The position numbers were made by a program, and so were the translations under genes. 64,000 nucleotides of DNA, taken from positions 96,001 through 160,000 of the IMG/VR virus record IMGVR_UViG_3300029288_000057; one strand, given 5' to 3'. Source of the stretch: a virus. Taxonomy: Duplodnaviria > Caudoviricetes. Under the pieces are notes generated by a model. It was not told the DNA's origin, did not search any database, and saw only the letters and a program-made list of their open reading frames with translations. Positions 1 to 64,000 of the stretch are shown here, one piece after another (position 1 is the stretch's first letter; every line of letters starts with the position of its first letter).

Positions 1-95
1 TTGCCCATATCTATAATCATTCCTTCTCCGCCTCTGGCAATTTCCTTGCTTTCGTTTATGTTAACGACGTCTCCAACTTTATTGAACAGCTTCAT
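1..95 (-). CDS. Ser/Thr protein kinase, N-terminal fragment (runs off the left edge; not in ORF track)
   Basis: ATG at 95 translates MKLFNKVGDVVNINESKEIARGGEGMIIDMG; RGGEG Gly-rich loop; overlaps the PP2C stop; expected third member of a vWA-PP2C-kinase triad. Confidence 0.75.
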   Translation of the reverse strand, partial: MKLFNKVGDVVNINESKEIARGGEGMIIDMG

Positions 96-864
96 TTTCG
101 TCTTCTATAATTTCTACAAAAGTTATATGCGCAATAGACAAATCATCACTTGGGGCAATGTTTTTGTCGTCAAGAATATTGCAAATTCTTGCAAGTCCTA
201 TTTTGTTGTTTAAAAGAAAACCACTTTCGAAAAAACGTTTTATTATTTCGTCCTTTTCGTCATCAGTTATATATCTGTTCTCATCATAATTTCTAAATGA
301 ATCAATTCCATCACTCATTACAGCAATGGTTTTTTCAATTTTAAAATTATATTTGTAAACATTGTTTTTCCACACATCTGAGAATAGGCTTGTCAAATAA
401 TAAGCAATGTAGTCTGGCGCATTCTCATTGGTTGGTTTTATTGTGTGAATTTTCCCGTCAATGTAAATACTTCCATCTCCAACAATAATTGAATATGACT
501 GTTTTGTTTTTAAGTTTACAGCAGATAGTACTATTGTTGAGAGTATTTCGGTTAAATCAAGCACAAAATAATTGAATGAGTATCTCAGTTCATTAAAAAA
601 CAATTCAATTAAAGTGTGCACAACATCTTCCAAGTTTGATTCTTCGTTTATGCTTTCAAGAAAAGTTTTGTGTTGAATGGCTATTTTCTTGAATATTTTT
701 GCAAAAAGTCCAGACGCAAAATATGAATCTCTCCCAGTAGAACAGCCATCAAATACAATGATGACTGCGATTTGATTGTAAGAGAAGACGAGGGATTCGT
801 CTTCACACCTGTGGGCGTGAGCTCTCCCTCGTCTTGTTACTTGCCGTGATTTAACTTCAAACAT
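79..864 (-). CDS. PP2C-like protein phosphatase
   Basis: CED, VFDGCS, VGDG, MSDG and DDLS motifs of the PP2C/SpoIIE fold. Confidence 0.85.
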   Translation of the reverse strand: MFEVKSRQVTRRGRAHAHRCEDESLVFSYNQIAVIIVFDGCSTGRDSYFASGLFAKIFKKIAIQHKTFLESINEESNLEDVVHTLIELFFNELRYSFNYFVLDLTEILSTIVLSAVNLKTKQSYSIIVGDGSIYIDGKIHTIKPTNENAPDYIAYYLTSLFSDVWKNNVYKYNFKIEKTIAVMSDGIDSFRNYDENRYITDDEKDEIIKRFFESGFLLNNKIGLARICNILDDKNIAPSDDLSIAHITFVEIIEDENEAVQ

Positions 865-867
865 TTT

Positions 868-1566
868 TTAGAAGTTTAAATTCTGAGAAATGTTCTGGCC
901 GTTTGAAACGCTTGTCACAGAACTGCTGATGATAGCAACAGCTTTTCTGATGTTGTCACCAAGAACTGCTAAAGACTGAAATCCCAAAGCGTCAAATGCT
1001 TCTTTGAAATACTGGTCTTCACCAATTCCCAACAGGACAGAAGAGAATGTCATAATGTTCTGCTCTTCTTTGTTCAGTTCAATCAGTTTGTCTTTCACAT
1101 ACTGAGCATCTGAGTCAGGAGAGGCATTGTTTTCGCCGTCAGTAATTACAAAAAGAATAGTTTTTGCTTTTACGCCAGTTTTCTGGAGAGAATCTCTGTA
1201 ATCAATTGCCTTGTCCAAAGCCATTCTTGCAGCTGCGTATAATGCAGTTGCACCGTTTCTTGGAGACAGTTTGAATTCTTCAACTTCTGTTACTGGCTGA
1301 AACCCTGTGAGAACTTCAACATCATTATCAAAAACAATAGTTGATATTAACAACCTGTCTTTAACATGGCTTTTTGACATATTTTCAACGAATTCATTGG
1401 CTGCTTTATTCAGCTCTTCACACCTTGTGGTGCTCAAACTTGTAACCCGCTGAGACATAGACCCAGATAGGTCAAATGCAAATACTGCATTTATCGTTTC
1501 TTCGACTTCAATGTTTTCAGGATTAAAATCCGCATCTCCGCCAAAATCAAATTTAACTTTTTCCAT
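868..1566 (-). CDS. vWA-domain protein (TerY-like)
   Basis: MIDAS DLSGS, T in GATALY, ITDG. Confidence 0.85.
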   Translation of the reverse strand: MEKVKFDFGGDADFNPENIEVEETINAVFAFDLSGSMSQRVTSLSTTRCEELNKAANEFVENMSKSHVKDRLLISTIVFDNDVEVLTGFQPVTEVEEFKLSPRNGATALYAAARMALDKAIDYRDSLQKTGVKAKTILFVITDGENNASPDSDAQYVKDKLIELNKEEQNIMTFSSVLLGIGEDQYFKEAFDALGFQSLAVLGDNIRKAVAIISSSVTSVSNGQNISQNLNF

Positions 1567-1585
1567 TTTTTTTGAATTAAGGGGT

Positions 1586-2395
1586 TTATAAAATGTCGTC
1601 TGTGCTTTTGACGAACTTGATTCCTAATGCTTTTGCCTCATCGTAAATTGGTTGTGCCAATTTTTCGAATGTAACCCCAGGGGCAACTTCTCCTGGAACA
1701 GGGGACATACAGTCTTCGAGAATAACGAATTTCTTAGCAAGAGCTTCGTCAAACTTCATAGCCTGTTTCAATGAGGTAGCTGTACAATGTGTTTTAGCTT
1801 CACCTGCAAAATAAACGACATCATAATCGTTAAGAATTTTTGCAAGTCTGTCATTAAACTGAGTTCCATCTTCTCCTGGAATTGGAATGTTTGCCTGGAA
1901 AACTCCGAAATGCTCAGTTAAAGGATGAACGCCTTTTTTTACAATCTTATGGAACAAACATTCTGATGTTGACCAGTCTTTTACTGCATCCATAAGTACG
2001 GGGAAGATTGCTGCGCCTTCACTTCCATCAACACAATGGACTGGCCATATGCAATGTGGAAATTCTCCTTGTGTTGCAAGGTCTTCTAAATATTTAAGAG
2101 CTGCTTGTGGATAAAACCTTGGAGTCCATATTCCACTTTTCACATCTTCCACAGAAATAATGGTAAATGGATTTGGAAACTTTCCTTCTTTATCCTGCCA
2201 AAATGCTGGATGGCTGATGTCAATAACCATATGGCTGTCCTGAGTTAATCCAATGTAGCCGATTTTGGATTTGTTTCTTGTAATAAAGCTAGCAAGACGT
2301 TCCATGTCTTTATCCGCTCCTGGGACTGAAAGAGCACCAGTTGGTTTGCAGAAGTCATTCTGCCCATCAATAATTAAAACTGCAATTTTTTTCAT
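1586..2395 (-). CDS. pncA: Nicotinamidase (isochorismatase family)
   Basis: IDGQNDFC, GALSV, QDSH, WPVHC, KG, GEAKTHC catalytic motifs. Confidence 0.85.
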   Translation of the reverse strand: MKKIAVLIIDGQNDFCKPTGALSVPGADKDMERLASFITRNKSKIGYIGLTQDSHMVIDISHPAFWQDKEGKFPNPFTIISVEDVKSGIWTPRFYPQAALKYLEDLATQGEFPHCIWPVHCVDGSEGAAIFPVLMDAVKDWSTSECLFHKIVKKGVHPLTEHFGVFQANIPIPGEDGTQFNDRLAKILNDYDVVYFAGEAKTHCTATSLKQAMKFDEALAKKFVILEDCMSPVPGEVAPGVTFEKLAQPIYDEAKALGIKFVKSTDDIL

Positions 2396-2429
2396 TGTAA
2401 TAAATTTTAAAGTTAATATTTTTTTAACC

Positions 2430-2457
2430 TATACGAGAAAAAACGAAAAATGTTATA
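2430..2457 (-). promoter_or_regulatory. ECF-like promoter TATAAC-N16-CGTATA upstream of pncA operon
   Basis: One of 8 copies with identical 16-nt spacer. Confidence 0.7.
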
Positions 2458-2486
2458 AAAAAGCCCCAAAATATTTCGGGGCTTTT
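2457..2486. terminator. Intrinsic terminator hairpin
   Basis: aagcccc...ggggctt flanked by A/T runs, right after the rSAM stop. Confidence 0.75.
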
Positions 2487-2487
2487 G

Positions 2488-3723
2488 TTATTTTATTTCT
2501 GACGTGTCAGAATTTGTGGTATCATCTTTTTTTTCTGGGGCGTCTCCTGTTGTGTATTTATCATAAAAGACTCCATATACATACACACGATTAAAGTTGT
2601 CTTTCACTCCATAAAGCAATATGTTTGGCTGTCTTGGGAAATCAACTCCGTACATAATAATTTGTGGAGAAACAACCGCATACATTACCACAGCATAATC
2701 TTGAATTTGTGGTCTTGGGTTTTCTTTGACGATTTCTTCTATAAATTTTTTCCAATCTTTTTCTTTTTCAATTGGAATTTCAATAAATTCACGTCCAGCA
2801 AAAATATCGGTTTTTTGTTGTAAACATTTATTGTCGCAGGCATCCTTACAACATTTAAAGATTCCGAATCTTTGTTCCTTAAATGAGTTAATCCATATTT
2901 GTTCGAGGGGAGTTATTAAAATATTGATGAGCTCTCCAAAATCTTTTGTCCAGCTTCTCATTGAGAGACACGGGATAACCTTTCCGTCATAAGTGATTCC
3001 AAGAGATGATATTCCAGCTCCGCATGGCATATCGTTTCTTATATTATCAGAAAGAATTATTCTTGCTCCACTTTTTTCTACCTTTTCCTTAAGAACATTA
3101 AACGCAGCTTCGTTGTCTGGATGGTATAATGCGAGCGGGTTGTTTGGGTCATCATAAACAGTAAATTGAATAGTCCACATTTTGTTGTTTTTTTTCACGA
3201 ACTCTTCAATTGAATCAAAAATATAAAGGTTTTGAATATTAAAATTTGTAATTACTGTATAATTTTCGAATTTTTCTCTTTGTGTGGGTGTTTCCGTTTC
3301 TACTACAAGAACATCAGGAGATACAAATTTTGGATTTAATAATTCTTTTATTTTTTCCAATTCAGAACTTGTGTTTACAGAAATCCCTGTCCAATCGTAT
3401 TTTTTAAGAATTTCAAATGTGGCTGAGTTGGATGAGTCTCCAAGAGAATTAGGATTTACCAAGATTTTACAAACAATATTCTTTTCTTTGAATATCTTTA
3501 GGATTTCTTCATGCATGGAAATGCTCAAAAGAAGCGGGTCTCCTCCACTAATATTAATTTCTTCTGGGGGATATTCAGCAATGGCTTTCGCAATTTTAAG
3601 AATTGTTTCATTATCAGTTTTTGTGTTTCTGACAGATTTGGAACCACAATAAGTGCATCCGTTTTTACACTCTCCTGTAATCTCCCAGATAATTTCTCTG
3701 AGTTTAATGTGCTGTTGTTGCAT
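2488..3723 (-). CDS. Radical SAM/SPASM-twitch enzyme, splicease (PlpX)-like, with C-terminal XYG-repeat tail
   Basis: WEITGECKNGCTYCGS (CxxxCxxC), SGGDP, CGAGISSLGITYDGKVIPCLS; tail carries MYAV/MYGV/LYGV/VYGV. Confidence 0.85.
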   Translation of the reverse strand: MQQQHIKLREIIWEITGECKNGCTYCGSKSVRNTKTDNETILKIAKAIAEYPPEEINISGGDPLLLSISMHEEILKIFKEKNIVCKILVNPNSLGDSSNSATFEILKKYDWTGISVNTSSELEKIKELLNPKFVSPDVLVVETETPTQREKFENYTVITNFNIQNLYIFDSIEEFVKKNNKMWTIQFTVYDDPNNPLALYHPDNEAAFNVLKEKVEKSGARIILSDNIRNDMPCGAGISSLGITYDGKVIPCLSMRSWTKDFGELINILITPLEQIWINSFKEQRFGIFKCCKDACDNKCLQQKTDIFAGREFIEIPIEKEKDWKKFIEEIVKENPRPQIQDYAVVMYAVVSPQIIMYGVDFPRQPNILLYGVKDNFNRVYVYGVFYDKYTTGDAPEKKDDTTNSDTSEIK

Positions 3724-3737
3724 AATTTTAAATTATT

Positions 3738-4196
3738 TTATTGTTGTCTACCGCTAATGTCTACGGTAGGGTGACATGCTTCAATAATAAACAACCTTCC
3801 TGGTTCTTCTCTGAGACACAATTCTAGCCTTTTGTCCTCTAAACAGCAGAGCCAGCTTTCTTTGCCATTATAATCGTATTTTTTTACCAACAATTGTTCA
3901 ACATAACTTCTACTAAGATTATAATAAATTACGGTAAACGATATACAAGTATCATTCTTAAAATAACAACTTATTATTCTAAAATTACTTATATCATGTA
4001 CAATCATTTTGCTTTCTTTTTTTAGACTCCTTGTTTCAAGAAAAACATCTTTCTTTTCCCACATTTCTGTTGAATCTGGGCTCATTACATATAGTTCATT
4101 GGCTATAATTTGAAATGAGCTTTTCCCAATGTAGTTTTGGGAAAAAATTAAAGTTGTACAAAAAAGCACAATTAAGAGTAAAATAATTTTTTTCAT
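3738..4196 (-). CDS. Hypothetical exported protein
   Basis: MKK + hydrophobic signal peptide ending FSQ; TATATTTG at 4224-4231. Confidence 0.6.
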   Translation of the reverse strand: MKKIILLLIVLFCTTLIFSQNYIGKSSFQIIANELYVMSPDSTEMWEKKDVFLETRSLKKESKMIVHDISNFRIISCYFKNDTCISFTVIYYNLSRSYVEQLLVKKYDYNGKESWLCCLEDKRLELCLREEPGRLFIIEACHPTVDISGRQQ

Positions 4197-4247
4197 TTTG
4201 TTCCTTTTTTAAGATTTGCAAAGCAAATATACAAATTCTTTTTGGAA

Positions 4248-4499
4248 CTAGATAATAATTTTTGTTGTTTTTTTTATTTCGTTTTTAACAACATCTATAT
4301 GTTGTTGATTTCCAACAACAATCAGTTTGGTTTTTTCTTTTTTCCATGGCCAAAAATGTTTTTCACTGATAACATAACACAGAATTTTGTTTTTTGAACA
4401 GAATTCGTGAAAGTCTCTTCTGAAAGACTTTGTGGCAAATTTATACATTTTAATCTCAAAAGTGGCTCTTTGTGTTTCCATATTATTAATCAGTTCCAA
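4248..4499 (-). CDS. Hypothetical protein
   Basis: Packed co-directional ORF. Confidence 0.5.
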   Translation of the reverse strand: MELINNMETQRATFEIKMYKFATKSFRRDFHEFCSKNKILCYVISEKHFWPWKKEKTKLIVVGNQQHIDVVKNEIKKTTKIII

Positions 4500-4683
4500 G
4501 TTGGATGAGTAAACGAATTAACGTAATTGACATTACAATAATTGCTATAGGTAAGCAACTCCACGTGCTGATAACCAAGATTGCTGACAACGTAAGGTTT
4601 GCATTTGCTTCACCAGATAAAATGTCGTTTATGATAGAAAAAAAGAATCCTATTCCAGCGATAATTGCGATTGCTAATATCAT
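4486..4683 (-). CDS. Small membrane protein
   Basis: Two hydrophobic segments; directly below an ECF-like promoter. Confidence 0.55.
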   Translation of the reverse strand: MILAIAIIAGIGFFFSIINDILSGEANANLTLSAILVISTWSCLPIAIIVMSITLIRLLIQLGTD

Positions 4684-4704
4684 GTTTGTATAGTTTTTGT
4701 ATGC

Positions 4705-4766
4705 TATACGAAAAAAAAAGAAAAAAGTTACTTCATAATAAAACTTTTATTAATTTTATTCGTATA
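4705..4766. promoter_or_regulatory. Divergent pair of ECF-like promoters (minus 4705-4731; plus 4739-4766)
   Basis: GTAAC-N16-CGTATA and TAAAAC-N16-CGTATA back to back. Confidence 0.7.
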
Positions 4767-4776
4767 AAATAGAAGA

Positions 4777-5067
4777 ATGATAAAATGTTATCACATATCG
4801 CCCATTAGAAATAGGCAGTCCATATTAAAAAAAGGATTGGTTCCGAAAGACAATAAGGCCATGAATTATTCAAAAAAGCTTTTTTTCTCCACTGACAGAA
4901 ACAATCTGGGATTTGATTATGTTGATTATTCTAATGTTGATGTCTGGTCTTTCGTTTTACCGAAAAGTAAAATAAAAGCAGATGATAACGCATGGAAAGA
5001 ATGCTTTTGTTATATTTCAGAGAAAATTCCTGCAGAAAAGATTAAACTAGAAGAAACGATTGTTTAA
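4777..5067 (+). CDS. Small ADP-ribosyltransferase-fold protein (Tpt1/KptA/DUF952-like)
   Basis: YHISP..NR.SILKKGLVP N-terminal signature; C-terminal IPAEKI. Confidence 0.55.
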   Translation: MIKCYHISPIRNRQSILKKGLVPKDNKAMNYSKKLFFSTDRNNLGFDYVDYSNVDVWSFVLPKSKIKADDNAWKECFCYISEKIPAEKIKLEETIV

Positions 5068-5585
5068 TAAATCTTTTTTTGTTTAATCAAATCAATATTT
5101 TTAACAAAAACATCAACCCTCATTTTTTCGATTATATTTTTCATTGAATAGCTCTTTCCGAAAAAAGCTGTTACAATTTGATTGTCTCTTACAACGGCGT
5201 ATAGTTGATTCCCGTTACTGTTTGTTTCTTTATCAATAAAGAGCATTGTTGGTCTGGTCCTTAACACGTCCTGTTTCTCTTGTTCACTAAAATATTTTAT
5301 TTGATTAGAGTCAATTGGAATATCTGATATTTTAACAGCATATGATTTGTTCTTGGGAAAATTGTAGTCTTCAACGATTTTGGTGTTTTCTATAATTTTA
5401 TTTTTTAATTCTTTTGGCAACGCATAAAGTCCCACCTCATTATATTCTCCAACTGTACCTGGAATTTCATACCCAACGGTTATTTCATCTTGATTGACCA
5501 GTCTGTTAAAAACACGAACTTCGTAGTGAATGCTTTGCATAGCTTCATTTATAATTTTTCTTATATATAATCTTAATTGATTCAT
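5064..5585 (-). CDS. Hypothetical late protein with LR.YIRKIINE leader
   Basis: Leader motif; TATTTATT at 5594-5601. Confidence 0.6.
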   Translation of the reverse strand: MNQLRLYIRKIINEAMQSIHYEVRVFNRLVNQDEITVGYEIPGTVGEYNEVGLYALPKELKNKIIENTKIVEDYNFPKNKSYAVKISDIPIDSNQIKYFSEQEKQDVLRTRPTMLFIDKETNSNGNQLYAVVRDNQIVTAFFGKSYSMKNIIEKMRVDVFVKNIDLIKQKKIY

Positions 5586-5614
5586 GTGCCAACAATAAAT
5601 ATTTAAAAATATAA

Positions 5615-5651
5615 TAAAAAAAGCCCCCTTTTTAAAAAAAGGAGGCTTTTC
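5615..5651. terminator. Intrinsic terminator hairpin
   Basis: aagccccctttt/aaaaggaggctt inverted repeat after coaB. Confidence 0.65.
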
Positions 5652-5667
5652 TTTTGATGGTTTTGTT

Positions 5668-6345
5668 TTAAGGAAGTAATAGCGTTGCCAAATTCATGGC
5701 AATCCCAAGTTTGCCGACACATTTACTGGATGTTTTTCCCTTTCCAACAATATAGGCAATGTGTTCGTTGTTTTCCTTCATTTCTTGTTTGTCATTAGCC
5801 ACAACCAAATCACAGTTATTCCTTACTAATGATTCATAGGCAATGTCAATCAATTCTTCGTGAGTCTTGTTTACTTCAAATTTAAACCCCACTAGCCTCA
5901 CTGTGTGGTTCCATTTCTTTATGAATGAGATAATCTTCGGATTAACAACAATTCGGTCTCTGAGGGAATCTATGAAGGCGTGGGGGTCATTACTCTTAAG
6001 TTTAATGTTGGATGGTTTGAACCCAAAGTCGCTTATCGCCATGGAATGAATTACAACATCAACTTTCGGGACAAGTCTTTCCATTATGTCATATACATCT
6101 TGAGTGCTGTCGGCATAAATAACTTCAACCATATTTTTCTCGTTGTCCTCCACCAATGTATGAAGATTACAAACACTTGGAATTGCTGAGCCCTTACTGC
6201 AGACATAATAAATCTTTTCAATATTATGATTGAGATAGAATGTGTTTGCTATCTGTGCACCCAACTTTCCAGTGCTGATGTTTGTTAAAACCCGAACCTC
6301 ATCAATGTGTTCACGGGTTCCTCCGCTTGTTACTAAAATTTTCAT
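5668..6345 (-). CDS. coaB: Phosphopantothenate-cysteine ligase (CoaB, DFP C-terminal domain)
   Basis: VTSGGTREHIDEVRVLTNISTGKLG, HSMAISDF, GFKFE, VVAND. Confidence 0.85.
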   Translation of the reverse strand: MKILVTSGGTREHIDEVRVLTNISTGKLGAQIANTFYLNHNIEKIYYVCSKGSAIPSVCNLHTLVEDNEKNMVEVIYADSTQDVYDIMERLVPKVDVVIHSMAISDFGFKPSNIKLKSNDPHAFIDSLRDRIVVNPKIISFIKKWNHTVRLVGFKFEVNKTHEELIDIAYESLVRNNCDLVVANDKQEMKENNEHIAYIVGKGKTSSKCVGKLGIAMNLATLLLP

Positions 6346-6623
6346 TATTTTAAATATCTTTTTAAACTAATTCCCAATTCATCCAAAGTTCTTCTAAAAT
6401 GTGAATAACTCTGAAATACCATTTTTGAATTGCATGGTGCGCTATAAAAGGACACTATACTCGTTTCAATGTTTTCCATTATTTCTGCACTCATCTTTTT
6501 TCGTAAAGACAGCGGAGCTTTTTTGCTCACATCTCCTTCAAAGAGCTCTTTTGTAAAAAAAAGTTGACTTTTTTCTTTCTGGCCTTCTGTTATGATAGAG
6601 CCTTTATAACATATAATGTCCAT
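6345..6623 (-). CDS. Hypothetical protein
   Basis: Stop overlaps coaB start, between coaC and coaB. Confidence 0.55.
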   Translation of the reverse strand: MDIICYKGSIITEGQKEKSQLFFTKELFEGDVSKKAPLSLRKKMSAEIMENIETSIVSFYSAPCNSKMVFQSYSHFRRTLDELGISLKRYLK

Positions 6624-6633
6624 AATTGTATTT

Positions 6634-7725
6634 TTAAAATTTATAATATTTTTTCATTGACCTTATTAGAAATGGGGTGGGGTCTAACAAACCTTCGGGA
6701 AGAGTTTGTCCCCACTCTTTATCAATATTTCTTAAGAACCCTGGTTTTCTCAATTCCAGATGAAGCATGCTGGTCGGGCGACCTTTGTCTTTCTTGAGAA
6801 CTTGCAGAACGGTGCCAAGCAAATCTCCCGCATTAACCTCATCTCCAGTCTTCCATTGTGAATGTACTTGAATCTCTCCGTAAACGATGAGCCCATCGTC
6901 ACCCTCGATTGAAATAGCGTCTGTGTCGTTCCACCAGTCACAATTTGCCTTTATTCCAGTCCATGGACGAATATCTTTCACAATGCCCTTTTGCACCGCA
7001 TAAACAGAAGTTCCAATTGGAGCATATAAATCAACGCCTCTGTGCCTATCATATCTTCTCATTGCTCCAAATGCTCCAAAATGATGCTTTATCGGAATTT
7101 CAACATCTCGTTCAAGATTTATTCTTAAAAAAGAATTTGAGTCTTCCGTGGTTCTGATTGGTTTTATCAAATTAAACGGCCAACTCCAAATAATTCTTGT
7201 ATCCAGGCCTTCAATAATCTCGTTAACAATATCACGTGGTTTTGGTAATTTTCCAATTCCCGTAACTCCACAAGCAAGCTCTCCATAAACAGGTTCAATA
7301 ACATGACAACCTCTACTGGAAAGTATTTGCAAATTACTTGTACATGCGTCGCTTTCATACATTACTGTATTCATAGCTGGGCATATAAATTTTGGAATGT
7401 TTTTGGGGATTGCAATAAAAGTAGAAGAAACAAGGTCGTCGGCAATTCCAAATGTGAATTTTGCAATTATATTTGCAGTTGCAGGGACACAGACAAAAGC
7501 ATCACAATGTTGAGCTTCCTGAATGTGTGTTATTGTATTTACATTTTCTTCGGTGATATAGTGGCCGTCAGAAACGGCGCCAAGGACGGTGGGAGTTACG
7601 AAGTCAAGAGCATTTTTTGTTGTAATAACGTGAACTTCGTATCCGTTACGCTTAAGCCCACTAATTACATCTGCAGCTTTGTATGCTGAGATTCCACCAG
7701 AAATAGCAACTAAAATAGTTTTCAT
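6634..7725 (-). CDS. coaC: Fusion: phosphopantothenoylcysteine decarboxylase (CoaC flavoprotein) + M23 peptidase domain
   Basis: SGGISAYK, PATAN, PAMN, LACGVTGIG in aa 1-175; HRGVDLYAPIGTSVYA and SMLHLE in the C-terminal half. Confidence 0.8.
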   Translation of the reverse strand: MKTILVAISGGISAYKAADVISGLKRNGYEVHVITTKNALDFVTPTVLGAVSDGHYITEENVNTITHIQEAQHCDAFVCVPATANIIAKFTFGIADDLVSSTFIAIPKNIPKFICPAMNTVMYESDACTSNLQILSSRGCHVIEPVYGELACGVTGIGKLPKPRDIVNEIIEGLDTRIIWSWPFNLIKPIRTTEDSNSFLRINLERDVEIPIKHHFGAFGAMRRYDRHRGVDLYAPIGTSVYAVQKGIVKDIRPWTGIKANCDWWNDTDAISIEGDDGLIVYGEIQVHSQWKTGDEVNAGDLLGTVLQVLKKDKGRPTSMLHLELRKPGFLRNIDKEWGQTLPEGLLDPTPFLIRSMKKYYKF

Positions 7726-7736
7726 AGTTTAAAAAA

Positions 7737-8348
7737 TTACTGCCACATTATCAAATCGGGTTCTGGAACATATTTTAAATCAAAATGCAATAAAGTTCTG
7801 GTAGAGTTTTTGGGAATAATTATTCTTGCGTCATGAGAATTGTTAACACACATGCCAAACAAATTGTAATATTCTTCTGTAAATTCAGCCCTCAAGTATT
7901 CTATCCGTGGAATGGATGAATCATCCTCAACCAATTGGACATCTGTCATTTGCATTTTGTTTAATAGATTTCCATATTCTGAATTACTCAAAGAATAAAA
8001 GTAGTAGGGTGTTTTTTTATAAATGCTAATTCCAACATAACCACGCTCCCCGCTTCTACAAGAATCGTTCATGGGATAAATGCCATTTGTGATTATAACT
8101 ACTTGTTTGTGAGGAAAGAAAAATCCAACTGTTATAGCAAAAAATCCACCAATTACAATTCCGATAATGAATGCAATTATGGGTCTCCATATACACATCC
8201 AAATTTTTTCAAAAGTGTCTGTTGACATCTCAACAACTCTGTTTGGATTAGATTCGGAACATCTTTCTTTGTGGGTTTTCCAATCTCTTTTTATAGTTAT
8301 TATAGCTATAATCAGAGCTGCTAAAACAAAAAGGATTTTCGTAATCAT
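7737..8348 (-). CDS. Membrane protein
   Basis: Two hydrophobic helices; first gene below the ECF-like promoter at 8369-8396. Confidence 0.6.
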   Translation of the reverse strand: MITKILFVLAALIIAIITIKRDWKTHKERCSESNPNRVVEMSTDTFEKIWMCIWRPIIAFIIGIVIGGFFAITVGFFFPHKQVVIITNGIYPMNDSCRSGERGYVGISIYKKTPYYFYSLSNSEYGNLLNKMQMTDVQLVEDDSSIPRIEYLRAEFTEEYYNLFGMCVNNSHDARIIIPKNSTRTLLHFDLKYVPEPDLIMWQ

Positions 8349-8368
8349 ATAAAGTTCTTTTGTTAATT

Positions 8369-8396
8369 TATACGATTTTTTGGCAGAAAAGTTACA
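8369..8396 (-). promoter_or_regulatory. ECF-like promoter TGTAAC-N16-CGTATA (coa operon)
   Basis: Exact motif and spacer. Confidence 0.7.
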
Positions 8397-8437
8397 AAAA
8401 GCAAAAAGCCGCTATATTTATAAGAAAATTATATCTC

Positions 8438-9037
8438 ATGGAACAACTGGAACAAATAGCACTTGAAGCTCCGAAATATAGGAGTATATTTTTTAGCAAA
8501 GATGTTGATTCAGAGTCGGTTGGAGAAGCTATAAGGCAGATTGTAGAAATAAATGAACACGATGAAAAACTCAAAGTTCTTTATAGTGTGTTATATGGAA
8601 TCGAATATAATCCAAATCCAATAAAAATATACATTGATTGTACTGGGGGCTATGTTTATTCATGCTTTGGGTTATTGTCTATAATTGAGTGTTCCAAAAC
8701 TCCAATTTATACAATTGCAACTGGTGCAGCTATGTCTTCTGGTTTATTGATTCTTGTTTGTGGGCACAAAAGATTTGCATACGAATTAACCACATTTTTA
8801 TATCACCAAACAAGCTCTGAGTCTTTAGGAACAGCCAAAGAAATGAAGGATGATGCTACGGAGATTCAAAGGATACAAAAAATATTTGAAGATGTTACGA
8901 TAAAAAAAACAAAGATTCCAAAAAGTAAATTAAAAAACGTATACGAGACAAAAACAGATTGGTATTTTTCTTCGGCAGAAGCAAAAAGACTATGTGTAAT
9001 AGATAAAATTTTGAAGCCTGGGGACGAAATTGAATAA
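8438..9037 (+). CDS. clpP: ClpP-family serine protease
   Basis: IYIDCTGG, AAMSSG (Ser), FLYHQ (His), DWYFSSAEA; start moved to ATG 8438, below TATTTATA at 8415-8422. Confidence 0.8.
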   Translation: MEQLEQIALEAPKYRSIFFSKDVDSESVGEAIRQIVEINEHDEKLKVLYSVLYGIEYNPNPIKIYIDCTGGYVYSCFGLLSIIECSKTPIYTIATGAAMSSGLLILVCGHKRFAYELTTFLYHQTSSESLGTAKEMKDDATEIQRIQKIFEDVTIKKTKIPKSKLKNVYETKTDWYFSSAEAKRLCVIDKILKPGDEIE

Positions 9038-9039
9038 TT

Positions 9040-9579
9040 ATGTTGTCTGAAAATTATAAAGAAAGAATCCAAGAGCTTGCTGGAATAAAAACAGATAAAG
9101 AAATTTTGTTTTTAGTTGGATTTCCTGGTTCAGGAAAATCTTCCTACATTAAAGCATTAAGAACAAAACGGCCAGATAAGGATTATGTGGTAGTTTCTTT
9201 CGATAGCACACTTGAAAAATTAGGTGATGAACTGGGGCTTGGATATAATGACGCATATGAAAAAATTGATTTTCATGGGAAAATTATGCCTGCTTATGTT
9301 AAGGCATTTGAAAAGGCTATAAAAAAAGGCAAAAGTATTATAATAGATGATACCAACATGAAAAGAAGCGATAGGGCTGATGCTCTTGAAAGGGTGCCGA
9401 GTGATTATAAAAAAATAGCTGTGGTATTTAATGTTCCAGAGGAAGAATTAAAAAGAAGACTTGAAAAAAGGGCGCAAGAAACTGGAAAATATATTCCCCC
9501 AGAAGCGATAGAAAAAATGAAAAATTATTATATACCTCCCTCAAAAGAAGAAGGGTTTGATAAAATTATAAATCTTTAA
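9040..9579 (+). CDS. AAA_33 / polynucleotide-kinase-like P-loop protein with RIQELAGI leader
   Basis: GFPGSGKS, IIDDTN, R...R lid. Confidence 0.75.
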   Translation: MLSENYKERIQELAGIKTDKEILFLVGFPGSGKSSYIKALRTKRPDKDYVVVSFDSTLEKLGDELGLGYNDAYEKIDFHGKIMPAYVKAFEKAIKKGKSIIIDDTNMKRSDRADALERVPSDYKKIAVVFNVPEEELKRRLEKRAQETGKYIPPEAIEKMKNYYIPPSKEEGFDKIINL

Positions 9580-9580
9580 C

Positions 9581-10147
9581 ATGATATCTGAAAGTTATAG
9601 AAACAAAATACGTGAGCTTGCTGGGATAAAATCAAAATATTATCGGGCAGTAGATACGTTTTTAGGAGACAATGTTGTTTTTGAACCAGGTGGTTATTAT
9701 GAAGAAATTGGTGATGACGATGAAGCAGTTATGAGTTTTGGAGAGTATATGCAATCAGAAACATATGAAACCAGCGCATCAAAATATATTGGCGGTTGTG
9801 TGATGGGGGCTTTTTCGGGAAGAAATTTGGGTGCAAAAAAAACAAACACATTTTATATATACGAAATCAATGAATCTCCAGACAAGGATATTAGTCACTG
9901 GGGAGGTGGTGATTTTATGTTTTTAGAGGAAGTTAGATATAGAAGAAATGTGACTGGCATCTATATTGGGAAAGTGGTCTTAAACAAAGTCCAAGAGGAA
10001 ATGTTGGATTGTTGGTATAAGTTTTATAATGCAGACCAATATGCAGACGAAGAAGAGGACCCCATTTGTGACAAGTTCAGAAATGTTAACAATGGAGATT
10101 TTAACGATTACGTCTCAAAAGAATTAAAAAAAATAAGCGTCAACTAA
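9581..10147 (+). CDS. Hypothetical protein with KIRELAGI leader; possible R-S-E ADP-ribosyltransferase
   Basis: Leader shared with 9040; YYR...TSAS...LEE pattern. Confidence 0.55.
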   Translation: MISESYRNKIRELAGIKSKYYRAVDTFLGDNVVFEPGGYYEEIGDDDEAVMSFGEYMQSETYETSASKYIGGCVMGAFSGRNLGAKKTNTFYIYEINESPDKDISHWGGGDFMFLEEVRYRRNVTGIYIGKVVLNKVQEEMLDCWYKFYNADQYADEEEDPICDKFRNVNNGDFNDYVSKELKKISVN

Positions 10148-10968
10148 GACGCTATTTCTCCAATGCTTACCACAGGAGCTTCATCAAAGAAAACCACGCC
10201 CACTCTATTTTTTATTTTATTAAAAACAGGAAACTCAATTTCTTTAATAACATTCCTTTCAATAACAAGGTCGGGGTTTTTGTGAGCATTGTGTTTTGGT
10301 GGAAGCGATGCTAATTCTTCGGCAGTAAAAGGCTTCGAAACCTTTGTGTTTTTTACATAGGCGCCTCTTTTGAATTTTGTGTCCAAGTCGTTCCAATTAA
10401 CACCCTTCTCAATCATCATTTTATCCTGCATTTTGTTACCATCAAGATACTTCAGCTCCTCATGTGAAAAAAAACTCCTAGCCAACATAGAAATGCTATT
10501 TTTTGTTGCGTCATTTTCCCTCCATAACAATTGTGCTACAGCATCTTCCAATGTTGGAGTCTGATAAATCCTACAATCAAAGTTAGCAATTTTATTGTGT
10601 AATGGAAGCCACATCGGCCTGTTTGTGTTAAAATAAGTTACACACTTGGCTGTTAACTTTGACAAAATCTTTTGTTTTTTTCCATCATTGTAAATGAAAG
10701 ATTTATTATTATCAATGTAGATAACAAGGGTTATTTCATCAGACTGGGTATATCCAATAATTGCATTGGTTTCTTTAACAAGAAATTTTGTTGTGTCAAC
10801 CATTAAATTTGTCAAACCAGAATCAAAAGGACGGTTTAGCCCCTTTGTCCAGTTGCTGAAATTATTACCGTCCAGACGAATGATTACTGGAAGTTTTGGA
10901 ATCATTACTTCTGGGGAAAAGTTTTTCTCCAGCCACTTACACCACTCACTTAATGATTGTTCTTGCAT
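10144..10968 (-). CDS. tRNA(His) guanylyltransferase / Thg1-like protein
   Basis: RLDGNNF, YTQSDEI, FDCR, WRENDATKNS, KRG. Confidence 0.88.
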   Translation of the reverse strand: MQEQSLSEWCKWLEKNFSPEVMIPKLPVIIRLDGNNFSNWTKGLNRPFDSGLTNLMVDTTKFLVKETNAIIGYTQSDEITLVIYIDNNKSFIYNDGKKQKILSKLTAKCVTYFNTNRPMWLPLHNKIANFDCRIYQTPTLEDAVAQLLWRENDATKNSISMLARSFFSHEELKYLDGNKMQDKMMIEKGVNWNDLDTKFKRGAYVKNTKVSKPFTAEELASLPPKHNAHKNPDLVIERNVIKEIEFPVFNKIKNRVGVVFFDEAPVVSIGEIAS

Positions 10969-10990
10969 ATTATTTTTTTTTACTTTATTT

Positions 10991-11018
10991 TATACGTAAA
11001 ATTATAAATTAAGTTACA
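10991..11018 (-). promoter_or_regulatory. ECF-like promoter TGTAAC-N16-CGTATA (Thg1-like gene)
   Basis: Exact motif and spacer. Confidence 0.7.
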
Positions 11019-11021
11019 AAT

Positions 11022-11051
11022 AAAAAACCCCCAGATTTCTTTGGGGGTTTA
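11022..11051. terminator. Intrinsic terminator hairpin
   Basis: aaaccccca...tgggggttt. Confidence 0.7.
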
Positions 11052-11075
11052 TAATTAAGAATATAATAATTTTAA

Positions 11076-11549
11076 TTACAAGTTACCAAAAGAAACAACT
11101 ATGTTCTTGTCTTGATTAATACTTGATAAAGTATAAACTGTTGTAGCGGTTGATGCTGACGAAACTATGGTTTGTGCCACATCGTTAACAGTATAAGCAG
11201 AAAGATATGTTACTCCAACGTCTGGATATACAGAGAATGACAAATTAAGTCCTTCTGCAACCGTTACAGACGCTCCACTTAACGACGTTGTTCCACCAGT
11301 AACTCTACCTGTACTTGTGGCTTGAACTATGTAATAAAATTCTGGAGTTGGAGTTGGGTCTGGCTCATGTCCAGTATGTTCTTCTGTATGAATTATTGCT
11401 TCTTCGTGAGCATTAAGATTAAGTTGGTCCCTTCTTGTAACCTCTGGAAGTATAATTGAGGAGTATGCTGCTATCCATTTTTTATAAGAAACTCCGTTTA
11501 TTTTAACGTGTATCCATTTTCCCTTTGCGAAGTTGTTCGTAATTTTCAT
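11076..11549 (-). CDS. Probable virion protein with C-terminal beta-sandwich (InlB-B-repeat/Ig-like) domain
   Basis: PT linker then S/T/V-rich beta domain; TATTTATA upstream. Confidence 0.55.
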   Translation of the reverse strand: MKITNNFAKGKWIHVKINGVSYKKWIAAYSSIILPEVTRRDQLNLNAHEEAIIHTEEHTGHEPDPTPTPEFYYIVQATSTGRVTGGTTSLSGASVTVAEGLNLSFSVYPDVGVTYLSAYTVNDVAQTIVSSASTATTVYTLSSINQDKNIVVSFGNL

Positions 11550-11600
11550 AATTATAATTTTTTTTATAAATAGTTATTTTTTTTCAAATTCTTATATGTT

Positions 11601-12278
11601 TTAAAAGTTTTTGGATTTATTATTTGAAACTCCCCCTTCTCTGCTGTCTCCAGCTGGAATTTCCTTTAATTCTCTGTCGATATTATTGTTGTGCAAATCA
11701 AACTCTTCTTGTGCGTCTTTGGTAAAGCTAGCGGTTTTGGGAGGAACTCCACCATCTGAGTCAAGGTTTTGTTGGGCGGCTTGCGTGGAACCGTATATTC
11801 CATAGCTTTCTTCTATTTCTTTTGCTTCGTATATGTTTGTAGAGACCGTTGCGCCGCCTGAATTAATTGCTGGCGAATTAAATTTATCGATTACTTCTTC
11901 CTCTTTTTCCTCTGGGGAATCTTCTTTGTCCAAACAAGCTTGCACTAAATTATAATTGTTTATGGAATCATCCATTCCTTTCCTTGGCAATTTAAACAAT
12001 GACATATTCATAGCCATTTGTTCAACAGCGGTGGTGGGAAAATCCAATACTTCAAAAAGTTTATCTAATTCTTCTTTAATTAGCTTTTTAATTCTAAATT
12101 TAAGAATTGTTTTGCCATTAATGGTAGGTTGGTTTTTGTCGTCTTTTCCTATGCTTTTTACTATGACTTTTTTATTCTTGAATCTTCCTGCTAGGATTTC
12201 GTCTCCGACATTGATGTCAAGTTCAATTGCTTCTCGTATTAGTTTTCTAAGTTTATCTTTCACGACATTTATTTTCAA
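11601..12278 (-). CDS. Late protein with LRKLIRE leader (true start may be GTG at 12263)
   Basis: Leader plus VGDEILAGRFKNKK domain; late box at 12277-12284. Confidence 0.6.
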   Translation of the reverse strand: MKINVVKDKLRKLIREAIELDINVGDEILAGRFKNKKVIVKSIGKDDKNQPTINGKTILKFRIKKLIKEELDKLFEVLDFPTTAVEQMAMNMSLFKLPRKGMDDSINNYNLVQACLDKEDSPEEKEEEVIDKFNSPAINSGGATVSTNIYEAKEIEESYGIYGSTQAAQQNLDSDGGVPPKTASFTKDAQEEFDLHNNNIDRELKEIPAGDSREGGVSNNKSKNF

Positions 12279-12301
12279 TAAATATCTTTAAAAAACAATA
12301 C

Positions 12302-12739
12302 TTAGACCCCAGCGAGCGTTTTCATCTTATCATTGTCTTCCTGGTTGTTTAAAAACGTAGCTATATCAGACAAATTGTCGAATACTTTTGCACCATTTTT
12401 TTTAACCAATTCTTTGACTTGGGTCAAAGATTTCATTTCTGGTTTCTCAAATTCTTTATCGTCATCTTTTTCAAGAACGCAGAACAAAGTAGATTCTGGC
12501 CTTTTGTTTGAATCGTCTGTCACTTCTGCAATTGAGTATACACCCTTCATTAACGGAGTTATTACATAGAGTACAAATTTGGCAGTTTCTCTTTCTTCTC
12601 TTTCTTTCTTCTGAGCCGCCTCGTCCCAATCATCAACTACTGGGTTAAAGTATGGAACTTTCAAATCTTTAATTAGTCTTTCTCTCCACGTGGAATCATT
12701 GCAAGTTCCTCCGAGGAACACGTTGGGGTTGTTTTTCAT
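12302..12739 (-). CDS. Nucleoside 2-deoxyribosyltransferase-like protein
   Basis: VFLGGTC..STWR, YFNPVVDDW, SIAE. Confidence 0.7.
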   Translation of the reverse strand: MKNNPNVFLGGTCNDSTWRERLIKDLKVPYFNPVVDDWDEAAQKKEREERETAKFVLYVITPLMKGVYSIAEVTDDSNKRPESTLFCVLEKDDDKEFEKPEMKSLTQVKELVKKNGAKVFDNLSDIATFLNNQEDNDKMKTLAGV

Positions 12740-12750
12740 ATTATGTGGTT

Positions 12751-13800
12751 TTATTTGTTAAATCTTTCGTATGCTTTGTCACTAATTTGGATTGTTTCTG
12801 CCTCTCCAATAAATTCTTTGAGGTTTTTCGAATTTGAATAACTCATCGTTGACCTTAAATAGTCTTCAAAATTTTCTACCCACTGCTCTAATGTATATTC
12901 CACCCTTTGTCTTTTTGAAACCCCCTCAGAAGTTCTTACAACCTCTTTGTGCCACTTTCTTTGTACTTCCTTAGTGGACATACCCCTAAAGCTTTTTGTG
13001 AGCTTAAAATTGTTCCTAAACAGCCATTTTGCAAATTTTGAGTATTGGTTAATTTTTATTTTATTAAAGAGATAGGTGTTCCCACAAGATTCAAGAGCTT
13101 TGTTAAACAATGAACCAATCATAACATAGTCTGCTCCAAGTGCTAATGCTAAAATAACATCAGAAAAATCTTTCATTCCACCATCGGCCACAATTTTTGT
13201 TTGAAATCTATTTTGTTTTTTTATTTCATAGCACTCTCTGATTAAAGACGCCATGGGATATCCAACTGTTGTTTGTTTTGTGGTTAAGCAGGCATTTCCA
13301 TTTCCAATACCGATTCTAACCATATCCACTCCGATTTCTGCAAAAAGCTTATATGTTTCTGGGTTGGCAACATTACCAACCATTAATACCATTTTATCCC
13401 CGTATTTTTCTTTTGCATCTTTTGCCGCACTAATGAGTTTATTCATGTGTCCATTGGCCATATCAATAAGAATGTAAATTGTGTTTTCAGACTGAAAGTG
13501 TTGTTCCATATAATCAATGTTTATATATTGATTGATAAAATCATTCAGTCCAATAGATTTAAACCAGTGGTCACCACCATATCTTGGCTGTTTTTCTCCT
13601 CTTGGGATAATTGCATGAACTCTGTTTTTCGTAAACAAGCTGGCATTTTTATTATTAACAACAGTATCCATTGGGGCTGTAAAAATTGGGAGATATGAGT
13701 TGTAGTAGGGGTCTATTTCTGTTCTTGAGTTAATAAAGCTAATCGTATCTGGCTTAACCCTTAAGTCATGAAAATCTAGTTTTATGTCTTTGTCGTACAT
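12751..13800 (-). CDS. IMPDH/GMP reductase family enzyme (no CBS domains)
   Basis: APMDTV, IDMANGH, GNV, GIGNGNACLT, ADGG, GADYVMIGS, FRGMS, SEG. Confidence 0.8.
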   Translation of the reverse strand: MYDKDIKLDFHDLRVKPDTISFINSRTEIDPYYNSYLPIFTAPMDTVVNNKNASLFTKNRVHAIIPRGEKQPRYGGDHWFKSIGLNDFINQYINIDYMEQHFQSENTIYILIDMANGHMNKLISAAKDAKEKYGDKMVLMVGNVANPETYKLFAEIGVDMVRIGIGNGNACLTTKQTTVGYPMASLIRECYEIKKQNRFQTKIVADGGMKDFSDVILALALGADYVMIGSLFNKALESCGNTYLFNKIKINQYSKFAKWLFRNNFKLTKSFRGMSTKEVQRKWHKEVVRTSEGVSKRQRVEYTLEQWVENFEDYLRSTMSYSNSKNLKEFIGEAETIQISDKAYERFNK

Positions 13801-13935
13801 GTTTTTTGTTTAAAATAATGTTTACAATATAAACAAATTTTATTATATTATCAATAAAACATTTACGCTTTATGGAATTTGAATATATTTATATGTCCCA
13901 TAAGTATTGTGGGATAAAACTTTAAAAAAAATTAT

Positions 13936-14481
13936 ATGAAAAAAATTATTGTTGTAATTGGTGCTCCACGTTCTGGAAAAGATACACACGCAAAGATGCT
14001 GTCGGGAAAATTGAATTATAAATATTTTTCTTTAGATTATGTTATATCCGAAGAGGTTAAAAATAAAACAAAAATTGGGTTAATTCTTGAAAAATACTCT
14101 CAATCTGAAGTACAAGCTCCAGATGAATATGCGATTATGTTAATGAAAGATGCTATTATTAACCTGAAGGAAGATGGAATTGTTTTTAATAATTATCCAC
14201 AAACAATTGCCCAGGCAAAAGCGTTAGACTCATTTTTGTTCTCAAGAAGAATTGAAAAGGTTGTCCCTGTGTTTTTAAATATAGACCAATTTGACACTCT
14301 AAATCGCATGGTAGAGAACTCAAGAGACTCTTTTAATAAAACCATGAATGATTATGACAAAAACAAAAAGCCTGTTGTAGATTATTATACATCAAACAGA
14401 ATAGAGTTCGATACTTCCAAGAATAATTCAGAAATAATCAATGAAGAAATAATAAAAAAGCTGAAGGAGAAGGGTTGCTAA
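13936..14481 (+). CDS. Adenylate-kinase-fold protein with degenerate catalytic motifs
   Basis: GAPRSGKDT, PDE, NNYPQTIAQA, PVVDYY align to Adk. Confidence 0.7.
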   Translation: MKKIIVVIGAPRSGKDTHAKMLSGKLNYKYFSLDYVISEEVKNKTKIGLILEKYSQSEVQAPDEYAIMLMKDAIINLKEDGIVFNNYPQTIAQAKALDSFLFSRRIEKVVPVFLNIDQFDTLNRMVENSRDSFNKTMNDYDKNKKPVVDYYTSNRIEFDTSKNNSEIINEEIIKKLKEKGC

Positions 14482-14864
14482 AAATAAACTATTAGCATGT
14501 CTTTTTTTAATTGATGAGCTTTTTTCATAGAATCTCTTGTCCCTGGCGATTTTCCATCCCAAAAAATTACTATAAAATCAGCACTTTGTATTATTTGTGT
14601 ATTACGATTAAACCCAGCCAAAGCATTATATTGCTTCCCTTTATCGTTGACTTTTATTTTGCAGGGCTCAGAAAAGTCTTCCCAATTTGCTGGAAATATT
14701 TTTGTTGGAATGTTAAATTCTTTCGCAAACGTTTCTCCTAATTTATCTGCACCCAAGGCACCGCCACTCACAATCTCTGTGATATTTGCCTTAAACGGCA
14801 ACAACTTATATTTAAGTAAATCGTAGTTGTTAAAATTACGACTTCCTATTATGGCTACTTTCAT
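14478..14864 (-). CDS. SLOG-family protein (DUF2493/YspA-like)
   Basis: IIGSRNF, VSGGALGAD, AGFNRN, FWDGKSPGT. Confidence 0.8.
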   Translation of the reverse strand: MKVAIIGSRNFNNYDLLKYKLLPFKANITEIVSGGALGADKLGETFAKEFNIPTKIFPANWEDFSEPCKIKVNDKGKQYNALAGFNRNTQIIQSADFIVIFWDGKSPGTRDSMKKAHQLKKDMLIVYF

Positions 14865-15784
14865 TTTTCTCTTAAGAAGTTAACATCACAAATTGGAGGC
14901 ATGTTCATTTTGTGAGCATTTGCATTGTGTCTTTTTTTGTAGATTTTTAAGACCTCCATTTGACGGGGGGTAAACGAAGCAGTCGCCATGTCAATATACT
15001 CATCTTGCATATAAAGAATTGAGCTCCCTGGCTGACTACACTCTTTCATTGCCCATTCCAATTCATCGTAAGTGGCACCAACTTGGTCTTCATCTCCCCT
15101 TCCATCGTCCCAAAGCCCATCTGTGGGTTTTGCATTTATAATATCAATAGAAACTCCCATAAATCTTCCGAGAGCACGGACTTCAGATTTCATTAAATCT
15201 CCTATGGGAGAAATATCAACACCACCGTCGCCATATTTTGTAAAAAACCCAATTCCAAAATCTTCAACTTTATTTCCAGTGCCAAGCACTAAGCATTTTT
15301 TAATAGATGCATAGTAATATAATGCGGTCATTCTTATTCTTGACCTTGTGTTAGCAGCTGCCAGATTCTTCTTTTCAACATCTTCTATCTGAGATTGTTC
15401 AACACTAGACAGAAGGGTGTCAAATGTATTTGTTAAATTACAATCAATTGATGATACATTTGGGAAATTCTCTGTCAACCAATTAATATGCTGTTTTGCC
15501 CTGTCTACTTCTGCTTCCTTTTGATGGATATGCATTTGGATTACATATAGTTTTAATCCAGTTTTTGCGGCCAGGGTTGATGTTACTGCAGAATCTATTC
15601 CTCCAGAAATTCCAATAACAAAACCATCAACTTTTGCTGTGTCAGCATATTGTTTCAACCAACTAATGATATAAGCCTCAACTCTTGAGTATTCTAATGA
15701 TGATACATTTGGGAAATTCTCTGTCAAGCAATTAATATGCTGTTTTGCCCTATTTTCCATAATTATCCTTTCTGATTTGTTCAT
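14861..15784 (-). CDS. nadE: NH3-dependent NAD+ synthetase
   Basis: GISGGIDS, RSRIRM, GTGNKVE, FTKYGDGG, PTDGL. Confidence 0.92.
   Translation of the reverse strand: MNKSERIIMENRAKQHINCLTENFPNVSSLEYSRVEAYIISWLKQYADTAKVDGFVIGISGGIDSAVTSTLAAKTGLKLYVIQMHIHQKEAEVDRAKQHINWLTENFPNVSSIDCNLTNTFDTLLSSVEQSQIEDVEKKNLAAANTRSRIRMTALYYYASIKKCLVLGTGNKVEDFGIGFFTKYGDGGVDISPIGDLMKSEVRALGRFMGVSIDIINAKPTDGLWDDGRGDEDQVGATYDELEWAMKECSQPGSSILYMQDEYIDMATASFTPRQMEVLKIYKKRHNANAHKMNMPPICDVNFLREK
15449..15751. repeat. 54-bp direct repeat inside nadE (15449-15502 and 15698-15751, 53/54 identical)
   Basis: tgatgatacatttgggaaattctctgtcaa[c/g]caattaatatgctgttttgccct; encodes RAKQHIN[W/C]LTENFPNVSS twice, in frame. Confidence 0.9.
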
Positions 15785-15787
15785 TTT

Positions 15788-16006
15788 TTATAGATTATTT
15801 TTGTTTTTAACCCAATACCAAAATTTACCATATTGTAAATAATTATACATTGGTATTGCAAGCAACATCATTGCTGTGTATATGCAAAATGCAATAACGC
15901 CACCTTTAATCAATCCAAAGTCAAGTGCAAAAAATGCATGAATAAGCGGAAATATCATTGCAAATGCGCCTGCTATTGTTAAATAGCTTTTAATGTCTTC
16001 TTTCAT
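15788..16006 (-). CDS. Small two-TM membrane protein in the NAD operon
   Basis: Two hydrophobic helices; ATGA overlap with Nudix gene. Confidence 0.6.
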   Translation of the reverse strand: MKEDIKSYLTIAGAFAMIFPLIHAFFALDFGLIKGGVIAFCIYTAMMLLAIPMYNYLQYGKFWYWVKNKNNL

Positions 16007-16596
16007 GTTCTATCAAATAAGTTTCTGTAATGAGCTTCAAATGCTAATAGTTTTGTTTTTGCGTCATCTAAGATGTCCATCATGCTTCTAAACTGAAGGT
16101 AATGAATTTCACAAATTTCAATATTTTCGTGTTCTCCCTTGACTCCACCACCAGCATTTTTTACCTTCTCCTTGTTTGTTACTGTAGCAATAAAATAATG
16201 CATTTTTTCAGTTGAATATCCTGGGGTGGTATAACAGCTTCCACAATGTTCTACGTTGTTTTCATCAAGTTTATATCCAACTTCTTCAAGAGATTCTCTT
16301 ATAAATGTTTGCTTGGGAGTTTCTCCTGAGTCCATGGTGCCAGCCATTGCCTCGTAAATAAATCCACCGTGATTCTTTGTTCGTGTCGGATACCTAAATT
16401 GTTTAACTAAAACAATACATTCAGTATCAACATTGTAAATAAGTCCTGAAACAGTGTCTGGTCTTGAAACCTTTTGTCTTTTGTATGTGGACACACTTCC
16501 ATCCTCTAAAGTGTCTTTAATTGACGCCTCATCAACCTTGGTGTATCCATGGTACACTCTTTTTTCTTCTACTATTTCAATGGTTCTTTTTGACAT
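16003..16596 (-). CDS. Nudix hydrolase, ADP-ribose/NDP-sugar pyrophosphatase (NudF/NudK-like)
   Basis: Nudix box GTMDSGETPKQTFIRESLEEVGY; QFRYP, TPG.STE, GGG...EHENI. Confidence 0.85.
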   Translation of the reverse strand: MSKRTIEIVEEKRVYHGYTKVDEASIKDTLEDGSVSTYKRQKVSRPDTVSGLIYNVDTECIVLVKQFRYPTRTKNHGGFIYEAMAGTMDSGETPKQTFIRESLEEVGYKLDENNVEHCGSCYTTPGYSTEKMHYFIATVTNKEKVKNAGGGVKGEHENIEICEIHYLQFRSMMDILDDAKTKLLAFEAHYRNLFDRT

Positions 16597-16600
16597 AAAT

Positions 16601-17797
16601 TTATTTTTTTGCCATTTTATTTATCTGCCACTCTACAAACTTAATTGTTTCTTCGTCTCCAACGTGTTTTGTGGGAGAATCAGAAAGCTTAATGGCTGGC
16701 ATTCCGTTTATTTCAAACAATTTTATGACAATATTCATTGGCTTCACGCCGATAATATCATTTGTCAAATTGGTGCCAATTCCATATGACTTCCTTATTT
16801 CTTTCCTTCGATAATTATCAATTTTTATTACCAACTCTGGGTTTAGAGCATCAGAGTACACAATCGTTTTTGTAGTTGGGTCAATCCCAAGACTTTTATA
16901 ATGGTCAATAATTTTATCTGTAAAAACGAATGGGTCTCCACTGTCATGTCTCACTCCAGTAAACAAGTTTGCATATTTGCTATCAAAATCTCGCAAAAAA
17001 GCATCTGTTGTGAATGTGTCTGACAAGGCAATTCCAAGATTTCCATTGTATGTCTTTATCCAATATTCCATGGCAATTCTGTTGGCGTGAGCATATCCGA
17101 ACATTGCTGCAATCCCAGAAACCCATTCGTGTGCATATGTTCCAATTACTTTGATTCCGTTGTATAAACCAAGTTCAACATTGCTTGTTCCTGCAAAGTT
17201 TTCATACATGGAAGAACCACAGAATATGTCAACAACACTAGCGTGAACATCTTCGGACTTTGCCCTTCGTGTTCCGAAGTCTACTACCTGTATGTTGTTT
17301 AAATAAAAGTATTGTGCTTTGTCCTGTGCCTTTTCTAAAGATTTGGCTATATCAACATTTTCGTCACTTTGACCTGTCATTTCGTAATACAACTTACAAA
17401 TATCTTTCATAAGAGTTGTTTCCCACGGGCATGTTCTGTACCAATATCCTGCAATTTGCATCGATAGGTCTCCGCCGTTTTGTACGATGCCAACTTCACT
17501 TGGGTCATATCTATATCCTTCAAGAAAATCAAAGAATGCGGCTGGCAAATAAGGACTCCTTGCTTCAAATTCCAGTCTACGTTGTTTTGACATTTTTTTG
17601 TTTCGGTACTCATCAACAATTTTTCTCAATCTGACAGCAAATCCATCTGGGTATTGAGTGTGGCTTCTATCAATAAATTCATAACGAACCTTTGCCTCTG
17701 GAAAATTCTTTATAATAGCCCACATCATTGTAAATTTGTACAAGTCTGCCCAAAGAATGGAATCTTTGTTAATGGACTCTGGAGATTTAGTTTTCAT
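16601..17797 (-). CDS. pncB: Nicotinate phosphoribosyltransferase
   Basis: DLYKFTM, DFGTRR, GTSN, GTYAHEW, RHDSGD, YGIGTNLT, KLSD. Confidence 0.92.
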   Translation of the reverse strand: MKTKSPESINKDSILWADLYKFTMMWAIIKNFPEAKVRYEFIDRSHTQYPDGFAVRLRKIVDEYRNKKMSKQRRLEFEARSPYLPAAFFDFLEGYRYDPSEVGIVQNGGDLSMQIAGYWYRTCPWETTLMKDICKLYYEMTGQSDENVDIAKSLEKAQDKAQYFYLNNIQVVDFGTRRAKSEDVHASVVDIFCGSSMYENFAGTSNVELGLYNGIKVIGTYAHEWVSGIAAMFGYAHANRIAMEYWIKTYNGNLGIALSDTFTTDAFLRDFDSKYANLFTGVRHDSGDPFVFTDKIIDHYKSLGIDPTTKTIVYSDALNPELVIKIDNYRRKEIRKSYGIGTNLTNDIIGVKPMNIVIKLFEINGMPAIKLSDSPTKHVGDEETIKFVEWQINKMAKK

Positions 17798-17824
17798 AGT
17801 AAAAAATTTTTGTTTTCACTACTT

Positions 17825-17852
17825 TATACGAAAAATTATTGAATATGTTCTC
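17825..17852 (-). promoter_or_regulatory. ECF-like promoter GAGAAC-N16-CGTATA (pncB-nadE operon)
   Basis: AAC-N16-CGTATA with exact spacer. Confidence 0.65.
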
Positions 17853-18069
17853 TTTTTTCTAATATTTTTTTCAACTCTTCCTTATAATTTTTGAATTTCT
17901 GAAGATTTATCTTCGCTTGTTCTTCATTTTCTTCATCATGATGATATCCGTTTACTTCGAGTTGAGAAATGTGTTTCTGAATTCTATCTTTGTATGCATT
18001 GATTCTTTTTGTATCCCAAGTTCTGACTGATGCAAGAGGTTGTAAGTTTACGTTGTGTATTCTTTCCAT
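17836..18069 (-). CDS. Hypothetical protein
   Basis: TATATTTG at 18085-18092. Confidence 0.55.
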   Translation of the reverse strand: MERIHNVNLQPLASVRTWDTKRINAYKDRIQKHISQLEVNGYHHDEENEEQAKINLQKFKNYKEELKKILEKREHIQ

Positions 18070-18110
18070 GTTTTTTATTTTTTACAAATATATAGCTTTT
18101 AATTTAATAT

Positions 18111-19112
18111 TCAAAATGTATTTTTGTTGATGGTGTTTTGATAGGTTGTGTCTGATTTAAATTCTAATATTATTTCTTCTATATAAATACTAGAATTGTG
18201 TTGCTTTTTTCTGTTTTCAGACATTGGAATGATAATTAAATTAGATATATGCCCAATAATTTCTGGGTTTATGTTGTTTTTAAATCCATCAATCTTAGAA
18301 ACTTGGTGGTCTAAATCATAACCATTTTTTATTCCTCTTAAATCAGAATTATCTAATTTATTTAATTGTAATGAAAGTCTGCTAAATTTATTTACAGCAA
18401 GACAATATTTTTCAAAATCCTTTCTCATACATTTTTCAATTTTTGAGTTTGCTTGTGAAATTTTATCATTTTTTTTAAACCACCTGTCAACTCCATCATC
18501 ATAGCCATATTTTTCAATAAAATGTTTAATTGAGTTCTTTGTTTTTTGTCTGATTTTCCAATTGTTGTATTTTTCAGTTCCTATTTCTTTCCCATATTTT
18601 TTAATAAAATTTTTTAATGTCACAGCTTTTTTTAATTGAATGTTTTTAAATTTTAAGCTACCTTCAAGGTTTCCAAATTTCTCAATATAATAATCTAAAG
18701 TTTTGCATTTTTTCATATTATCATTGCGCTCTTTATATTTAATAGCACCCAGTGATTTTCCATATTTTTCAATAAAACCACCAAGTGTGTGTGAGTATGA
18801 TAGTTTTTTTGACAATTCTGGTGTTAATATTTTCGTTAAAGTGTCTTTTCTCCCCCTTGTTTTTGAAGATATTCTATTTCCGTATAATTTATCATATTCT
18901 TCTTTGTTTATGTCGTGTAAATATAAATGGTCAGCATTTATCTCTTTAAACTTTAATCCACAAATTTTACATTTTACATAATCAACACCTTCGATTCCTA
19001 CCATCCTGTTTTGTGTGCTATTTTTTGTTCTACAATTTGACGAACAAAATTTCTTCTTTTGATTTGATTTTACCTCAAACTCTTTGTTACATAATAAACA
19101 TTTATTTTTCAT
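18111..19112 (-). CDS. Free-standing homing-endonuclease-like protein (Zn modules, FIEKYG repeats, HNH-like C-terminus)
   Basis: CLLC/CS..C, CKICG..H...H, repeated F/YIEKY/FG, LDH...N.......EN. Confidence 0.6.
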   Translation of the reverse strand: MKNKCLLCNKEFEVKSNQKKKFCSSNCRTKNSTQNRMVGIEGVDYVKCKICGLKFKEINADHLYLHDINKEEYDKLYGNRISSKTRGRKDTLTKILTPELSKKLSYSHTLGGFIEKYGKSLGAIKYKERNDNMKKCKTLDYYIEKFGNLEGSLKFKNIQLKKAVTLKNFIKKYGKEIGTEKYNNWKIRQKTKNSIKHFIEKYGYDDGVDRWFKKNDKISQANSKIEKCMRKDFEKYCLAVNKFSRLSLQLNKLDNSDLRGIKNGYDLDHQVSKIDGFKNNINPEIIGHISNLIIIPMSENRKKQHNSSIYIEEIILEFKSDTTYQNTINKNTF

Positions 19113-19170
19113 TTTGCTTTATTTATAAATATATTAAAAAACGCAAATAGACGGGATTTGACAATAATAT

Positions 19171-19223
19171 TAAAACTATTTATTAAAATAAACGTATAAT
19201 AATAAAAAATAAAAATATTTATT
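19171..19223 (+). promoter_or_regulatory. Tandem ECF-like promoter (19171-19198) and late TATTTATT box (19216-19223)
   Basis: Both motifs directly upstream of the CCA-adding enzyme. Confidence 0.6.
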
Positions 19224-19238
19224 AAAAAATATCTTTAC

Positions 19239-20624
19239 ATGGAAACAATAAAGAAAAGAATAAGAAAAATATTATTAGAAAATTACATACAAGAAAACAA
19301 TGATAATTTTTTTCGTACTGATATGGTAGTAAAAGATAGCGATAAAAGTGATATTTTAAACATAAAAGATAAACTTAATGAAAAAGGATTTAAAATTTGG
19401 ATTGTTGGGGGGGCGGTCAGAGATACAGTTAAAAATGCTATAAAACTATCAAAAAACCCTACGGATGAAACATTAGATACGCCAAAGGATTTCGATTTGG
19501 TTACAGATGCTGTTCCAGGTCAAGTAATTGATATATTTAAGGATGCCAGTTTTGTTTCAAACATTTTGAATATTGGTGAATCTTTTGCGATTATGTTTCT
19601 TGTCACAAAACACGGAAATAGATATGAATTGGCCACATTAAGAAGTGAGTCTGGTGGAGGAAGGAAGCCAGATTCAGTGCAATATGAAAAAACAATAGAA
19701 AAGGATGCTCAAAGAAGAGATTTAAAAATTAATGCTTTATACTATGAAATATTAGGAACAAATGAAAATGGGTTTTATGGAATAGTACACGATTTAGTTG
19801 GAGGTATAGATGATATTAAAACAAATTCATTAAACACCGTTGGAGACCCAAGAGAAAGGTTTAACGAAGACCCCCTAAGAAAGATTCGTGCTATTCGTTT
19901 TGCTTCTAAAATGGGCTCTCAAATACCAGACAACGTAGCAGATGCAATCAGAGAAGGTGGCACATCATTAACAGACCCCACAGGAAAAATTGTGTCAAAT
20001 GAAAGAATAAGAGAAGAGTTCTACAAGGGAGTTAAAAGCTCAAAAAGTGTAAGGTATTTTTTAGCGTTATTGGTCAGTTTTGATTTTATTAAACACCTAT
20101 TTGCAGACCTTAGAATGTCACCAGACTCTTTTGTTGAAGAGAGGCATCCAATTGTTTTGTTGGCTAATTTATTAAAACGCAATGGAATAAAAGAAATAGA
20201 AAGGAACTTATCAACAAAGAAATACAGCGCTGATGAAATAAACAGCGTTAAGTTTTTAGTGTCACTTCTTGACCTTAAAGAGAACACTGCGTCTGCAATA
20301 AAAAGATTTTATCTTCAAAAGGCAAAGAATTCAAATCCAAAAATAAATGAAAAATTTTACCCAATGACGGATGATGTGATATATAAATTTGCAGATTTAA
20401 ATCACATTGACAAATTGAAAATAAAGAACTTTTTAAGATTGGCAAACGAATTTGTACAGCCTTCTGAATTGTTAAAATCGTTGGGATATGAACGTGAGGC
20501 TCTTGGAATGGCAATTGCAAGACTTGAGAAGGAGTTTTATAAAAACCCAAATAGAGTTAAAAACATAATTAGTTCTGGTGACGCAGAGGAAATAAAGAAA
20601 TTAATCTTTATTGGAAAATCTTAA
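19239..20624 (+). CDS. cca: tRNA nucleotidyltransferase (CCA-adding/poly(A) polymerase family) with IKKRIRKILLE leader
   Basis: VGGAVRD, DFD, E.ATLR, DAQRRDLKINAL, EDPLRKIRAIRF, ERIREE. Confidence 0.88.
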   Translation: METIKKRIRKILLENYIQENNDNFFRTDMVVKDSDKSDILNIKDKLNEKGFKIWIVGGAVRDTVKNAIKLSKNPTDETLDTPKDFDLVTDAVPGQVIDIFKDASFVSNILNIGESFAIMFLVTKHGNRYELATLRSESGGGRKPDSVQYEKTIEKDAQRRDLKINALYYEILGTNENGFYGIVHDLVGGIDDIKTNSLNTVGDPRERFNEDPLRKIRAIRFASKMGSQIPDNVADAIREGGTSLTDPTGKIVSNERIREEFYKGVKSSKSVRYFLALLVSFDFIKHLFADLRMSPDSFVEERHPIVLLANLLKRNGIKEIERNLSTKKYSADEINSVKFLVSLLDLKENTASAIKRFYLQKAKNSNPKINEKFYPMTDDVIYKFADLNHIDKLKIKNFLRLANEFVQPSELLKSLGYEREALGMAIARLEKEFYKNPNRVKNIISSGDAEEIKKLIFIGKS

Positions 20625-21105
20625 TCTTCTTTTAAAATTGTAGCAAATCCAGGAGTTTTCTTTCCTACATATGCTCCAGCTGTATTATAATAGAAATATT
20701 CCAAGGCCATTAATTGTAAGTCTTCATCAGATTCTTTTATAGACTTATCTTTTTTATAATTCTCAAACAAAATATTAAGGCACTTTTCTGTGTCATAAAT
20801 TACAAAGGCTTCTGCATCATCTGTCTCTGCATATCCCAATATTGCATCGTCGAATCCATCTGCAACCAACAAAGTGCCGTTTTTGAAATCTTTGATTTCG
20901 TCTAACGTGGCCTCTGTAAAAAGAAGGTGCTCTTTTTTATGTGCAATGGTTCAAGCTCATAGTGTTCAAACAATTTGTTTTTATCGTACAAAACAAGGCT
21001 AGAGTCTCCAGCCCTTTCTACAAATCCGATTATTGAATCGTCGGCTGTTTCTTTAAGTAGCTCTACATTTTCAAGTAGTTCTAATATTTCATCACGTTTA
21101 TTCAT
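20621..21105 (-). CDS. Two overlapping frames (21105-20902 and 20872-20621) joined by a -1 shift at A_AAA_AAG into a 161-aa tandem-domain protein
   Basis: Halves share an (A/F)DD(S/A)I(I/L)G...(L/I)YD..K motif; downstream frame open through heptamer 20932-20938. Confidence 0.6.
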
Positions 21106-21221
21106 TTGCTTATTTTTTTACAAATATATATAATATTTTTAAGATTAGGAAATGTTTTATTTGCAAAATATTAGATTTTGATTTTTTTGTATATTTATAA
21201 AAAAAACAAACAATAAAGGTT

Positions 21222-21665
21222 ATGGGCCTAAACGAGTTTAAAGAGTTTGTGATTAAAAGCGCTCAAAAATATATTTTTGAAGATGAGGAATTGGATGAAA
21301 CAAAGAAAATCTTGAAGCAGCCTGAGCCCCCAAAGCTAACGAAACCTGATTTTATGAAAAGGGATGTGAACAAATTACCCAAGGAGCCAAAAGCACCAAA
21401 AACCCCAGAAGTAAAAACCATTGCAACTCCAAAAGCACCGTCTGTTAATGAAGAGGTGTGTTCTCCTGATAAAATTAAAATTTTGGCAGAAGAGATGAAA
21501 AAAATTAATAAAAAGATTGATTTAAGAAATCCATTGATTAGTCCAGAATTGTTTGATATTGTGGCTGAAGATAGAAAACCAACGGAAGATGTAATAAAAG
21601 AGGATTCTACAGAGAGATGGAAAAATCTATACAACTACGAAATACCAGATGATAATTTAAGATAA
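21222..21665 (+). CDS. Late Pro/Lys-rich protein
   Basis: TATTTATA at 21192-21199; PKxPK repeats. Confidence 0.6.
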   Translation: MGLNEFKEFVIKSAQKYIFEDEELDETKKILKQPEPPKLTKPDFMKRDVNKLPKEPKAPKTPEVKTIATPKAPSVNEEVCSPDKIKILAEEMKKINKKIDLRNPLISPELFDIVAEDRKPTEDVIKEDSTERWKNLYNYEIPDDNLR

Positions 21666-21673
21666 TATGCTAC

Positions 21674-21703
21674 AAAAAAGCCCCAAAAGTTGGGGCTTTT
21701 TTT
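21674..21703. terminator. Bidirectional intrinsic terminator
   Basis: aaaaaagcccca...tggggctttttt. Confidence 0.75.
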
Positions 21704-21713
21704 ATTCCTATAA

Positions 21714-21779
21714 TTAATTGAAAATGGCTGTGTCATTTCCAACTTTGCTGTTTCCAAAACTTAATAAATTTTCATTCAT
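21714..21779 (-). CDS. 21-aa micro-ORF MNENLLSFGNSKVGNDTAIFN (not in ORF track)
   Basis: Own late box at 21804-21811, terminator immediately downstream. Confidence 0.45.
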   Translation of the reverse strand: MNENLLSFGNSKVGNDTAIFN

Positions 21780-21878
21780 AATAATATGGTTAGGTTAAGT
21801 TTATATAAATAATTAAAAATATTATTTTGAATTATTATAAACTTTCCCTATATTTGCAAATAAGACAAAACAGACAAA

Positions 21879-22334
21879 ATGGACAGAATACGAGGTGAAT
21901 ACGATTTCAAAAAAGACTGTGTTAAGGGAGAAGGTGGAGAAGATATAGTTAAGAATTATTTAATTGACTTTGGCTTTGTTTTCTTAAACAATAACCGAGA
22001 TTACAGATATGACTTAAAAATGTCTTATCAAAACAGAACGGTAACCTATGAGGTAAAAACCGATATTTATCCACGAGATACTGGCAACATTGTTATAGAG
22101 TTTGAATCGGGGGGCAAGCCGTCTGGAATTGCAGTAACCGAGGCAGAGTATTTCGTAACATATTTCCTACATTTCGGAGAAATATGGAATATATCAACAC
22201 AAAAATTGAGGTTAATGATTCAATATCTTAATCCACATGTGTTTGAAATGGCTGGGGATTCTGGCAGCAATACGAAATTATATTCATTTAAAAAGCATGA
22301 AGTTGCTAATTTTTTCAAAATACACAAAATTTGA
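21879..22334 (+). CDS. PD-(D/E)xK restriction-endonuclease-like protein
   Basis: GE..V, YDL, YEVKTD, GNIVIE; TATATTTG at 21849-21856. Confidence 0.65.
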   Translation: MDRIRGEYDFKKDCVKGEGGEDIVKNYLIDFGFVFLNNNRDYRYDLKMSYQNRTVTYEVKTDIYPRDTGNIVIEFESGGKPSGIAVTEAEYFVTYFLHFGEIWNISTQKLRLMIQYLNPHVFEMAGDSGSNTKLYSFKKHEVANFFKIHKI

Positions 22335-22367
22335 TATTTGTGACTATTTATGAAAAATGTTGTTTAA

Positions 22368-24482
22368 ATGAATTCCGATAAAAGAAATCCATATATTTTA
22401 AGAAGAAACTTCAATTTTTTTAACGAAACAATTTCTCCAGAAGATATTGACGTACAAGTAAACGAGCCTAAAGATACGTTAAATAAAGAAATTTGGGATA
22501 ACGGAAGGTTAAAAAAAGAAGTGAGAATTGCTATGTTAAAAATAGCAAAGGCATTTAAGGAATATTTAAAATTAGACACACGATTAAAAGATGTTATTTT
22601 TACTGGAAGTTTAGCCAACTATAACTGGACTTTGGTGAGTGATATCGATATTCACTTAATTCTTGATTTATCATCAATGGACGAACCTGAAGAGTTCTTG
22701 GCAGAATATATTGCTGCAAAAAAGGCTGTGTGGAACGAAAATCACAACATTAAAATAAAGGGATTTGAAGTAGAGCTTTATGCAAAAGATAAAGAAAATT
22801 TATTTTCATCAAAGGGTATTTACAGCGTTCTTAGAGATGCGTGGATTCAAAAACCAGAAAAATATACACAAGACATTGACGAGCCTGCTATAAAAGAAAA
22901 AGCAGCTGTTGTCATGAATGATATTGATGATTTGCAACAAGCAACGGACGATGAGGAAATATTAACGAAGTCAGAAAAGATAAAGGAAAGAATAAAAAAA
23001 CTAAGACAATCTGGGCTAGAACAGGGGGGAGAATTTTCTGTTGAAAATCTTGCTTTTAAGGTTCTGAGAAAGCTTGGATATTTAGAAAAACTTTCTGACA
23101 TTAAAAAGGGCGCTTTTGATACATCTTTGTCCTTGGCCGAAACGTTGGATGAACACGAAGAAGGAAGTCAACGTCCAAGTTCGATTGGGTCCAATTATAA
23201 TGAAGTAAAGGTTCTATATTCATTGACAAAAGATGATTTTGCATTTGTTCCTGCTAGTCTAAAATATTGGGACATAAACACGGTAAAGGCACAACGATGG
23301 AATTTGTTAGTTAATTTTAGAGATGAAGAGGATTACCAAAGACAAATAAAAAGCAAAAGATTTTTTATGATTTTATATGATGATAAATTGTATTTCTACA
23401 AACCAGAGTACAAAAGACTGTATGATAATCATGAAAATATAGTAGATTCAAAAAAAATGAACCCAACTTTTGTCTACCAGATGAACGAAATAATCAAAGG
23501 GACATTAAATAGTGCAATAACCGAATCTTCTATGAAAACAAAAACGCTTCTCAAAGAAGGGAAAGATGAGGCACCAAAGAAATACGGGTGTTTAATGTTA
23601 GATTTGAACATAAAGAATTGGAAAGAAATTACCGATAAGATAAGCCAGGAAGATGTTTATGATGCACCTGGATTTGAAATAGAAGACAGTCCCCACATTA
23701 CTGCACTGTTTGGCTTCATATACACTGAAACCACGCCAGAAGATGTAAAGAGAGTGACAAAAAAGATATTGAGCGGGAAAGATAAAGTAAAGGTGAAATT
23801 AAAAGAGATTTCTTTGTTTGAAAACAAAGATTATGATGTTTTAAAGTTTGATATTGATTCCTCTGATTTGCATAAACTCAATGAGGCGTTAAGAGAAAAG
23901 TTTCCTTACAAAAACGACCATCCCGATTATCATCCACACATGACAATTGCTTATTTAAAGCCAGGGCTTGGGAAAAAGTACGCAAAAAAATTAAAAAAGA
24001 ATATTGTTTTCGAAAGTGATTCTTTCGTTTATTCATATCCACCAAATGAAAAGTATTATTTCAACTTAAAAAAAGGAGAAAACACTTTGGGGGTTGAGCA
24101 TGGGATTGATGATATGACCGAGGAAAAGGTTGAAATTATAAGAAATTTTATAAACTTTGTTTGTAACAGACTTGAGCTCCAGGAACCAGTATCGATTTAT
24201 CTTCACAAGGGAAGAGATGAGTATATAGTAACAACTGCATCATATGTTCCAGACGAGAATTCAAATCATATCAGATGTAACGGTAGAGCGCTTGTTGATA
24301 TATTAAGAAGCATTGCGCATGAGCTCACTCATAACAGACAGAGAGAGGTTGAGAGTTTTGCGTCTGGGGAAAATGTTCAAACTATTGGCGGCTGGATAGA
24401 AGACGAAGCAAATGCAAAGGCTGGAATTTTAATTAAAGATTTCGCAATGAATCAAGGTTTTGATGAAATTTATGATTTATAA
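22368..24482 (+). CDS. Multidomain protein: Pol-beta nucleotidyltransferase + Acb1/gp57B-like 2H phosphoesterase + HEXXH domain
   Basis: GSLANYNW..SDIDIH; YGCLML, PHITA and HPHMTIAY; AHELTH. Confidence 0.78.
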   Translation: MNSDKRNPYILRRNFNFFNETISPEDIDVQVNEPKDTLNKEIWDNGRLKKEVRIAMLKIAKAFKEYLKLDTRLKDVIFTGSLANYNWTLVSDIDIHLILDLSSMDEPEEFLAEYIAAKKAVWNENHNIKIKGFEVELYAKDKENLFSSKGIYSVLRDAWIQKPEKYTQDIDEPAIKEKAAVVMNDIDDLQQATDDEEILTKSEKIKERIKKLRQSGLEQGGEFSVENLAFKVLRKLGYLEKLSDIKKGAFDTSLSLAETLDEHEEGSQRPSSIGSNYNEVKVLYSLTKDDFAFVPASLKYWDINTVKAQRWNLLVNFRDEEDYQRQIKSKRFFMILYDDKLYFYKPEYKRLYDNHENIVDSKKMNPTFVYQMNEIIKGTLNSAITESSMKTKTLLKEGKDEAPKKYGCLMLDLNIKNWKEITDKISQEDVYDAPGFEIEDSPHITALFGFIYTETTPEDVKRVTKKILSGKDKVKVKLKEISLFENKDYDVLKFDIDSSDLHKLNEALREKFPYKNDHPDYHPHMTIAYLKPGLGKKYAKKLKKNIVFESDSFVYSYPPNEKYYFNLKKGENTLGVEHGIDDMTEEKVEIIRNFINFVCNRLELQEPVSIYLHKGRDEYIVTTASYVPDENSNHIRCNGRALVDILRSIAHELTHNRQREVESFASGENVQTIGGWIEDEANAKAGILIKDFAMNQGFDEIYDL

Positions 24483-24485
24483 ATT

Positions 24486-24983
24486 ATGAAAAAATTTTTA
24501 TTATTAATTGCTCTAATGTTAATTGGCCTTATATGCATAGCTCAAAGCATTCAGAACATGCATCAAAAGAGCTATAAAAGAGCCATAGAAAAAAGCTCAA
24601 TAAATTATACTCAAACTTTAATTGACAGGACTGGGTTTGTTTATGATTGGTGGATGTGTGGAATTACATGTCCTGGTTGTGCCTCACTTTATACAAAAAT
24701 AATGAGAACAGCATACCCAGAATATGGGAAATATGCCTATTATGTCTACTTTTATAGCAATAGCTACACTACATATGGACTTCTTGCTGGGACATATTTA
24801 ACTGGTGTTAATATATACAGAACAGATGCGCCTGGAATAAAAAGCAATATTTTATATATAGATTATGTTTTAATTAATCCCAAAACAGCATATTTTGATG
24901 GGGTTAATTTGGGTGCCACGTTTTATTCTGTTTCACCAGACGATTTAATATTAATTACTTGGCAGAGTGCTGCAGTTTATTAA
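24486..24983 (+). CDS. Exported protein
   Basis: Signal peptide ending IAQ. Confidence 0.6.
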   Translation: MKKFLLLIALMLIGLICIAQSIQNMHQKSYKRAIEKSSINYTQTLIDRTGFVYDWWMCGITCPGCASLYTKIMRTAYPEYGKYAYYVYFYSNSYTTYGLLAGTYLTGVNIYRTDAPGIKSNILYIDYVLINPKTAYFDGVNLGATFYSVSPDDLILITWQSAAVY

Positions 24984-25015
24984 TTTTTTTAATATTTATA
25001 TAAAAGCATAATTCA

Positions 25016-25402
25016 ATGGCAGATAAAGAAATAAAAATCGGACAAAAAGTAATAGGAGAAAAAACCAAAATCACATTAACTGTTCAGGTTGCTTTGTGGA
25101 TAATTGGTGGTATTATCTTCTTAGCCTCTACCGCTTTTACCTTTGCTTACCTAGATGTAAAAAAAGACGTAAGAACATATAAGGCACAAATGGAAACAGA
25201 TAAAAATGATTTCATAAAAACTGTTGAGAAAAAACTAGATGATAAACTTGGAAGTTTTGAGGACAAAGACGAACAGTTTATAAAGGACATGGGTGATATG
25301 AAGGGTGATATTAAAGTAATTTTAGATAGAACATCTGGAATTAGAGCAACAGACAACACAATCAATAACTCAAATATAAATAGACCCCCAGGGTCAAAAT
25401 AA
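25016..25402 (+). CDS. Single-TM coiled-coil late protein (possibly lysis related)
   Basis: One TM helix then charged coiled coil; TATTTATA at 24993-25000. Confidence 0.55.
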   Translation: MADKEIKIGQKVIGEKTKITLTVQVALWIIGGIIFLASTAFTFAYLDVKKDVRTYKAQMETDKNDFIKTVEKKLDDKLGSFEDKDEQFIKDMGDMKGDIKVILDRTSGIRATDNTINNSNINRPPGSK

Positions 25403-25413
25403 CAAATAAAACA

Positions 25414-25439
25414 AAAGCCAGAGTTTATCTGGCTTTTTT
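25414..25439. terminator. Bidirectional terminator between convergent genes
   Basis: aaaagccaga...tctggctttt. Confidence 0.75.
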
Positions 25440-25729
25440 TATGCTTCTTTTGCTAATAAATCTATAATTTCTTGTTCGTAATTTCTTTCACACTCTTTTT
25501 CGAAATCTTTTATCATTTCTTCGGTTGAAATAGCGAGCCATGAATACCATTTTAATTTTTTGGTTTTATCTATTTTTAACACTACCATTCCATCATAACT
25601 TGCATATACAAAAGACCTGTCCCCCACAACCTTGTCTCCTCTTTCACGAATTCTTTTATAAGCGGCTTTTCTGCGAATTCTCAAATCACGCTTCGCCCTC
25701 CATTTTGTTTTAAATCCCTTTTTTTCCAT
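25439..25729 (-). CDS. Basic hypothetical protein
   Basis: Directly follows thyA. Confidence 0.55.
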   Translation of the reverse strand: MEKKGFKTKWRAKRDLRIRRKAAYKRIRERGDKVVGDRSFVYASYDGMVVLKIDKTKKLKWYSWLAISTEEMIKDFEKECERNYEQEIIDLLAKEA

Positions 25730-25730
25730 T

Positions 25731-27020
25731 TTAAACAGATACAGGTGCCTTTATAGCAGGCAGTGGGTTATAATCAATTATTTCAATATCTTCAGCTCTA
25801 AAATCTGTAATGTTTTTTATTGCAGGATTTAGTTTCAGCGTTGGGAGGGGAGGTCCATAATAATTTCCTATAAGCTCTGACGTATGAGTGAGATTAATAT
25901 TATACCAATAATCAATTGGTTCCTTAGATTTGTTCCACGGATTAAAGTCTGCTATTGTTGCGCCTTCTCCTTCTCTGTGCGTTCTATTTAAAAATTCATT
26001 AACCTGTTCTTTATGATTAAGGTATAAATGCAAGTCTCCAAATGTATGAACAAACTTATAAGGAACCATATTTACAACTTGAGCGACCATATGTAATAAC
26101 AATGAAAATGAAGCAATGTTAAATGGAACTCCTAAAAATGTATCGCAGGACCTCTGATAGAGCTGGAGTGAGAGTCTAAATTTTGGGATGTTAAACTCAT
26201 CACATTTTTTAACATTATCATCACCTGGTTCTAGATATAAAATTTTATCTACCTTTTTGTTTTTTTCCCACAAACCAACTCTTTCTTGAATCGTTAATGG
26301 CTCAGTAATAAATTGAAATATTGTGTGACACGGCCTAAGTGCCATTTGAGATAGTTCGCTAACATCCCACGCAGAAACCATAATTCCCCTATCGTCTGGT
26401 CTGTTTTTCAAAGTATCAATGGCTACTTGTATTTGGTTAATTCCGTTTATTTTTACTTTTTCCATCTTGCCTTGAATGTGGTGAGTGGGTCCTCCAAAAG
26501 ACCCTCCGTAACTATATCCCCCAACTTCTTCCCAAGATGTTCTTCCGCCCCAATCGACCCACTGTTTTCCATAAACAGGACCAAGTTCTCCCCAGTGTTT
26601 TGCGCACTCATCACAACTTTTTATATCTTCAATAAACTCTTTTTGTGTCATGTTTCTGAGGCAACCTAAAATCGGGTCGTCAACTAACAATTTGACATCT
26701 GGCTCTTGCAGATTAGAGACATGTTTCACATACTTGTCATAAGCCCATTCGTCCCAAATGTGCACATTATTATCAACAAGATATTTAATGTTTGTATTGC
26801 CGAATTCTTTATATTTTTCTGGCATTGCATTAAGAAACCATAATAGTTCGTGTATAACGCCCTTTGAATAGGTGTTTTTAAGAGTTAACAGTGGAAACCC
26901 ATTTTTCATATAAAAAACAGATTGATGGCCGAAGGTTGATATAGTACCAGTACCTGTGCGGTCAGTTTTTATTCTTCCTTCTTTAAGAATAGTTGTAATT
27001 AATTCTACGTATTGTTTCAT
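25731..27020 (-). CDS. thyA: Thymidylate synthase with several insertions
   Basis: DRTGTGT, ELLWFL, LGPVYG.QW, LRPCH, YQRSCD, GVPFN, GDLHLY; start set at MKQY. Confidence 0.92.
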   Translation of the reverse strand: MKQYVELITTILKEGRIKTDRTGTGTISTFGHQSVFYMKNGFPLLTLKNTYSKGVIHELLWFLNAMPEKYKEFGNTNIKYLVDNNVHIWDEWAYDKYVKHVSNLQEPDVKLLVDDPILGCLRNMTQKEFIEDIKSCDECAKHWGELGPVYGKQWVDWGGRTSWEEVGGYSYGGSFGGPTHHIQGKMEKVKINGINQIQVAIDTLKNRPDDRGIMVSAWDVSELSQMALRPCHTIFQFITEPLTIQERVGLWEKNKKVDKILYLEPGDDNVKKCDEFNIPKFRLSLQLYQRSCDTFLGVPFNIASFSLLLHMVAQVVNMVPYKFVHTFGDLHLYLNHKEQVNEFLNRTHREGEGATIADFNPWNKSKEPIDYWYNINLTHTSELIGNYYGPPLPTLKLNPAIKNITDFRAEDIEIIDYNPLPAIKAPVSV

Positions 27021-27247
27021 ATTGTTTTTTTGCTGGAATTGTTTAACCAATCATTTATTTCTATAATATTGCATTCTATAATAGATTTTTTTATTCTTTC
27101 CTTAAATTCTTTTAGCGTTATTTGTTCATTATGAAATGAGTGGCTGAAATTATTCAAATTCCAGCCGCATGGTTCCGCATTTAAATCTATTACCAAATGT
27201 ATTTTTGATTGTATTTCATCTAACCATTCTCTCGATGTCTTTTCCAT
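27017..27247 (-). CDS. Hypothetical protein
   Basis: MEKTSREW start; ATGA overlap with thyA. Confidence 0.55.
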   Translation of the reverse strand: MEKTSREWLDEIQSKIHLVIDLNAEPCGWNLNNFSHSFHNEQITLKEFKERIKKSIIECNIIEINDWLNNSSKKTI

Positions 27248-27254
27248 AATTGTA

Positions 27255-27695
27255 TTATTTCTTTCCAGTATGCCCGAAACCACCTTTACTTCTCTTGGTT
27301 TCAGATAAAACAAGAACATTGTCCCATTCTATTTGTGTACATTCTGAAATTACCATTTGAGCAATTCTGTCTCCTTGATATACGGTAAAATCTCTACTTG
27401 ATAGGTTTACAAGTATTACTCCGATTTCTCCTCTGTAATCAGCATCGATTGTTCCTGGGGAATTAAGCACGGTGATTCCGTTGACAATTGCCAATCCGCT
27501 GCGAGGACGGATTTGCGCTTCAAACCCTTCTGGCAACTCAATAAAAAGGTTTGTGTGTATTAGAACTCGCTCAAGTGGTTTGATTGTTACTGGGGTGTAT
27601 TCGCCCACATCTGCTCTTAAATCCATTCCAGCTGATAATGATGTTTCATATGCTGGTAACGGATTTTGGGATTTGTTTACTATTCTTACTGCCAT
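27255..27695 (-). CDS. dut: Trimeric dUTPase
   Basis: [34 protein letters not shown]; start at MAVR. Confidence 0.93.
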
Positions 27696-27748
27696 TTTTG
27701 TTTTTTTTAAGTCAAACAAATATATAAAAAAAATGGCGATTATCAAAA

Positions 27749-28834
27749 TTAATTTATGTGAAAAGTTTTAACGTATTGAGAAAAGGGCACACTAGTCACG
27801 TTTACTAGCTTTAGCTTTTCAATTTTACCTTCTACATATTTGATATCTTTTTTTATTTTAGCAGCTCTTTCATATTCTTCTTCATCTGATAAATTGAGCA
27901 TTTTAGATTTTAATATCTCTTTTATTCTTTCAAGCACTTCTGACATACCATCTATATCATATTTTGATTTTGACAGGGACTCATAGTGTTCTTTTATATC
28001 TTTTGATATAGAAATCATTTGGTCAAAATTGCTTGAGGTGTCTATTTCTATGGTAATTCTGTTTTCTTGTGGCAAATTGTTTTTAACTTCCATCAAATAA
28101 TAAACAAACAATTTGTCTATCAACAGGTTTTTTTCTTTTATTTTTAAATTAAAAGACCCACCATAGTTAATGGGGAGTTTTTTTAAAATCTCTCTATTCG
28201 TTTTACAGCTTTTTAAAATTATTTTATTCGGGTTATAAACATTGTTAATCCTAATAAAATCACATTTAAACGGAAGTAAATAATTTCTCAAATCACTATT
28301 TGACTTTGACGTAAAGTCTCCGTTAAGATTTAAATAACATTTGTCTCCAGAAAACTTGCATTCAATGAATAAATAAAAATATAATGACAACTTTTCTCCT
28401 ATCTCTGGAATTTTACACTTACCTATTTTGAAGGCTTGTAGAATGTTTCTTTTTGATTCCTCTTTGTAATCTGCTTTAGCTGCAATGTCTTGCAAAAGCT
28501 GTTTTGTTCCATTTAAGTTCAATATTTCCAGTTCACCCTTTATTGTTTCTTCCAACTCCTGACTATATCTCATGCCCTTTTTTTCTAAAATATTTTTAAT
28601 ATCTGGAACCTCAATTCTTGGGAAATCTGGGTCTTGAGAAAACTCAAATGTTAATATGTCAGATTCAACATACCCTATGTTCTGGATTGCGAAAATGGCT
28701 TTTTCATAGTCATCTTCGTTAATAACCGTTTCATCTAAATATTGTCTTCCTTTCCTGGTTACAAAGATAATCGGGCGTTTAGTCTTGTCCAGGGGATTTT
28801 CAATTATACAAAAATCTAAATTTATATAGTTCAT
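27749..28834 (-). CDS. Hypothetical protein with C-terminal UvrB/UvrC-type coiled motif
   Basis: [13 protein letters not shown]. Confidence 0.6.
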
Positions 28835-28949
28835 TAATGCTGTATTTTTTTAATAAATATTATTTAATTTTAAGTCTTTTGGAAAATATAAAAAAAATGA
28901 TGTTTAAAAAAAACAGTTTTTGCTGATATTTATATAAAATAGAAAAAAC

Positions 28950-29219
28950 ATGATGGAACTTGAAGAAATTAAAAAGCAATTAAGGAAACAAATTAGGGAA
29001 ATACTTTTGAACACGGACGAATTAAGGGATGTTAAATCTTTAAATCAAAAAAAGGGGCTGCCTGAACTAAAAAAAGATGCTTATATTAAGCTTGTTGACT
29101 TAAAAAATGAATTCGAGGCCGTTAAGGAAGATCCTGACAAAGAGGATGTGATTAAAAAAATTGACGGTTTGATTGTTTCATTAAATCTTGTGAAAAAGAA
29201 TCTCAGTAATCAATTGTAA
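28950..29219 (+). CDS. Small late protein with LRKQIRE leader
   Basis: Leader; TATTTATA at 28927-28934. Confidence 0.6.
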   Translation: MMELEEIKKQLRKQIREILLNTDELRDVKSLNQKKGLPELKKDAYIKLVDLKNEFEAVKEDPDKEDVIKKIDGLIVSLNLVKKNLSNQL

Positions 29220-29226
29220 TAAACTA

Positions 29227-30117
29227 TTAAGTTTTATATGTAATTAGCTGTGGATGAACGTTTACAATGTTTTTCCAATTAGTTTCATTCAATTTCCAAA
29301 AACAACATTCATTTATATATTTACCTGGTTTGTTTATTATTAGTTTTTCCCATCCAAAAGCAGAAAGTTCTTCTTTATAATTTCGTTCTTTTATCAAATA
29401 ATCAAAATTCTCGTCTGGGAATAAACAAATAAGTTCAACGCTGTTGTAAATATCGCTTTGAATAAATTTTAAGAAATTACAATAACACAACAATTCTGGT
29501 CTATTTTCTAATATTTCTATCCACTTCCTTGCTGTAAGCTTGTTTAGGTCTAGGGATTGAAAATAGATGTCTCCTGTGTTGATAATCATATCACACACAT
29601 GATAATCTTTTAAGTTGCTTAAATCAAAACTCCTTATTACACCGTCTGCAAATTCATTAAATTCTATTATTTCAAACTTTTCTTTGGCCGTAAATTCATA
29701 TTTACTTACATCAACTTTCTCAGATAGCTCTTCAGCTCCAATAGTAAGTAGACAAAATGCTTCTTCATGATTCATCTTCTCTAAGTCAATATTGATTTTA
29801 TCAATTAAGTGTGGACGAATCCTCAACATTTCTCGTGCCTCTCTTATGGTATAGTTATATTTCGATAGGTCTACATAATCTGCTATCCTTACATTCCTAG
29901 CCACCACTCTTATTATTTTCATCCTGTCAAAACTTTCCCACGGAATCATGTCATGCATGACCTCGTTGTCAGCAATTGTTCTGTCTGGAATTTTATTAAA
30001 ATCAACATATTGACACAAATGTCTCAATTCCTCACTATTCAACTCAACCCATTCATCTGATATGATTTTTGACAAAAATGCCTGTACAATTATATTTGTT
30101 TTTTGAGTTTTATTCAT
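29227..30117 (-). CDS. Helical-repeat hypothetical protein
   Basis: Recurrent W..(I/L)...(R/K/H)P units. Confidence 0.6.
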   Translation of the reverse strand: MNKTQKTNIIVQAFLSKIISDEWVELNSEELRHLCQYVDFNKIPDRTIADNEVMHDMIPWESFDRMKIIRVVARNVRIADYVDLSKYNYTIREAREMLRIRPHLIDKINIDLEKMNHEEAFCLLTIGAEELSEKVDVSKYEFTAKEKFEIIEFNEFADGVIRSFDLSNLKDYHVCDMIINTGDIYFQSLDLNKLTARKWIEILENRPELLCYCNFLKFIQSDIYNSVELICLFPDENFDYLIKERNYKEELSAFGWEKLIINKPGKYINECCFWKLNETNWKNIVNVHPQLITYKT

Positions 30118-30168
30118 TATATTTGTGCTGTTATTAAAAATATAGAATATTTAAATAAAAAAATCAAT

Positions 30169-30435
30169 ATGGAAGAAAACAAAAAAGAAATTGCAATTGA
30201 TATGAATAAATTGATTGTCAGGGTTCATAATAAAATTGCTATATGGAACAATCAAGATGTTACAAGTGATGAAAAATCCATTATGTTAAAAGTTTTGTCA
30301 CACGATATCGTTTCAGACATTATATCTACTGCTTTCAGTCAGCTAGAAGGAGTAAAAACAAAAGAAAGAATCCTTCCTGGAGAAGCTCCTAAGAGAAAAA
30401 ACCTTTTAAAAAGAATGTTTAATAAGACCGAATAA
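30169..30435 (+). CDS. Hypothetical protein
   Basis: ATG start MEENKK within track ORF 30103. Confidence 0.55.
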   Translation: MEENKKEIAIDMNKLIVRVHNKIAIWNNQDVTSDEKSIMLKVLSHDIVSDIISTAFSQLEGVKTKERILPGEAPKRKNLLKRMFNKTE

Positions 30436-30445
30436 AAACTATTCT

Positions 30446-31009
30446 TTAAAGATTCTTCTTTTTTCTTTGCATTTTGTAAAGGTCAATTTCGTCTTCTGTC
30501 CTTTTTTCTCCCAATCCATCATTGCTAAATTTAACAATGTTGAATTTGGTTGGGTCTATTTCTTCAGTCAAAAGAGTCTTTTTACTGTTTTCTTGATATA
30601 ATTCGTTGGTTAGTTGTTTCTTTTCTTCATTTTCTACTATGCCGCAAAGCTCTTTGAATCTTTTAGAAACGCATTCAACAGTAGCTTTTTTCTCATCTTT
30701 TTCTTCATATAAGTCATCTTCTTTCTCTGAATCATCAGTTTTAACGGAATCTGCTTCACTTTCCATTTTCTTTAATCTGGTATAATAGTCTGACAATTCA
30801 TCCATGTGTGCTAGAACTATTTTAAAGGTCTTCTCTGGGTCATCGTCTGTAACATTTGTTTCTGGATTTTGGGTGCCATGTTCTAGCTCTACGAGCATTC
30901 CTTGAATTAACTCATCCATATCGTATGTTGATATGTCAGTCCCAGTCTTCTTTGCTAATAGTGTAATTAATTTTTCGGCATAGCCTTTGGTTGTTTCGTT
31001 TACTTCCAT
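30446..31009 (-). CDS. DUF5661-like protein with internal RFKELCGI motif
   Basis: GMLVELEH...KIVLAHMDE..DYYTRLKKME. Confidence 0.65.
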   Translation of the reverse strand: MEVNETTKGYAEKLITLLAKKTGTDISTYDMDELIQGMLVELEHGTQNPETNVTDDDPEKTFKIVLAHMDELSDYYTRLKKMESEADSVKTDDSEKEDDLYEEKDEKKATVECVSKRFKELCGIVENEEKKQLTNELYQENSKKTLLTEEIDPTKFNIVKFSNDGLGEKRTEDEIDLYKMQRKKKNL

Positions 31010-31042
31010 GGTTGTGTGATTTTTTAAATATTGTGAAAATTA

Positions 31043-31834
31043 TTAGAACTTCAGTATAGAATACTGTAAGCTTACCCCCACTCCTGGTCCTATTATATAA
31101 CCATCTTTGCCAAAACTCATCCCAAACCCAATATAAGGCCCTACAGACCATCTTTTTGTTTTGGATGATGATTGGGGAGGATTAATCAAATTAGACACGT
31201 CAGCGCCTTCTATTTGGCCTACAATTACGTTTTTATTGTCTGGGGTGATAAATATTTTATACAAACCCCCTTCTTTTTTAATTCCAGTCGTAAACCCCAA
31301 CTTTAAACTCATGTCGTCTATTGTTGAAATATCTGGTTTTGTAACGATATCATACCTGTTTGTAATTTTATCTGTAAGCATAGCCTCAATAAAGAGCATA
31401 CTGGTTGATTTAATATGCAATGAACCATCTTTGGAATAATAATCATATTTTACAGCGTATTTGTTATTTCCAAGCGAAACAACTCCGTTTTTGACGGAGC
31501 CAGTATCTCTGTATTCTATTTTGGTCATCCATATAATTTTAACTTCGCCCAATTCTGCCTTTAATCTTTTATAGAGTTCGGGGAAGTATTTCTCAACCTC
31601 GCTCACAGACATGTCTGCTATTGGCTTGCTATAAGATAATTGGCCAAGCTTGTTTTTGTAAACCTTAACAGAATCATTCAATGCCGCCAAGTTCTGTTTA
31701 GAAACCTGTTCCTGGCGCTTCATTTCATTTTTTAACTTTCTAGTTGTGTTGCATTGATTTAAGAAGAGTAAGAGAATTAGAACTCCAGCAATAATTAATA
31801 TTGCATTTATGTTTTTTTTAATTGTTTCCCACAT
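31043..31834 (-). CDS. Membrane-anchored coiled-coil protein with C-terminal beta-hairpin (spanin-like candidate)
   Basis: N-terminal TM, coiled coil, WSVGPYIGFG...GVGVSLQYSILKF end. Confidence 0.55.
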   Translation of the reverse strand: MWETIKKNINAILIIAGVLILLLFLNQCNTTRKLKNEMKRQEQVSKQNLAALNDSVKVYKNKLGQLSYSKPIADMSVSEVEKYFPELYKRLKAELGEVKIIWMTKIEYRDTGSVKNGVVSLGNNKYAVKYDYYSKDGSLHIKSTSMLFIEAMLTDKITNRYDIVTKPDISTIDDMSLKLGFTTGIKKEGGLYKIFITPDNKNVIVGQIEGADVSNLINPPQSSSKTKRWSVGPYIGFGMSFGKDGYIIGPGVGVSLQYSILKF

Positions 31835-31872
31835 AACTACTTTTTCTTATAAATAGTGAGAAAATGTGTTTT

Positions 31873-32649
31873 TCAAAGGGTCTGATTAAGATTTAAAAAG
31901 TGAATTACTTCTTTATTCTCTGAATTTGTATAATTTGTTGCAAACAAAACGAATTCCAAAATCATTCTTTTATATTCTGGCAGAGGCACTGTATTTCCTT
32001 TGCCATATTGTTGAATAATTGCCCCGTCTTTCACATCTATTTCTATAGTTACATGCGGTTCATTTTTTTCGTCTCTTAAAGAAATAATTATAGACCTTTC
32101 ATTCCTTACTTTTGCTTTATAACTTTCTCCCTTTACACAATTACTCATTCGCTTCCCTTCGTATGATAGGTCTTCAGGGTTTAATAAATATACAAAGTGT
32201 TTTTTGTCAGAGCATCTATATAAAACCCTTTCGTTGCTTACCTGATATATTTTTAAATCTTCAATATCATATTTTTCGTACATCTCTTTGTGCCAAGCTT
32301 CCTGGTGATTAAAGGCATCTTCAAATGAAGAAGTAAATATATTTGCTTTTGTTTCTACCGCCCAGTCAATAATGAGTCTAATCTTATTAAATTCATTTAA
32401 CAGGTCAATGTTTTTCTTTATTTCTTTAGCAATCCAAACGTCGTATTTGTGTTTCCTTTTGGACGATTTATGAATGTCTTGATTTTCTTTGTCTCCGACA
32501 AACCCATATCTTTCTCCTATTGCTGATATAGACTTAACGATTTTGTCAACTTCTTTCTCCGATAAATATTTTTTTTTGGGGCTTTTATTTTCTGGAAGAA
32601 AAATTGATTTAATATACTGTTCTCTTTTCGTTAAACCTAAAGGGCTCAT
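31873..32649 (-). CDS. PcfJ-like domain protein
   Basis: EGKRMSNCV, SLRD, HVTIEI, Q.YGKGN. Confidence 0.7.
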   Translation of the reverse strand: MSPLGLTKREQYIKSIFLPENKSPKKKYLSEKEVDKIVKSISAIGERYGFVGDKENQDIHKSSKRKHKYDVWIAKEIKKNIDLLNEFNKIRLIIDWAVETKANIFTSSFEDAFNHQEAWHKEMYEKYDIEDLKIYQVSNERVLYRCSDKKHFVYLLNPEDLSYEGKRMSNCVKGESYKAKVRNERSIIISLRDEKNEPHVTIEIDVKDGAIIQQYGKGNTVPLPEYKRMILEFVLFATNYTNSENKEVIHFLNLNQTL

Positions 32650-32909
32650 TATATCATTAGTTTAAGAACAAGTTCTGATTCGTTTTCTGCATCCAGAACC
32701 TCATAGGAACCATTGTACTCTTTCGAGTCTTGCATCTTGAGACCGTTTATTTTATGGGTTTTCTTGAACTTAATCGTGTAATTGACCTCATCAAGAACAA
32801 GGTCTCTTATGGTATAACACTTCATTAAAACCCTTAGTTTGTGCTGAAATATGGTAATGGGTTTCTTTTCAAAATCATCCTTTTTGATTTTAAAACTTTT
32901 AATCACCAT
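32649..32909 (-). CDS. Hypothetical protein
   Basis: Stop overlaps next start. Confidence 0.55.
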   Translation of the reverse strand: MVIKSFKIKKDDFEKKPITIFQHKLRVLMKCYTIRDLVLDEVNYTIKFKKTHKINGLKMQDSKEYNGSYEVLDAENESELVLKLMI

Positions 32910-32912
32910 AAA

Positions 32913-33422
32913 TTATTCCTCCATTTTTTTCCTTTTGGAACCCTTTTTAGGACCTCTTTTCTTTGGTCTGCCTGGGCGCTTCTTGCTTTTAGCACGAGGT
33001 TTTGAAGAGTATTTTGAAGCGTTTTCTATCGCTTTGTCTACAATAGTCTTTTTTTCTTTTGATACTTTAACTTCATCAACACTGATGTGTTCTGGTTCTG
33101 CAACTGTGGTATCACCATCTTCTTTTAAAGATTTTTGTAAATTAAATATAAAACAACTGTTTTCAATATCCTCCTGTTTATACCCAACATAATATTTCAA
33201 AAAACTTGGCTTTATCTCTTCATCGACCTTTATGATTCCCTTTTTTGAGTAAATTATTAATGCCTTGGAAAGCTTGTTGGTTTGTGAGTAAACCACTTCT
33301 CCAGGGCGTAAATCAATTTGTACGTCGTTGTTAAAAATGTCTTTAAAAAAGACTCTTATTTTTTCTCCGCCAAACTTTGTGGGGGTTAAAAATGTTACTT
33401 TAATGTCTATTACGTGGTTCAT
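32913..33422 (-). CDS. Hypothetical protein with basic, AT-hook-like tail
   Basis: KKRPGRPKKRGPKKG. Confidence 0.6.
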   Translation of the reverse strand: MNHVIDIKVTFLTPTKFGGEKIRVFFKDIFNNDVQIDLRPGEVVYSQTNKLSKALIIYSKKGIIKVDEEIKPSFLKYYVGYKQEDIENSCFIFNLQKSLKEDGDTTVAEPEHISVDEVKVSKEKKTIVDKAIENASKYSSKPRAKSKKRPGRPKKRGPKKGSKRKKMEE

Positions 33423-33468
33423 AATTTCTTTTTAGTTTAAATATAATTTAAACAAAAATTAAAATCAA

Positions 33469-33498
33469 CAAAAAATCCATCAAATTGATGGACTTTTT
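33469..33498. terminator. Probable terminator
   Basis: tccatcaa/ttgatgga inverted repeat with A/T runs. Confidence 0.6.
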
Positions 33499-33520
33499 AT
33501 AATTTATTTAAATTTTTTAA

Positions 33521-35200
33521 CTAAACTTGTGGTTTGAAAAGTGGATTAAGAACAAGTTTGTTTGTAAAATGGTCTATCAAATACATTTGATTTCTTCTTA
33601 CATCAGATTCTGAGAGTCTAAATATAATCATACTTCCTCTTGCTTTAGGGACATCCAAATAACCCTTTTCTTCTCCAGAATATGGAGTGTTGCTCAAACT
33701 AGATTCTAAAGACTTATTATTCGCTTCAAATTCTTTATTTGCCATACTTTCATATTGTTCTCCAGAAACTACATCTTTAGTGTCCTTTACGTTACAAAAA
33801 CAATCGTTTTCATATAAAGTTTTCCACCTTTTGCTCTCTTCTTCTTTTGACATCTTTTCTGTAATAATATACCTTTTGTTGATGCCTTTTTCTTCGTTTT
33901 CTTTTAAGGAAGAGAATTTTCTTTTGAGCATCTGTTCTTTGTCTGTTGTCTTTTCTATCTCTTTAACAATTGCGTTTAAATCACCATGGCCAGTTTTGTC
34001 CAACTCTTCTTTGCTATTTAATTCGGTTCCATGCATTCCCATAGCATATGGGTGATTCATTCCCTTTGGCATATTTAATGTGCCAGGTTCCATTTCAACT
34101 TTTTCAGTGTATGGAAATGAGCCTTCTGAAATAACTTTATAACTTCCATCGTTTTGTCTCGTCAAATGAGCCCTTGGGGTTCTCATCTGTCCATAAGTTG
34201 TGTCTTTCACAGCTTCGTTTACTGGTGTGTAATCTTTGTTTGCTTTTAAATCAGGGGTTTTCCCATCTTTTGAGAATCCGTAAGGGGTTGGGTATTTAAA
34301 TCCGCTTGGCTCGGTTGCCCCACCGATTCCAGGACCCGATGTTGTTATTTCTTCTAAAGGGTTTTCAGACTCCTCTTCGCTTCCAATAACTAATTTTTTA
34401 TCAGTTGGTTCTCCAGTTGGAGTATCTGGTGTTTTAGCACCATCGGTCTTGTCATCATCTTCAAATGAACTAGGAGAATCTCCTGTGACGAATGCTTCTT
34501 TTACAAGATTATCTATTTTATCTCCAACTTCTTCGAAAGAGCTTGAGAAAAGGTCTGTTAATTTCATATTATATTTATTTTCTTTTACAATTGAGTCGTT
34601 CATGTCTTTTTCGGTTTTATCATCAACAGCTATCTTGGTACCAATTAAGTATGAAGCTTCAGCTTGAGCAATTGGTTGAAAGAATTTTTTGAAGTCCTTT
34701 TTAAAAGATGCCTCGTTGTCAATGTTTGAGATGGTTCCGCTTTTGCTTAACTCTTGCGGAGCATAAGTGTCTTTTTCTGATGATTGGTGGAATGCTGCGG
34801 CTTCAGTGTTTTTATATTCTATGTGAACATTTTTTTGCTTAATTTCTAAATAAATTTCGCTCACTATTCTTTTCCCACCAAAGGTTGTAACCTTTTGCAT
34901 ATATGAAACTGGTTTTACAGCTCCCATATTAAGCATTTTTGGAATAGAAACGGTTACGTTTAATTTGCCTTCTGCGGTTCCTTTACCTATTTCTTTTTCC
35001 TCATTGTCTTTTCCGCCAGCAGCTATAACAAATAAGTATCCGTCTTTTTCCTCGTATCCAAGTTCTTTAAAGGCGTCTATCGTTTCATCTTTGATAATCT
35101 GTTCAACATTTTCGCCTACAATCTTTTTTATTTTTTGACGAAACGCAAAGTCGTCTGTTTGTTGTACTGTTCCTTCTGGATATAATTCTTCTTTTTCCAT
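33521..35200 (-). CDS. Large acidic late protein (probable virion internal protein)
   Basis: Many (I/L/V)xE sites; TATTTATA at 35218-35225. Confidence 0.6.
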   Translation of the reverse strand: MEKEELYPEGTVQQTDDFAFRQKIKKIVGENVEQIIKDETIDAFKELGYEEKDGYLFVIAAGGKDNEEKEIGKGTAEGKLNVTVSIPKMLNMGAVKPVSYMQKVTTFGGKRIVSEIYLEIKQKNVHIEYKNTEAAAFHQSSEKDTYAPQELSKSGTISNIDNEASFKKDFKKFFQPIAQAEASYLIGTKIAVDDKTEKDMNDSIVKENKYNMKLTDLFSSSFEEVGDKIDNLVKEAFVTGDSPSSFEDDDKTDGAKTPDTPTGEPTDKKLVIGSEEESENPLEEITTSGPGIGGATEPSGFKYPTPYGFSKDGKTPDLKANKDYTPVNEAVKDTTYGQMRTPRAHLTRQNDGSYKVISEGSFPYTEKVEMEPGTLNMPKGMNHPYAMGMHGTELNSKEELDKTGHGDLNAIVKEIEKTTDKEQMLKRKFSSLKENEEKGINKRYIITEKMSKEEESKRWKTLYENDCFCNVKDTKDVVSGEQYESMANKEFEANNKSLESSLSNTPYSGEEKGYLDVPKARGSMIIFRLSESDVRRNQMYLIDHFTNKLVLNPLFKPQV

Positions 35201-35256
35201 TTGCAAATAGATTTTTTTATAAATATTAAAAAAAAACCTTTTTGCGTTATATAAAA

Positions 35257-35283
35257 CAAAAAAGCTGTGTTTCCACAGCTTTT
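35257..35283. terminator. Terminator hairpin
   Basis: aaaagctgtg...cacagcttt. Confidence 0.7.
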
Positions 35284-35584
35284 ATTTTACCAGTCCCTTC
35301 TTCTTCCAAGCCTCCCATGTCTCACGGTCATCAATTTTTATTCCTGGATTATCTAAATATATGTTGTTTTCAAAAAAATAGCCAATAAACCTTTTTTTGT
35401 AAACTGTCTTTTTGTTTCTTTTTAATTTATAATCAAAATCCATGTCATAATCACCTTCTTCAATTTGATATGATACGGTTTTGTGCATTTTTTTTGCAAA
35501 TAACCAAAACTTATAGTTCCATTTTGCGTTTAAAATATAGAATCTAAGTCTTGAGTGCTTCCATGTATTTTTAAAGAGTTTCAT
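35282..35584 (-). CDS. Hypothetical protein
   Basis: Operonic ATGA overlap. Confidence 0.55.
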   Translation of the reverse strand: MKLFKNTWKHSRLRFYILNAKWNYKFWLFAKKMHKTVSYQIEEGDYDMDFDYKLKRNKKTVYKKRFIGYFFENNIYLDNPGIKIDDRETWEAWKKKGLVK

Positions 35585-35973
35585 TTTTTAACGCTTCTGA
35601 CATTAACTCTTTCATGCATTGTGTGTCTATCCCCACAGTCACTACATATACAAAGGTTTAAGTCTTTATAATCTTCCTTCTTGTCAGCATAAAACACATA
35701 ATCAACAAGTGTTGTACTATGTGATTTTGAGCCGCACTTTGGACAAACTTCATGATTTTTTTTATATTGCTTCATGAATTTTGTATATTCTTTGCTTGGT
35801 TTACAATCTTCGGTTGTTATTAAAATGTATGGGGCATATATAATCCCTTGCATTCCACCCTCGAACTCTTCTTGGGTTAATGCTTTGTGCTCCCCTAAAT
35901 TTTCTGTATTAATTTTTTCATAAAATTTGGGATTAATCTCTGTTAGCTTATAGCGGGATTTTCTCTTTTTCAT
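35581..35973 (-). CDS. Zn-ribbon protein with GIIYAPYI motif
   Basis: CPKCG...CSDCG. Confidence 0.6.
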   Translation of the reverse strand: MKKRKSRYKLTEINPKFYEKINTENLGEHKALTQEEFEGGMQGIIYAPYILITTEDCKPSKEYTKFMKQYKKNHEVCPKCGSKSHSTTLVDYVFYADKKEDYKDLNLCICSDCGDRHTMHERVNVRSVKK

Positions 35974-35974
35974 A

Positions 35975-36214
35975 TTACCAGAACCATGTTATTTGCATAG
36001 GAATAATTACATAATACAAAAGGAGCAGGCAAAAGGAACATATTGCAATCAAAGAAAAATATAGTAATGATTTTATTTTGATTTTGTCCGCAATGGTACT
36101 GTCTTCATATGCCTCAGATTTTTCAGTTAGTTTAAAGTCTTTATACAGCGTCTTAATTATAAGGGCGCCCAGTGCTATAAATAGCAAAAGTATAATTTTA
36201 AGAATTATTATCAT
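35975..36214 (-). CDS. Small two-TM membrane protein
   Basis: Two hydrophobic helices. Confidence 0.55.
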   Translation of the reverse strand: MIIILKIILLLFIALGALIIKTLYKDFKLTEKSEAYEDSTIADKIKIKSLLYFSLIAICSFCLLLLYYVIIPMQITWFW

Positions 36215-36455
36215 TTTCTTCTTTTGGAGTTGGGAAATGTTTTGCATAATATACTGATATGGACTCTATTGTTAATTCTGCCTGTGAGAATTTTTCAAAT
36301 TCATCCTTCAGTCTTGGAACGTTTTCGTTAATATCTGGCAATCCGCCATCTAAAATTAAAGAGATGTTGGAGGCGGCCTTATCTCTATCTGCTACGCATT
36401 GAGATAGTGCGGCCAATAACATTTTTTGTTTGGTATTTTCCATTTTATTCGTCAT
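36198..36455 (-). CDS. Hypothetical protein
   Basis: Helical ORF packed in operon. Confidence 0.55.
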   Translation of the reverse strand: MTNKMENTKQKMLLAALSQCVADRDKAASNISLILDGGLPDINENVPRLKDEFEKFSQAELTIESISVYYAKHFPTPKEENDNNS

Positions 36456-37023
36456 CTTCTTGACCTTTTTTATCTTTTTTATTCTTTCTTTCTTCCTTTT
36501 CCTCACTGATAATTCTATCAATAGCCATATCGATTATTTCTGAACTATTAAGTGATTTCTCTACACCATAGCACTTTAAATTACTATCATATTCTTTAAC
36601 GTCAACAGCTTGCTTTTTAACTTTATTGTTTAAATCAACATCAACACCACAAAGAATTTTATCAAGCAAAATGACTTTATTTTCAATATCCAATTCTTTC
36701 CATGATTTATAATGAACAGAAAGGATGTAATCATATTCATCATTTATCATTCTTTCTTCTTCTGAACGTGGTTTAAGTCCCCCCAAAACATATCTTCCAC
36801 CATCTTTTTTAACAAGTGTGGTATAGAGATATTTTATTCTTTCTGGATTAATATCTGAATTGTGGTCGGTATTTTCTTTAATAAAATTTGCAATGGCCAG
36901 AAGCTCATCATCTGCATCCATGTATTGTAGGTTGCCTTCGAATACAACAGATTTTTCTAAAGTTTTAACTAAAATTTGTGGCGTGGAAACATTGTTAAGT
37001 TCCGAATAATCCAATTTTTTCAT
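36445..37023 (-). CDS. Phage metallopeptidase-like protein lacking HExxH
   Basis: DYIL...W..L....VILLD...DVKEY...YG pattern; TATATTTG at 37049-37056. Confidence 0.5.
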   Translation of the reverse strand: MKKLDYSELNNVSTPQILVKTLEKSVVFEGNLQYMDADDELLAIANFIKENTDHNSDINPERIKYLYTTLVKKDGGRYVLGGLKPRSEEERMINDEYDYILSVHYKSWKELDIENKVILLDKILCGVDVDLNNKVKKQAVDVKEYDSNLKCYGVEKSLNSSEIIDMAIDRIISEEKEERKNKKDKKGQEDDE

Positions 37024-37080
37024 ATGATTATATTTTTAAATTAATAATCAAATATAGGAAAAAAAACTAAAAAAACAAAA

Positions 37081-37644
37081 TTATCTATTTATTCTTTGTT
37101 GTGTGGGGTCATGTTGTGTTTGAAAAACGCCCATGCCATTGTTTTTATAGGCTCCGCCCGCCTGACGCAACCTATCTTTCTTTCTGTTTCCCTGCTCGTG
37201 TGTATCTGCCAACTTTTCTGTTACCCATTTTTTACCAGCGTCACCACCATGTAAGTTCCAAACTAACAACACATTGGATTTAATCATTTCTTCAATTGTA
37301 CCTCTTTTTTGCTGAATTATTCCTATGTTTTTTCTTTCAGACTCTACTTTTTCGGAATTAGATTCAAAGAATGACTTTAATCTTTTCATCTCAGAAAAGC
37401 TTTGTTTTGCTCTTTGAGAGAGCTGTTTTGCCTTCAGCCTTCCGCTGCCCTGATTTCCGTTTTGGTCAAGACTGGAAAGTTGAATTCCTTTTTGTTGTGC
37501 TATGCTTATTGATTCTAGTGCTGTTTGTGCTGTTTTGGCAACTTCATTGGTCGGGGTATAATTTTTATTGCTGTTATCCATATCAAACGATTCGAACAAC
37601 AAATCAATTTGTTCTCTTATTATTTTTCTAACAGCATTTTTCAT
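37081..37644 (-). CDS. Head-associated protein with VRKIIRE leader
   Basis: G..KAKQL...KRLKSFF...WNLHGGDAGKKW domain. Confidence 0.6.
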   Translation of the reverse strand: MKNAVRKIIREQIDLLFESFDMDNSNKNYTPTNEVAKTAQTALESISIAQQKGIQLSSLDQNGNQGSGRLKAKQLSQRAKQSFSEMKRLKSFFESNSEKVESERKNIGIIQQKRGTIEEMIKSNVLLVWNLHGGDAGKKWVTEKLADTHEQGNRKKDRLRQAGGAYKNNGMGVFQTQHDPTQQRINR

Positions 37645-38114
37645 TATTCACCCACCATTAACAATATGGCGTTTTTTATGTCGATTTCATTTACAGCTGG
37701 GAACCCTAAATTCATCATGTTCCAATTTATTTCATCATAAAATGAAATGTTGTTTATTGGAGTACCTGATTTTAGAACTCTCTTAATACAAACTTCAAGG
37801 GCTTCGTCTGGTTTGAGATTGGATGGCGCTACTTTTGGGGTCTTTACAATTGGATTGTTTTGATAATCGTCCAAGATTGAATTGACGGTTTTTCCCCTTC
37901 CGCCAGTACCAAAGTTGCCAGCTATATAATAGTTTTCTTTAATATCTGAGTTTGTTTCCTTAGAAATAAGACTCTTTAACCTTTCGTTCTCTTCTGTAAT
38001 CTTTTCCTGGTTTACTTCTTTTGTACTATCTTTATAAATCTCATGAGATTCTTCTAATGATTTCATAACCTCAAGCATTCTTTCTTCGTTAATGTTTTTT
38101 TCCATTTTTTTCAT
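37644..38114 (-). CDS. Hypothetical late protein
   Basis: Operonic; INE/ITE/IKE sites. Confidence 0.55.
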   Translation of the reverse strand: MKKMEKNINEERMLEVMKSLEESHEIYKDSTKEVNQEKITEENERLKSLISKETNSDIKENYYIAGNFGTGGRGKTVNSILDDYQNNPIVKTPKVAPSNLKPDEALEVCIKRVLKSGTPINNISFYDEINWNMMNLGFPAVNEIDIKNAILLMVGE

Positions 38115-38126
38115 TTTTTATATACG

Positions 38127-38603
38127 TTACCAAACTACTGTTCCTAATCCTAAGTTGCCAGAATAGTTTCTAACTGACTTTGGCATTGACCTTTTAAATA
38201 TTTTTTCCAAATCCATCGTGTGGTCTCCACCCACCATTCTGTTTGTTGCATTTGATGGCATGTCCTGGTCTGGCATGATTTCGTTAGTGTCATCTATAAT
38301 TTCGTCCAATTCCTTAACTTTAACCTCTTCCGAAGAACTAAAAAAATCTTTAAGGTAATCTTTGAATAGCGTCGACGCTTTTTCCTGCCCTTTTTGGTTT
38401 AACCATTTTTTAAAATCAGTTAATTTAGCTAAAAAAGAATATTTTTTATTATAAGTTGTAAGAAAATCAATTTTTATATAATCATCATTCTTTTCGAAAT
38501 CTATATCTAGCACTTTGGATATTGTGTCTGCCTTGATATAGGTGAAGTTTTCATCTTTTTCGCTCTCAGATTCTAACAAAAAGTTTTTTATACTGTTCTT
38601 CAT
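38127..38603 (-). CDS. Hypothetical late protein
   Basis: Late box at 38618-38625; FLLE leader. Confidence 0.55.
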   Translation of the reverse strand: MKNSIKNFLLESESEKDENFTYIKADTISKVLDIDFEKNDDYIKIDFLTTYNKKYSFLAKLTDFKKWLNQKGQEKASTLFKDYLKDFFSSSEEVKVKELDEIIDDTNEIMPDQDMPSNATNRMVGGDHTMDLEKIFKRSMPKSVRNYSGNLGLGTVVW

Positions 38604-38663
38604 TATAAATGTTTTATAATAAATAGCATAAAATTCTTTTTTTTGGGTAAAAACTAATTGCAG

Positions 38664-40745
38664 TTACTCGTTTTGTAACTTTAAATCCTTGATGGGTCTG
38701 TAAGATATGTCCTTGGTTGTAAGAAATTCCATTAATAATCTTTTAAACCTATCGGAACCAGGTTTGTTGGCAAATCCTTTTACTTGATGAAATTCTAACC
38801 CATTAATACTATCGAATGTGAATCCGATTGTAAATCTTATAAGCTCGTCTGCTGGTAAGTTTTTTGTTCTGTCAAATACCTGCCCAATAACATAAGACTC
38901 GGTAATAACCTTTTTTGAGTAAGACGATGCGCTGTGTTTCATTTGCACACCTTCTGTTATAAGCATTGCAGGAGTAGCTATTAGTTTAAATTCAAGAGGT
39001 CCGTCGTAATCTTCTCTACTTTCTAAGAATTTAAATCTTTCTGCAAAGCTTTTAAATTTAGCATTCTTTTCCTTATCGGCCACAACGTTAAAATATTTAA
39101 CCAGATTGTCGTGATAGTCTCTAAGCTCGTTGAATGTTTTGATTTTATTAAATTCTCTTCTGGGGTCAAACTCTAAAACCTCCATCATCATTACGCTATC
39201 ATCATAATAAACAAATTCAAACTTATTCACGTATGAATAGTCTATTACAAGATTTTCAACATTAAGTGTTGGTTTATAATTTAAAGTTTCACGCATTGCG
39301 TAATCTTTTATTATCGTTATAATTCTTTCAAACTCTTTAAAGTCGACTGTATCTCTGAAGTAAATTAAATCGATGACTCTGATTAACAATTCTAAATCAT
39401 ATTTTTGCAGCAATGTTATTATTTGATGCTTATCGTAAAATTTAAAATATTTTAACAGCTGTTTATAGTCTGAGAAATTATTAATGCTTTTGTATATGAA
39501 TTTTGAAGCGTTCGCATCGTTTGATATTTCCATTACCTTAAATTTGTTGGCGCTGGAATCATGTAAAACTTTGCTTTTATAGTCATCGTTTTCTTTATAT
39601 TTAATTTTCATTTCTTTCTCTTCACCAGTATCTATAACCTCAAACGCTTTTGCTTCCTGCATTTTATCAGAATCGTCAGTTTCTATCTTTATCATTTGAC
39701 TAGATTTGAAAAGGAATTCATGGACTTCTCTGTTGTCTTCATTCACCTCTTCGTTTATCTTTTTGATATAATTGCTGACAAGATAATTAAATATTGGGAT
39801 TGGAGATGTTAAACTTTCTTCTTTAAGCTTATTACAGCTAGGAATATCACACTCTTTCATTAAATCATATAAAAACTTACACCCCTTAGTCAATGCTATT
39901 GTAGATAGATTAGAATATTTTATGATACCAAAAAATATAGAAACAACCTTTTTGATAGAGTCAAGGCCAGCATGATTAAATCTATTTCTCACCTCATTCA
40001 ACAGCTCTTGTACGACATTTGTGTTGTTTACGTCTATGACATATTTTGCAAGCTTGCTGATATACACTTGAAGATAGTAAAGATTATATATATTAGAGAT
40101 TTCTTCTGAAAATATGTTATCTGTTGCTTTTGTAATCATATCCAAATCAATCTCGACCTCATCGACATCAATGTCTTTGAAATATATTGTATTCGTTTTT
40201 ATGTTGTATTTTATATATTTTTGAAGGGTCTCAAAGTCAAGAGTGTAATCGTTGGCTTCTTTTTTTATATTTGGCTTTACTTTTTCATAATACAGGAATA
40301 GTTCATCGTCTGTTTCAAAAAAGTTATACCCTGATATAAAAAAAGAATTATCTATAACCATTTTCTTCTGATTTTCTAATGTTGCAAAGTTTTTATCACA
40401 TGCACAACACCTAATGCCAAAATCTTCTTCTGATAATTTTATGCTTTTAATTAAATCCGCAAAATCATCTTCACCTTCGGGTAAAGGCAACAGTTTGTTG
40501 GTAGCATCTTCTTCAGCTGCGAGAAGCCCAATTGATGTCGGGTCTTTTTTTGGAAACAAATACTCTACTTTCTCATGTTCTGGTGCCTCTTTTAATTCTT
40601 TTTGTACGGCGATTTCATTTTCGAGTTTTTTTTCAGTTTCTGTTATACCACCACAGTTGCAAAAATACACTTCTTTTCCTTCTTTTTGGTCTTCAAACAA
40701 AAATGAATATTCTTTTTTAATTTCTTCTATATTTAAAACCTGCAT
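38664..40745 (-). CDS. Large PcfJ-like protein
   Basis: N-terminal CNCG/CCAC; C-terminal YHD, EGVQMKHSASSY, QVKGFAN; TATATTTG at 40759-40766. Confidence 0.65.
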   Translation of the reverse strand: MQVLNIEEIKKEYSFLFEDQKEGKEVYFCNCGGITETEKKLENEIAVQKELKEAPEHEKVEYLFPKKDPTSIGLLAAEEDATNKLLPLPEGEDDFADLIKSIKLSEEDFGIRCCACDKNFATLENQKKMVIDNSFFISGYNFFETDDELFLYYEKVKPNIKKEANDYTLDFETLQKYIKYNIKTNTIYFKDIDVDEVEIDLDMITKATDNIFSEEISNIYNLYYLQVYISKLAKYVIDVNNTNVVQELLNEVRNRFNHAGLDSIKKVVSIFFGIIKYSNLSTIALTKGCKFLYDLMKECDIPSCNKLKEESLTSPIPIFNYLVSNYIKKINEEVNEDNREVHEFLFKSSQMIKIETDDSDKMQEAKAFEVIDTGEEKEMKIKYKENDDYKSKVLHDSSANKFKVMEISNDANASKFIYKSINNFSDYKQLLKYFKFYDKHQIITLLQKYDLELLIRVIDLIYFRDTVDFKEFERIITIIKDYAMRETLNYKPTLNVENLVIDYSYVNKFEFVYYDDSVMMMEVLEFDPRREFNKIKTFNELRDYHDNLVKYFNVVADKEKNAKFKSFAERFKFLESREDYDGPLEFKLIATPAMLITEGVQMKHSASSYSKKVITESYVIGQVFDRTKNLPADELIRFTIGFTFDSINGLEFHQVKGFANKPGSDRFKRLLMEFLTTKDISYRPIKDLKLQNE

Positions 40746-40773
40746 TTTGTTTTTGTTTCAAATATAGTAAAAC

Positions 40774-40810
40774 AAAAAAAAAGAGTCAAGATTAAACCTG
40801 ACTCTTTTTT
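40774..40810. terminator. Terminator hairpin
   Basis: aaaagagtca...tgactctttt. Confidence 0.7.
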
Positions 40811-40826
40811 GTTTATTTGGGTGTAA

Positions 40827-41549
40827 TTAAATAATCTTTGATATTCTCAGAGCTTCTTTTTTGATGAACTCCAACATTTCTGTTTTGTTTTTAAAGCTTT
40901 CTGGAAGTTGTATTGTTTTTATAGAATCTCTTAGTTTTTGTTCAACTTCATCTTTTTCATTTTCAGCTGCTTTATTAACATCTTTATCAACTTGGCCTTT
41001 GGAAAATCCATCTTTTGAGATTTCTCCCTGTCCAAGAACTTGTGTCATTGGCTTTTCTGTCTTATCTTCTTTGTCCTCTTTGTTCATTTCTACATCATTG
41101 TCTTTTTTACCAGGAACTCCGCCTTCTTTAGTTGGGTCTGCTTCTTTTGAAACATTGGGCTGAGTCTTCTTGCTAGTAACATCAGGCTTTACTTGTCCTT
41201 TAACATAAGGGTTGGTTTCAGTTTCACCCTTTTCTGTCTTTGTGCCTTCTATTTTAGCTGCTGTGGCAATTTCCTCATCATGACCGTCGTCTCTTTCTTC
41301 CATTTTCACATCAATCGGGTCTTTTGATGTTTTAAATTCTTTAGGAACATCAACTGGGGCTGCTGTTTTTGTTTTTCCAGTTGCTTCAACCTGCGCTCCA
41401 GTAGAGTCTTTGGAACCGTCATTCTTGTTCATTTTCAAATCAGTTGGGATTCCAAGATTTTGTATTTTTTCTTCTTTAAGAACTTTACGAGCTTCAGTTT
41501 CTACGTATTTCGCAAATTCTGCTTTGTTTTTGAATTTAATAGTGTTCAT
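40827..41549 (-). CDS. Charged, disordered late protein with similar N- and C-terminal helices
   Basis: FKNKAEF..YVETEA and FKNKTEM..FIKKEA; late box at 41565-41572. Confidence 0.6.
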   Translation of the reverse strand: MNTIKFKNKAEFAKYVETEARKVLKEEKIQNLGIPTDLKMNKNDGSKDSTGAQVEATGKTKTAAPVDVPKEFKTSKDPIDVKMEERDDGHDEEIATAAKIEGTKTEKGETETNPYVKGQVKPDVTSKKTQPNVSKEADPTKEGGVPGKKDNDVEMNKEDKEDKTEKPMTQVLGQGEISKDGFSKGQVDKDVNKAAENEKDEVEQKLRDSIKTIQLPESFKNKTEMLEFIKKEALRISKII

Positions 41550-41677
41550 ATAAGTTAATTTTTATATAAATAGATAATAAAACAAAAAAATCGAAGAACA
41601 TAAAAAAAATTTTTAAAAAATACATAAAATAATGCCAAACTCTTTTGAAATTGGTAAAAAAATGCTATATTTGCAGT

Positions 41678-42187
41678 ATGAAAGAAAATGATAGAATATA
41701 CAATTTGTTTGTGTCTAATAATTTGCCAGAAGAGTTTTTTATTTCTCAATATGGACAAAAATTATTTGATTCTCTTAAAAACGAAGCTTTTGCAACTGAT
41801 AAAGGAAAGTGCGCTGCATGTGGACACGAGCCCCCAGAACATAGAAAAAAAGATTGTTTGTTCTTTCACTTGTATGAAGTACACAAGAAAAACCCAGGAA
41901 CTTCTAAGGGGGTAACGCTATGTAAGGCGTGTCACGCAACACAACATATCGAAGATTCCATAGGAAAAAAGTGGGTTGTATTTGCCAATTCCATTCATGA
42001 CCAAAACAATATAATACGATTAACCAGAGCAAATCAAATATATGGTGCATTGGCTCAAAGAGAAATAGTGCAATTAAAAAAGACTCCAGAGCAATTCTTA
42101 AAGGAGTGGTTTGCTGGAGAAGTTAAGTTTACCCCTACATTAAAGGTAATTTTTACAAACAACTTTATGATTGATGACTTGTATTAG
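41678..42187 (+). CDS. HNH-like Zn-binding nuclease
   Basis: CAACG ... H.YE ... LCKACHATQH; TATATTTG at 41666-41673. Confidence 0.6.
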   Translation: MKENDRIYNLFVSNNLPEEFFISQYGQKLFDSLKNEAFATDKGKCAACGHEPPEHRKKDCLFFHLYEVHKKNPGTSKGVTLCKACHATQHIEDSIGKKWVVFANSIHDQNNIIRLTRANQIYGALAQREIVQLKKTPEQFLKEWFAGEVKFTPTLKVIFTNNFMIDDLY

Positions 42188-43193
42188 TCTTAATGTTTAC
42201 TTTTTTTAGTTGAAAGAATTCATTATCGATTTTTACAACATTTTGTTTTGCACTGACTACTTCAAAAACCTTTTTCTTTTTCTGAGACTCAACATATTCT
42301 TTTAATACTTTTCTAATGGTGTCTTCAGCTATTCTTTTAGCAATAGCCTCTATTGTTGGTTTTAAAGTCGACAAATCATATCCACTGGGCTTCTGTTGAT
42401 TTTTCATCATAGTTTCCATCATCAACATCATTTGTTGCATTTGGCCTGAATTGTCAGTTTGAAAAACTTGTGGTGTTTGTTGTCTTTGGGGAAGTTCTAA
42501 GTTTACTCCTTTTTCTGCTGCTTTTGCTTTTAAGTGAGCAACTGGGTCAAATGTTGGACCTATGTTTGAATAATTTTCATCAGTTTGAATTAAATCTCCT
42601 TGTGGAACACCATTTCCAGAAGAGCGCATGCTTATTCCTGGAGCTCTATCTGTAAACATACTTTCAAGAGCATCTGCTTCTGGGTTTTTAGGAGCATTAT
42701 ATTGTTGTACTGGTACTGCAGTTTTCGACCTTTCTTGTGGCTGTCCAGGTCTTACTGGTTTTCTTCCGACCTTTGGTACTGGGATTTGGTTACCATTTGA
42801 CCCGTGTGATTCTGCTTTTATAAAAGTTTTAAACTCTTGTTTTTTTGCGCCTTTTCTGATTGCGTCTAAAGCATTAAATTTATCTCTTGGTGCCGTGTAT
42901 AAAGCATTTTGTCTCATTGCTCTTTCTTCTGCCAATTGAATTTGGATTTGCTGCGCAACGTTGGATTCATTTGGTATTTCAACATTTGTTGGCTTTTGTG
43001 GAGCTTCATTCTGTGGCTCGTAAGACTCTTCAACAACCTGGACTGGCGCTTTATAAACCCTTTGTGTTGGCATATTTTCTACGGGGATATCTACTATTTG
43101 CCCTGCGGCTGCAGGAAGTCCCATTGCCTGAAAGCGTAGAGCCTTTTGCTGTTTCAGTCTCTCAAGTTGAGCTGGTGTTAATTCTTGTCCCAT
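42165..43193 (-). CDS. Pro/Gln-rich low-complexity protein
   Basis: 342-aa ORF with biased composition. Confidence 0.6.
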   Translation of the reverse strand: MGQELTPAQLERLKQQKALRFQAMGLPAAAGQIVDIPVENMPTQRVYKAPVQVVEESYEPQNEAPQKPTNVEIPNESNVAQQIQIQLAEERAMRQNALYTAPRDKFNALDAIRKGAKKQEFKTFIKAESHGSNGNQIPVPKVGRKPVRPGQPQERSKTAVPVQQYNAPKNPEADALESMFTDRAPGISMRSSGNGVPQGDLIQTDENYSNIGPTFDPVAHLKAKAAEKGVNLELPQRQQTPQVFQTDNSGQMQQMMLMMETMMKNQQKPSGYDLSTLKPTIEAIAKRIAEDTIRKVLKEYVESQKKKKVFEVVSAKQNVVKIDNEFFQLKKVNIKTNTSHQS

Positions 43194-43206
43194 AATTTAT
43201 TTCTTT

Positions 43207-43527
43207 TTATAGTTTTCTGATATCACTAATTTCATAATCATGGAGAAATTTTATCTTCTTCTCTTTTATTAAATATTTCAATTTTTCTAATTCTTCTTCT
43301 AACATTTCAACTTTAAGTGTTAAAATCATTTTGTTCCTTTCAAATTTCCTAAATTTTATCTTTTCGCTAACCATTTCTGCAACCATTTTTTTTAAATCTA
43401 TATAGCTTTCTTGCTCTATAAAAGAATAACTTACACTTTCTCCATAATATTCTTCAAAACGATTCATTGAATGGCTATACTTAATGTCTAGCAAGTAAAT
43501 CTGTGTGTCTTTCCTATTTTTTATCAT
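43207..43527 (-). CDS. Hypothetical protein
   Basis: Start set at MIKNRK. Confidence 0.5.
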   Translation of the reverse strand: MIKNRKDTQIYLLDIKYSHSMNRFEEYYGESVSYSFIEQESYIDLKKMVAEMVSEKIKFRKFERNKMILTLKVEMLEEELEKLKYLIKEKKIKFLHDYEISDIRKL

Positions 43528-43804
43528 ATTTAAAAATTTTAGCTTCTTTTTCTTCTTTATCCCACCAAACATAGAAGGTTGTGTTTCTACAAGAGTTTAA
43601 AAAAAACAAACGCTCTATATATTTTTTTTGTTTAATTTTTTTAAACCTACCTTCAAGCTTGTTTTTTTCTTTAACAATATATTCATCCTCTGACTTAATG
43701 TTGTTAAGAATCTTTTTTGCATCTTCACATTCCTTAGAAAAAAAGTGAAAAATCTCTTCTTTAAAAAGGGCTTGATTGTCTATTATTTGTTGAGTTGTAT
43801 GCAT
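43514..43804 (-). CDS. Hypothetical protein
   Basis: Packed ORF. Confidence 0.5.
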   Translation of the reverse strand: MHTTQQIIDNQALFKEEIFHFFSKECEDAKKILNNIKSEDEYIVKEKNKLEGRFKKIKQKKYIERLFFLNSCRNTTFYVWWDKEEKEAKIFKYDKK

Positions 43805-43858
43805 ATAAAGAAAATATAGTCCTTAAAAAGAACAAATTAAATAGTTATTTGATTTATG

Positions 43859-44533
43859 TTAAACCGCAGGAGTTGCTGGAGCGGGAGCAGCAGGTGGCGG
43901 AGTGGACGCCGCCATAGGTGCAACTTCTGGAGTCGTTGGGGCTACATCGGTGGCATCTTGTGTTGGATTTATAATCTCATTAAATTTTTTCTTAAAAATT
44001 TCTTCGTATAGATTTAAAATTTTGTCAAAAGTGTCCTTCGATTCTTTGCTAATCTCAAAGCCTTTTAACTTTCCGCCTTGAATAGCGCTTTTTATTATAA
44101 CCCCATTTAATAATGACATTGAGAATTTTATGGAGTCTTTTCCAACAGTTATAGTGCCAGAAGTGACTGCATCCTTTTGTCCATTTTTTACGGGAAAATC
44201 TACAATTTGGCCATTTTGTCCAGGTCCAATTTGTTTATCAAAAGATATTCCAGGAAAACGGTTTTTGAATTCTTTTTGAAACTGGTCGAGTTCGTTGGTT
44301 GTTATTTTGGGATTTTCAGAAGATTCATGTAGTCTTAATTTATAACTCATTTCATCTTCATCTCTGCCAAACAAAGCATCATGGGCGTCTTGAGCTCTCT
44401 GAGATTTAGTTTTTGTAAGCTCTTCTTGCTTCGCTTGCAATCTTGCTGGCATTTGTCTTATCTCATCATAAACTACTTCGTCTATGGATTGTTTTATTAC
44501 TTCTAATACTTTTTTTCTTTCGATTTCGTCCAT
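43859..44533 (-). CDS. Late protein with Pro/Ala tail
   Basis: Operon below late box 44846-44853. Confidence 0.6.
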   Translation of the reverse strand: MDEIERKKVLEVIKQSIDEVVYDEIRQMPARLQAKQEELTKTKSQRAQDAHDALFGRDEDEMSYKLRLHESSENPKITTNELDQFQKEFKNRFPGISFDKQIGPGQNGQIVDFPVKNGQKDAVTSGTITVGKDSIKFSMSLLNGVIIKSAIQGGKLKGFEISKESKDTFDKILNLYEEIFKKKFNEIINPTQDATDVAPTTPEVAPMAASTPPPAAPAPATPAV

Positions 44534-44535
44534 AA

Positions 44536-44829
44536 TTATAATTCGTTAAAATAAGATGTTAAAAATTTCGATTTTTCCCAATTAAACCTATTTTGTCTAA
44601 CAAAAGCTTTAATCATTAAATCCTTTACCTGCTGTTTTGTCATGGATTTTTCATTCAAGGCATCAATCTCCTTTTTTAAAGATGTTAAAAACTCTTGCTT
44701 TTGAGTCTTCTCGCTGTCTCTAATAGCTTTAAGAATTTGTTTTTCAAAATCATCCCTTTGTTTCTTAAGCTCTTTATCAATAGTATCTTTTATCATACTT
44801 CGAACTTTTGACTCATCATCCTTTGTCAT
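44536..44829 (-). CDS. Coiled-coil late protein
   Basis: VRSMIKD leader; late box upstream. Confidence 0.6.
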   Translation of the reverse strand: MTKDDESKVRSMIKDTIDKELKKQRDDFEKQILKAIRDSEKTQKQEFLTSLKKEIDALNEKSMTKQQVKDLMIKAFVRQNRFNWEKSKFLTSYFNEL

Positions 44830-44893
44830 AAAAAATTCATTTCTTTATAAATATGTATTTTTTTCTAATGTTTCAAAGTAAAAAGTGTTTTTT

Positions 44894-44921
44894 TGTAACT
44901 TTTTTGCAAAAATTTCGTATA
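44894..44921 (+). promoter_or_regulatory. ECF-like promoter TGTAAC-N16-CGTATA
   Basis: Exact motif and spacer. Confidence 0.7.
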
Positions 44922-44952
44922 CTACACATAGAAACACATAAAAGAAATTATT

Positions 44953-45276
44953 ATGAAAACGAAAGACAAAATTTTTTGGAGAACTGTTCAGGTTATTTTA
45001 ATCGCAGTTAGAATTCTATTTAGTACGGGGGCTGCATTTTTTTGCAACTTCATTATTTTTATGTACCCCGTAATGTATACGGTGAACTTCTCAATTAAAG
45101 ACAACTTACTGTTTGTTGCAATTATGCTTATTGCTTATCCAATATTCTTTTTTTTAATGCACAAATATCTTCTAAAACACAAACTTCAGTCTTTGCATAA
45201 AATTATAGATGACCTTAGACGTGGTGTTAGGGAGAATTTTGAAATTGACAAAGAAAATCGTGAAAATCAAGAATAA
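44953..45276 (+). CDS. Two-TM membrane protein
   Basis: Hydrophobic helices; own promoter and terminator. Confidence 0.6.
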   Translation: MKTKDKIFWRTVQVILIAVRILFSTGAAFFCNFIIFMYPVMYTVNFSIKDNLLFVAIMLIAYPIFFFLMHKYLLKHKLQSLHKIIDDLRRGVRENFEIDKENRENQE

Positions 45277-45296
45277 CTTTCCTATAAAGAAATAAT

Positions 45297-45330
45297 AAAA
45301 AAAGGCCATATACACATATGGCCTTTTTTA
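45297..45330. terminator. Bidirectional terminator
   Basis: aaaaggccatat...atatggcctttt. Confidence 0.8.
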
Positions 45331-45345
45331 TATAAAATACTAAGT

Positions 45346-46074
45346 TTATCTTTGAGCTTGCCAGTGAGCAATAACATAAATAATACCAGCAATAAGAGCG
45401 CCCACCAAAGCTGCTGCTGCATAACCAGCTATTACTGTTGGAAGTCCAAATCCGCTTCCTGTTATAACTATCATAGCGCCAGCAGCAATAAATGCTCCGA
45501 CACCACCGATTCCAAGTAAGTTAGCAGCAAGATTGGCTGCCTTTTCAGCGCCAACGGCAAGTTGTTGTTTAGACAACCCTTTTCCCATAATTCCTTCTTC
45601 TGTAACTCCAGGAGCAGGGGTTGTGGTTCCAAAAGCTGATTTTACTGTGTTTTTTATATCATTATAAATTTCAGCATATGATTTATTTCCAAACTTTTGA
45701 GAAAGGGTTTGTACCGCTTGGTTAAATCCTTGTGGGTCTTTCGCTTGAACCTGTGATGCTATTGCCTGTTTTATTTTATTAAGGATATCTCCTACCCCTT
45801 CTTCGAGTGTTGTTGGTGCTGCGGCTGGTGCTGGAGCTATTTGAACTGCCGCCTGTGCCTGAATAGCTGCTTGTTTGTCTTGTGGGTCTGGAATTATGTT
45901 CATTATGTCATCTTCTTGCATAACAGAAACAACTTCATCTTCTTCTGCATATAACTCATTAAGTTGTTTAAGTATATTCTTTTTTTCTTCGTTTAAAGTA
46001 ATAAGTTTTTTAACTTTTACAGACTCTTCTTTAACTATCTGTTCGAATAAAGATTTTTTAATTATAATTTCCAT
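45346..46074 (-). CDS. Late protein with IVKEE leader and C-terminal hydrophobic hairpin
   Basis: Two Gly/Ala-rich TM-like helices; late box at 46095-46102. Confidence 0.6.
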   Translation of the reverse strand: MEIIIKKSLFEQIVKEESVKVKKLITLNEEKKNILKQLNELYAEEDEVVSVMQEDDIMNIIPDPQDKQAAIQAQAAVQIAPAPAAAPTTLEEGVGDILNKIKQAIASQVQAKDPQGFNQAVQTLSQKFGNKSYAEIYNDIKNTVKSAFGTTTPAPGVTEEGIMGKGLSKQQLAVGAEKAANLAANLLGIGGVGAFIAAGAMIVITGSGFGLPTVIAGYAAAALVGALIAGIIYVIAHWQAQR

Positions 46075-46133
46075 GGCAATTTTTTTTAGTTTCCTATAAA
46101 TATAGAAAAAAATAAAAAAATTGAGTATGCTTT

Positions 46134-48077
46134 CTATTTTTCTCTTATTCTTTTAAGAAGGTCTTTAAAAACACCCTCATCTATTGTTGTGCTTTCTTTC
46201 TTGTACTCTTTATTATCTAACGTTTTGGTTACAATGTACGCTTTATCATTTAACAATTCGCTTATATCCTCATCAATAGTATCTTGACAAATAAATGTTA
46301 TAATTTCTATTTTATCAGCTGTGGCACTTGCTCTATGGATTCTATCTTCTATTTGCTCTTCATCTGCTGGGCTCCATGCAAACCCTAATTTAATAAGCTT
46401 ACTTGCAGCGGTTAGTGTATTTCCGACCCCAGATGCTATAATCATCCCAGAGAATATTTTTATTTTTTTATCTTCCTGGAACCTGTCCACAGATTCTTGC
46501 TTGTCTTCGTTTGACATTTCCCCAGTATGTAATACTGCTATATCTCCAAAATATCGCACTATTTCTTCTGCCATTTCCATATAATCAGAAATAACTACCA
46601 CCTTTTCCCCACTGTCAATTATATCTTGTATCATCTCTTTGGCTCTGTCTATTTTAATCTTTCCAGTAAACATTTTGAGTTTATGAACTTTGGCCAAATA
46701 GGAATCTTTCTTTTCAATTTCCTTTCCATCAACTATTTCTTTTTTTACTTCATTTAAAAGCTTCTGGTATTCTGAATATTCTTTATCATCAAGCTCAATT
46801 GGTATTTCTAGATATGTTTTTTCTGGAAGCTCTTTTAAAACGTCTCGTTTTAATCTTCTGAGAAAATAAGAAGAAACTCTTGTAAACAGCTCTTCAAGAT
46901 TAGATGCTCCACTGTAATCCCAACCAAAATTATCCTGATATCCTGCCCCATATCTAACTCCAAATTCGTGGGAATTTTTCCATTCTTCTGGGAAAATAAA
47001 ATTTAGAGTGGAAAAAAACTCGAACGGCCTGCTTTTTATAACGGTACCAGATAATAAAATTTTCTTTGGAATGCATGAAAATGCTTTGTGAATAATTTTT
47101 GTCCATGTGGTCTTTAACTCCTTCATTCTATGACATTCATCAATAATTATTAAGTCATATTCTGAGGGGTCTATTGACTGGGAAAATCCATCTTGAAATG
47201 ATACCAGGCTGACGGCTCTTGATTTGACTTTTCCAGTGTTTTCGCAAATAGGACACTTTTTGTATTGTTTTGTAAGGTCAGTTTGTTCCCACGTACACTT
47301 TCCCATTCCACCTTTTGCCTGAAGCATATTTCCGCTGCACTTGTGATGATATTCAATTTTTATATATGATTCAATTGATTCATAGTTTGTGATGTGAAAT
47401 AAAGATTCTTCTTTCGAATATGCTATGGTTTTACTTTTCTTTTTAGGTTTAAATTTAAAAACAAATGCTTTTTCATTAGTGAATTTTAATATTTCTTTTC
47501 TCCACATCAGCTTTAATGACGCTGGACAAATTACCAAAGTTCTTAGTTTATATTTCACTGCATAAGCAAACGCTGGACACGTTTTCCCCACTCCAGGCTG
47601 GTCTCCAAGTATTGATACTCCGTTGTTTATTTCGAAAAACTTTACAGCCTTTTTTTGATATCCATAAGGCGGTATTTTCATGAAGGAATAGTCTTCTCCA
47701 GAAACGTCAAGCAATTCAGCTTTTAGTTTTAAAACTTCTGATATTTTCCTTTGTCTCTCAAGATATTCGTTTCTTAGTCTCTCTAAGACATCTTGGGTAA
47801 TGTTTTCAAAAGCAAAGTCTATTTTGTTGTCAATCATAAAAGTTAAAATCTCGCCCATTTTAGCTTCGCTTATGGTTCTTACCCACTCGTCTTTGGGGTT
47901 ACCATCCATTCCAACAACACTATCCTTTCTGGTGCGTCTATGCTCCTTTGGTAAACGTTTTATGTATTCGGTAAGAACTTTTAAATAGTTATACCTCAGC
48001 TCGAAGTTAACTATTAATTTTCTTATTTTTACAACATTAACTTCTTCAGTGTCCTTGTTTTTTTTTGTTTTTGCCAT
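46134..48077 (-). CDS. SNF2-family helicase/ATPase with Zn-ribbon insertion
   Basis: GDQPGVGKT, CPAS, DECH, LSGT, RRLK, GNTL, QIEDRIHR. Confidence 0.88.
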   Translation of the reverse strand: MAKTKKNKDTEEVNVVKIRKLIVNFELRYNYLKVLTEYIKRLPKEHRRTRKDSVVGMDGNPKDEWVRTISEAKMGEILTFMIDNKIDFAFENITQDVLERLRNEYLERQRKISEVLKLKAELLDVSGEDYSFMKIPPYGYQKKAVKFFEINNGVSILGDQPGVGKTCPAFAYAVKYKLRTLVICPASLKLMWRKEILKFTNEKAFVFKFKPKKKSKTIAYSKEESLFHITNYESIESYIKIEYHHKCSGNMLQAKGGMGKCTWEQTDLTKQYKKCPICENTGKVKSRAVSLVSFQDGFSQSIDPSEYDLIIIDECHRMKELKTTWTKIIHKAFSCIPKKILLSGTVIKSRPFEFFSTLNFIFPEEWKNSHEFGVRYGAGYQDNFGWDYSGASNLEELFTRVSSYFLRRLKRDVLKELPEKTYLEIPIELDDKEYSEYQKLLNEVKKEIVDGKEIEKKDSYLAKVHKLKMFTGKIKIDRAKEMIQDIIDSGEKVVVISDYMEMAEEIVRYFGDIAVLHTGEMSNEDKQESVDRFQEDKKIKIFSGMIIASGVGNTLTAASKLIKLGFAWSPADEEQIEDRIHRASATADKIEIITFICQDTIDEDISELLNDKAYIVTKTLDNKEYKKESTTIDEGVFKDLLKRIREK

Positions 48078-48080
48078 ATT

Positions 48081-48416
48081 TTATTGTGTGAGTCTGGCTA
48101 TCCTTTCTCGTTTTTTCTTTTCAATTAATTCTCTGCCTTTTATTTGTTTTCTTTGTGCTTCTCTTATTGCTTTATCTAATGCAGAGACTCTTTTTGGTCC
48201 CCACTCCATACCCTTCCTGATTTGTATTTTGTCTCTTATAATTTCACACAGCATTTTAACATCCTGTAAACTATCTCGCACCCTGATTCCAGCAGCCTTC
48301 TCTCCTCTAAGTACTTTTTCTGTGTCTTTTTTGTTTGACCCAGCAACTTCTATTAGTTTGTAAAGCAAATCCAATTCATTTAAATCTGCAAGCCCATTTA
48401 ACTCTTCTAAGTTCAT
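48081..48416 (-). CDS. Histone-H1-like (Hc1-type) nucleoid protein
   Basis: GEKAAGIRVR..LQ..K......R..IQ. Confidence 0.6.
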   Translation of the reverse strand: MNLEELNGLADLNELDLLYKLIEVAGSNKKDTEKVLRGEKAAGIRVRDSLQDVKMLCEIIRDKIQIRKGMEWGPKRVSALDKAIREAQRKQIKGRELIEKKKRERIARLTQ

Positions 48417-48419
48417 ATA

Positions 48420-48821
48420 CTACTCTTTTTTTAATAACTTCTCAGAGACACCATTCTCTAAGTTCTCTTTGTTTTCTTTTACAGATTTTTTTGCTCTTTC
48501 CTGGTCTATTTGCCTCTCTTTTATTATCTGTGAAACAGTCTTTCTTTCAATTTGTGATTGATATAAATCAATTGCAAACCTATCATCTGTATACAAATTG
48601 AAGTCGATTCTGAAAAATGTTTTTCCCAACAACCCAACCTTTGCTCCGCTACCCGACTCTTCATTAATATCCATCCAGAAAAATCCAACAATTTCCTCTT
48701 CATTATCAAGTTGCATTATTGATTTTTCTATTGGAGTGACAGATTTGTGCCCCTTACTCTCAATCTTTTCGTTGTTTTCGTTGATGTATTTTCTTACACC
48801 TTCTTTGTTATAATATGCCAT
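48420..48821 (-). CDS. Hypothetical protein
   Basis: Packed in replication operon. Confidence 0.55.
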   Translation of the reverse strand: MAYYNKEGVRKYINENNEKIESKGHKSVTPIEKSIMQLDNEEEIVGFFWMDINEESGSGAKVGLLGKTFFRIDFNLYTDDRFAIDLYQSQIERKTVSQIIKERQIDQERAKKSVKENKENLENGVSEKLLKKE

Positions 48822-48825
48822 GGTC

Positions 48826-49743
48826 TTATTTATTATTTTCTCGTAATAGTTCTACATATTGGTTGTATTTTGAATTGCACAAAGGATGAATTCCTCCTTT
48901 ATATTTACAAAACATACAATGATATCTTTCATTTCCTGTGATTTTTATCTTGGGAAAAATTCTTTCCACATGAATGTTTTTCAATGTTTCTCCAAGCTTT
49001 AACAAAGAGTCAAACACTTCTTCTTCGGTAGAATTTACATCAACTATTTGTATATCACCAAATCCACCAGATGCGTTTTTTTTGTTTATTAATCTATTTA
49101 AAACCACATATTTACAATCTATTTTATCGAGGGGGGTTTTATTTTTTCTTCCCCAAAAGTATTTATAAAATCTCATTTGACATAAGAATATCGGGTCTCT
49201 TTTTTTCTTATCAATATCCCACTCTTCACCAGATGTTTTCCAATCAATTATTAAATATCTACCAGTTATTGGATTGTAGGCAATAAGGTCAATAAATCCC
49301 TTAAAATGAAATTTTTTGTATATTATTTCATATAGAGGCTCTTCTACACTAACAATTTGATACCCTTTTAAAATAACCTCTGTATCTAAAATTAACAGTA
49401 TATGTTTCCCTTGTTCAACAAAATCATCAACATCTTTAAATTGTTTATCATGAAGCATGTTGTCCATCATATCTTTTTTAAATTTGTCTGCAAAGTATTT
49501 TGCTCGTTGTTCCTTGTCTAACCCATTTTTTACTCCCATTTCTATTGCCTCGTGTATGGCATTTCCAAAAAAAAGATGAATGGATTGTTCCTGAGTGTCT
49601 AAGGAAAGATATTTAAAAATTAGATGCTTATGCCCACATTCGTTATAAAGAGAAAATTCGCTGAAGCTAATGTGAATTTTATTATCGTCTTTGCCCAGGC
49701 TTGTGTGAATTTCGCTTTTAATTATGTTTTCGTTTACTGTCAT
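48826..49743 (-). CDS. PD-(D/E)xK RecB/Cas4-like exonuclease
   Basis: SFS...Y..C, FGNAIHEAIE, GFIDLI, IDWKT, Q..Y, CMFC..C; TATATTTG at 49757-49764. Confidence 0.85.
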   Translation of the reverse strand: MTVNENIIKSEIHTSLGKDDNKIHISFSEFSLYNECGHKHLIFKYLSLDTQEQSIHLFFGNAIHEAIEMGVKNGLDKEQRAKYFADKFKKDMMDNMLHDKQFKDVDDFVEQGKHILLILDTEVILKGYQIVSVEEPLYEIIYKKFHFKGFIDLIAYNPITGRYLIIDWKTSGEEWDIDKKKRDPIFLCQMRFYKYFWGRKNKTPLDKIDCKYVVLNRLINKKNASGGFGDIQIVDVNSTEEEVFDSLLKLGETLKNIHVERIFPKIKITGNERYHCMFCKYKGGIHPLCNSKYNQYVELLRENNK

Positions 49744-49810
49744 ATAATGCTTTTTACAAATATAATAAAAAAAAACTAAAAAATTAAGTTTATTTTCATA
49801 TTTATTACAT

Positions 49811-50953
49811 ATGGGATTTTTATCAGAATCATACAAAATCAGGATACAGGAACTTTCGGGAATAGTTCCTAAAAAAATATATTACAATTCCCATGGCCAC
49901 TCAATTCCATTTTACGAATTTGTTGAAATAGAGGTGGAAGACAGAGGAAACTATAAGCTAAAAGAGGTTAATAGGTGGAAAGCTAAATATAAGATTGCAG
50001 ACGACGCTCCTGTAATTTGGGTTACTCCAAGTAAAATAATGGCTCAATCATATATGGCTTCTGCCGATAAGTATTATGATTTAATAAGTGCTAAATCTGA
50101 GGAAGAAGCAGAAAAAATATTAAGACAAGATTTGGGAGCAGACGCAAATATTGAGCCTGTTGTTTTTACTGAGGATGATGGTATTATAATACCAGAGTCT
50201 GACGACGGTCAAAATGGTTTTTTGATGGTTTTGCATAAACGTGGAATCGAAAAGCAGAGTCTTTTTGAAGCTATTCAATTCACTACGCAAGATTTGTCAC
50301 AAGCGTATGACAAAAGTTGGCAAAGAATGCAGGGGTTTGACTTGGGTTTGATTAAACAGGCAATCCGAGAAGGAAGAGCAATTGGAATATCTTATAAGAG
50401 CACCGACATGCCAGTAACAAAATTTAGATTGATATTGCCTGTTACGGTGGGAACTTATAAAACAAAAAGTGGAGTTCCATTAAAATTAAGCGCATTCCAC
50501 TTGGCAGGCCAATCAGAAAGGGCAGCACAAAAGACGGGAAAGAGAAGCGAAGAACCTCAATACGTTTGGAGACTATTCGATTTAGACCCCAAAAGCTTTA
50601 AAAGCATGTGGTTTTCAGAAAAGTTTTTTTATGAATATCCGCCTGGATATAAAAAGGGAGACAAAAGGTTTTCTTCTATTGCAACACAATATGACGTAAA
50701 AACAGCAGAAGTCGAAAGGGACGCTAGAGAAGGTAGAGGAGAAAAGCCTGGTGAACCAATTGATTTAAGAGGCATTAAGCCAACAGGACAGGTTCCTGCT
50801 GAAGCTCCAGAAAATCAAAAAACCCCAGAAACACCAGAAACACAAGCTCCAGAGGCTGGGGTCGAACAACCGTTGACTGAAAAAGAGAGAAAAGCTTTAT
50901 ATCTTAGAAAGCCCTGGAACAAGTTTCTCAGGGACGGGTTTAAATTTGAGTAA
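49811..50953 (+). CDS. WYL-like domain protein with RIQELSGI leader
   Basis: AI......ISY...R.I.P..G ... WRLF.LD ... PGY; late box at 49799-49806. Confidence 0.65.
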   Translation: MGFLSESYKIRIQELSGIVPKKIYYNSHGHSIPFYEFVEIEVEDRGNYKLKEVNRWKAKYKIADDAPVIWVTPSKIMAQSYMASADKYYDLISAKSEEEAEKILRQDLGADANIEPVVFTEDDGIIIPESDDGQNGFLMVLHKRGIEKQSLFEAIQFTTQDLSQAYDKSWQRMQGFDLGLIKQAIREGRAIGISYKSTDMPVTKFRLILPVTVGTYKTKSGVPLKLSAFHLAGQSERAAQKTGKRSEEPQYVWRLFDLDPKSFKSMWFSEKFFYEYPPGYKKGDKRFSSIATQYDVKTAEVERDAREGRGEKPGEPIDLRGIKPTGQVPAEAPENQKTPETPETQAPEAGVEQPLTEKERKALYLRKPWNKFLRDGFKFE

Positions 50954-51403
50954 AAATTCTGGATTATTCCAAAGAATTTTATTTGCTTTTTCCTGAAGCT
51001 TAAACAACTCTGTTGAATTGTTGTTTCTTGTATCCACGTTAATCTCTTTGTGAATTGTTTTTAAAGAAAACATAAGTACACCTCTTTTTATTTCAAAGCA
51101 TTTTTCTTTTCCAAAACTTCCCTCATAAACACTTCCGTTTTTATTTTTATCGACCCAAACAATTAAGTTGTTTTTTATACGTGGTTCTAACAATGCTTTT
51201 TGGAATAATTCTTTTGCTTTTGCCTTGTCTTGCTTAATCTTTTCTTTTTTAAGGTTCCATTGTTTGGTTGTTTCTTCATCCAGCTTTTTTCTTTCCTGGA
51301 GCCTTTTCTCTCGGTCTGTCATGTTATCCTTCGAGTGTTGACGTAGGGCATCCTCTTTGACGTCTTCTTTAATGATTTTTTTGTCGTCTTTTTGTGTTTC
51401 CAT
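50897..51403 (-). CDS. Hypothetical protein
   Basis: Follows Mre11-Rad50 gene. Confidence 0.55.
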   Translation of the reverse strand: METQKDDKKIIKEDVKEDALRQHSKDNMTDREKRLQERKKLDEETTKQWNLKKEKIKQDKAKAKELFQKALLEPRIKNNLIVWVDKNKNGSVYEGSFGKEKCFEIKRGVLMFSLKTIHKEINVDTRNNNSTELFKLQEKANKILWNNPEFLLKFKPVPEKLVPGLSKI

Positions 51404-51404
51404 T

Positions 51405-54400
51405 TTATGATATGTTTATTTGTGTTATGCCTACATGCTCGGTTACATCCAGAACTTCTTGTGGAATTCCCTCATACGTACTGTAAACTTCTATAATATT
51501 GTTTACACTATCTTTTATCTCATTCCTATGTGTAATTACAAGAACATTCTTATATTTATTCTTTAAATATTGTAATACGGTTATAATACCAGAAATTAAA
51601 TCATCATCCAAGGTACCAAACCCTTCATCAATAATATTTAAGGAAGGTTTGATTAAACTGCTCATATAATGAAGAGCATCTTTGATGACGACGCTGGAAA
51701 TGAATTTCTGAGCCCCAGAGGCAGACGATAATGGCAGCGAATACTTTTTGTTGTTTCCGTAATAAAACTCTTCTATAACGTCTCCCTTTGCGTTTACGCT
51801 CATTTCTATCTTGAAGTTTACAATCGTACTTAAGATGCTATTGATTTTATTATTAATGATTGGCAGCTTCTTTCTGATTATTTTTGCTGGTATCCCATCT
51901 CTATGAACTGCTTGGAGATATAATGAATATTTTTTATATATCTTTTCTGCAGCTTTTACCTCATCAAGTTTGTTGTTATAATTTTCAAGATTGTTTTTTT
52001 CGACTCGAATGTCTCCGTTTTTATTGGTTATTTGCTGGGAAAGTCCATAAATAGAAAATTTATATGCCTTACTTTTTTCTTCTAGTTGAGATATTTCTAC
52101 TTCAATTGAAGAGTTGTGTGTCAAGCACATTGCAATTTCTTTTATTTTATTTAGGTTGGTGTTTAAATTTTCCAAAAACCTAACGTTTCCGTCAATATTA
52201 GATTTGGCTGAGTTCATTAAAGAGATTTTTTCATCAACAAGTTTGTTAGATGAAATAATGGCTTGCGACTGCAACAACAAATTAAGTCGTTCTATTGTTT
52301 TAACGTTATAATCTATTGCGTTTTTTGTTTGTTGCAGTTGTTGGTTTTTTGACTCAACCTCTTCATTGTGTTTAATAATATCTTGTGATTGTGATATTAA
52401 TTTGATTTTTTGAACTAACGCTTCTTTTTTTGCTTTTCCCGATGTTAGAGTAAGACGAAGCGTTTGTAAATTAGTGCTGTAAATTTCACAGTCATGATTA
52501 TGCTTTGTGTCTGTGTAGTATTGATTAATAGAACTATTATAAGTGTTAACAAGTTGAGTTTTTATTGTAATTTCATTTACACACTGGTTATACAACTCTA
52601 CGTTCGGCTCAGCTGTAACGTGGCCACAAGTGGGACATGTCTCCCCCCTGTGTGTTGGTAATTTGGAATTTAAATTCGCTATGTCAAAATTTAAATTCTG
52701 AATCTCCAAATCAAGCCCTTCTATACTATAAATCTGCCTAATTGGATTTTCTTTAATCCACTTCTCTGTTTCAACATATTTTGCCTTGTTTTTATCAAAC
52801 AGTCGACTTTCTTCTACAAGTTGTTGGTTTAACGACTCAACCGTTTCGCCTTCGTTAAAAGGAAGTTCTTTTTTAAAATTAGTAGAAACCCAATTAAACA
52901 ATTCACTATAATTTCGATTGTTAATTTCTAATTGAGCTTGGATATTTGATATGTTTGCAGATGCATTTTCTACTATGGACAACTCTGGTCCTAATTTCTC
53001 AAGCAAATCATTTTCATCAAATGGTAGTTCTTTTTTTAGATTTGATGATGTCCATAATAGCAACTCTTGATATATTTTTTCATTCTCTTCTATGAGTTTT
53101 TTTGACTCATCTATTCTAACCAAAACAAATTCTTCATTTGTTATTTCACAACTTGTAAGTGGAGTGAATTGTTTGAGAGTTTTGGTCAATTCAATTATTT
53201 TAGCGTCAACTGCTTCTTTTTTCTTTTCAGACTCATCTTTTTCCTTAACAAAAGAATCATATTCTCCTTGCAGTATGGAAATTTTATTTTCTATTTCCAA
53301 TACACTTTGCTGGATTGATGCTGTGTCTCCAAGTTCTTTTTGTTTTTTCTTTACATCATTAAATTTTTTGTTTCCATATTCGTATCTATCTCTAAAAGAT
53401 TCAAGGCCTATGTATTTGTTCACTAAATCATTTTTAGGCTGTTGTTCTTGATTTATATAATCATCCTTTCCTCCTTGAGCTTGCAGACAAACCTTTGTAA
53501 AGTCATCAACTGTACCAATTGCTTTTAAAACAATGTTCTTAACTTCTTTTTTGTCATTGGCTTTTTTGTCTGATATTTCACTTACCCATTTTTGTTTTCC
53601 GTCATCGTCAATGATTAATTTTTTGTATTCTATCGGGTATGTGTTAGATGATTCTCCGTGTTTATCAACTTTTGTAATTACCTCTCTTTTTATATAATAT
53701 TTTTCTGCCTCTATTGTAAGATTAATTTTTACATATGCCTTGTTGGATGATGTATAAATGTTCACAACTTTTTTGGCACTTCCACCACCAAGAATGTGCT
53801 GATATAGTCCCCACACGATTGCCTTTACAACATTTGACTTCCCAGAATAATTTTTACCAAATATTCCCGTGGCGCCCCTTAACTTTTCCAGGTTGATGAC
53901 AATTGGTTTTTCGGGGAATGAAAAAATGTTAGAAATTTCTACACAATCGACATCCCAAAGTTTTACATCTTCAACCTTTTCTGAAATTTCAAGTTCTTTA
54001 TCTATGAATTTTGCCAACTCCAAAACTTCTTTAACCACATCTTCTTCTTCGTCTGGATTGATTTCTTTTAGATAATCAGTCAATTGCTGCAGAAAAGTTT
54101 CCTTGTTTAAAGAGTCTGCTACTTCTGTATTGTCTTGCTGTATCTTTTTTATATCAGAGAATTCAACCTTTACAACATCACACCCATATTTTTGTTTTAC
54201 AAGTTTGGCTATTTGATTTTCCTTTTCTGTTGAGTAGTTTTCTTCATAGTCCTCCCAAATGATATAGACTTTTGTTTGCTTTTTGTTATTGCTGAATTGT
54301 ATGTTTTCAATCCTTTCCTCAATAAGCTCACCCTTGGCAATCGTTATCTTGGCAAACCCATAATCGTTAAGGATGTATCTCCTCTGGAATGAATTTGTTT

Positions 54401-55157
54401 CCAAATCCCACATAAGATAACCCTTATCTATTGATTCACCGTAATCCTGCTGTATCAACGAACCTGCATATGCCATACTTTCATCATCTCTAAAAGATTG
54501 ATGTTCATGAATGTCTCCCATTAATACAGCATCAAAATTATTAAATGTAGTAACATTTAATAAATCATCTCCCACCAACTCATAACCATTATCTCCCCTT
54601 GCCCCCTTCAGCTGTCCATGATACAAGGCTATATATTTGACACCAGCATCTTTTTGAGTTAATGTGAGAATTTTGTTGTCCTTACAAGAATAAATTCCAT
54701 AAACCAACTCATCAGATATTTTATAAAAATTGCTATCTGGGAAAAAGTAAATTCCTTTTTTTGAAAAATCTATTGTGTTGACATTTTCCTTGTTGATGAT
54801 GAAGGCTCTTTTAATGCTTTTTTTGCCCGTTTCTGCGGCAAGGTCAGAGAATCTATCTGCCACCTTAAAAATCGGCGTTATAGTGTCTCCCTGTTCTTTT
54901 TGTTGTAAATTTAAGTCATGGTTCCCCAGCATAATGTCAACGGGGGCTATTTTTGCTAAATTTATTAAAAATTCAGAGGTCAAATCCAAAGACCCTGGAG
55001 ACATATTTACTTTTAAGTGATTTAAATCCCCAGTGATTACTATTCTATCTGGTTTTTGTTTTTTCAAATCATCATACAGACGTTTAAAAACTTCTCTATA
55101 TTCGTCATGTCTGCTTGCAAATTTAATGTGGATATCTGATAGATGGGCTATTTTCAT
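51405..55157 (-). CDS. Fused Mre11/SbcD nuclease - Rad50/SbcC ATPase (gp47-gp46-like)
   Basis: SDIH, TGD, GNHD, GDIH; GKNYSGKS, CPTCG hook, SGAQ, IIDEGFGTLD, ITH. Confidence 0.9.
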   Translation of the reverse strand: MKIAHLSDIHIKFASRHDEYREVFKRLYDDLKKQKPDRIVITGDLNHLKVNMSPGSLDLTSEFLINLAKIAPVDIMLGNHDLNLQQKEQGDTITPIFKVADRFSDLAAETGKKSIKRAFIINKENVNTIDFSKKGIYFFPDSNFYKISDELVYGIYSCKDNKILTLTQKDAGVKYIALYHGQLKGARGDNGYELVGDDLLNVTTFNNFDAVLMGDIHEHQSFRDDESMAYAGSLIQQDYGESIDKGYLMWDLETNSFQRRYILNDYGFAKITIAKGELIEERIENIQFSNNKKQTKVYIIWEDYEENYSTEKENQIAKLVKQKYGCDVVKVEFSDIKKIQQDNTEVADSLNKETFLQQLTDYLKEINPDEEEDVVKEVLELAKFIDKELEISEKVEDVKLWDVDCVEISNIFSFPEKPIVINLEKLRGATGIFGKNYSGKSNVVKAIVWGLYQHILGGGSAKKVVNIYTSSNKAYVKINLTIEAEKYYIKREVITKVDKHGESSNTYPIEYKKLIIDDDGKQKWVSEISDKKANDKKEVKNIVLKAIGTVDDFTKVCLQAQGGKDDYINQEQQPKNDLVNKYIGLESFRDRYEYGNKKFNDVKKKQKELGDTASIQQSVLEIENKISILQGEYDSFVKEKDESEKKKEAVDAKIIELTKTLKQFTPLTSCEITNEEFVLVRIDESKKLIEENEKIYQELLLWTSSNLKKELPFDENDLLEKLGPELSIVENASANISNIQAQLEINNRNYSELFNWVSTNFKKELPFNEGETVESLNQQLVEESRLFDKNKAKYVETEKWIKENPIRQIYSIEGLDLEIQNLNFDIANLNSKLPTHRGETCPTCGHVTAEPNVELYNQCVNEITIKTQLVNTYNSSINQYYTDTKHNHDCEIYSTNLQTLRLTLTSGKAKKEALVQKIKLISQSQDIIKHNEEVESKNQQLQQTKNAIDYNVKTIERLNLLLQSQAIISSNKLVDEKISLMNSAKSNIDGNVRFLENLNTNLNKIKEIAMCLTHNSSIEVEISQLEEKSKAYKFSIYGLSQQITNKNGDIRVEKNNLENYNNKLDEVKAAEKIYKKYSLYLQAVHRDGIPAKIIRKKLPIINNKINSILSTIVNFKIEMSVNAKGDVIEEFYYGNNKKYSLPLSSASGAQKFISSVVIKDALHYMSSLIKPSLNIIDEGFGTLDDDLISGIITVLQYLKNKYKNVLVITHRNEIKDSVNNIIEVYSTYEGIPQEVLDVTEHVGITQINIS

Positions 55158-55164
55158 ATATTTC

Positions 55165-55632
55165 TTATTTCCTACGTTTTGAATCTTTAAAGCTTAGTTT
55201 CATATCATTTTCAGTAATAATAAATTTCGGGTTTTTATTGTCCTTTAAATTTATTGAATACTTTCTTTTGTCTAAAAAAGTTGATTTTGTTTTTGTCTTT
55301 CCCGCCCATTCAACTTTCATTTTTAACCTGGGTCCTTTGGGGGATTTTATTCTATGGATTTGAACGTCACCCTCCATCTCTCCAAACCATATTTCACACC
55401 AATGATGATTTATACTCTTCCTGTACTCAACCTTTTCTTTCTCATTAAGCTTATTAAAATCTTCATCAAAAAACAAATTGGATATTCCAAATACTTCGCA
55501 ATTTCCACCAACGGTAGCCGTTATTAAATCCTCGTTGTATTGACCACCAGAACGTCCACATTCACAAATTCTCCACCGTGTGTGAATTAATCTTACAACG
55601 TCATTGCAATGTTTACATCTAATTAGTTTCAT
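55165..55632 (-). CDS. Zn-finger protein
   Basis: CKHC...CECG. Confidence 0.6.
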   Translation of the reverse strand: MKLIRCKHCNDVVRLIHTRWRICECGRSGGQYNEDLITATVGGNCEVFGISNLFFDEDFNKLNEKEKVEYRKSINHHWCEIWFGEMEGDVQIHRIKSPKGPRLKMKVEWAGKTKTKSTFLDKRKYSINLKDNKNPKFIITENDMKLSFKDSKRRK

Positions 55633-55814
55633 TTCACTTTTTTATAAAAACCTACTTTATACTTTTTTTGACAATCTAAACAATAATTATCTCCATTAAT
55701 TATACACCAACAATCTATTGCGCATGCAAGTTGTGTCTCTTTTAAACATTTGTCACATTTTATATAATCAATTACAATAGTTGTAGTTATTTTTTTTTTA
55801 TATATATTGCTCAT
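55629..55814 (-). CDS. Small Zn-finger protein
   Basis: CDKC...CLDC; ATGA overlaps on both sides. Confidence 0.55.
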   Translation of the reverse strand: MSNIYKKKITTTIVIDYIKCDKCLKETQLACAIDCWCIINGDNYCLDCQKKYKVGFYKKVK

Positions 55815-56809
55815 GTTAATATTCTTGACATTTTATAAATAAAATCTATTTTTTTTCTTTTCTTTAAAAGCTCTGTTATTGCTTGTGAACCATTTTGCTC
55901 ATAATAGTGAGAAATATCCCCCAAACCTTTTAAATCTACGAAATAAACATCCAATTCTAAAGAAGAAAGTTGCTCATATATTTCATAACTATCTTTAAAC
56001 GCATCTTCATCCAGGCAAATGATAACAGTTGCATTGTGCTCAATGAGTTTAGAAATCAACAACCATGATGGGGTTTTTCCAAGCATGGGGATTGAATTCG
56101 GTATTCTAAACATATCAAAGACGCCTTCAACTAAGTAGATTGGCAAGTCCCAGTTTATGTTTTTTTCATTAAAAATTATATCATATTTTTCTGGAACATT
56201 TTTATCTGGAAATGCCTTTTGGTCTGGTTTATAATATGGGGGCTTTACTTTTTTTAAGAAAGCTCTGGCCTCAAAATAATTAATGCTACTATGTTCATTG
56301 AAGGATGGGATTATTATTCTGTTCCGATAAGCCCCCACCTCTGTATATCCTATTTTATGTTCTATAAGTTGATTTGATGATAGTTTTCTTTCTTTCGTGA
56401 CATAATCATACGCCAATTTGTGCATTGGGGTTTTTATGGACGATGTAATCGGTACATATCCGTCTGGAAGAGGACATGTTATAAGATTGTGATTTACTGT
56501 GTTTCTGCGGAAAACATTGATGAAATTGCCAGTATACGTTGGCATTATAAGCTTCAGTCTTTTATTATCTTCTGATGAACCATATTTATAAACCAACTTG
56601 TGAATAATACCGCTATCTTTACACTTCCAACATTTGTATATATTTTCCTCAGAATTAAAAGCTAGATTAAATTTATTCACATCATTCTTACAGTCATGGC
56701 TTGGACAGTTGAATTCCCACTGTTTCCTTGACTCCAAATCGCTTGAAGTCTTTGGTTCGCCAAGGAAATTTTTAAGAATAGATAATATTATAAATTTTTC
56801 ATCTTCCAT
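55811..56809 (-). CDS. DNA primase (Zn finger + TOPRIM)
   Basis: CP..C, CWKC, RIIIP, VEGVFD, CLDED; start MEDEK below TATATTTG 56815-56822. Confidence 0.85.
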   Translation of the reverse strand: MEDEKFIILSILKNFLGEPKTSSDLESRKQWEFNCPSHDCKNDVNKFNLAFNSEENIYKCWKCKDSGIIHKLVYKYGSSEDNKRLKLIMPTYTGNFINVFRRNTVNHNLITCPLPDGYVPITSSIKTPMHKLAYDYVTKERKLSSNQLIEHKIGYTEVGAYRNRIIIPSFNEHSSINYFEARAFLKKVKPPYYKPDQKAFPDKNVPEKYDIIFNEKNINWDLPIYLVEGVFDMFRIPNSIPMLGKTPSWLLISKLIEHNATVIICLDEDAFKDSYEIYEQLSSLELDVYFVDLKGLGDISHYYEQNGSQAITELLKKRKKIDFIYKMSRILT

Positions 56810-56861
56810 ATGTGCAAATATAACATTAATTAGGGATATATCAAAGAAAATGTGTAAAAAC

Positions 56862-56894
56862 AAAAAACTCCCAAAATATATCTGGGAGTTTTTC
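56862..56894. terminator. Terminator hairpin
   Basis: aaaaactccca...tgggagttttt. Confidence 0.75.
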
Positions 56895-56914
56895 AAATTA
56901 GTCGTGTGATTTCC

Positions 56915-57121
56915 TTATTTTTTTACAACAGGAGTTTTGACATCTTTCACTTCTTTCACCTTTGGGCAAGTAGTATCCATTTTACATGTATCTACTTTTG
57001 CTGTACTGTCAGCACAAACCGTTGTTGAATCTGTTTTAGCGTCTTTTTTTGTTTCTCCTGAATTACAAGAAACCAATGCAATTGCTGCGATTGCGAACAA
57101 TAATGTAATCAATTTTTTCAT
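56915..57121 (-). CDS. Small lipoprotein
   Basis: MKK + hydrophobic + LVSC lipobox; DST/DT repeats. Confidence 0.7.
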   Translation of the reverse strand: MKKLITLLFAIAAIALVSCNSGETKKDAKTDSTTVCADSTAKVDTCKMDTTCPKVKEVKDVKTPVVKK

Positions 57122-57191
57122 TTTGTGTATAATTTTTTTAAGTTAAGTTGACCATAAATATAATAAAAAAAAACAAATAAACAAAAATAAA

Positions 57192-57734
57192 TTAAGAAAT
57201 TTTATTTTTTTGTATTTCCATCATTTTAATGAAACACCTGCCAACTATGTATGAATCAGCCATATCGTAATTTTCCACCAAAAGTTTCCTACTCTTTACT
57301 CCGTATTTCCAATTAATCTGAGGCTCCATTTCTACAACCTTTTCCCAAATTTGATGCTTCGTAGATGCTCCATCCTTTGTGATTTTCATTCCTGGAAGTA
57401 CCGTGGACCTTGCGTTGTTTACGTTATAGTAAATTGGCTCTATTTTAAAGTGCCCATATAAAAAAGAACTAACCATTCCATTGAAAAAATTCAAGACGGC
57501 AATTGTGTGGGCACTTGAATATTTTCCCTTAAATTTTTGTAAAGGTTCTTCTATGGCTATAGATGTGACTTCAAATTTTAACAAATGAGAAATTTTTTCT
57601 TTGAATTCTCCGAGCTTTTCAAACAAACTGTGCTTATCGTTAAAACTTACGTAATCCAACTCTATCAAAGTGTTTTTTTCATTAAACACCGAGTATCCTA
57701 TACAACTGCTGCTTATATCCAGGGACAATAACAT
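57192..57734 (-). CDS. RuvC-like Holliday junction resolvase
   Basis: LSLDISSSCIGYS, IEEP, DMADS. Confidence 0.8.
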   Translation of the reverse strand: MLLSLDISSSCIGYSVFNEKNTLIELDYVSFNDKHSLFEKLGEFKEKISHLLKFEVTSIAIEEPLQKFKGKYSSAHTIAVLNFFNGMVSSFLYGHFKIEPIYYNVNNARSTVLPGMKITKDGASTKHQIWEKVVEMEPQINWKYGVKSRKLLVENYDMADSYIVGRCFIKMMEIQKNKIS

Positions 57735-57796
57735 TTTTTTATTTTTAGTTTAACTGAAATATATAAAAATTAAAAACATAAATCAATAGATAAAAC

Positions 57797-57822
57797 AAAA
57801 GGGGGCTTTTAATCCCCCCTTT
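57797..57822. terminator. Terminator hairpin
   Basis: aaaggggg...cccccttt. Confidence 0.7.
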
Positions 57823-57841
57823 AAACATTTCTTTTTAAAAA

Positions 57842-59017
57842 TTAAATATCAATTTCCAAATTAAAAGTTATAAGTCCATCGTATGTTTTTTCTACTGGTC
57901 TGTCTAATTTTGCCACCGCAATTAATTGTGCGTGGACGTTGTATAAACCAACTTGTGTAACAAAAATTGAGTCAAAATTTGTTGTGTGATTGGTAATTTC
58001 AGCCAAGTTCCTTGACAATGGCCATGATGGATTCTTAGATATAAAGAATTGTCCTGGCATAGCAATACAAACAACAGAAGTTAAATATCTTATGCTAATA
58101 TCATCATAAGTTAAAGTTGATGCTGGTGTTGTGCCTGTAAACACAATTCTTGATGTTCCGCTTGTTGCTCCTGCGTTTGACCCGTTTATAATATTTTCTC
58201 CAGCATTCGTGGCCCCATAACCACCTTCATAGATTGTACTTCCAGAAACCCATGGGATACTGTTGACAATTGACGGATGTGTTAAAATGATAAATCCTTT
58301 ATCCAAGCAGACAAATCCAACTGGTATATCATAATTATATCCAAGTGACACATCTAGGCTGGTTGCCTTTGGATATGCCTGATTTACTGATACGGCTAGA
58401 TTTACCGTAGACCAAGGTCTAAGGTCTGTGTTATAATCTACGGTTTTTATTTCTGGATATGCAACCGCAGAAGGCCTATCTCTAAAATCAACAGTTGGTT
58501 CCCATGTTGTAATGCTACTACGGTTTACATGTGCATATTCTGTGGTTCCACTGTATGGTTTGTTTACATCGTCAGAAAACAAAAATGCCACATTGTTAGG
58601 ACCAAAATATTGGATGGGGGAGTCTGATATTTTCGAAGTTCTTAATCTATCAGAATAAAAACTAGAAACTATTGTTTTCCCGCTATTTCCCCATTGAGGA
58701 ACGACAATTTTAATTGACCTTCCATCGATATATTCACTATAATCATTTTCACTAATTGAAATCACCACGATTCTGTTAACGTTCAGTTGAAATAATTGTG
58801 GATTGGCTTTTGTAATAGTATCTCCACTATAAAAAACTGTGTTTGATGCCTTATGGGGCATGTTAAACGATGAAAAATAGTGCGCATATTTAGAATTGGT
58901 GTCCGTTCTATCTGCTAAAGTATATGCTATTTCTGACCCCGATAAGCTTTTCCTCGTCGTAACTTCTTTTCTTATAGCGGTTGATGAGTTTACTTGTACT
59001 TTGTTAATTTCTGCCAT
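57842..59017 (-). CDS. Virion tail/baseplate protein
   Basis: C-terminal VTQVGLYN....IAVAKLDRPVEK...LEID module; S/T/G-rich. Confidence 0.7.
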   Translation of the reverse strand: MAEINKVQVNSSTAIRKEVTTRKSLSGSEIAYTLADRTDTNSKYAHYFSSFNMPHKASNTVFYSGDTITKANPQLFQLNVNRIVVISISENDYSEYIDGRSIKIVVPQWGNSGKTIVSSFYSDRLRTSKISDSPIQYFGPNNVAFLFSDDVNKPYSGTTEYAHVNRSSITTWEPTVDFRDRPSAVAYPEIKTVDYNTDLRPWSTVNLAVSVNQAYPKATSLDVSLGYNYDIPVGFVCLDKGFIILTHPSIVNSIPWVSGSTIYEGGYGATNAGENIINGSNAGATSGTSRIVFTGTTPASTLTYDDISIRYLTSVVCIAMPGQFFISKNPSWPLSRNLAEITNHTTNFDSIFVTQVGLYNVHAQLIAVAKLDRPVEKTYDGLITFNLEIDI

Positions 59018-59065
59018 TATATTATATTTTTATTTATTATAAAAGTTTTTTCTATGTAGCCTTTA

Positions 59066-59791
59066 TTACGTTGTCTTTCCACCAATACCAGTTGGGCTTT
59101 CTCTACTTAACGAAGGTTGCGAAGGTGCCTGGCCTGGATAAAAGTTAAAATTAAATGAAAAAGTAGATGCTTTACTTACAGTTCCACTTACACTTCCCCA
59201 ATAACTAAAAGTATAATCAACTTTTTGAATTGCTTCGGTAGATGAAAAGGTTTTTGTCATATTTGTATTTGGCACTGCACTGGGAACTTTAGGGGTGTTG
59301 TTGTTTGGTAGTGTACTTGCATATGAAACAAAAGCATCAATAAATTCCTGTGGAACACCAGTAAGATAATCTTTATATCCTGTAAAATAAGTAGCATCAG
59401 CTTTACATGGCACACAATATACCATGTTATAATATTGTGGGCTTCCATCGTCTGGCGCATAAAATTTAAGTGCATATACGCTATTGGGAATTGGAAGGTA
59501 ATAAATTCCAGATTGTGGACCATCACACTCCTGCAAGCCAACAAAATTTGGTTTTATATAATATTTTTCAACAATTATATTGTTGTTATTTATAACCCCA
59601 CCATAAGTTATAAGTTTTATTTTCCCAGCAATTGTTGACTTGCTTGGATGCTGGTTCTCTACTTTAGATGTAGACGTTCTGTTCCCACTATCTATTTGAA
59701 TTTTGTCCAAAGTAGTTCCAAGTGTTGATGCTATTTTTTCTGCATTTACCTTGCCAAGTGCGTCCGTTGTTATTTTGGTTGTTGCTGCCAT
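59066..59791 (-). CDS. Probable virion structural protein
   Basis: Within structural operon; S/T-rich. Confidence 0.55.
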   Translation of the reverse strand: MAATTKITTDALGKVNAEKIASTLGTTLDKIQIDSGNRTSTSKVENQHPSKSTIAGKIKLITYGGVINNNNIIVEKYYIKPNFVGLQECDGPQSGIYYLPIPNSVYALKFYAPDDGSPQYYNMVYCVPCKADATYFTGYKDYLTGVPQEFIDAFVSYASTLPNNNTPKVPSAVPNTNMTKTFSSTEAIQKVDYTFSYWGSVSGTVSKASTFSFNFNFYPGQAPSQPSLSRESPTGIGGKTT

Positions 59792-59815
59792 GTTTTTATT
59801 TAATTAAATTAAAGT

Positions 59816-60244
59816 TTATTCAGTAGATGTAGGTATGGTAGTTAAATCTATTGTAGATATATCTTCTGCTGCGTCTGTTCCTAAAATAATAGGTGAATCT
59901 ATAACTATAGGACCCGAAGGTGTTAGCCCACCAATTCCATCAATTTGGCCATTGGCAGAAATTAGATTATCTTCTTCTTTTACTATTGTGCCTTTTATAC
60001 AGTCATCATTTTTTCCAGAAACATTTGAAATGTCTCCTGTTTGAAATGGGTAAGAAGAGCTTATATCGTAATTATAATCTGGGTCAGACATGGAGAAATA
60101 TACTATTTTAAAAGCATCTATTGTTCCTCCAAGCCCATCTGATGTAAACCTGTTATTTGTAATTGGGTCAAACAAATATTTTCTTCCTAAATCCGTTAAA
60201 TATGCCACTGCATAAATTGTATCTGATGATAAAACGTGTCCCAT
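59816..60244 (-). CDS. Virion tail/baseplate protein
   Basis: LTDLGRKYL...F.MSD.DYNY module; late box at 60256-60263. Confidence 0.65.
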   Translation of the reverse strand: MGHVLSSDTIYAVAYLTDLGRKYLFDPITNNRFTSDGLGGTIDAFKIVYFSMSDPDYNYDISSSYPFQTGDISNVSGKNDDCIKGTIVKEEDNLISANGQIDGIGGLTPSGPIVIDSPIILGTDAAEDISTIDLTTIPTSTE

Positions 60245-60278
60245 AATTTTTTTTTTATAAATATATTAAAAATCTTTT

Positions 60279-62315
60279 TTAAAAATCTAACTCTAATTGA
60301 AATGCTAAATATCTTGATTCATTCTTTTTTATTGGGTATGCTGGTTTTGCAACTGCCACAAGTTCATTGTTTGAATTTAGCACACCTATTTCTGTGATAA
60401 AAGTACTGTCATCATACAACTCGTCAAAAGATTCATTGTTTGATGAGTTATATTCATCATTTCTTGCATATATTGTAATTATAGTTTTATACACACTTGC
60501 TTTTATCCCTGTCGTTAAATTCCCGTAGAAGAAAGATTCGTCTCCAAAAGTTAAACCACTAGAAAATAAAGAGTCTACATTAGATGTGAATGCTGAAAAC
60601 CTTCCGCTTAGTGCGTAAGTTGTTCCTGAATCATAATCTGCCTGTGTAATGCTGAAAACATGACTTTGTAAATCTGATGGACTTATTGTTCCCGTGCCAC
60701 CAGTATATATTCCATTTCCAACTCCATTAGAAATTAATTTCCAATTATATGTTGGCAAATCTCCAACCAAAGTGCTTGCGGATGTAACAATCTCTTGAAC
60801 AAGTATTTGTACTGAATTTGCGTTCCAACCAGTTCCTGTAAGCCCAGACAAGTTTGTATCGCTTCTTAAGTATGGGAAAGAAAGCGCTGGGAAACTAGCT
60901 CTTAAGATGGATGGCAATCCAGTAACAGAGTCTGTTTGTCCATCTATTCTCGTTACGTATCCACACGGAGAGCTTTGTGGATATCCATAACTAACCCCTT
61001 CTTGATATAGTGAACTAGAAGTTACATATGTTACATAATAAGAATAATCACTTTTACAAAGACCAGTTGAAGCGCCTATTGTTGATGGCATTAAATTAAG
61101 CGATAGTTCTGGTATTGTATAATTTCTATTAGATTTATATGTTAAAGCGGTTAATAATTCTTGGTCTGTTATAATAATTATTTTAAGTTTATGATAAACT
61201 CTTCCGACAATCAAAGATGTGCTTGAAATTCCGTCCCTTAAATCTCTGTAATAAGTTTCAGAAACAGTGTCAAAAGTATCATCTCCATATAAATCATATA
61301 GAGTAATTCCATAATTCATTTCTTCTCCCAATGTTGTTGTGAAATTTTTATGCCACATTATATTTGGAATCTCTAATTTAACCGTTCCAGGCACAAACTG
61401 CTCTGCATATGTATTTCCAGAATATTTATTAGTATAGTGAATTACTCCAAAAGTTTTTGTTTCGTTATAGAATCCCAAATATTGTTTGGTGCCATTAAAC
61501 TCAATAGAGCCATATGTTGTATAACCACTATCTGAAATTGCAGTCCCTTCTATCGAAGATGTTCTTATTATATTCATGTTCCAGACTCCACAATTGACCG
61601 TGGCCGCAGACCCGTAGTAAGTTTCTATTCCATTGTATGGGTAAAAATAAGCTTGGATTTTTTGTTGAGAGGCTGCTATAAAAGGATATCCAAAAAATGG
61701 AACACTTCTGTCTAAGTCCAAAGTAAAACCAGTTCTACCTTGTACTCTGTACCACAATGAAACATTTGGTCTTCCGCTGTATACAAACGCCGTACTATTT
61801 GTTATTGCACTATATTGTGGTGGTTCCCAAGGAATATACACCAAATCTCCTGTTTTCGCAGAGTAGCCTCCAGCTGAAAAAGTAATTTCCGTAGTTCCAA
61901 ATGGAGCTCTTTGTGAGTAATCTATTTGTGCGACCCCAATACATGGACCGTCACTGATAGTAGCTCCAGTTTTTATTGACCAATTGTTAGAACTTCCAGA
62001 AAAAAAGCCAGCCGAACTTGTCATTGCAGAAACAATCTGTCTTGCACTGGTTAAACTTTGTGTGCTTATTACAAGACCATCAGCACCATTAAAGCTTGTG
62101 TTGCCGCTATAGGGAAAAATTGGGTGGTCATCCTTTGGTGCTAGAATCCTATTTTGACAAATATCATAATAATTTCTAGCTATTCCATAATTAACTTCCC
62201 TATCAGAAAAAACTATTTTATTAAAAGTTAATGCTCCCAATGATAACAATCTTCTTCCTGTATCGGTAAGCTTAATGTTTATAAAATTTGAAGGTTCTTG
62301 AACTATATAACTCAT
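60279..62315 (-). CDS. Virion tail/baseplate protein
   Basis: N-terminal LTDTGRRLL...FSDREVNY; C-terminal ITEIGVLN...LVAVAKP..PIKK; late box at 62330-62337. Confidence 0.7.
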   Translation of the reverse strand: MSYIVQEPSNFINIKLTDTGRRLLSLGALTFNKIVFSDREVNYGIARNYYDICQNRILAPKDDHPIFPYSGNTSFNGADGLVISTQSLTSARQIVSAMTSSAGFFSGSSNNWSIKTGATISDGPCIGVAQIDYSQRAPFGTTEITFSAGGYSAKTGDLVYIPWEPPQYSAITNSTAFVYSGRPNVSLWYRVQGRTGFTLDLDRSVPFFGYPFIAASQQKIQAYFYPYNGIETYYGSAATVNCGVWNMNIIRTSSIEGTAISDSGYTTYGSIEFNGTKQYLGFYNETKTFGVIHYTNKYSGNTYAEQFVPGTVKLEIPNIMWHKNFTTTLGEEMNYGITLYDLYGDDTFDTVSETYYRDLRDGISSTSLIVGRVYHKLKIIIITDQELLTALTYKSNRNYTIPELSLNLMPSTIGASTGLCKSDYSYYVTYVTSSSLYQEGVSYGYPQSSPCGYVTRIDGQTDSVTGLPSILRASFPALSFPYLRSDTNLSGLTGTGWNANSVQILVQEIVTSASTLVGDLPTYNWKLISNGVGNGIYTGGTGTISPSDLQSHVFSITQADYDSGTTYALSGRFSAFTSNVDSLFSSGLTFGDESFFYGNLTTGIKASVYKTIITIYARNDEYNSSNNESFDELYDDSTFITEIGVLNSNNELVAVAKPAYPIKKNESRYLAFQLELDF

Positions 62316-62450
62316 TTTTCTTATTTTCCTATAAATAATCAATAAAAAAATATTTAAACTTTTTGAAAAAATAAATAGTTAACCATTAAAAACCTTTTTT
62401 GATTTGTTTTTAAATCTTTTTTGTTAATATTTATAAAAAACAAATTTTAA

Positions 62451-64000
62451 ATGCCTATTTTTGACACAATACCGAATTCTGCAACTACACTATCTGTAAA
62501 TTATAGACCAGGACAAAACAAAAGACTGTTTTCCTCAAAGTCTGAGGCCATATTTTCTTTTGGTGATTTTACAATAGAAAACAACTATACTTTAAATCAG
62601 TTAACGGGGTATACACGTAGTTCTCAGTTTGGTACTTTTGACAATTTACAAACCTTAAGTGCCGCAAATTTTTCTAATGACAGCTTTACGTTTTCCGTAC
62701 AACACAATGAATTAAACTTACCAAAAAGGAATCCAAAATCGCATGCTTATTTTTCTTCCTTTTATACAAATGTGGCAACATCAATCAATACTATAATAGA
62801 AAACTTCCCATATGCTATTTTATCACATAATGGTGGGAACACAAATATATTTGATTATACGGAATATTTTAATGGAATAACATTACAAAAAACTTCTTCT
62901 TTTAAAATACCAGTATCTGGATTAACGAACCAGGGAAATATTGCATTAGCTTCTGGGAACACAGAGGAAACATATAGTTTATCTTATGAATACGATGAGT
63001 TTTGTATACAATTAAGTGCAACAACAAGTGCAAAAACAGAGGTTTTTACAATAAAAGACTATTCGTTTTCTGGAACATATCTGTATTTTGAAGTTTATGG
63101 GTTTTTAATGAGTAGTGGTACTGCTACCTATGAAAACGCTCTCTATATAAGACCTACTAAAGAGAGAATGTTTAACTACAATGACTCTATAACTGCGCTA
63201 GAGACACAATTGTTAAATGAAGGAATATTTTTAATTCCAGCAATTGATACCACGGCAGACGACTCTTTTGAGAAAACATTTACATGGCCTAGAACCATAG
63301 ATGGGTTTTCTCCAGACTCATATGGAACTGATTTCGAGGATTATAAAGAAAATATATTGGCTGCAGCTGAAAAGGTTGACCAAGAAAAGACAGATATTTT
63401 TATAAAAACAGTAATTCCAGAAAATTATACGGAATTAGATTCTGATAATGAAATTTATAGAACTATAATACAAACATATGCTTATGAATTTGATAAGCTT
63501 AAGAATTATATAGATGCAATGGCGTATGCTCATAGCATTGAATATAATAATGAAGAAACAGTGCCAAAAAAATTCTTAACGAAATTAGGTTCTCTCTTGG
63601 GGTGGAAATTGTCGGAAGGATTCAGTGAACTAGACTTGTTTGATTATTTAACATCTGACTTAGACGAAAACTCTAATTCATTTTCCTATTTTAATCTTGA
63701 AATTTGGAGGAGAATTTTAATCAACCTCGTTTGGTTATATAAGAAAAAGGGAACAAGAGATGCTATAATGTTTATTTTTAGACTTATTGGAGCTCCAGAT
63801 TCTTTAATAAAGTTTGATGAGTTTGTATATGATATTGCTAAAACCACACCAATATTAACAGGGAAAGTAGACACTGATGGTTATATTAATTATGCGACCA
63901 GTGATTTTATATTTCAAGAGGGTGGAGATGGTAGAGGAAATGGGGATGCGTATATTAATCAGTGGAGACCAGAGTTTGACCCAGTTATGAGGGTTGATAA
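62451..64000 (+). CDS. Baseplate wedge protein (P2 gpI-like domain), runs off the right edge; not in ORF track
   Basis: Open frame from ATG 62451 (MPIFDTIP...) to window end; VPKKFLTKLGSLLGW and EIWRRILINLVWLYKKKGTRDAI; late box at 62428-62435. Confidence 0.75.
   Translation, partial: MPIFDTIPNSATTLSVNYRPGQNKRLFSSKSEAIFSFGDFTIENNYTLNQLTGYTRSSQFGTFDNLQTLSAANFSNDSFTFSVQHNELNLPKRNPKSHAYFSSFYTNVATSINTIIENFPYAILSHNGGNTNIFDYTEYFNGITLQKTSSFKIPVSGLTNQGNIALASGNTEETYSLSYEYDEFCIQLSATTSAKTEVFTIKDYSFSGTYLYFEVYGFLMSSGTATYENALYIRPTKERMFNYNDSITALETQLLNEGIFLIPAIDTTADDSFEKTFTWPRTIDGFSPDSYGTDFEDYKENILAAAEKVDQEKTDIFIKTVIPENYTELDSDNEIYRTIIQTYAYEFDKLKNYIDAMAYAHSIEYNNEETVPKKFLTKLGSLLGWKLSEGFSELDLFDYLTSDLDENSNSFSYFNLEIWRRILINLVWLYKKKGTRDAIMFIFRLIGAPDSLIKFDEFVYDIAKTTPILTGKVDTDGYINYATSDFIFQEGGDGRGNGDAYINQWRPEFDPVMRVD

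Follow-up and report, generated by a model that had tools for sequence, protein, structure and literature searches.

A jumbo-phage gene encodes a radical SAM protein with a tyrosine-repeat tail

P0001 is a complete gene at 2488..3723 on the minus strand of the window, by which we mean the whole 64-kb stretch of phage DNA that was analysed. The reading frame is open throughout, as reported in a preliminary description of this DNA, and encodes 411 amino acids followed by a stop codon. The protein scores above the Pfam cut-offs for two domains, Radical_SAM (PF04055, residues 14-131; 40.7 bits against a threshold of 29.5) and SPASM (PF13186, residues 234-296; 25.6 bits against 21.5), and these are followed by a tail bearing repeated Tyr motifs. 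The source genome is that of a jumbo tailed phage: IMG/VR lists it among its virus records at a length of 290,886 bp, CheckV puts its completeness at 91%, and genes for a portal protein and a terminase large subunit are present, in agreement with the phage origin first assigned to it. Many phage-type DNA-metabolism genes lie within the window. A thymidylate-synthase-like gene is found at 25731-27050. Elsewhere in the same phage, a separate sugar cluster holds three further radical SAM genes. P0001 lies outside that cluster and is not a paralogue of the radical SAM genes in it.

Directly upstream of P0001, positions 3738-4196 encode a 152-aa signal-peptide protein. We examined this protein as a possible partner because TIGR04133, the NCBIfam model that matches the P0001 family most consistently, describes a radical SAM/lipoprotein family. 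The 152-aa protein has no family match, and no counterpart is apparent beside distant homologues of P0001. The version in the closest relative shares 55% identity with it, and the pair belongs to a synteny specific to that lineage.

The catalytic core is predicted to be intact and of a peptide-modifying type

The two motifs that first drew attention to this protein are both present in the translation, W13-E-I-T...C19-x3-C23-x2-C26-G-S at the N terminus and C234-G-A-G...G242-I...D246-G247-x4-C252-L-S in the SPASM region. All three Cys of the radical SAM [4Fe-4S] ligand motif, C19-x3-C23-x2-C26 (3646..3669, minus strand), are invariant in 148 homologues. Pfam delimits the radical SAM core as residues 14-131 (3331..3684, minus strand), and the partial TIM barrel reaches to about residue 225. 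A full SPASM domain follows the pattern CX9-15GX4C ... CX2CX5CX3C ... C, in which seven Cys serve two clusters. In P0001 the auxiliary cluster domain (residues 234-296; 2836..3024, minus strand) has the first half of this pattern, C234-x12-G247-x4-C252, and only C291-C292-x3-C296 of the second half. Because only five auxiliary Cys (C234, C252, C291, C292 and C296) are conserved in alignments of 148 and of 30 sequences, we describe the domain as abridged and twitch-like. The only PDB sequence matches of the family profile are lysine 2,3-aminomutase and the twitch enzyme BtrN, which is the match for the auxiliary domain.

AF2 models residues 1-300 with a pLDDT above 90, while the tail is not confidently folded. 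In an exhaustive comparison with 48,161 solved chains, the six closest folds were ChlB (Z 19.9), CteB (19.8), SkfB (18.9), SuiB (18.6), anSME (18.5) and PqqE (18.2), all of which act on peptides or proteins; viperin (17.5) and TigE (17.1) came next, and enzymes with small-molecule substrates, such as BtrN (13.9), were placed further down. Foldseek agreed with this ranking and placed PqqE first. An RRE domain is absent: the P0001 core begins at residue 1, and the structural alignments start at residue 88 of CteB and residue 92 of SuiB. P0001 is thus predicted to be a radical SAM enzyme with its catalytic apparatus intact, belonging to the SPASM/twitch type that modifies peptides.

Sequence profiles did not place the family more precisely. 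Every NCBIfam match lies far below its cut-off (among the best 25 of 45-56 matches), including the most consistent one, TIGR04133, which was found in 30 of 30 members with a best E of 1.7e-13. By sequence, the family is an orphan, without a specific HMM link to any characterised peptide maturase.

The tail carries five tyrosine units

Between the catalytic domain and the repeats lies an amphipathic linker, KDWKKFIEEIV (residues 324-334; 2722..2754, minus strand), which AF2 models as a helix with a pLDDT of about 73. This helix is semi-conserved among close homologues and may have a leader-like docking role. The repeat region that follows (residues 342-385; 2569..2700, minus strand) contains five Tyr units: DYAV (2689-2700), MYAV (2674-2685), MYGV (2644-2655), LYGV (2605-2616) and VYGV (2569-2580). 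The last four had been recognised in the preliminary description and lie exactly where it placed them; DYAV had been missed. Three of the five are Y-G units and two are Y-A units. The tail had also been called hydrophobic, which is true of the units but not of the Pro-rich linkers between them, nor of the polar, acidic stretch that ends the protein (residues 386-411; 2491..2568, minus strand) and that AF2 predicts to be disordered.

The 111-residue tail contains five Y[GA]V units where 0.058 would be expected, a count not attained in any of 200,000 shuffles that preserved composition. The 300-residue core contains none. The pLDDT of the tail is mostly below 50, with a bump to about 61 at residues 351-360, and in a homologue with a single motif the tail has a pLDDT of 52-56. 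Neither the AF2 model of full-length P0001 nor that of the single-motif homologue docks the tail with confidence. A complex prediction between the core (residues 1-325) and the tail (336-395) scored 0.00 in a run without controls and counts neither way.

The motif cluster is confined to the enzyme in this phage

Radical SAM peptide maturases are known as free-standing enzymes that locate precursors made apart from them by way of leader peptides and RRE domains. We looked for the corresponding components around P0001. A scan of the whole 291-kb phage genome revealed no other ORF with three or more clustered units, and Pfam detected no RRE-like neighbour; the view that the locus has neither a separate precursor nor an RRE partner nearby therefore holds. 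Among the neighbours, Pfam and NCBIfam likewise found no Y protein and no precursor, whether of the Nif11/NHLP type or with a helix-bearing leader. A phage prolyl oligopeptidase able to cut at the Pro flanks of the units (Peptidase_S9) was not found in the genome.

Comparison across the family gave a similar picture. No neighbour gene is conserved across the four loci compared (L002, L003, L004 and L006): the flanking genes are wholly different among the distant homologues L003, L004 and L006, and are common only to the closest relative, L002. Sugar-modifying genes lie near some homologues. We did not find a split system, in which the enzyme would stand beside a separate motif peptide, and no motif ORF lies downstream of the tail-less members P0200 and P0137. 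A search for free-standing peptides resembling the tail (residues 325-400 and near lengths) yielded no candidates with a word-index method that is insensitive for such short motifs.

Enzyme and motif occur together across a family of large phages

A word-index search returned 237 homologues, and HMMER, run exhaustively against 1.84 billion cluster representatives, returned 414 clusters at E <=1e-3, 178 of them at <=1e-30. Several come from contigs that measure 100-455 kb. Tyr units are present, in 1-7 copies, in about 200 metagenomic homologues, the most distant of them at 36% identity, and in 204 of the 207 members with a locatable CCK[D/E] anchor the motif is on the same chain as the enzyme. 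A few members are tail-less (P0137, P0200 and P0167). The architecture is kept in hundreds of uncultured phage lineages.

The units of 201 tails share the consensus [V/T/I]-x-[V/M/L/A]-Y-[G 58% / A 41%]-[V 86%]. The residue preceding Tyr is V in 35%, M in 22%, L in 14% and A in 13% of units, and the main alternatives to Val at position +2 are I, T and C. Prolines flank the units at about -5/-6 and +4/+5, and the spacing between units peaks at 10-13 residues. The 201 tails contain 516 units, against 31 +/- 5.5 in shuffled tails, counts in which the Tyr itself is fixed by the search pattern. Only 25 columns of the 148-sequence alignment never vary, and they include Y358 and the cluster cysteines. 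In that alignment V360 and P338 are at least 90% conserved; Y371 reaches at least 90% in the 30-sequence alignment. The position after Tyr is less constrained: 32 of 213 members have no Y-G at all, among them the closest homologue, P0002 (58% identity by BLASTP), and P0023, which has five YAV units. We considered whether the units might be glycyl-radical sites, since that of PFL reads G-Y-A-V, and rejected this idea: V, M, L or A, not Gly, precedes the Tyr, and G/A comes after it.

The motif is also found at the other end of the protein. Three members have N-terminal extensions with a motif in the first 10 residues, P0141 (ILYGI), P0158 (IMYAV) and P0196 (YLYAV). All three keep C-terminal units as well, and their mutual identity is only 41-44%. 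That the motif follows the enzyme at either end speaks for a linear motif on a tether rather than a folded domain at the C terminus. Beyond the units, the family tails end in charged stretches like that of P0001, and four of them end in ...DDLPF.

The family is essentially phage-specific and nearly absent from cellular genomes, with matches at E <=1e-3 on just 2 MAG contigs when 185,579 species genomes of bacteria and archaea were searched. A tblastn search of 50,697 deposited phage genomes gave no match. In 301 genomes from the phylum of an archaeal MAG that carries a family fragment, we found only generic radical SAM/SPASM proteins (E 1e-11 to 1e-15), and the neighbourhood inspected there held no Tyr-motif gene.

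The tail as a candidate substrate of its own enzyme

The preliminary description had proposed that a single gene suffices, its radical SAM enzyme bearing Tyr motifs that resemble a substrate. Its assignment of the enzyme to the PlpX-type spliceases is not supported (see below), while the one-gene idea itself fits every comparative test: the motif is conserved and its Tyr invariant, its copy number varies, it recurs at the N terminus, and neither an RRE, a partner gene nor another motif ORF accompanies the enzyme. We consider the odds slightly better than even that P0001 is a radical SAM enzyme fused to its own multi-copy substrate, a reading in which the role of the tail is deduced from comparative sequence evidence. 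Several observations pull the other way. AF2 does not confidently dock the tail, and a repeated, Pro-flanked short linear motif also looks like a multivalent binding motif. The tail-less members suggest that the catalytic domain may have another substrate. In addition, the family lacks a specific HMM link to characterised peptide maturases, and no split version, with enzyme and motif peptide apart, turned up as proof of the relation.

On this reading, the catalytic domain would be tied to its substrate, the disordered tail, by some 40 residues of linker. The reduced [4Fe-4S] cluster would cleave SAM, and the resulting 5'-deoxyadenosyl radical would take a hydrogen atom from a unit threaded into the active site, either in cis or between subunits, as in the borosin OphMA. 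Units could then be modified one after another, and the tether would substitute for the leader peptide and RRE that free-standing maturases require.

The tail may instead be a multivalent short linear motif by which the enzyme is anchored to a partner or assembly of host or phage, or an autoinhibitory pseudo-substrate. The real substrate would then be a different protein or a small molecule, for instance a nucleotide or sugar. We regard this as the main rival, though of distinctly lower standing. Pro flanks, disorder and variable copy number are typical of binding motifs, and the lack of confident docking, the existence of tail-less members and the sugar-modifying genes near some homologues would all suit such a role, as would the rank of viperin (Z 17.5), BlsE and MoaA not far below the peptide enzymes in fold comparisons. 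The ...DDLPF ends of four tails resemble the C-terminal protein-binding tip of SSB. A partner-binding motif would, however, tend to be shared, yet no other ORF of the phage has such a cluster, and modifiers of peptides and proteins head the fold ranking. The Tyr motif also occurs N-terminally. Moreover, an invariant Tyr with G/A and V is kept in more than 200 diverged lineages without a conserved partner, which is more easily explained by recognition through a domain that is always present, namely the enzyme.

Candidate chemistries for the tyrosine units

If P0001 does modify its own tail, the chemistry we favour, though tentatively, is a three-residue crosslink between Tyr(i) and Val(i+2) of the triceptide type, because such a reaction would use both near-invariant positions of the unit. 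Radical SAM 3-CyFEs act on precursors with repeated motifs and crosslink Tyr C3 to C-beta(i+2), with Ala among the documented partners (PMC11002830). For the triceptide maturases XncB, OscB, MscB, YxdB, HaaB, YhhB and ScaB, as for the P0001 family, the motifs are repeats of three residues in which position i is aromatic and position i+2 is conserved. The units of the P0001 family have these features (Y358 invariant, Val in 86%, 1-7 copies), a resemblance in motif only. In known triceptide systems, by contrast, i+2 is mostly Asn, Asp, Arg, Ser or Ala rather than Val, and the precursors are separate. The XncB, OscB and MscB families are not among the NCBIfam matches listed (best 25 of 45-56), and P0001 lacks the N-terminal RRE expected of such enzymes. 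The Y-[G/A]-V pattern fits the i/i+2 logic of triceptides at least as well as it fits splicing, and abstraction could plausibly take place at the C-beta of Val, whose hydrogen is tertiary.

The preliminary description had instead taken P0001 for a tyramine splicease of the PlpX/RhaX kind, which would cut out a tyramine equivalent (-135 Da) at each of its own X-Tyr-Gly sites and leave alpha-keto-beta-amino acid (ketoamide) residues that might act on proteases as inhibitors. Both the ketoamide products and the inhibition are speculative. Spliceases excise tyramine at X-Tyr-Gly in separate precursors, with or without a Y protein, and belong to TIGR04103/IPR026482 (PMC11414181, PMC11626197, PMC11002830). 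Like P0001, the characterised systems (PlpX/PlpY/PlpA, PcpX, RhaX/RhaA, RcsX and RasX) are of the radical SAM/SPASM type; their target is a Tyr-centred motif with a hydrophobic residue in front, and one substrate can offer several sites. The residue before Tyr is hydrophobic in the tail units as well, and MYG and LYG are proven splice sites (PMC11626197). Known enzymes modify several sites per precursor and can work leaderless (PMC11414181), and leader-independent action on protein tails is possible (PMC11414181, PMC11626197).

A TIGR04103 match also occurs in 28 of 30 family members, but it is weak and non-specific. It reaches 30.1 bits against a cut-off of 725, covers only profile positions 3-85, that is, the generic N-terminal 83 positions, and has sub-cut-off equivalents in 12 of 14 control genomes. 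Taken together, TIGR04103, TIGR04133 and TIGR03913 score 20-32 bits against cut-offs of 425-725. The conservation of the YG tail, which the preliminary description had named as a check, is upheld for the Tyr motif, which is found family-wide, but not for the Gly: Ala replaces it in 41% of units, and 15% of members, P0002 and P0023 included, have no YG. In the splicease literature, we found no report on acceptance of Y-A. The Val at +2 is conserved more than the Gly at +1, which the XYG rule leaves unexplained. The P0001 family further departs from spliceases in having a fused substrate, only five conserved auxiliary Cys and a restriction to phages, and in having neither a Y protein nor a leader or Nif11/NHLP-type precursor. 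The splicease label is thus not supported, and we consider it improbable that P0001 is such an enzyme. Splicing chemistry itself stays a candidate, ranked after the Tyr-Val crosslink and likewise improbable taken alone; the crosslink is at least as likely. Some other chemistry, such as epimerisation, hydroxylation or C-alpha/C-beta cleavage, seems more remote still.

Least probable by far, and rejected as a main reading, is a role in phage DNA hypermodification or sugar-nucleotide tailoring with an incidental tail: thymidine hypermodification does involve some phage radical SAM enzymes (PMC8989533), the window has its thymidylate-synthase-like gene and the phage its sugar cluster with three more radical SAM genes, but the characterised DNA-modifying enzyme M6 gp53 is spore-photoproduct-lyase-like and not SPASM-type (PMC8989533), P0001 is neither in that cluster nor a paralogue of its radical SAM genes, no kinase or transferase neighbours are conserved with it, and the invariant tail motif would be left unexplained.

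Relation to known enzymes that act on peptides or on themselves

In the literature searched, we found no description of a radical SAM enzyme fused to its own substrate, nor of this phage family. The broader proposal is that P0001 represents the first case of a radical SAM enzyme in permanent fusion with several copies of its own core. It would be a RiPP-like system of one gene, specific to phages, whose tail or released peptides, bearing Tyr-Val macrocycles or ketoamides, would serve infection, perhaps through a block on defence proteins or proteases of the host. We hold this fuller version to be a little short of an even chance. Were it correct, radical SAM peptide chemistry would have a new architecture, with the repeated cores built into the enzyme, and phages would have the first widespread RiPP-like system specific to them. 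The system would also be minimal and portable (one gene, leaderless), useful in peptide and protein engineering, and would prompt one to ask how large phages use peptides rewritten after translation when they infect.

Other, cofactor-forming radical SAM/SPASM enzymes act on Tyr-containing peptides, including PqqE, the top Foldseek match of P0001, and MftC, which links Val and Tyr at a C-terminal Val-Tyr. Unlike P0001, PqqE and MftC modify separate peptides at single sites and use a PqqD-type RRE, and P0001 scores far below the cut-offs of their HMMs.

Fusions of an enzyme to its core are known from borosins (PMC8429565) and BURP cyclases (PMC10107690). As in P0001, the OphMA-type N-methyltransferases of borosins and the plant BURP-domain cyclases combine a catalytic domain and one or more core motifs on one chain. 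Their modification is autocatalytic and their cores are often repeated (PMC8429565, PMC10107690). A SAM methyltransferase and a copper BURP domain are unrelated to a radical SAM enzyme in fold and chemistry, and the parallel is best read as an analogy of architecture, not as homology. The hosts differ too, being fungi, plants and bacteria for borosins and BURP cyclases and phages for the P0001 family.

Genes flanking the radical SAM gene

The gene for the tailed radical SAM enzyme is preceded, 14 nt upstream, by a gene for a 152-aa protein (window 3738-4196, minus strand) that has a signal-peptide-like N-terminal segment and several cysteines. This protein found no family match in Pfam, PHROG or NCBIfam, and it shares 55% identity with the product of the gene at the equivalent position in L002, the locus of the closest relative. 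Directly downstream of the radical SAM gene, on the minus strand, we found genes for a PP2C phosphatase, a vWA protein and a nicotinamidase-like protein (79-2395), and at a distance of 13 kb there is a gene resembling nicotinamide phosphoribosyltransferase (16601-17797, minus strand). Together, these four genes suggest that the phage carries out NAD salvage and encodes a vWA/PP2C signalling module. A coenzyme A gene pair (5668-6345 and 6634-7725, both minus strand) encodes a CoaB-like DFP protein and a CoaC-like flavoprotein that carries a fused M23 peptidase domain; L002 has the same pair, including the CoaC-like/M23 fusion.

Variation among family members and a sugar gene cluster

Four family tails (P0013, P0024, P0029 and P0115) end in an acidic ...DDLPF tip, which resembles the C-terminal tip that bacterial SSB uses to bind proteins. 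At locus L008, the radical SAM gene has a 202-aa ORF some 1.4 kb upstream (L008:3914-4522), whose product terminates in ...DDNIPF. It may be that some large phages attach mimics of the SSB tip to a range of proteins. One family member, P0137 (L006:3001-3918 and L007:1997-2914), has no tail, and its neighbours include methyltransferase, GT2 glycosyltransferase and NAD epimerase/dehydratase genes; some phages may have re-used the catalytic domain in tail-less form.

Elsewhere in this phage genome, outside the window, there is a nonulosonic-acid-like sugar cluster (G000:C1:191500-204000) encoding NeuB, an NAD epimerase/dehydratase, a class IV aminotransferase, and GT2 and GT10 glycosyltransferases. 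Its three radical SAM proteins are two B12-binding enzymes of 656 and 495 aa and a short radical SAM/SPASM protein (261 aa). None of these cluster genes is paralogous to the gene for the tailed enzyme.

Other genes in the window

A thymidylate-synthase-like protein of 439 aa (25731-27050, minus strand) exceeds the profile length, and may therefore contain an insertion or be of the hydroxymethylase type. The window also encodes a 1250-aa SbcD-SbcC fusion (51405-55157, minus strand) and, on the plus strand, a tRNA nucleotidyltransferase (19239-20624) and a protein of 704 aa that contains an RNA ligase domain (22368-24482).
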